Source: Nemertoderma westbladi | Lineage: Eukaryota; Animalia; Xenacoelomorpha | DNA length: 34,968 nucleotides | Direction: 5' to 3' | NCBI GenBank assembly: GCA_032718475.1 | Contig: JAUCBJ010005952.1 | Location: forward strand, 1 to 34,968 | Shown: in pieces, positions 1 to 34,968 of the stretch | Layout of the letters: every line of letters begins with the position of its first letter | Numbering within the stretch: position 1 is the first letter of the stretch | Notes under the pieces: model-generated | Databases searched by the model: none | What the model was told of the DNA's origin: nothing | What the model saw: the letters and a program-made list of their open reading frames with translations, nothing else | Made by a program: the position numbers and the translations under genes

Positions 1-153
1 CTGGTGAAGGGGGTATGTAACGTAGTGAATTAGTTGTTGTGAATTACTTTAGCCTTATTTGTGTATGGAGGGAGATTTGATTTGAGATTATTGTTCTTTA
101 GTTGAATATAATGCGGAATGTAGGAATGTGAGAAAGACAGACTTTTAGATACC

Positions 154-1188
154 CTACTTCAGTACCGTACCTGTTATCTTAACACCGTCGAAGGCCATTT
201 TAAAGGCTCTCCTGTAGCTTAGGGGTGATCCCGATAACAGAAATGCCGCTGGTTCCCTCTCGATAACCACGGTCATAAATAAGTTAAGCAAACTTATCAT
301 CATCCAATCTTCCTGCAGGATATATCGCTTCTGATATATCTTTATCGCTCCTCTGCGGAATTGATATACCTCTTGCTTTCCCGGTCTCGCTCCCCACTTT
401 AGCGAGTTCGCTAGTTCTGCTCCATATTCTTCCCTGAACTTCCCCCAGTCCATCGGTTTGTGGCATACGAGCCCCAATAGTTGGCCCATTGCCACCGCCC
501 CGCATTGGCCTGTGTTTCCGACTACCCCCAACCCATCCGGTGCCGTCATAGCCATGAAGACCTTCTGCATATCCAGGAGGTTGGTGGCGTCCGGACCGAT
601 GATTCTCTCCGCGTCCTCGCGAATCACCGATCCTACTTTCGTCGTCGACTTCTCTCTTACCAAGACTTGTACCGCTTTCGGCAACCGGTTTAATTTCGGC
701 CCGTCCTTCTTCCCATACGTTCCTAGATCGAATAAGAAGATGTCCCCATTTGGCGCGGCCAAATGTAGGAGTATGGTCCTGGCCGACCCCTCCGATCCTT
801 GTCTCGAACCCTCCTCGTCGTCCACGGTTCCCTCGTCGTCTAGGATCATATATCCTCCCCTGTTGACGGACTCTATGAATCTCTTCCAATCCTTCCTCGG
901 TGATTCCCTCGGGTACTTCGGAATCCCGAACTTCGCCTCGTCCCCTTTCACCACGTAGTGGAAGTGTTGGAAGATCGCGTTGTCCAGCGACGGCGTCCCG
1001 TAGGTCCCGACCAGCCACTGTTCGTGCATCTCCCGGAAGTGATCCTGCAGCACTCGTGCCGCGTGACCCCTTTCCAACCTCTCATAGTATCCTCTCGTCT
1101 TCTCTTCCGGATGCCTCTCGGTGAAATCCACCAGTATCTCCTTTCCTCCTGACTACGCCTTTCTCTTTCTGATCAATTTGCTCGCCAT
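154..1188 (-). CDS. DEDDy (DnaQ-superfamily, WRN/EXD2/RNase D-like) 3'-5' exonuclease; ATG at 1188 with one in-frame TAG at 1155-1153, open from 1152 to 154
   Basis: ExoI-like YMILDDEG, then ILLHLAAPNGDIFLFDL, LPKAVQVLVREKSTTKVGSVIRED (KVG...D, ExoII), LLDMQ, LLGLVCHK and YQKRYILQED (ExoIII-like, acid spacing slightly atypical). A CCTTACAG acceptor-like site lies 21 nt upstream of the ATG. Confidence 0.75.
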
Positions 1189-1669
1189 TCCGAACACTCA
1201 CTCGCTCACCTGTAAGGTGGTGCCTTACCAAGGCGCAATACAGATGAGTGATGTATCTAAGATGTTCTGTATGGTCCGATAATGGCCTATTCCTTACTCA
1301 ACTGCGCCCTTTTAGCCTAAATTATTACTAATTAATTCTGAAGCTAGTAAATACACCCTAATTTCAATTTCTGTCAGTTACTTTTATTATATTCCAGAAT
1401 AACTTTCCTAGTGTTGCCATAATTTGTAACTTTCAGCCCTATTCTATTTATTTTAGTTTTAATTCTACTGTCCTACTACTTACTATTGCCTATGGATTAT
1501 TCTATTCTCTAATCCACATTCTGGCCTACTCTGTGGGCCTGTGCAGTACAGCAGTATGCGTCGCGTGGCCACACGATTTACCCAGCTGTACTCATATGCC
1601 CCCCTCTCGCTACTAACTGCTAACTAATATCTATATCTTAAATATATATACCTTTCTACCTCTTACTCT

Positions 1670-2175
1670 CTCTCTAACTAACGGTACTACATACCCTCTA
1701 GCTCTTACTCTCTCTCTAACTAACGGTACTACGTACCCTCTAATTCTTACTCTCTCTCTAACTAACGGTACTACGAACCCTCTAACTCTCTAACTAACGG
1801 TACTACGTACCCTCTAACTCTCTAACTAGCGGTGCTACGTACCCTCTAACTCTCTAACTAAAGGTACTACGTACCCTCTAACTCTCTAACTAACGGTACT
1901 ACGTACCCTCTAACTCTCTAACTAACGGTACTACGTACCCTCTAACTCTCTAACTAACGGTACTACGTACCTTCTAACTCTCTAACTAACGGTACTACGT
2001 ACCTTCTAACTCTCTAACTAACGGTACTACGTACCCTCTTACTAACTAACTAACTAAGGGTACTACGTACCCTCTAACTCTCTAACTAACGGTACTAGGT
2101 ACCTCCTAACTAACTAACTAACTGACGGTACTACGTACCTCCTAACTAACTAACTCTAGGTACTACGTACCTCTT
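1670..2175. repeat. Minisatellite, 15 copies of a GGTACTACGTACC-cored unit (mostly 32 bp; 42 and 36 bp variants at the edges)
   Basis: Cores start at 1683, 1725, 1767, 1799, 1831, 1863, 1895, 1927, 1959, 1991, 2023, 2059, 2091, 2127 and 2159. Consensus is GGTACTACGTACCCTCTAACTCTCTAACTAAC. Confidence 0.95.
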
Positions 2176-2339
2176 AACTAACTTCTGCCTATTAACTGCG
2201 TACCTACTATGTACTATTATTTTATTTTTATTTTCTATTTTTTTATGTGTGGGAAGGGCGTCTCGCCCTCAATCCCACCCCCCTCAGTCCAAAGCTTGGA
2301 CGACTAAACTCTTCTCTAACTCCACTAAGGTGCCCCTTC

Positions 2340-3143
2340 TAACAGACAGGTAACACCTCTGCCCGCACTTTTTTACGGATCTAACTCTTCCATCTCAGTC
2401 CAACTTATTGGACAACTCAGCGACCTAAGGGGTGATTCCTCCAGCAGGCAACTCTCCCACTGCCACCCTATAGGTCCTCTAATTCTTCGCTCCGCTCTCC
2501 TTGTCAATTCTGGTGGCCTTTTCTCCTGTCTTTGGAAATGCTGTCTGTTATTTATGTTTCTGATCTCGTGGTCGTCCCTTGGCGGTAAAGTGCCACCCTT
2601 CAATGTGTCGCCCGGCGGTATAATGCCGCCCCTGTTCTTCTCCTTAATCTTAGATGCCACCTCTGCTGGCCACCCCCTTAATATGTGTGCTGGCATTAAA
2701 GGCCTCGACGACCCCCGTTCGTCCTTCGGTATACACGATCTCTGATGTAATGCCCCCTCGCACTCTGTCAGTCCCGCGTGCGTATGCAGCACGCCTTCTA
2801 CTTTCCCGGCTCCTTTGTCCATCACACGCCCACCCACGGGCTTCTCAGCCCCTGGTCTGGTCGTCTCAAATCTTCTCCCTTTCCATTTAGTCCTCCTGCT
2901 CGGCCTCCCCCTTGTCGGCATGCCTCCCAACCGGACCGGCATCTCTTCCGGACACTCCTCCGGCCTGTCCCCCGGACATTTCGCCGTCCGCTCCTCTCCA
3001 TCTCCATACCGATGCTTGCTGGGACTCTTGTTCCAACCCATCGTCTCTAGATCTTCTGCATCCATGCCATTCTCCTCCGCCCACTCTCTTGGTGTTGCTT
3101 CCACTTCTAGCTGTCTACCACTATTGCCCATCTCTGGCCTCTC
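2340..3143 (-). pseudogene. Degenerate BEL/Pao integrase C-terminal region (end of core plus DUF5641-like tail)
   Basis: LTECEGALHQRS...RPLMPAHILRG resembles the Pao integrase L.EVEA.LNSRP...PLTPAHFL.G. A shifted frame at 2394-2371 reads DGRVRSVK. The main ORF is in frame with the protease ORF across one TAG at 3146-3144. Confidence 0.65.
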
Positions 3144-3981
3144 CTATATCTCGTCGACAGTTCCTGGCACCATGCATCCTGAACTCTCAGACACATGGAA
3201 TGGTATATTACTCTTGATTGGGCCACTCAGCGTCCACCCGAATGGTGTTAATATCGCCACCGGGTCACACTGCTTGTCTTCCCCGAAGACCGTTTGCATT
3301 CTTTCGTGGGCCGTTGGGCAGTCCATTCCTACTATGATGGATACCTTCCTAACGTCCACATCTGGGATTGAGAAGTCAATGTCGTCCAGGAATTTATATT
3401 GCTCGACCTCGATGTTGGTTGGCCGCCTGGCATTGATATTAATTGACTCTATCACTTGGATGGGGTCGATGGTTGCCCCATAGTCGCATCCCGGTGCCAC
3501 TGCTGCAATTGCGCACCGTCCGGTTCTCATCTCCAGGATCTCATCTTTGCTAGAGATGGTTGTTACCGCCATTCTGCTTGGCCTCATTCTCAATCCTATC
3601 TCTTCGGCCACCCATTCCTCGACTAATGTGAAGGCAGCTCCACTATCGACCAGCATTAGTGTTGTTACTGATCGATTGCCTTCCCCAATCACTCGCACGG
3701 GTACTACTCCAAGTAACACCGTTCCTCTCTTCTTCGCCCCTACTGTGCTCGTCGCCATCGTTTGGCCTCTCCTTTGACCGAACTTTACCGGCTTCTCCTT
3801 GCATTCCCTAGCTCTATGTCCACTCATCACACATCGCGAGCAGATTTTATTGCTCAACGCATAATCTATCTGATCTTGCCTAGGTAGCGCCTGCCAGTAC
3901 CTGCAGTTCATGGTCTGATGAAGCGCATTTGCGTGTAGCTGGCATTTGCTCTTTGGGTCGTAGCCCTCCTTATACACGTTC
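3144..3981 (-). pseudogene. Gag zinc knuckles plus Pao-type aspartic protease (DUF1758-like)
   Basis: Knuckles CQLHANALHQTMNC and CSRCVMSGHRAREC; VLLGVVPVRV...LMLVDSGAAFTLV active site; IIVGMD and AILTPFGWTLSGP motifs. Confidence 0.9.
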
Positions 3982-4591
3982 GTGGGGACTTCGCGCAGCA
4001 CGTAGTCGGCAAGCCTTGGCATACGGTTTATATAGAGCAAATGGGGCATGTCTAGTTTGGACCCCATATCCCATGCTATAAATGTATTCATTCGATATAC
4101 AATCATATGTTAATCCGCTAGGTGGTGTCAAATTGTTATTCTGCAATTTCGTACTTACCAGTGCAGCACTGTACAGCAGTACCGTACCGGTAGGCCTATG
4201 TCATTACTTCTGAGTCTCTAGCGGATCCCCAATTAAATGTCTTAACTTTTCAATTTCGTAAAAGATAGACTTCATGATTCTCTACAGGCCACCAAAATTT
4301 CAGCTCAGGAAAATGAGGCCTTCCCGAGAAATTTAACATTTTCTAAAAACCACATAATCTGTCGTAGCTGACGTCAGACTGCATGATTTTTCACCAAACT
4401 TTTCAAACTTTCTAAACTTTCTCTCTACTACTTACCTACTAAGTTTGGTTCAATTCCGAACCAGCGATGCAGAGAAATTCGCGTTCAAACATTTACCAGA
4501 CAGACGGACGGACAGACAGACAGACGGACATGCCCCATTTGCCCTATATGAACCGTATGCCAAGGCTCGCCGACTACGTGTCTCGCCCCAC
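3982..4591 (-). mobile_element. 610-bp non-autonomous DNA element with ~55-bp subterminal inverted repeats and a (GACA/GACG)n microsatellite (HINE/DINE-1-like or MITE), inserted in gag
   Basis: Ends are GTGGGG...CCCCAC, and ~3999-4052 is the reverse complement of ~4527-4580. Removing it restores the gag frame (AIRNAL/NVYKEGY) with no target duplication. Confidence 0.85.
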
Positions 4592-5686
4592 AGTGCATTG
4601 CGTATCGCAGCTGCGTTTGTACCAAAATCCCTACTATTCTTATTGTTTGGATTCGGCCTACTGGACGTACTGGGGTTATATTTATTCGTGTTGTTATTGT
4701 TCCCCTGTTCGTTCCATGCTGTGGTCTTACTTTCGGCTATCTGTGGACTCGTAGTCCCCTGCGTCGCTGCATATGGCAATGATTGCCTGAGCCTCGGTAA
4801 TGCGTTTGATGTATTGTGCTCTGGTTTCGGTCTATGGTAATCCGTCTTCGGTCCCTTTCCCAGGCTATCTTCGCTATAGACTGGGTCAGTTATTAGTTCA
4901 GCCTCGTAGTTTAAGAAGCTTGACATTTCTTCTAAACCCGGTTCCACACCCTTCTTGTCTCGAGTGGAGAAAGCGATTTTCCTCCACTTGTTGCGCAGCC
5001 AGTTCGGTAGTGCCTGCGCTATCGTGGTGATGTTGTTGGACGCGTTGAGCTCGTATGGCGCGTCTAGCGTCTTCAGCACGATTAGCGCCTTTTCGACTTT
5101 GTTAGCGAACGTCTTAATGCTAACGGGATTATCCTGTAGGCCACCCGATGTTATGCCTCTCAGTGTCTGCCTGATGATCTTGGCCGGGTGCCCGTATTCC
5201 CTATCCAGTGCCCGCCATGCTGTCGTGAAGCCGCCCTCTATGCCTTGGTATTGCCTCACGATATCGTATGCTGGGCCTCCCGTGTATACTTGCAGATATT
5301 TTAGGCACTCCGCCTGCGTCAAGTTTTTTGTTAGTATTTCGTTACTATACATGCGCCGAAACTGTAGATATTCTTCCGGCCTACTCCCATCGAATTTGAA
5401 TGGTTCCACGGGTGGTAACTCGATCCTCGTTTTCAACGCATCGATCAACGTGGCCATCCCCATCGCCTGTGCTTCCAATGGGTTCGATGGATGTTGTATA
5501 GTTTCTCCTGTCTGGTGCGGTCCGTCTGTCCTATTTCCACCTTTCCTTTGACTTGGATATGTCATCGGGGGTAGCGGCCCCCTCCATATTTCTGTGTCGC
5601 ACGACCTATTTTCATCCAAGGGTCTCGTTGTTCTTGCTCCTATCGGGGTATATTGTTGATATTGTGATGGGGGAATGTCACCCTGT
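4592..5686 (-). pseudogene. BEL/Pao gag capsid-like core (DUF1759-like)
   Basis: LPPVEPFKFDGSRPEEYLQFRRMY...LKYLQVYTGGPAYDIV...AWRALDREYGHP, then LPNWLRNKW and FLNYEAE. Confidence 0.9.
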
Positions 5687-6738
5687 CCCCCCCCCCCCCC
5701 CCACCGGTATGTTTGGTACTGGGGTTGATGTTAATATGTTGGGGCCCATACACCTATCCGCAATAATTCCCCCCTCCCCTGGGTATATGTTATGTCCCTG
5801 CATGCTGTAGTCATACTGCTGTACTGGTACCGGTATAGGCCTATCAGCTTCTGGCCTACTCGCCGGTATGTATTCCGCGACTTCCGGGTTTAATCCCGTC
5901 GTCCGCGCTATCCTATCGCCTACATTGCCTCTGTCAGTATGGCCTATGGTATGTGCAGTAAGGCCTACAGTATGTCCTACAGTCTGCATGTGTCGCTCGG
6001 GATCGAAGTTTATTCTTCTCGAATAGTCCTCCCCGCGGCTACCGTATTCTCGATCGGTAGGTATATTCCGTCGGAAAGTTTCTCTTCGATCCCCCCCTCT
6101 ACTGTTCTCGTCTTCGTACCGGTACATCGCGTACCCCTCCATCGGCGCGTAATGCGCCTCACCAGGTCGCATCTCTCCGGGGCGACGGCAATCTCCCGGA
6201 GTCCGACCCCACTGACTCTCTGTTCTCATCTCGACTACCGACGGCTCGCTATCCGTCCTCGCTCTTCTATCGTTCGCGGCGATACTTCTACTACTGTCTT
6301 CTCTTCTTCTCCTTTCAGTGGAGTATTCCCGCTCGTGAGATCTCTCGTCGACCTCCCGGTTAAACCCCACTGTTCTTCTTCCCTCTTCTGATCGGGCTCG
6401 ACGCTTCGTCCGCCCTCTTACGACGTCAACCTGTCTCTCTCTGCTCGGTCGCACGCCGCTGGGGATACTCGCAATCCCCCTATTGCTTTCCATCGCCGGG
6501 TGTTGCGGTTTACCTATTTCGGCCCGCGCATTATCCGCTGACGGCTGTGGGACACTCTCTGCCCCCCCCCCCTTTCGCCGCTAACTCGCTGTTGTGGGGC
6601 CCCTGTAGCCCCCCCCCCCCCCCCACTCGCCACATCTAACTTCGCTATCTCTCACCCCGCTACTATATCCCTCTCCAGTCGACACATCAACCCTACCGCG
6701 GTCGGGTCTATTCACCCCCGCCTCTCCCTCTGCTATTG

Positions 6739-6915
6739 CGTGGCCTACCAGGCCCTCTACTCCCTGCCTACCAACTACGTGGCCTACCAGGCCCTCGCTG
6801 GGTCTACCCAACCCAGCCACTCCCTGCCTACCAATTACGTGGCCTACCAGGCCCTCTCTGGGTTGGCTCAACCCCGTCTGCTCCGGCCTACCAACTACGT
6901 GGCCTACCAGGCCCG
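6739..6915. repeat. Four copies of a 39-60-bp coding repeat (GLVGHVVGR) within gag
   Basis: CGTGGCCTACCAGGCCC starts at 6739, 6778, 6838 and 6898. Confidence 0.9.
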
Positions 6916-8412
6916 ACCAGCCCCTCTACATAGCCTACCCCCGGCCATACACGCCCGACGTGTTCACGTTAATAGCACCCATATTGGAAACGGAATTAAT
7001 TTGTTCGTTTGAAACAAAATCATTTGAATTATTTTGTAAATTCGGGCTTGGATCATTACTCAAATTATTTGAATTATTATTATTTTCTAAATTTAAATTA
7101 TTATTCGGATTATTTTGCACCTTCAAATTGAAATTATTATTTGTATTTAAATTTAAATTACTGCTACTAGGTAAAGCATTATTTGCTGCAATAAAGGGAT
7201 TAGGGTTATCCAATACGGTACTATTAATATTAACGATGTCTACTGTAGCATTATTATTACCCCCCCCCCCCCCCCCCCCCTGTACGGTCACACCAGTCTT
7301 GGGTCTGTCGTGCGGTCCCTGTAAGTGGGGTATTAATAAATGTATCCACAGCCCCTGGCTCCTCGAAAATACTCGAGCTTGCCCCACTCTCAGACGCCCC
7401 TATTCGCGCCAGTTCCCGTTCGCGCGTATGTATAGCTTTGTACCCTGTAAGCTCACCTTGACGTTTCTCTAGCTCTTCTCGCTCATACTCCTTTCTTGCC
7501 ATTCTCTCCCTACACTCCCGTGCATCCCGCTCGGCCAATTCCAACTCTCTTCTAGCCCCCTCCCTTCGTCTCGCCTCACGCTCTCTGCGTTCGTTTTCCT
7601 CTCTCGCCTCGCGTTCTTTGCACTCGTTTTCCACTCTCACCTTGCGTTCTTTGCACTCATTTTCCTCTCTCGCTACACGTTCCTTACGTTCCGCCTCACG
7701 CTCTTTGCGCTCATTTTTCTCTCTCGCTACACGTTCCCTACGTTCCGCCTCACGCTCTTCTTGTTCCTTCCTCCCTACTTCCTCACACTCCCTAAGGCTT
7801 CTCGCGGCCCTTTCGGCCCTCTCTCCGGTTTCTTTAATCAACGCCATTTCCCTCTCTAGCAGCACTCTCCCCTCCTCTAACCGTCTACCTACTTCCCTTT
7901 GACCTTGCTCTATCAAATCGAGATGGTACGTGGCATTTATCTCTCTCACCCGTCTTCCTTTCGCGGAGGATGTAGCAGACTTATCGGTTACGACGGATTC
8001 CCTCCGCCTTCCCGACCTACTGACTTTCCCCCGCCTCCCGGAACTTCCTCCGACCGACGAGGCCGAATCTTCGGATTCGCCCTCCTCAGGTCTCTCCCAA
8101 CCCACTAATTTTAGTCCCCGAGCATCGACTAAGTATGGCCCTACGTACACTACGCTAGGTTCCATACCCCTACACCGCCACAAGTCATACAGTTCCTCGG
8201 CAACTCCCCTCGCTCTCTCCTTGGCCAGTTCTCTTTGCCCAAAGCGCATTAGATAATTAAAGTGTTTATTCGACTCACCTAGTCGTTTCCTCAGTCTAAC
8301 CTCGTCTATCTTCGCCCCCTCTTTGGCCTCCTTTAGCAGTTTCTGGGTCGCGTTGTAGGCCCGTCGAAGTCGATCAGAAACCCCGACGTCCTCGTCGCCG
8401 ACCTCTCTTCCG

Positions 8413-8618
8413 TCTCTCCGGGTCCGACGTCGTACCGGCGTCCCACCGTCGCCGTTTCGGTGGGCCGTTCGTCGCCCTCGGCCTGTAGCTGGCCGGCGAC
8501 ATCGGTATCGACATCTCCTCCATCTCTCCGGGTCCGGCGTCGTACCGTCGGCCCCACCGTCGCCGTTTCGGTGGGCCGCTCGTCGCCCTCGGCCTGTGGC
8601 TGGCCGGCGACATCAGTA
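8413..8618. repeat. Tandem duplication of ~111 bp (37 codons) in the 5' part of gag
   Basis: Copies start at 8413 and 8523 (peptide DVAGQ.QAEGDERPTETATVG twice). The left copy is 1 nt shorter near 8440, which shifts the frame. Confidence 0.9.
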
Positions 8619-9473
8619 CGTCGACCCACGTCCCGTGTCGACTCGTCTCCTTCTCCCTCCGTCTCGCTCTCTCCTTCTCTCGGCTCGACCTCGGGTTCCA
8701 GGCGGCCCCCCTCGTCCTGAACTGCCGGATGACCCGTTACCGATGGGTCCGGCGTTGTGGGCCTGTACCGCCTGGTTGCGGCCTCGCGGATCGTTAATTC
8801 TTCGTCCGGGGTCCGCGTCGGCGTTGTCTCTCTCGACTGACTCATCTCGCTTGGTTCGATTGGCGGCTGGTAGTCTTGTTTAGCTAGCTAGGTCGGCAGC
8901 TCTGAGTTCAATTACTGTGCCACCGACGGGTTTAATTACTGTGACGGGATCCAGGGAGGATCCCGGTTTATCCGTTTGTTAATTTACGCGTCCCCGCCGT
9001 GTGTGAAGAGTGAAAGGGTTTACTGTTGTTTGTCGCGTATAATATTCAGGTAAAAGATATAGATATAGATATATGATGTCGTACACAGAAGGCGGGAAAC
9101 GGTAATTAAAGTCCCGGTCCTTCCCTAGCTAAACTAACTAACCTAACTAGCACCAATATGATACTGAGATAACTGAAGTGAAAGTGATTACTGCCAACTG
9201 GCTATATTGCACGGGTTGGCCTTGTTACTCTACCTAATCGATGCCTTTCCCCCCTCTGATTGGTTGATACCCTTGTTGGCGCCCTTTGGAGTGTTCCCGT
9301 TCACTCCACCTGTTCTCTCTGGGTTAGGGGTTTGGCCCCTGACCCTCATTGTGTGTTTCTCCTTCCCATTTTGTTGGGGTGGCACGAGTGATTGATTACT
9401 CAATCTCGTGGCCCCCAATATTGCTTATCGGCTTAACTTTATGGGGTGTTAGCGGGATTGAATAAGCTAACAC

Positions 9474-9590
9474 TAACCATAAACCCAACCCGAACCCGAA
9501 CTCTATCTAACCATAAACTCAACTATAACCCTAACCCAAACTCTATCCCTAACCAAAACCCTAACCAAACTTAAACCCAAACCTAACTAA
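9474..9590. repeat. Degenerate (TAACCC)n-like simple repeat
   Basis: Runs of CTAACC, AAACCC and GAACCC hexamers. Confidence 0.7.
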
Positions 9591-9942
9591 TTCATACATG
9601 GACTTCTAGAATATTATTTTATACCATCTGTACTATGAACATGTATATATATATATATAACATTCTAGAATTATGTGAACAATACTAGTACATTCATACT
9701 AAGGTCATACTATAATATACTATAGAACATGTTAGACATTTTATTTAAAAATATTTTGTTCTCTAGAACTATAACATATTTTGTTCAAGAAAAATTTTAA
9801 AAAATATATTTTTAATTATATATTTTCTTTCTTCTTAAAAATCTTCTAGAACATTCGCGAAGATCGCCACGTTTGCGAAGCTCCGTCTATAGTATTGGTA
9901 AACACAAAATTTAACTTCGCAAACGTGTTTACGAATACTATA

Positions 9943-10757
9943 GGGGATAGTTCTTTTTACAGAACACAAGCGAACACACAAGAACACACCCGAACACAAT
10001 CCAAAAACTGCCGAACACAATCAAACACAGTCGAAAATAGAAAGGGCACAAAAAAAAAACACCGGGTACAACTTTTAGATAAAATTAGTAACGCGTTGCC
10101 TTTCTATAAGAACATTTCCGAAATTATTGAATACAATTGTCGCGAAATTAAATATTCATTTCTTATCAGGTAGGCCTATCATTTGTCGTGTACTGCTGTA
10201 CTGTATAATCAAACTATGCAGGGAAGCCTACGGGTACCGTACCTGTCACACATATAGTAATAGCGGGTTAGCTACAGTAATAGGCCTGATTGCCTGTGTA
10301 CTGGAATAGCTTGGTGTGGAACTGATAGGTACCGGTACCTACCCACCTACTGCTGTACTGGAATATAAAGAGCTGGGTCCCGGTTAGGTACTAACCCTGA
10401 CAGGTAACGGTAGGGATCTCTGTCCCGGTCTAACCACACTTAACTTCGGCCTACTACTATGTTAAATTATTAGTTGTCGGCTTAGGCTAGGCCTGATCTG
10501 ATAAGAAATGAATATTTAATTTCGCGACAATTTTATTCAATAATTTCGGGAATTTTCTTATAGAAAAGCAACGCGTGGCTAATTTTATCTAAAACTAACA
10601 CCAAAAAAAAACACCAACACAAAAAAAACACCGGGTGTGTTATTTTTTTGTGCTCTTCCTATTTTCGACTGTGTTCGTTTGTGTTCGGCAGTTTTTGGAG
10701 TGTGTTCGGGTGTGTTCTACTGTGTTCGCTTGTATTCTGTAAAAAGATCTATCCTAC
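9943..10757. mobile_element. Foldback/MITE element with ~230-bp imperfect terminal inverted repeats
   Basis: ~9945-10178 is the reverse complement of ~10488-10754 (GGATAG.TCTTTTTACAGAA...GTCGCGAAATTAAATATTCATTTCTTATCAG). TA dinucleotides flank both ends. Confidence 0.85.
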
Positions 10758-11532
10758 TATAATAGGTGGCCAATCTTAGAAAAAATCGCGACGTTTGCGA
10801 AATTTCGCGATCTTCGCCGAAGAAATGTTCAAAATCGTTGCCCTACTGCTTTTAAAGGGATAGTAATCAAGTGCCAAAAATTTTATAATTTGTGCACAAT
10901 GACATCCTGAATCGATACTATTACCAGAATTTTCATAAATGCTTATGTTCAAAAATTCTTAAAAAAAACAGATTTTTTTGCCAAATTTTGATACATTTAT
11001 ATTTCAGCTACAACAATGAAACAAAAAAATGTGGTAATAGTAGGTGTTAATGTTAAGCATCACCCAGTCATCATTTGTGCAAAATTTCACACAAATTCGT
11101 TCATTTTTAGAAAAGCCTTTGTATTTTGAAATTGAAATTTGTATTCTTCAGAAAACGCATTTAAAGTTTATGCATGGGGTAATTTTGTTCTTTGAAATGT
11201 TAGAATACAATCCTGCTGAAAATTATGTTGCAAGGGTTTTCCGGGTCGGTGATTTTATTTCTAAAGTCCGTTTACTCATTTGACAGAGTCATGTCTGTCT
11301 GTCGTTGCTGTCTGTCTGTCCGTAAAAATATAACCAACAGCTGAACTGACAAACAGACAATGTGGATGACATCAAACACGAAAAATGAAATCAGCAACCA
11401 GAATAACTCCCATAAAATAACTTTGATCGAGTTGGAGTGCTTTCCTAATATTTTGACAGAGATACAGACTGACAAACAGACAGACAATCAGTCATAAAAG
11501 ACTTCACTAAATGTGAAAACTGACTTTGGAAA

Positions 11533-12957
11533 GTAAAAGTAAAGTAAAGTAAATTTTCTTCGGCCGCTAGGCCAGTGATTACGCGCAAAGTCTGACGACT
11601 TATTTCCAGTGCGGTCTCCCCAGAACTTTACTCCCCAGAGGAAACTCCAGTACTCATTTAGCTACCACTTAAGGATGCAAGGCAGAGATGCGCCCTGCCT
11701 GGTCCCTTTAAAGCATTCGCGCCGAAACGAAAACTGCCCTAGCCCAAGTGATGATCGAACCCACGACCTACAGGAGATGTAGGTCCCTCTTATCTGACTC
11801 TACTGCGACACCCACCCTGTGGAATGGCAAACCAGTGTGTGGTATTTGTCCCGAGAGATGCCTCGGCAAAAAAGCACCCCCCAACCCCCACTATGTAGTT
11901 ATGGGGCTTCCTCCAGGGAGACACACTTGCACCATTCTTGTTTATAATTGTGGTTGACTATGTTCTACGCATGTCCTTAGATCATCATAATGATGATGGG
12001 GTGATGATAACTCCACCTACTTGCTCCAGAAGTCGAGGAAATCCTGCCAAGTACCTAACTGATCTAGACTTTGCTGATGACTTAGGAGTACTCTCAGAAT
12101 CACTAGAGGGAGCCCAACGGCTCCTCAGCTCATTAGAACATGCTGCTTCTAGTGTTGGTCTTTTTATTAACTCCAGAAAGACCAAAATTTTGACAGTTAA
12201 CTTTGAAAGTTCTCAGCAAGTCTCTGATCGGATGAGCATAAGCTCAAAGGATGGTATGCTTGAGCAGGTGGACGTCTTCTGTTACCTAGGATCGTGGATA
12301 CGGAAGTCAGATGAGGACCTTCTAATATGTAAGGGAAAGGCATGGGCAGTCTGGAATAGGCTTTCCGGGATTTGGAAGTCACAGAGAATTAATCGGAAAC
12401 TTAAGGTCCGATTATTTAGAGCAGCAGTAGTTCAAGTACTCCTCTATGGGAGTCCATGCTGGGCTCTAACTGCTGAGGACACCAAATCTCTGGATGGGAC
12501 ATTCACAAGAATGCTACGCCGGGTTCATTGTGTCAAGTACAAAGTACAATGCACACATCTCCAACCAGACACTATATAACATTGGAGGTGTCTCATTGGT
12601 TCCCCCAAGCTTGACACTAGAACAAAATCGTCTCCGCTTTGCAGGACATTGCTTTCGCCGTGAGGACAAGCCAGTGCATAATCTTGTACTTTGGCCGCCT
12701 CATGCAGTGAATAAGCATGGTGGACAGCCCATGACTTTCTTGAGACGCATCTTAAAGGACACTGGCCTTGAAGATGCGGATGATCTAGCAAATGTCATGG
12801 GTGATAGGGAGTTGTGGCGGTGCAATTTTGTCGATAAGCCGGCACAGCATTCTTAAAAATGCAGCTGCAATGCAGCATGCCGATCCTAGTAATAGTAGTA
12901 GTACAGGAGATGTGAATTCAATGCAACCACTACACCAAACCACTACACCAAGGTGGA
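11533..12957 (-). mobile_element. tRNA-derived SINE, interrupted between its A and B boxes by an RTE insertion
   Basis: Minus-strand A box TGGTGTAGTGG at 12937 (duplicated at 12950), B box GGTTCGATC at ~11762-11754, central (plus-strand) GTACTCATTT core and a (TTTAC)n tail at ~11533-11552. TTGGAAA flanks both sides (11526-11532, 12961-12967). Confidence 0.7.
11781..12901 (+). mobile_element. 5'-truncated RTE-clade non-LTR retrotransposon (RT C-terminal half)
   Basis: QGDTLAPFLF, LDFADDL, FCYLGS, LLYG...W and RLRFAGHC motifs; frameshift near 12535-12548; (TAG)n-like tail at 12887-12901; 12-bp TSD TACAGGAGATGT at 11769-11780 and 12902-12913. Confidence 0.9.
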
Positions 12958-14524
12958 ACCTTGGAAATGAAATCAGCGACCAAAAACCCAAAACAAAAAA
13001 TATGTTTTAGCTAGGTGGTATTAAGTTCTAATATTTAGACAGACAGATCGTCGGATAGACAGACAGACACGCATAGAGCCATAATATTTTTCGTTAAAAG
13101 AGAAAATTGACGTTTGGAATGAAATCAGCTACCAGGAAAACCTCCATGACATAACTTTTAGCTAGAAAGAATGCTTTTGTTATATTGTGACGGACAAACC
13201 GTCACAAACTCAATTCCAGACAGACAGTTTTGACAGATATTTACACAGAGTAAGGTTAACATGATCACTTATAACTTTTGGAGTACATTAGCTATTAACA
13301 AACGGTTGGTTTAAAGTTTTGAAACCCTCATAAAAATCTGCATCAGGGGGGGTGGGGGGGGGATTGAAAATGAACTTTTCTGAATCAGCTACCCTCAGGG
13401 ATTGATTGAAGCAGCCTGGATTTGACTGGGCAATGTCTCAATGTGAATGATATAATTAAGTGCCCCTGTAACAGTCTGAAATAACTCCCCATCAAACATG
13501 ACTCCCCAGTCTTCTCCCGTAGAGTCTTCTAGAATTTTGTGTATTATTTTATTTAATAGAATAAATGGCCTGCAGCGAACAATAATTCTTGCAATCTTTG
13601 AACGCCTATTTCTCAGCTGTTTCTCAACGAAATTCAGATATTGTTACATATATTTGGAATCCTTGCAACGCAGAGCTTTCTATTGATATGAAAATATTAC
13701 GACTAATGTGAAGAATGTCAATGATACGGATGGTGTGATTTCGCAAAAGACACTTTTTTAAAACGCTTATAAAAATATTTAAAGGCGAAATCAAAAATTC
13801 AGGCTTCATGGTAACAACCACGGTGAGTTGTACTAGTTGTGTTTCAAATTTGAAGCAATATGATAAAGATTTAAAGAAATTTTTTTATGGGGGGGGGGGG
13901 GGGGGGGGGGAGGGTCCTTGTCATTATATTGTGACACTATATTACGGGTCATGGTGTAATAGTTATTGCATTCAGTGTTTAACTATCGGTACAAGCTTTA
14001 AAAAATATCACTTTCGATTGCGGCAGTCGCACTGCAGTTATTATTCAAACCTAAAGTGGTTTTTTTGCAGGGAATCCTCCAAATAATGTACTGTATGTAC
14101 TAAATATGAATTTCATTGAGAAATAGCCGAGATATGGGCAGTTCGCAAGTTACATATCATTGTATGCGCTTCTATGTAGGCCATTTATTATATTTAATAA
14201 TCACACCATATTCTAGAACGTGATGTTTATGTAAGTTCCTGTTGTGTTACGTTTAACTCGGCTAATGGGATATTTATACTGAGCTTGAGAGATATTATAT
14301 AATTCGTAATTGGACCAACAATAAGGCCTACTGACATACTAATACTGTTAGTGGTATAACCGAAGCATGCCTGATCTAGTCGTTTCTAGTGAATCTAATA
14401 CAGTAAGTAGTGTTATTGACATCGGGAATTTGAGTTCGAGTGGACACTCGATGTTAATTAATGCTTGAACTTATAATTCCTAAGGATTTTGATAGGGTTT
14501 GTTGTTTTATTATTATTTCCATAC

Positions 14525-14786
14525 CTGGAATGAAACTTGGCTTATCAATCCCGGTATTTACTAAGAATATCACAGCAGATATACCATCAACTAAACTCTG
14601 AAAGATAATGTAAATGTCAAAATTTGTGATATCGTTTCGAACCATGGCATAGACAAAAACAATAAAGCCATTGAGAATAATTCCAATACTTCCCATGCAC
14701 ATCTGTATCACCAACATAATGGAGTCATTGATGGACTTTTCGGACACTGTAGGAGCAACTAATTGAACTGTAGAATTGTCTGCCAT
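14525..14786 (-). CDS. First coding exon of a class A (rhodopsin-like) GPCR, TM1-TM2; downstream exons not found, possibly a pseudogene
   Basis: N-terminal NST and NDS sequons, TM1 GSIGIILNGFIVFVY, TM2 IYIIFQSLVDGISAV, and donor CCAG|GTATGG at 14525/14524. Confidence 0.7.
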
Positions 14787-14942
14787 TATTTAAATTTTTA
14801 TAATTTGACTAAATTACCTAAAAGGTAGTCAGCTGGTGGTGTGCCGTGTGTTGTTAGAGGTGTTTCTCTATTCTGAATTGATATTTATCTTTGTAAAATA
14901 ATATTGTAACTTTTGTTATGATTCATTCTACAGAATGTGCTT

Positions 14943-17312
14943 CTACTACTACTACTACTACTAGGTCGAGCGAACTCGGACAGTGGAAATGAGATCCTTC
15001 CAGGCTTCCCGATTCTCCATAGTTGTCGCAATTTCGTTTCTCCCAAGTTCAGTATCCCTTTCAAGTTGATCTATATATGTTATGGCAGGTCGTCCATGAC
15101 TACGCTTTCCATGAGTTGGTTGCCAGAGAAGTAGATCTGGTATGACCTCGTCTTTACTTCGCCAGCAGTGCCCACTGAATCTTAATCTGCGTTCACGGAG
15201 GGTGGTTGATACAGGTGGTATTGTACCATAAAGCTCGGCGTTTGTCATGTGTTGTCTCCAGCTGATGTTTAGGGCTGCCCTTAGTAGTCTTGTGTAGCAA
15301 CCATCAATTCGTTGTTCAAGTGATTTAGTCAGTGTCCAGGTCTCACCCCCGTATAAAAATACACTTTCCACTGTGGCTCGAAAGAACTTAGTCTTCAGGT
15401 GCCTGGAGAGATCTGATTTCCAGATGGTATCCATTTTTGATAGAGCTACCCAAGCCTTTGCTTTCCTAACTTCTATGTGATTTTTGCTACTCTCTATCCA
15501 TGATCCAAGGTACTGGAAGTCATCGACCTTCCTTAGTTGATTATTATCAATGGTTGTCAAGTTTCCATCAATATTAAAGGTGATGAATTCGGTCTTGGTA
15601 GCATTTATATGCAATCCAACCTCCTTAGCAGCCCTCTCCACTTTATTTAGTAGAAGCTGTGCATCTGCTATGCTAGCGTATTAGAGTGCAGGGCGATGTC
15701 ATCCGCAAAGTCGGTGTCTGTGACTGTAGTTGCCGGATATCTACTACTTCTGCGTTCTTGAAGTGTGAATCCCAGATCTTCACCCTTTGTGGCCGTCCTC
15801 ATTGCGTAATCCAGCACAATTACAAATAGTAATGGTGCTAATGTGTGGATTGAGAAAAACTCAGTTTCACCATCTGGTGAGAGTACCTGCGCTTCTGTGT
15901 CACAATATAACAATCCAATGCCAGCAACAATTACTTCTGGTATTCCATAAGCTCTTAGGATTTCAAGCATTTTACCTCTATGGATGGAGTCGAATGCCTT
16001 CTTGAAGTCCACAAAAGTCATGACTGCGGGGAGATTCTTTGACTTAATTCCTTCAATCAGTCTCCGTAGTGCAAGTATCTGAGCTATTGTTGATCTACTT
16101 GGTCGAAATCCGTTTTGGCTCTTACGCAGTAGTTTCTCTATGTGAGGCCTAATCCTATATAGAATCATTTTATTGTATATTTTGGCAGCTATCACAAGCA
16201 GACAGATCCCACGATAGTTTGTTGGTATGCCGAGGTCTCCTTTCTTGGGGAGAGGCTTTAGTTGACCTTTAGTCCAAATTGGTGGTGGCTTTTCCCCTTT
16301 TAACATCCGGTTGCAAACATTCAATAATGGTCTATTTAGCACTCCGGTTTTCCATACCTCTGCTGGGATTTCATCTAATCCACTCGCTTTATTATTGGAC
16401 ATGCTTTTAATGCTTCTTTGGAGTTCGGCAGGTGTGAAGTCCCCTGTTTCTATAGGTAGTTTCTTGTCATATATTTTCCTTGTAGGGAGGGCTGACCTCG
16501 ATGTTTGGTGGCTGCCTAAGCAAGTTGCTGAAGTGATTTTTCCACTTCCCAACACGTTCTTCAGGACTATCGGCTTTGAGGCGCCCCTTTGCACAACTTT
16601 TCCGACCAGATACCTCATGTGGGCTGTTATTATATTCTGGTATATTGAATCGGTGGATTGGTCTTCATCCATTGACTGAAGTGCTTCAAAGCGGTTTTGA
16701 ACTTCTACTGTATAAGCATCCTTTACAGCATTGTCAGTTCTGAGTTTCTCCCAGTCATAGTTGATTTGCTTGCTTGTCCTGGGTTTGCTGGCTCTCAAAC
16801 TGAGTCTGATCTCTGCAGTCACAATTCTGTGGTCCGAACCAATTAGGTTGAACGAGCTGTATGCCTCGTAGTTGATCATGCTATTTCTCCACTTTTTGTT
16901 TATAAGGATGTAATCCAGTTGTGCTTTGGTTCCATTAGGGTATTGAAAGGTCCATAGCTTCCCCTTACTCTTTTCGAATGTGTTGTTTGTTGGTATCAAT
17001 TCGCATTCTTCCATTAGGTCTAAAAGTAAGTACCCATTTCTGTTAGAACTGGTGTTATAGGTGTAACCCTTGATGTATTCTGGGCCAATTTGCGCATTCA
17101 GGTCACCAGCAATGACTTTAACATTGTGTTTCGGGATGTCCTTAATAAGTCCAGTCAGTTCTTCATAAAACTTGACTGCTTGTTCTGGCTGCATTGGTTG
17201 GACTGTAGCAACATATAACTGTTGTCTTGGGATTCTCATCAAATGTTGCGATCATAACCCTGGAATTTATAGATTCGATGTTGTTTAGGGTCTTAAGTGC
17301 AAGTGTAAGTCT
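14943..17312 (-). mobile_element. 5'-truncated RTE-clade LINE (APE endonuclease plus RT), inactive
   Basis: APE motifs TVICCYSPTN, IAGDLNAQIG, QLDYILI and SDHRIV; RT motifs QNGFR, FVDFKKAFDSI and DFADDIAL; (TAG)n tail at 14943-14963; 10-bp TSD GAATGTGCTT at 14933-14942 and 17313-17322. The QG motif is deleted and a 5-bp duplication shifts the frame near 15668. Confidence 0.95.
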
Positions 17313-17325
17313 GAATGTGCTTTAA

Positions 17326-18881
17326 CCCTATTAGTACCGGGCTATAAAATGCTGTACAAATACCGGGAGGGGGTCATATTGACCCCCCCCTCTAAAATCT
17401 ACAAATATTTACGAAAACGTCTGATTTTTTGTTTGTACGTAGGTATCACTTGTCTGGATCCGACCGAAAAAAAAAATTTTCGAAAAAATGTACTGGGGTG
17501 GTTATATTGCAGCACCAAAATTACAAGTAGTGCACAATTTTCACAAAATTTGAAAGTTACATTTTCGGCTAATTATTTTTCAATACAGGTTTTCTGGGGT
17601 GCAAAATACATTGGAAAATATTTAAAAATGATATGATTACTATAAATGGCCGTTTAGTCCTCTCTGCGTAGGAAAAAAATGAAAAAAACAAGTAACCAGC
17701 ACTTTTCAGGTAGAACACAAAATTTTTAATTCACTTATACGATGCTATAAATTCACATTTTCAGGTTTTCGAGGGCGCTGATTCTAATGGAATACATTTC
17801 TAATATGCCAGATCATTGATACTTGTATTTTTCGGCGTAATTTGGCAAATTTTGGTGCTAGCACCAAATTTCGTACCCATCACCAAAAAGTACAAGTTTG
17901 CGATGTCCAGTGCTGTTTTTATGGATTCCATCGGATTCAGGACCCTCATAAACCCGTATAACGCAAGAAACAAGGTGATACTATCTACTGATAAATTTGC
18001 ATATTTTCCAAAATTTGGTGCTGGCACAACAATTTTCACCCACTGGCGAAAAATACCAGTTTGAGAACTCTTATGAAATTTTTACTGATTCCATTGAATT
18101 CAGAACCATCACAAACCCGTATAACGCAAGAAACAAGGTGACACAATCAATTGATATATTTGATGGTTTTCAAAATTTGGTGCTAGCACCACATTTTGCA
18201 CCCACATCCGAAAAATACAAGTTTGAGATGTCTAGTTCGATAATTATTTATTCCATTGAATTCAGAACAGCCATAAACCTCTAAAACGCAAGAAATAAAT
18301 TGTCACAAGCAATTTTATCTATCGAATGAATTTTCAAAATTTCGTGCTAGCACCAAAATTTGCACACAGCACCGAAAAATGCAAGTTTGATACGCTTGGT
18401 GCAACTCGTATATATTTCATCGAATCCAGAACCCCAAAAAACCCCAATTGCGTAAAAAACAAGTTTCAAACAATCAATTTACAAAATTGACATAGTTCAA
18501 AATTTGGTGCTGGCACCAAAATTTGTCACCCACCGAAAAAAACAAGTTTGAAATTTCTAAATCAATTTATATGAATTCCATCAAATTTCTAACACCAAAA
18601 AACCGGTGTAAATCAAAAATAGAGATGTTACAATTCATATTTAATGAAATGTAATTTTCAAAAAACGTCTCAAAAAAAGTGCCAAAAGTAGGGTTAAAAA
18701 ATGGTGCTATAACTCGAAAAGTACCCAATATTTTTGAAAACGGTTTTCACTACTAGGAAGACAATAGATTTTTAGGAAAAGTCATAAAATTTCAGATTCC
18801 CAACTGCGTTTGTTTCAGAATTATAATAAAAAAACCACGGGGGGGGTCATATTGACCCCCCCCCCCCCGGGTTTAATAGGG
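17326..18881. mobile_element. piggyBac-like non-autonomous DNA transposon with internal ~163-bp tandem repeats
   Basis: TTAA|CCCTATTA...TAATAGGG|TTAA termini, subterminal GGGGTCATATTGACCCC palindromes at both ends, and no transposase ORF. Confidence 0.85.
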
Positions 18882-20220
18882 TTAAAGCATTGCAAATAAT
18901 AATGGACGTAACATATAACAGTACAATTGTTTGTGAATCATAATATAATATTTCCGGTGTCTACCATATTAGAAAACAATGTAAAAATGGGCGAGAAAAT
19001 CAAACCATATCGAATCAAGATATTAACAAACTATTTTAATTTTGTGTATTTTGATATCTTGGTGAATTTTATCTGTTTACTTTCTGTAATTAATCTGATA
19101 GGTAGGCCTATTAATTAAATTAAAACCAATAAACTAATATTTTTTATATATTTTTACTATTAAGATAATGGCCTCCTGGCCCGTTGGCATAGCTATAGCT
19201 TAGCTTGATAACGTTTTCTCAAACTGACCTAAAACTGCCAAGTTTCAGGCTTGTACTGTATAAAAACATTAATGATACATTTTTGTTACAATTCCATTAA
19301 ATATATCGTCCCTTTCATTTTGAAATCACCTCTATGCCATTTTTGCCGAAATGGAGATTGCTGCATTACTTTATGTTAAAATGTATTCTGAATCTGATTA
19401 ACACACTTAGAAGGCCATACTCCCACGTATAACTGAGATATTTCTCGTTTTAAAACCACCTATATGCCAGTTTTGCATAGACTCCTTGATAAAGATTTTT
19501 TTTAAAACAACCTACTGTATATAACAGATTATACTATTATAAATAGTGTAAGCCCGGGAAACAATAAAATTGGAAACAACGAATCAGGAGCTAGAACGTT
19601 GTTTATTATGATAGGGGGAGATTTGATTTATCTTTTTAAAACTTCATAATCGAAGTTAAGGATTTTAATGCTTTTTGTGTAAACATTGTAAAAAATGTAA
19701 TAATTTTTTTAAAGCAACCTATATCCCTATACATTGTTTCCTACCTAATATGTGACATAATTCCAATACCATAACTATTTTTGTTTAAAATCGTTATATT
19801 TAATGGATTTAAGAGTAAATAAGACCAAAATCCTGGAATATTACTTGCAAACAAAATTAGAATCGAAAATTGCCGTTTTACAGGAAAAGTCAATTTTGTC
19901 ATTTAGGTTGTTTGAAAATGAAAGGGACGACATATGGAAGGCTGAAATGTGGAAAACTAACAATTATATGGGATGCGATTGGAGACTTTAATCAAATTTA
20001 AATGTAAGATATGATTTAATCATTTTTGCCCTTTTATAATAATTATTATCGTTATTTTTTCTCCACTAACCAATCAATGGCTGCAAAATAGAATTATAAT
20101 CTCTACTTCCAATTGGTTGTTTACTTCTACCACTACTGCTTATCTGTATCAACATCTTCAAGAATTGATAACATGTGAGATCATTAACGAAAGGTACACA
20201 ATTTGATATCATCAAAAGCT

Positions 20221-20471
20221 GAAAAAGTAGTGAATTATTTTTGTCGCTTTCATCCACCGTACGTGTACGCTTGTACCAGTACCAGGAACCGCCACCCTAT
20301 CCACAGACACATACGTTGAATTTTGGTCAATTTAGACTCACAAAGAAGTTTTCCTTTACAATTGATATAATAAAATAAACATTTTGTTTTTGCAGCTAAA
20401 TAATTATTGTACACCAACCTGAGACCATAAAGGCGGATAATACAAAGAAGGGGAAATACTGGAATGAGAAA
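20221..20471 (-). pseudogene. Diverged partial duplicate of the GATA first-coding-exon end and following intron (30570-30828)
   Basis: Colinear direct copy. It translates SHSSISPSLYYPPLWSQ|VG against SHSSISPSLYYPAKLWSQ|VG in the gene. Confidence 0.85.
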
Positions 20472-20538
20472 AGGTAGAAAGACTAAAAAACGAATAAAGA
20501 AAAAGTATAGAAAGACATAGAAATTTGTAAAGCAAATA

Positions 20539-20702
20539 CTTGGGTAGCTCTATCAAAAATGGATACCATCTGGAAATCAGACCTCTCCCGTCATATGAAC
20601 ACAAAGTTCTTTCGAACCACAGTGGAAAGTGTACTTTTATACGGGGGTGAGACCTGGACACTGACTAAATCACTTGAACAACGAATTGATGGTTGTTACG
20701 CA
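20539..20702 (+). mobile_element. ~165-bp internal fragment of the same RTE family as 14943-17312
   Basis: Close reverse complement of ~15292-15454 (WVALSKMDTIWKSDLSRH...LYGGETWTLTKSLEQRIDGCY); no tail or TSD seen. Confidence 0.9.
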
Positions 20703-20913
20703 AAGCTAATAAGGTTTCATATTTCAGCAAAAATACTGAAATATATATCACCAAAAATAATAAACCCTTTTTTTAAAATAGGTCAATATGTAATAAGTTT
20801 GCTAAATCGCTACAATATATATATCACAATAAATAATAAATATTTTCCTTTATATATGTTTATTATCGTCATATATTCATTACACCTTCTTTATATGATG
20901 AGGTGCCCTTTAT

Positions 20914-21051
20914 CTAATTGATTCTGCTAAACATCTTTTTAGCACGATTCTGGAAACTTTTAAGCTGAGCGGAATAGATAATTGGGTTGCAGAATATGTT
21001 GAAGAGAACCATGATGCGAACGAACACATGTATAGGAGTCCCCGTAGGATA
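20914..21051 (-). CDS. Terminal exon of a class A GPCR (TM7, helix 8, stop)
   Basis: TTTCAG acceptor, then YPTGTPIHVFVRIMVLFNIFCNPIIYSAQLKSFQNRAKKMFSRIN* with NPxxY. Phase 0, compatible with the TM6 exon. Confidence 0.8.
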   Translation of the reverse strand, partial: YPTGTPIHVFVRIMVLFNIFCNPIIYSAQLKSFQNRAKKMFSRIN

Positions 21052-21790
21052 CTGAAACAATTGCATTAGTAATAAACAAGACAGCATTTAAACTGCTTTA
21101 ATATTTATAAAATATGATGATGACCTACTAAAGATATCTTTAGTAGTTCAGTTATATTATCAATACGCCTAGAATATATAGAAATTTAGTTGTGTTACAA
21201 ATAAATAACATCAATGTATGAATCGCTTCGATGAATCGCTGTTATCTCTGTTGACTTCATTAAGGCCTTCTATTCCGTCTCACGATCACGTATGTTCAGC
21301 ATATTTGTGTCTACATGTGATGATGACAAGTTCCATTCGAAATCCTAATCTGAATGATCAGCCCACACTATAATACAACTCTTGCTACACGCACCTATGA
21401 CACAATCTGTCAACCCAGTTCAAAAGTCTGTACACAATTGGATGCCACCCCAACTGATGCTATAATAATGTTGATTATAATAATAATGATGTCATAATAT
21501 CCAGTAAACTTGATTTGCTGCGGAGAGTTGTGATTTTTTACGTATTTTGTATTTTGGGTATTTTGGGTGATTCCAGGAAAAAAATACGAAAAATATAGCA
21601 AAATATGAAATGTCCTATACTTTTCTGCTCACATATTTTTTTGTCGATTTTAACGGTTTAAAAAAATCTAATAGAATAATAATATGCAAAATAATAAAAT
21701 AAAAAATATTATAAAAAATAATGTATAATAATAAAGTATAAAGTCCTGTCTACACTATCTGTACTTGCTTTAATAGTGATGGTCACTTAC

Positions 21791-21906
21791 CACGTATCCT
21801 GTGACAAATCTTTGAATTTGGGTAATCGAATTTGGAATCCAACAAATACCAAAGAAAATTGAACAAATCAAAGCTGTGCGAATAATATTTGTAGACCTTT
21901 TATCTC
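21791..21906 (-). CDS. Class A GPCR internal exon (TM6)
   Basis: ATTACAG acceptor, DKRSTNIIRTALICSIFFGICWIPNSITQIQRFVTGYV with FxxCWxP, and a GTAAGT donor. Confidence 0.8.
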
Positions 21907-22660
21907 CTGTAATTAATAAAATTCCTGTACAATATGCTGCAATGCCCCGAAGGAAAAGTAATATTAAAAAATTATTAGGAGCCCGCTCGACAGCGGGATT
22001 TCTGTAAAAATCCCAGGTCATATAACACTTACTGACTGACTCACTCACCCACTGATCATAATCCAGGTTCAGGTACTTCCTGCCTGGCGTTTTTTATGAA
22101 ATTTTGCAAGTCATTGCTTTGGTAGTTCATAATCGCGTTACAAAATTTCAGATTGATTCTAATTGTGGTATTCGATATATTTCGTTTTTGGACATTATTT
22201 TGTCGCGAAATTAAATGTATTTAGACATTCATTGATAGCTGTGGCAAAGGAATACATAGAGAGTTGGCTGTAGGAGTATTATTGTTCGGGTCTGACCCAT
22301 TATAATACATCAAAGTCTGCCCTATTAATTAATTTGAAAAGCCAGCAAGCTGGCTATAAGAAGACAGCCCATAGACAAACGTAGTGTAGCTGGTTTGGTT
22401 CACTCCCCAGATAGTAATCCCGCCCCTAAACGTCATTATGAACCTAACATTTAAACGGCCCTGTGCTTATAATTCAATCAGCTGTCCTACCACCTATCAT
22501 AGCAGTGAGTAAAAAAATAGATATTCACATAGGATTCACTAGGAAGAGCTATTCAGCTGACGAACTGATACAAACTAACAGTTGTTCTTTAGCTTGGCTG
22601 AAGAAATCGAATTAGAATCCACTTGTTTGTTATATTGATGATATTATTACACACTCTCAG

Positions 22661-22683
22661 TCTCTCTCTCTCTCTCTCTCTCT
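22661..22683. repeat. (TC)n microsatellite
   Basis: About 11 uninterrupted TC units. Confidence 0.9.
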
Positions 22684-23554
22684 TGTAACTTATTATTGAA
22701 CAGCAAATTTTACATATCCCATAAAAGTAGTCATAATTGTGTAGAAACAATATTGTTCACCGGCTGGTTTAGATTAATTAGTACATAAATAAAATAGTTT
22801 AGATATTTTTTGTTAGCGAAGTTATTTCGAATAATAAATTGTATGACTGTTTAATTTACGTTATGACTTTTCGAAGTGTAGGTATTTCTGGGCTTCTACT
22901 TGGATGTTCCTTAAATAAGCTCACCCCATTGGCTAACACTCTCCCATAGCCAAAAGGGGTGTCGGTTGGGGAACATCACTTTTGTTACTTTTAAATTTTA
23001 CGTAGCCTACGCCTGCAATACTCCTTCCGTATTAAACAGGTAAATTACAATTATTTTGTCTAATTTGCTAATGTTTGGTGTTATTTGTACCACACACTCT
23101 ATTAGGTTCAATAATTCATAATGATATTTGTGCAAGCCACGTAGTAGGCGAAGCATTTGTAAACTGTCAGTAGTCTTGGGCGGGGGGCATTAAAGGGAAA
23201 TATTTGTCATTCGTTTTTGTCGCGTAAGCCTACAGGCTTATGATTATTATTAAGACACACAAAAATATAAAAAAAATAATGAAAGTAAAATAGAATTGAA
23301 ACGAGGCTGAAACGACACCCCAATTGGAAATGTGCGCCCTGTCTAGTGATGTTAGTCTGGTATCTAGTCGTTAAGTCCCCCCACCCTCCACCCCCCCCCC
23401 CCCCTCCCCCACCCTAACTAGTTATTAGGAATAGGTTAGTTCCGACATTTATTAATTCTTACATACAGTTTTATTCTAACCTGGTTCTGTTTTAAATTGC
23501 TCTATTGAAATTAAATTTCTTATTGCAATATATAGAGCCAATCTCTAATCTCTG

Positions 23555-25587
23555 TACGGATTCTTCGTTGCATCCTCTGGGTTCATCATGGTCCAACCTA
23601 CGGATTCTTCGTTGCATCCTCTGGGTTCATCATGGTCCAACCTACGGATTCTTCGTTGCATCCTCTGGGTTCATCATGGTCCAACCTACGGATTCTTCGT
23701 TGCATCCTCTGGGTTCATCATGGTCCAACCTACGGATTCTTCGTTGCATCCTCTGGGTTCATCATGGTCCAACCTACGGATTCTTCGTTGCATCCTCTGG
23801 GTTCATCATGGTCCAACCTACGGATTCTTCGTTGCATCCTCTGGGTTCATCATGGTCCAACCTACGGATTCTTCGTTGCATCCTCTGGGTTCATCATGGT
23901 CCAACCTACGGATTCTTCGTTGCATCCTCTGGGTTCATCATGGTCCAACCTACGGATTCTTCGTTGCATCCTCTGGGTTCATCATGGTCCAACCTACGGA
24001 TTCTTCGTTGCATCCTCTGGGTTCATCATGGTCCAACCTACGGATTCTTCGTTGCATCCTCTGGGTTCATCATGGTCCAACCTACGGATTCTTCGTTGCA
24101 TCCTCTGGGTTCATCATGGTCCAACCTACGGATTCTTCGTTGCATCCTCTGGGTTCATCATGGTCCAACCTACGGATTCTTCGTTGCATCCTCTGGGTTC
24201 ATCATGGTCCAACCTACGGATTCTTCGTTGCATCCTCTGGGTTCATCATGGTCCAACCTACGGATTCTTCGTTGCATCCTCTGGGTTCATCATGGTCCAA
24301 CCTACGGATTCTTCGTTGCATCCTCTGGGTTCATCATGGTCCAACCTACGGATTCTTCGTTGCATCCTCTGGGTTCATCATGGTCCAACCTACGGATTCT
24401 TCGTTGCATCCTCTGGGTTCATCATGGTCCAACCTACGGATTCTTCGTTGCATCCTCTGGGTTCATCATGGTCCAACCTACGGATTCTTCGTTGCATCCT
24501 CTGGGTTCATCATGGTCCAACCTACGGATTCTTCGTTGCATCCTCTGGGTTCATCATGGTCCAACCTACGGATTCTTCGTTGCATCCTCTGGGTTCATCA
24601 TGGTCCAACCTACGGATTCTTCGTTGCATCCTCTGGGTTCATCATGGTCCAACCTACGGATTCTTCGTTGCATCCTCTGGGTTCATCATGGTCAAACCTA
24701 CGGATTCTTCGTTGCATCCTCTGGGTTCATCATGGTCCAACCTACGGATTCTTCGTTGCATCCTCTGGGTTCATCATGGTCCAACCTACGGATTCTTCGT
24801 TGCATCCTCTGGGTTCATCATGGTCCAACCTACGGATTCTTCGTTGCATCCTCTGGGTTCATCATGGTCCAACCTACGGATTCTTCGTTGCATCCTCTGG
24901 GTTCATCATGGTCCAACCTACGGATTCTTCGTTGCATCCTCTGGGTTCATCATGGTCCAACCTACGGATTCTTCGTTGCATCCTCTGGGTTCATCATGGT
25001 CCAACCTACGGATTCTTCGTTGCATCCTCTGGGTTCATCATGGTCAAACCTACGGATTCTTCGTTGCATCCTCTGGGTTCATCATGGTCAAACCTACGGA
25101 TTCTTCGTTGCATCCTCTGGGTTCATCATGGTCCAACCTACGGATTCTTCGTTGCATCCTCTCGGTTCATCATGGTCCAACCTACGGATTCTTCGTTGCA
25201 TCCTCTGGGTTCATCATGGTCCAACCTACGGATTCTTCGTTGCATCCTCTGGGTTCATCATGGTCCAACCTACGGATTCTTCGTTGCATCCTCTGGGTTC
25301 ATCATGGTCCAACCTACGGTTTCTTCGTTGCATCCTCTGGGTTCATCATGGTCCAACCTACGGTTTCTTCGTTGCATCCTCTGGGTTCATCATGGTCCAA
25401 CCTACGGATTCTTCGTTGCATCCTCTGGGTTCATCATGGTCCAACCTACGGTTTCTTCGTTGCATCCTCTGGGTTCATCATGGTCCAACCTACGGATTCT
25501 TCGTTGCATCCTCTGGGTTCATCATGGTCCAACCTACGGATTCTTCGTTGCATCCTCTGGGTTCATCATGGTCCAACCTACGGATTC
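23555..25587. repeat. 44-bp tandem satellite, 46 full copies plus 9 bp
   Basis: Unit TACGGATTCTTCGTTGCATCCTCTGGGTTCATCATGGTCCAACC; (25579-23555)/44 = 46. Copies are head-to-tail with no spacers. Confidence 0.99.
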
Positions 25588-26802
25588 CCTTTCCTCCTCC
25601 TTTACTGTCTTTTGATTCTTTATTTTCTTTTCTGCCATCCCCTTTGTCTCACCTAACCTGTGTTGCCTTACTTACTAAGGCTCCATTTAAGTGAGACTGG
25701 TCGTAATTTAACATCCTGTGAGGTTATATCTGTCACGGAAACATTTTGAAGTTGCCTTGGACTGTTATGAACCAATTTAAGTAATTTTAAAATTTTAATC
25801 ACAAATGTTAATACATCGATACATTACTTACCTTCTATATTCAAAGTTTTAATTGTGAAATAATTTTGTTTGATTTTTAATCTCATATTTGTGTTTTATA
25901 ATTACTTTTTCTCACAACATTAGAATCTAGTGCGCACAATATAGGTAAGTTGTGCGCACAACTTATTATCTATTACATTCAATACTGTTTGCTGACTTAA
26001 ACTCCCAAAAACGACGCTTCTCATGAACCTTAGTACTAAAATTTACAAAAAATGAAAATGATATCCATCCTTCATGAAAATTTCAAATTTATAACTTTTA
26101 AATTCGTATCAAGTAGATAGATATATTTATGAATTATTTAAAACAATAACAATACACCAAACAATGTATAAGTATTGTCAAACATAAAATGATTACCCCT
26201 AAACTCATCTCATATTTAACAATTTTTTTTAGCGGGAAATAATATGATAAGGTTGGCAGGAAGTAATTTGGTAAAATAAAACGACATGATAGAAGTATCT
26301 ACGGTAATTTTCTAATTAAATGCAACTTCATTACAAAATAATTGATGATTTAATATAACGAACATTACTAATATAGCAGGTAATAACAATAATTACTAAT
26401 TCAAAGTAGAAAAACAAAGAATAGCACCGAATTTATTCTAACATAATTTAAAATCTATTCCCGTCCAGATCGATATAGGTCTACCACATAGTTTATAATA
26501 ATAACTTAAATATTTTAAAGTTTTGTATTTAAAATTTGGCCCATTAAAATTACATGAGTTTTTGTAAGAGACCAAAAGAAATTTGTAAACAATAAACACG
26601 GTGATGTGAACTATAGCACAAACTTAAATTACTGTGTAAATCTATTTAAATATAATGTAGAAAGATTATAAAACACTTTCCCTAAACTTAGACTAACATA
26701 ACATTATAAGTAACATTTTTATCATTTTATATATGGCATACTCACTAGTCACTCTTACATAGTATATTAATACGGTAGGTTTAGACATACATTTATGTTG
26801 GC

Positions 26803-27087
26803 TTAAGCCCTCTCACACGGTGCAACTTGTGTCAGCAAAGTGTATCTGCAACCATCAACTATTAGCTAGTGTTAAAATGGGATATAATGTAACTTTTTAA
26901 AAATGTTGCAGCAATAAGTGTTTGACTTTGTCTCGGAAACTTCCATCTGCGTTTTGTTGCGCAATGTTGCGCAATGTTGCTGAGAATGTTCAGCAACTTA
27001 TTGCTGAGAGATGCTGACCCCTTAACATGAAGGACTTCAATTTCAGACACAAAGTTGCAGCAACAAAAGTGGCCGCGTGGGGGCTTA
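26803..27087. mobile_element. Degenerate MITE (possibly PIF/Harbinger-like) with GCAAC/GTTGC internal repeats
   Basis: TAAGCCCTCTCACACGGTGCAACTT ... AAGTGGCCGCGTGGGGGCTTA form imperfect inverted ends. Confidence 0.5.
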
Positions 27088-27132
27088 GGTATACAATGTG
27101 TAGACTAAGGCCTACCTACATTAGTATGTTAT

Positions 27133-27664
27133 GTGGGGCGAGCCACGAAGTTGGCGGAGCCTTAGCGAATTGACACTGTTAGGGGGTGGGTCAATTTACG
27201 CAAATAGTTGTCGTCGTCGTCGTTGTCGTCGTCGTCGTCGTCGTCGTTGTCGTCGTCGTCGTCGTTGTCGTCGTCGTCGTCGTTACGATTTTGACATGCT
27301 AATAACTTTGTCGGATTTAAAGCTGCCAAGTTGAAAATTTGTAGGTATCAATATGAGCAAAAGTTGAGATTTTTGAGAGACTTTCAGACACCATCAGTGC
27401 AATGGTCTCCCGCTAGAGGGCCACATGTCTAAACATTAAATGCCCTCCCATTTCTTTGCTTTTAATCCGTTTAAGCTGAAACTTGGCAGATATGTATTAG
27501 ACCATTAGCTGTGACTTTCAAAGGAGGCGAATCCATCTGCAGTTCTCCAGTCTGCCGCTAGAGGGCCAACGTGACAACGACAACTATTTGCATAAATTGA
27601 CCCACCCCCTAACAGTGTCAATTCGCTAAGGCTCTGCCAACTTCGTGCTGCGCGAAGTCCCCAC
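27133..27664 (+). mobile_element. 532-bp non-autonomous element with ~75-bp subterminal inverted repeats and a (GTC)n microsatellite; same end family as 3982-4591
   Basis: GTGGGGCGAGCCACG ... CGTGCTGCGCGAAGTCCCCAC ends; ~27144-27215 is the reverse complement of ~27577-27646; (TCG/TTG)n at ~27207-27283. Confidence 0.85.
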
Positions 27665-28318
27665 TTCGTGTAGATGTATACATTCGTGGCTCGCCCTACA
27701 TTAGCATGTTACTAAAAAATTCCGGCAAAATAAGTTAGCATCATTATGAGCTATGGTAAGTAACCTACTCAATGCAATGGCAAGTAAGTAAATTAGTAAA
27801 TAGTGATATTGTAAATCAAAATAATATCGACCAACATGATTTAACTACAAGGTTTGTCCTAAACCATTGGCGGTATTCTTGTGTTTCCAGGTCCCGCCGT
27901 ACAATAATTTATTGTGTCAAACAAAGGACATGGAACTAAACAATTTGGTATTTGGTTTATTATTCTGACGGCCCCTTCCAATACAATCATATATAATTAC
28001 ATATTAACAACAATAACTTAACATGACACCCACAATTTATATTATATATTTAGTATTTTATAGGTGTATTAAAATATTTTGTATTATTTAAAGATCCTAT
28101 GTTTTTAAATGACCAAAGGAAGTTATTATTGGTATATTGTATATAGATACGTAGATAGATTATGACTTATTTATATAAATAAATGTGAATAGCCTGTATA
28201 GTTATTTACTGTAATAATATATTTATCCATATTTAGCACAAATGTTTTTCTTGTTATATCGATGACTATTAATCCGAAACTCAAATATATTTTTTACCAA
28301 ATTATTCAAAGTAGTCAG

Positions 28319-28528
28319 CTAATACGGCGAGGGTCCACTTAGCTGAGCTATACCATATGGATTGAATGCGGATGTCATTTGGGGCAGCACTGATGACATG
28401 GATGATATATAGTTTTGGGGTTCTTGTTTGATCTCCGGTATGCTATCCGGGGTTCTAGAATACTTCTGTTTTTGTTTCCTTTTCCTGGTTTGTATGCTGT
28501 CCTTCTTCATGGCGAGAGGGCGAGCCAC
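28319..28528 (-). CDS. GATA: GATA transcription factor, last coding exon (basic tail and C-terminus)
   Basis: TTTCTAG acceptor, VARPLAMKKDSIQTRKRKQK...PSPY*; phase 0. Confidence 0.93.
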   Translation of the reverse strand: MARPLAMKKDSIQTRKRKQKQKYSRTPDSIPEIKQEPQNYISSMSSVLPQMTSAFNPYGIAQLSGPSPY

Positions 28529-28716
28529 CTAGAAATAATACATTGTAAAATAAATTTTAAGGTTATTTTAATAGTAAATTTGTCATAAAATATGTTTTTA
28601 TGTCAATTTGCAGAACTGAGTATACAATACTACTGAGCAATGAACTGACAGTGAAATTTGGAGATATATGATGGATTGGGTGATTTTTCGAATTGCATTC
28701 ACTACCATCCAATTAC

Positions 28717-28988
28717 CTTATGCAATTTGTAGTACAGACCACAAGCGTTGCAAACCGGATCTCCCATTTCGTTACGCCGCCATAGTGTGGTTTCATTGGT
28801 CTGACAGTTTACACAGGACATTCCCCCTCGTTTTATGGGTGGTTGTTTTTTGGGGGACTTGGCAAGTGGTCGGGATTGGCCATTCACTTTATGATAAAGG
28901 CCACACGCGTTGCAGAGGTAATGGCCCGTATCGTCTCTTCTCCACAATGGTGTATTGATCGCTCCACAATTGACACATTCACGGGATT
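28717..28988 (-). CDS. GATA: GATA transcription factor, exon encoding both C4 zinc fingers
   Basis: CVNC-x17-CNAC twice with a 29-aa linker; TTTCTAG acceptor (phase 1) and AAG|GTAATT donor (phase 0). Confidence 0.97.
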
Positions 28989-29542
28989 CTAGAAACAACA
29001 TTTACAGTAACGGTAGTTATATTTATCATTATTGTATTCACAGCATAGCGTACCGGTACTCTATTAAAGGCCTTGCAAGCGTGCAGCCTTCATAATTTAT
29101 GGAGGCTGGATTATAACCGCCGGTAGCGTACTGCTGTACTGTGTTTGTGCAGGCATGGGGAGAGTTCTATAAATTTTCATTTGTTGCAATTTGGATAATG
29201 GACGTAATTGAAGTTTCCTCGTTAAGCAAAATAAAAATTTTATGGTAGCTAGTGTTTTAGCTAGGTTTAGCCGTTTAGCTAGTAATTTCAACACTGGTTC
29301 CGATATCCTACTTCCTTCTATAAAAATTTTATAGTAGCTAGTTCTTATTTCTATTTGTATAGAAAATGTTCCAGAACATGTTAGCTATTCATTTTTAAAA
29401 ACAATTATGTTCTAGAACAAATATTTTTTGTTCTTGAACATTTTTTAGAAAAAAATCTGGATTCGATTTAAAACGCATGGAATCGTCCTAAAACGTGTTT
29501 AAAATTGTTTAAAATGTTTAAAACCTAAACTAGTAGGATAGA

Positions 29543-29680
29543 CTACCTACACGAGGATGAATCACTACCTACAACAGGGCGATTAGCTACCTACACGAGG
29601 GCAATTCGCTTCCTACACCAGGACGATTCGCTAACTACACGAGCGCGAGGGCGATTAGCTACCTACACCAAGACGATTCG
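29543..29680. repeat. Six degenerate copies of a 22-bp unit in a GATA intron
   Basis: Consensus CTACCTACACGAGGGCGATT(A/C)G. Confidence 0.8.
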
Positions 29681-29981
29681 CAAGGTTCATATCATAGGAT
29701 GCAATGCCCACTTAACTAATGAGCATATTATTAGAGAATTGTGCAATCTCTGTAGTGACGTAATATTGTCCAAAACCCAGTATCACCCTGCATGTACTGC
29801 AGATGAGTTTGGCCAGCCTGTGTCATCATCGATGTTATTCGTTTCCTCTAAAGTATGGGGCATTGACTGGAGGTAGGAGGAGGTTTACTGGAGATAATGG
29901 GAGGTTTATAATAGTCTTAAGTTAATATTAATGATAAGTTAATTATATGTTAAAACACTTATAATCTTTATTGAGACAAAC

Positions 29982-30222
29982 CGTAAATCATTCCATATGA
30001 ACCATCGTAGGGTCCTCCTGGGTCTATATTGTATCCCAAACCGGTCGTCCCTGGGAACTGTGGCCCGTAGTTAATGTGTGGCATTGACGACCCGTAATGA
30101 TCCAATAGACTGTTGCCACACTGTCCGCCCCCTAACGACGGTTGCGGGATCACTAAAGGCATGATCATACTTTTTGACGTGTTTGTAGTTCTGGAATCGT
30201 AGATATTATTTGGTCCTTCATT
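29982..30222 (-). CDS. GATA: GATA transcription factor, second coding exon (G/Y/P-rich)
   Basis: ATAATAG acceptor, NEGPNNIY...GSYGMIY, G|GTTTGT donor. Phases 0 and 1 link the flanking exons in frame. Confidence 0.75.
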
Positions 30223-30772
30223 CTATTATCAAAATGGCATAATGTAACAATAGAACTGAACGAAAAAGACATTAAGGGTAGTGAGTAAGGCTCATTCGTG
30301 CAGAATTAAGTTTTGGGGGATCGCGGACTACTTATTAGTAGGACCGAAATATCCGAAGTATTATAGCCAATCATGTTTCAATTATAAAGCGACGAACTGT
30401 CAATCATGTTATTTCAACATACAGTGCTGGTTATGTAACCCAACAACGTCAATAGTACCAATTCATTATCGTTTTGAGAAACACAAGTTCCAATGATTAT
30501 AAGTTAGTTATTATTGAAATTAATATCAACCCGGGTTGAAATTCAAGAAAAAAATATCAATATAAAAATGAAAAATAATAGTGAATTATTTTTGCCGCTT
30601 TCATCCACCGTACGTGTACGCATGCACCGGTACCAGGAACCGCCACCGTACCCAGAGACAGATTCGGTGAATTTCGGTTAATTGAAAACTAGTCATAAAA
30701 AACTTCCTTTTTACAATTGATTATAATAAATTCAATATTTTTGTTTTTGCAGTTCGACAATTTTTCACCAAC

Positions 30773-31501
30773 CTGAGACCATAATTTAGCCGGGTAATAC
30801 AATGAAGGAGAAATACTGGAATGAGAAAGTGATGGCGATTTGATAACTCCAACGGATACGGTCGGTTGCATGACGAGGGCAGAACTAGGGTGCTCCGATT
30901 TAATCACGGATCGTGGATCTGGGCCGAATGGTCCGCTTGTGGCGAGCGGACTACCGCTGTAAGGGAGACTCCCGCTGCCCGAGGATAAGCAACTCCCATA
31001 GTTCGTGCTGGATAGGTTGCCCCCCAGATAGGGTCTCTGACCGCCAAACTGAATCCGCGATGGATAGAAGTTCCTGGAGTGATCGAGATGAGTGAAGAAC
31101 GTCTCCACGTCCTCCTGAGGGAGGAGATTCCCCGCTTCCAGAGTTTGCGTCTCATTCGGTACCTCAGTAGGAATGTACGAGTTGCGGATGTCTTCGCTAT
31201 AGCTGGTGCGGTGTAATGTTCTAGAGGCAGATCCCAGCACGGTTGCTAGGGAACTGTATTGGTCATCGGATGGAACATCAGATCGATATCTGGAGCTTCG
31301 CACTTGGGCGGCAGCGGCGAGTTCTAAATGTTTTTGTATGTCGACTGTCTGCAGTCTGTGGTGTGAAGTTTCGTCCAACAGCGCCTGTCTCCATCTATTC
31401 TCCGTGGCTTCTACGTCGTCATGGTTACAGACGGAGGATTCCGCGTTGCCAACACTGACCGGAGAGTTGGATTCCGTGGAAGTTTGATCGGGAATGTCCA
31501 T
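30773..31501 (-). CDS. GATA: GATA transcription factor, first coding exon (243 codons)
   Basis: TTATAG acceptor at 31505, ATG at 31501, motif LLPQEDVETFFTHLD, donor CAG|GTTGGT. The four exons total 1452 nt (483 aa plus stop). Confidence 0.85.
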
Positions 31502-32929
31502 CACCTATAATAAAATAAAATAAAAGATTTGTAAATCATTTAATTTAGAAAGAGCTGTCATGAAGATATTTTGGTATACTTAGGAATGGGGTTCACGACT
31601 CAAATTCAAAACCAGATTAATTATAGATGCAATAATATCACAGAAACACAATGGCGTTTACAGAATTCAATAAGATGCTAAAATAGCCGAGATATTGGTG
31701 TTTTCAGTTTAAGAATTATTCAAGAATTATTTATTTACTTATAGTTCGCTCCGTCCAGATTCAACCTATAATGATTTAACTTTTTGTATATTTGTTTGCT
31801 TTCATATTGTTCTGTGCCATATCCCGGTGAAATTTAAAATGACACGGATATTGTTCCACGGTTATTCCCAGAAGTATTATTTTTAGTAGAATCATTGTTT
31901 ATTAATTATTTTGAAATGCTTTCTATAAGAATTTAATTTTGTGCACTAAATAGGCTACAATTTTTGTTAAATAATAATGTTACTAAATGTTTATTATTCT
32001 TGTAAAATTAAAGGTTACAAATAATGCTTGTAGGAGGACACACCATCTGAATAATATGAAACATACCGATAATGCTGAAATTCACATTTTAAAACTTAAA
32101 TATTAGGTAGTCAGAATGTCTCACTGTAGATTATACGTAACTAGTTACAAGTAACACAAAAAAAATATATATATGTAATATCCTAAAATATATGAACGGC
32201 CGAAATATCTTGACTTCAAATTTTATGGGAAATCCTAGTAAAAAAAAGTTAGGAATGGCGGCTATTCGCTTAATTCAAAAAATAAACATACTTGTAAAAA
32301 GGAGCGCTTTTTAGAAAAGTTTATTCTAAAAAAAATTAATTTATAATTAAAATTTTATATGACATCTAGTCCTTGAAAATATTACTGCCATTTAGAATAC
32401 CAAATTTTTAAGGTGAGTAGTACATGCATATTCTCCATACAAACTACTACAGTATTAAGCCTCGGTACACTTTTAGAACGCATCAGATTACTGTATAGGT
32501 CAACTGTTCTTGCATTCCTACCAGAATTGAATGGGCTTTCTGGTGAACCAATTTTTTTTTAATTTCAATTTTTTTTTCATATAGTAAGCTTATTTTTTGA
32601 AAAATGGACATAATTTTCAAAAAAATAGCCAAATAATTAGTGTCACAAACTTTCAAATCATAATCTGTGTTTATGCGTACATTATATAAAAAAAAAAAAT
32701 TAGTTCACGTTATTCTACGGTAAAAAGTGATCCTAGTGAGAAATTTCCAAGACTATAACTCAAATAGCAGCTGAGAAAAATGTACCGAAAAAGTTTGAAA
32801 AACACATTTTGAGAAAAATCAAGTTCAAATTTGAACCTTCCCGCGCAAAAACTGTCTGTTATTATGAAATAATGTCTGTCACTATATACCTAGCAAAAAG
32901 AAAGCTCAAACCCATGCTAAGATTTATGC

Positions 32930-33350
32930 TATGGGGTTTTCCTGGTCGCTGATTTCATTTCTGAGGTCAGTTTTCACTTTTAATGAAATCTTGTTTGTCT
33001 GTATGTCTGTCTGTCGGTCTTACTGACTATCCGACAATATGTCCATCAAATATAAGAAAATGGCATACAATCTAATTAAACTAGTCGCAAAATTCAATTC
33101 TAGTGTCAGATTTAACATTTGATGACTTCCAAATTGTCTGTTTGGCAGTCAGTCTGTCGGTTATATTTTGACGGACACACTGACAGGCATACAGACAGAA
33201 ACGACGAGGCCAAATTTGAATATTGACATCAGAAATGAAGTCACCGACTACGAAAACCCATATAGGGAATTTTTTTAGACAGATAGTTTGCTTTTTAATG
33301 ACGGACAGATATACTGACGGACAAACCGACAGTCAATCGGACAGACAGCC
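32930..33350. mobile_element. Further copy of the (GACA)n / AATGAAATCAGCGACC interspersed repeat family
   Basis: GGGGTTTTCCTGGTCGCTGATTTCATTTC at ~32933 and inverted AAATGAAGTCACCGAC...AAAACCC at ~33233 match modules in 11230-13240. Confidence 0.6.
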
Positions 33351-34744
33351 ATATTTCGAGAATTAAGACAGATCTTGCTGAACGGTTTTCAAATTTGGAA
33401 TCTTCATAAAGATCTGCTCTAAATGAAACAGAATAAAAAATTTGAAAAAAAATAAAAACACAAACAAGCAACCATAAATACTAGATTGAACATTGATAAA
33501 TATTGTAACGCCCACATAAAATAGACAAGCGATATGGCAGTTTAAAAAAGTTCAATTTATTGAACCTATGAAATTTTTTTCAGGACTGCAAAACGTTTAT
33601 CTATACTTTTATTACATCAATTATTTAGTGTTGTTTGGTATATTTTTTTGTAGAAGTAAAAATAAATATGTGCATTTAATTATCATTATTTAAATTCAAA
33701 TAATTTTCTTTTACAAATACGAGACATTAATAAATAAATCAATCTACCCGATTCATTTCACTAAGTTTAGTAAATAGTATTGTTTCATTAAGAATGCTAA
33801 AGTATGTCTTGTCCCAATTATTTTTGAATAATCGTCAACTTTCCCCTACCTAATAAAGGTCAACCATTATATATTAGAAGTCCTGAAGTCTAACTGATCT
33901 AACCTGATCAAGAATTTATTATTGTCGAATAATTTGTTCAACATTGACAAATAAATTCATAAGAGAAATATTTAAAATAAAATTGTATCCAATATAAGTT
34001 TAATAATGCACGACTATTCATTATACTACTTAATATATATTTATGCATGTATGAGCATTGATACTTTCGCTAAATTGCTATAGCCAGACCGCAGGTAGGT
34101 CATTAATAATTTTCGTTTACGATGTCCCATCAGAGCAAACAATTACAAGAGCAAAGTGTACATTAGGATGGTTAAATGTATGCATTGTGGTAGGTCGTTT
34201 GGTTGAGCTGTGAGCACGCCGCTTTCTTCAACCAACAGTATAAGCTCAAAGGTCGCCTCTATTGGGGCTACTAGCACGTCTTGTGTTAACTCACATAGTA
34301 TGTTGTCTACCTTGGTGAGATGTTGAACTAAACATACAATAAAATTACTCTATAATTAATAATTAAGTTGCTTTAATACATATATTATATACAGTGGCAA
34401 AATGACGACGTCAATAATATCGATATTGTTAAACCTTATTAAATCGGAATGAATTTAAAATTGTCTTATAAACTGTTTATAGGCGCTTATTAAAACATAT
34501 GATTATATACTGTATATTCTGTATAAATGAAAAAAAAAGTAAAGAAGAAAGTATATCTAATCAGTGACTGTTAAACACCATTGAACCTTGGCATTTTGGT
34601 AACATGCACCCCGTTATAAGAGCGTTAGTGAAATAGATTACACTTGGATAATCCCATATTATCCATTATATATTTGTTAGACCACCTACCAGTACGCTTA
34701 AATCTTTTATCTTTCGATTGTCTCCCCTACACCTGAAATTGAAA

Positions 34745-34968
34745 GGGGAGTAACATCTCTGGGGGTAACAGCACTGGGGGGGGGGGGGGGGGGGGGGGTG
34801 GGATGCTGGGGGTAACAGGAATGGGAGGCAACAGCACTGGGGGTAACAGGTAACAGAACACTGGGTGGGGGCGGTGGGGGGGAGGAGGTGTAACAGGAAT
34901 GGGGAGTAACATCTCTGGGGGTAACCGCACAGGGTGGGGGAGGGACTGGAGGGAGGCTGGGGGTAACA
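34745..34968 (+). repeat. G-rich minisatellite running off the window end
   Basis: Recurrent CTGGGGGTAACA and GGAATGGGGAGTAACATCT units plus long G runs. Confidence 0.85.

Follow-up and report, generated by a model that had tools for sequence, protein, structure and literature searches.

A repeated, likely BEL/Pao-derived element carries a probably selected open reading frame likely encoding a diverged WRN-like exonuclease

The DNA analysed here (the window, 34,968 nucleotides from Nemertoderma westbladi) raises the question of whether a BEL/Pao-type retroelement carries, in the env position, an accessory open reading frame (ORF) for a DEDDy 3′-5′ exonuclease. The reading preferred here, to which a probability of roughly 0.6 is assigned, is that a likely BEL/Pao-derived repeated element carries a selected ORF that likely encodes a diverged WRN-like DEDDy 3′-5′ exonuclease, which would trim 3′ ends on RNA or cDNA intermediates belonging to that element.

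The accessory frame and its element

The accessory ORF opens with an ATG at 1188-1186 on the minus strand and contains an in-frame TAG at 1155-1153 (codon 12), after which 332 codons are open (1152-157, minus strand) before a closing TAG at 156-154. The original prediction, a same-strand frame of about 330 codons downstream of pol with a single in-frame TAG at codon 12, is confirmed on each of these points. The encoded product begins with a basic N-terminal patch (KRK), presumably resembling a nuclear localization signal, and an N-terminal extension of approximately 100 residues, followed by the WRN/DEDDy-like exonuclease domain. Whether other copies have the codon-12 stop, as had been asked, can be answered in the negative: in each of the four sequencing runs, 98.5-100% of the contig depth (30, 10, 26 and 1 contigs) differs from the window at this site, making the stop essentially private to the window copy. 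The description of the frame as uninterrupted holds for the 332 open codons, but the last 10 of these and the closing stop are foreign, because they belong to an insertion that starts at 184. Contigs of other copies depart from the window sequence at this position in three runs (6, 3 and 5 contigs), low-depth contigs terminate there, and the minus strand at this point starts with TG, as LTR ends typically do; positions 1-184 are probably a nested LTR-type insertion within the accessory ORF. This low-depth sequence is the end of a 1418-base contig and is probably the LTR of another element. The native frame stops at approximately 185, and the native C-terminus lies outside the window. With the codon-12 stop and the 3′ insertion, the window copy is unable to make the accessory protein.

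Upstream of the ORF and on the same strand lie a gag with a DUF1759 domain (Pfam E-value 1.8e-11) and an aspartic protease (Asp_protease_2, 7e-6), along with a weak zf-CCHC match (0.15). The BEL/Pao label is based on DUF1759, which we take to be a mark of the gag of these elements. In the consulted portions of two sources, DUF1759 is listed only as a gag/retrotransposon domain (PMC5933816, PMC3391268). The predicted BEL/Pao-type element finds support in this gag and in the protease, but not in a complete pol, which is absent in the window copy. Only about 870 bp separate the protease from the spacer, including decayed integrase-like sequence that stays open for 256 codons (2279-3146), and the motifs in 2279-3143 presumably resemble the final part of a BEL integrase. 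When this remnant was read in three frames with X at stops, no integrase, DUF5641, RT or RNase H match was obtained, and neither RT nor RNase H was found between the protease and the remnant; the integrase stump of the original prediction is a putative one, based on its motifs. Homologue searches with the gag and protease returned no relatives, no second copy of 8700-9700 (LTR) was found in the window, where the 3′ end is interrupted at 184, and the window has no tRNA or Rfam match. The element is likely BEL/Pao-derived and defective, judging from these domains, rather than an intact member of the group.

Other copies spanning site 3146 lack the stop that follows the protease in the window, and contigs in three runs (3, 3 and 4) cross the protease-remnant junction without it, suggesting that the RT-less layout is common to some other copies. 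Depth is 5- to 50-fold lower in 2600-3200 than in the rest, which suggests that most copies differ at the junction and may carry a full pol. It is conceivable, though doubtful, that the copies form a prolific BEL/Pao-derived non-autonomous lineage that has lost RT, RNase H and a working integrase, has kept gag-protease and an independently captured D-E-D-E WRN-like exonuclease under selection, and borrows helper RT and integrase. The coverage of the junction and remnant by other copies and the lack of synonymous bias in the remnant (3/8) favour such a lineage, whereas the drop in depth at the junction disfavours it.

Several features of the element and its surroundings (Table 1) are recorded as observations in their own right. 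The N-terminal region of gag (5678-8845) is unusually long; it contains tandem repeats of 111, 60, 54 and 33 bp as well as an Asn-rich tract, and is frameshifted at G runs. The insertion at 3974-4590 is MITE-like, contains a GACA-type microsatellite and, in run X5, has a depth far above that of its flanks; a related end occurs at 27625-27664, and a second inverted-repeat element at 27144-27647. The 42-bp and 32-bp arrays of the spacer (1655-2179) vary in length among copies, and a degenerate telomere-like (CTAACC)n tract (9467-9566) lies just outside the probable 5′ LTR. Elsewhere in the window are a non-LTR-type reverse transcriptase fragment unrelated to the element (11899-12579, plus strand; RVT_1 E-value 1e-9, DUF6451), a near-perfect 44-bp satellite array at about 23420-25750, and long inverted-repeat elements together with a 160-bp-period repeat with a palindromic core (9936-10764; 15279-15478 with 20515-20714; 17821-18663).

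Table 1. Features of the element, the accessory ORF and its candidate motifs, in window coordinates
Feature	Position	Strand	Basis
Foreign sequence, starts TG at 184	1..184	-	Loose ends at 184; low-depth contigs ending at 184
Accessory ORF, native part, codons 1-335	185..1188	-	Reading frame; contigs of other copies; profile comparisons
ExoIII block, Y289-x3-E293-D294-W295	304..333	-	Block search
ExoII block, K-V-G ... D192	601..639	-	Profile, hhalign, block search
Candidate ExoI D117-x-E119 after a hydrophobic, predicted strand; alternative D124-E127	832..840	-	By eye
Premature TAG, codon 12, essentially private to window copy	1153..1155	-	Contig depth
Non-coding spacer, pol end to accessory ORF, ~1.1 kb	1189..2278	-	42-bp and 32-bp tandem arrays at 1655-2179
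Splice-site-like CCTTACAG/G	1209..1217	-	Fits acceptor and donor consensus alike
Decayed pol remnant, integrase-like motifs, no Pfam match	2279..3143	-	ORF list, Pfam
Gag end (zinc-knuckle-like) and aspartic protease, then stop	3147..3973	-	Pfam; stop site 3146
Insertion of 617 bp within gag, bearing 54-bp inverted repeats	3974..4590	.	Absent from other copies (joints 3973-4590)
Long gag region, frameshifted at G runs, DUF1759 domain	4591..8845	-	ORFs, Pfam
Probable 5′ LTR plus leader, boundaries approximate, with a TG start near 9472	8846..9471	-	Repeated sequence

Copy depth, constraint and probable expression of the accessory ORF

Contigs from four DNA runs (three studies), out of six runs on record of which none is marked as RNA, were compared with positions 1-9700 of the window, the differences, joints and loose ends reported here being a listed subset, with a further 3175 loose ends beyond it. 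In run X1, summed depth, which is not a copy number, is 46-56k over the ORF (325-1296) and 65-123k over gag (4861-6480), against 171 on the flank (contig at 28-184). The accessory ORF evidently belongs to a highly repeated sequence, about as deep as gag, in agreement with the expectation that it would be multicopy and common to other copies. High depth persists through the spacer (24k at site 2192) and the pol end (11.5k at site 2465, like ORF sites 518 and 791). A single contig of run X5 joins 882-1549, and a second one from that run covers 2297-2744 in the pol remnant; the tandem array is crossed by joints at 1638-2014 and 2155-2217. Among the contigs listed, none from a copy other than that in the window includes gag together with the ORF.

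Differences among copies point to constraint on the exonuclease frame. Forty of 1058 differences are listed, 20 of which fall within the ORF, leaving 19 when the stop site is excluded; 16 of the 19 are synonymous in the exonuclease frame where a fraction of 0.29 is expected (p = 1.2e-6), a value that overstates selection because 13 of the 16 lie close together in 310-466 on just one or two contigs of run X5 and are not independent. Synonymous changes are not in excess in the pol remnant (3 of the 8 differences listed; Fisher p = 0.027 against the ORF), bearing out the claim that the ORF is better preserved than pol. Two overlapping frames were rejected as genes: a same-strand shadow frame (284-1081), in which only 2 of the 19 listed differences are synonymous, and an antisense frame (365-958), in which 15 of 19 are synonymous but which shares third positions with the ORF, is shorter and has no profile score. 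Purifying selection very probably acts on the accessory ORF at the level of the element, as judged from these counts, and the ORF would constitute a selected ORF3 of the BEL/Pao-derived element.

The ATG of the accessory ORF has a purine at -3 and a G at +4. The sequence CCTTACAG ends at 1210, 21 nt ahead of the ATG, with an in-frame TGA in between. The acceptor-like site predicted here is correct in position, but its junction (CAG/GTGAGC at 1210/1209) fits a donor consensus equally well, is preceded by 7 pyrimidines in 12 positions and has no advantage over the other 11 weak acceptor-like AGs of the spacer; four further donor-like sites lie upstream. A one-base insertion at 1198, present in about a third of X1 depth, is compatible with a non-coding leader. 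According to one source, ORFs of this kind are usually expressed through a spliced subgenomic RNA (PMC5408684). The accessory ORF is more likely than not translated from its own start codon, on a subgenomic RNA that is probably spliced.

Likeness of the product to WRN-like exonucleases

Standard searches place the product in no family. No Pfam or NCBIfam match was found for the accessory ORF, which falls below every HMM threshold, so the Pfam hit (DNA_pol_A_exo1, WRN_exo) proposed as a check did not materialize. Searches at near and at greater lengths found no homologue, and none came from 5.8 billion proteins and 1.84 billion representatives, or from metagenome, viral and prokaryote contigs; plasmids and phages gave E-values of 3-9 only, and PDB sequences a single chance match (E-value 0.43). 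Two single-sequence structure models are poor (pLDDT 33.6 and 36.4), and fold searches with them gave no meaningful match.

Language-model features and profile comparisons point to the WRN-like family. Atlas, a comparison of language-model features whose error rates are unmeasured for protein parts, scored residues 70-305 of the native frame at 0.94 among named clusters, with 179-184 shared features; all 30 named matches fall in PF01612/WRN-like clusters, in which the family is present on 34-50% of members, and the whole frame scores just 0.86-0.87. Measured against a reference profile built from 40 WRN-like proteins of bacteria, the ORF obtains 7.4 bits (pairwise E-value 1.7e-4), a fit equalled by none of 1000 shuffles, while the best other ORF of the window reaches 0.2 bits. 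The score of 24.6 from hhalign was attained by none of 150 shuffles, yet corresponds to a probability of 6%. Six ordered blocks score 44.4 (0/500 shuffles as high), whereas the three Exo blocks are matched by 2/500 shuffles and ExoI with ExoIII alone by 52/500. RNase D-like (16 sequences) and PolA (14 sequences) profiles fit worse than the WRN-like profile, with 23/1000 and 156/1000 shuffles as good, respectively. These shuffle comparisons are targeted tests, since the WRN-like family was picked after the motifs had been seen. The feature score, the profile, hhalign and the six blocks support the DEDDy/WRN-like domain of the original prediction, and the product very probably has a DnaQ/WRN-like fold.

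The claim of WRN/EXD2/RNase D-like motifs in the correct order is sustained for the beta2/beta3 strands, ExoII, beta5 and ExoIII, whose block order is supported, but not in full for ExoI, which received no automatic placement and was located by eye, or for the residues of ExoIII, which read Y-x3-E-D-W. D192 aligns with the ExoII Asp that is present in all 40 references. In ExoIII, the Y-x3-D of DEDDy proteins is not found: E293 occupies the position at which 40/40 bacterial WRN-like references carry Asp, with D294 adjacent, and the listed difference in codon 293 among copies is synonymous. Spacings between blocks exceed those of the references (75 versus 59-63 and 97 versus 65-68). The residues suggest that the product is a WRN-like relative with an altered site rather than a strict DEDDy member, and the odds lean slightly towards metal-dependent activity through D117, E119, D192 and E293 or D294, with Y289.

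Proposed function, rival explanations and known systems

In the preferred reading, selection on replicating copies would keep the accessory ORF, and its product would be made separately from gag-pol, adopt a WRN-like exonuclease fold, its N-terminus bearing a basic patch, and trim RNA or cDNA of the element at the 3′ end in a metal-dependent manner. If the protein is active, the chances are about even that it acts on nucleic acids of the element itself and not on silencing RNAs of the host.

An unlikely but serious alternative is that the exonuclease fold is kept with little or no catalysis, the protein instead binding RNA or host silencing factors in a counter-silencing or RNP-shielding role. 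A Glu that takes the place of the ExoIII Asp and is conserved in other copies, the weak ExoI and the long insertions agree with such a protein, and a precedent exists in Maelstrom and EXD1, inactive DEDD derivatives in piRNA biogenesis according to the consulted part of one source (PMC5408684). However, carboxylates occupy all four positions, the ExoIII Tyr and Trp are kept with an Asp following the Glu, and rotifer ORF3s that also swap D and E (DEED) are thought to be possibly active in the same partial account (PMC5408684). It is improbable that the ORF is a real, selected accessory gene of another fold whose likeness to the motifs is due to chance; while standard searches find no DEDDy relative and sequence scores are low, the language-model features and three shuffle-controlled profile tests agree on the subfamily and on ordered blocks.

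Two further alternatives concern the origin of the ORF rather than its product. Marginally less probable again is that the ORF is part of a separate repeat that adjoins the BEL-like element either here or in a small number of composite copies. A link between gag and the ORF in another copy is absent among the listed contigs, no 3′ LTR was seen, depth falls in 2600-3200, and the loose ends considered are a minority of the total; against this, the ORF shares its strand with the element, the ORF, gag and protease are alike in purine richness and in GC at each codon position, high depth persists across the spacer and pol end, and joints cross the tandem array. Retroelements are known to capture host sequence, and the ORF could be a fragment of a host exonuclease gene picked up by chance and retained neutrally, but this is very improbable given the strong synonymous bias among copies and an intronless frame with its own ATG in a good context. 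Recent capture from the host is also disfavoured because the close cellular homologue expected from it was not found among the proteins searched.

The preferred reading, a selected and WRN-like accessory exonuclease, has its nearest parallel in bdelloid rotifers, where a DEDDy-exonuclease ORF3 is known in the Juno and Vesta LTR retrotransposons and in Athena/Terminon elements, as described in the consulted portions of these sources (Rodriguez et al. 2017, PMC5408684; PMC6431247; PMC5718144). The statement in the original prediction that some rotifer LTR elements carry DEDDy extra ORFs is borne out by Juno and Vesta. The ORF3 of these elements and the window ORF are both, on the same partial basis, separate ORFs 3′ of pol, in the env position, with a DEDDy-type domain and a D/E swap in the catalytic set; in the window, the ORF lies on the same strand in a repeated element, linked through overlapping pieces. 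Juno and Vesta are gypsy-like, whereas the window element has a DUF1759 gag of the BEL/Pao type. The swap differs as well, being located at ExoIII in the window ORF (D-E-D-E) and reading DEED in the rotifer ORF3s so far as the consulted text goes, and the window domain is set apart from the rotifer ORF3s by fitting WRN-like better than RNase D-like profiles. RT and RNase H, moreover, are missing from the window copy and some other copies, in contrast to Juno and Vesta. A 3′-end role has been put forward without proof for the rotifer DEDDy ORFs (PMC5408684), and the DEDDy domain is a known retroelement accessory (PMC6338049), both according to partial text.

WRN/EXD2-type exonucleases (PF01612, DNA_pol_A_exo1) share with the window ORF the ordered beta2/beta3 strands, the K-V-G...D of ExoII, beta5 and the Q-x2-Y...W of ExoIII, and differ from it in that the window ORF has Glu for Asp in ExoIII, longer loops and an N-terminal extension of about 100 residues, is mobile and multicopy, and lies below every HMM threshold. 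Among Belpaoviridae, some BEL/Pao elements carry env as a third ORF after pol; the window ORF is likewise a third ORF after pol, but has no Pfam envelope match and resembles an enzyme domain. Dada DNA transposons carry a DEDDy domain with a proposed role in 3′-end processing during transposition (Kojima and Jurka 2013, PMC3706591; consulted in part) and represent another transposon-borne DEDDy exonuclease. As described there, the Dada domain has all four DEDD residues and lies inside the DDE transposase, unlike the free ORF of a retroelement seen here.

No exonuclease ORF in a BEL/Pao element was found in the literature covered, with subscription journals and Repbase outside this scope and a prior description possible. 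DEDDy cargo is already known from rotifer LTR elements and Terminons, and a WRN-like version lacking any detectable homologue, in a BEL/Pao-type element, would be new. The high copy number of the family and its many natural variants make the function of the accessory ORF testable. If the preferred reading is true, the ORF represents a further, probably independent nuclease capture in another LTR superfamily, which would suggest that retroelements recurrently need 3′-end trimming, or binding by a nuclease fold, rather than this being an oddity of rotifers.
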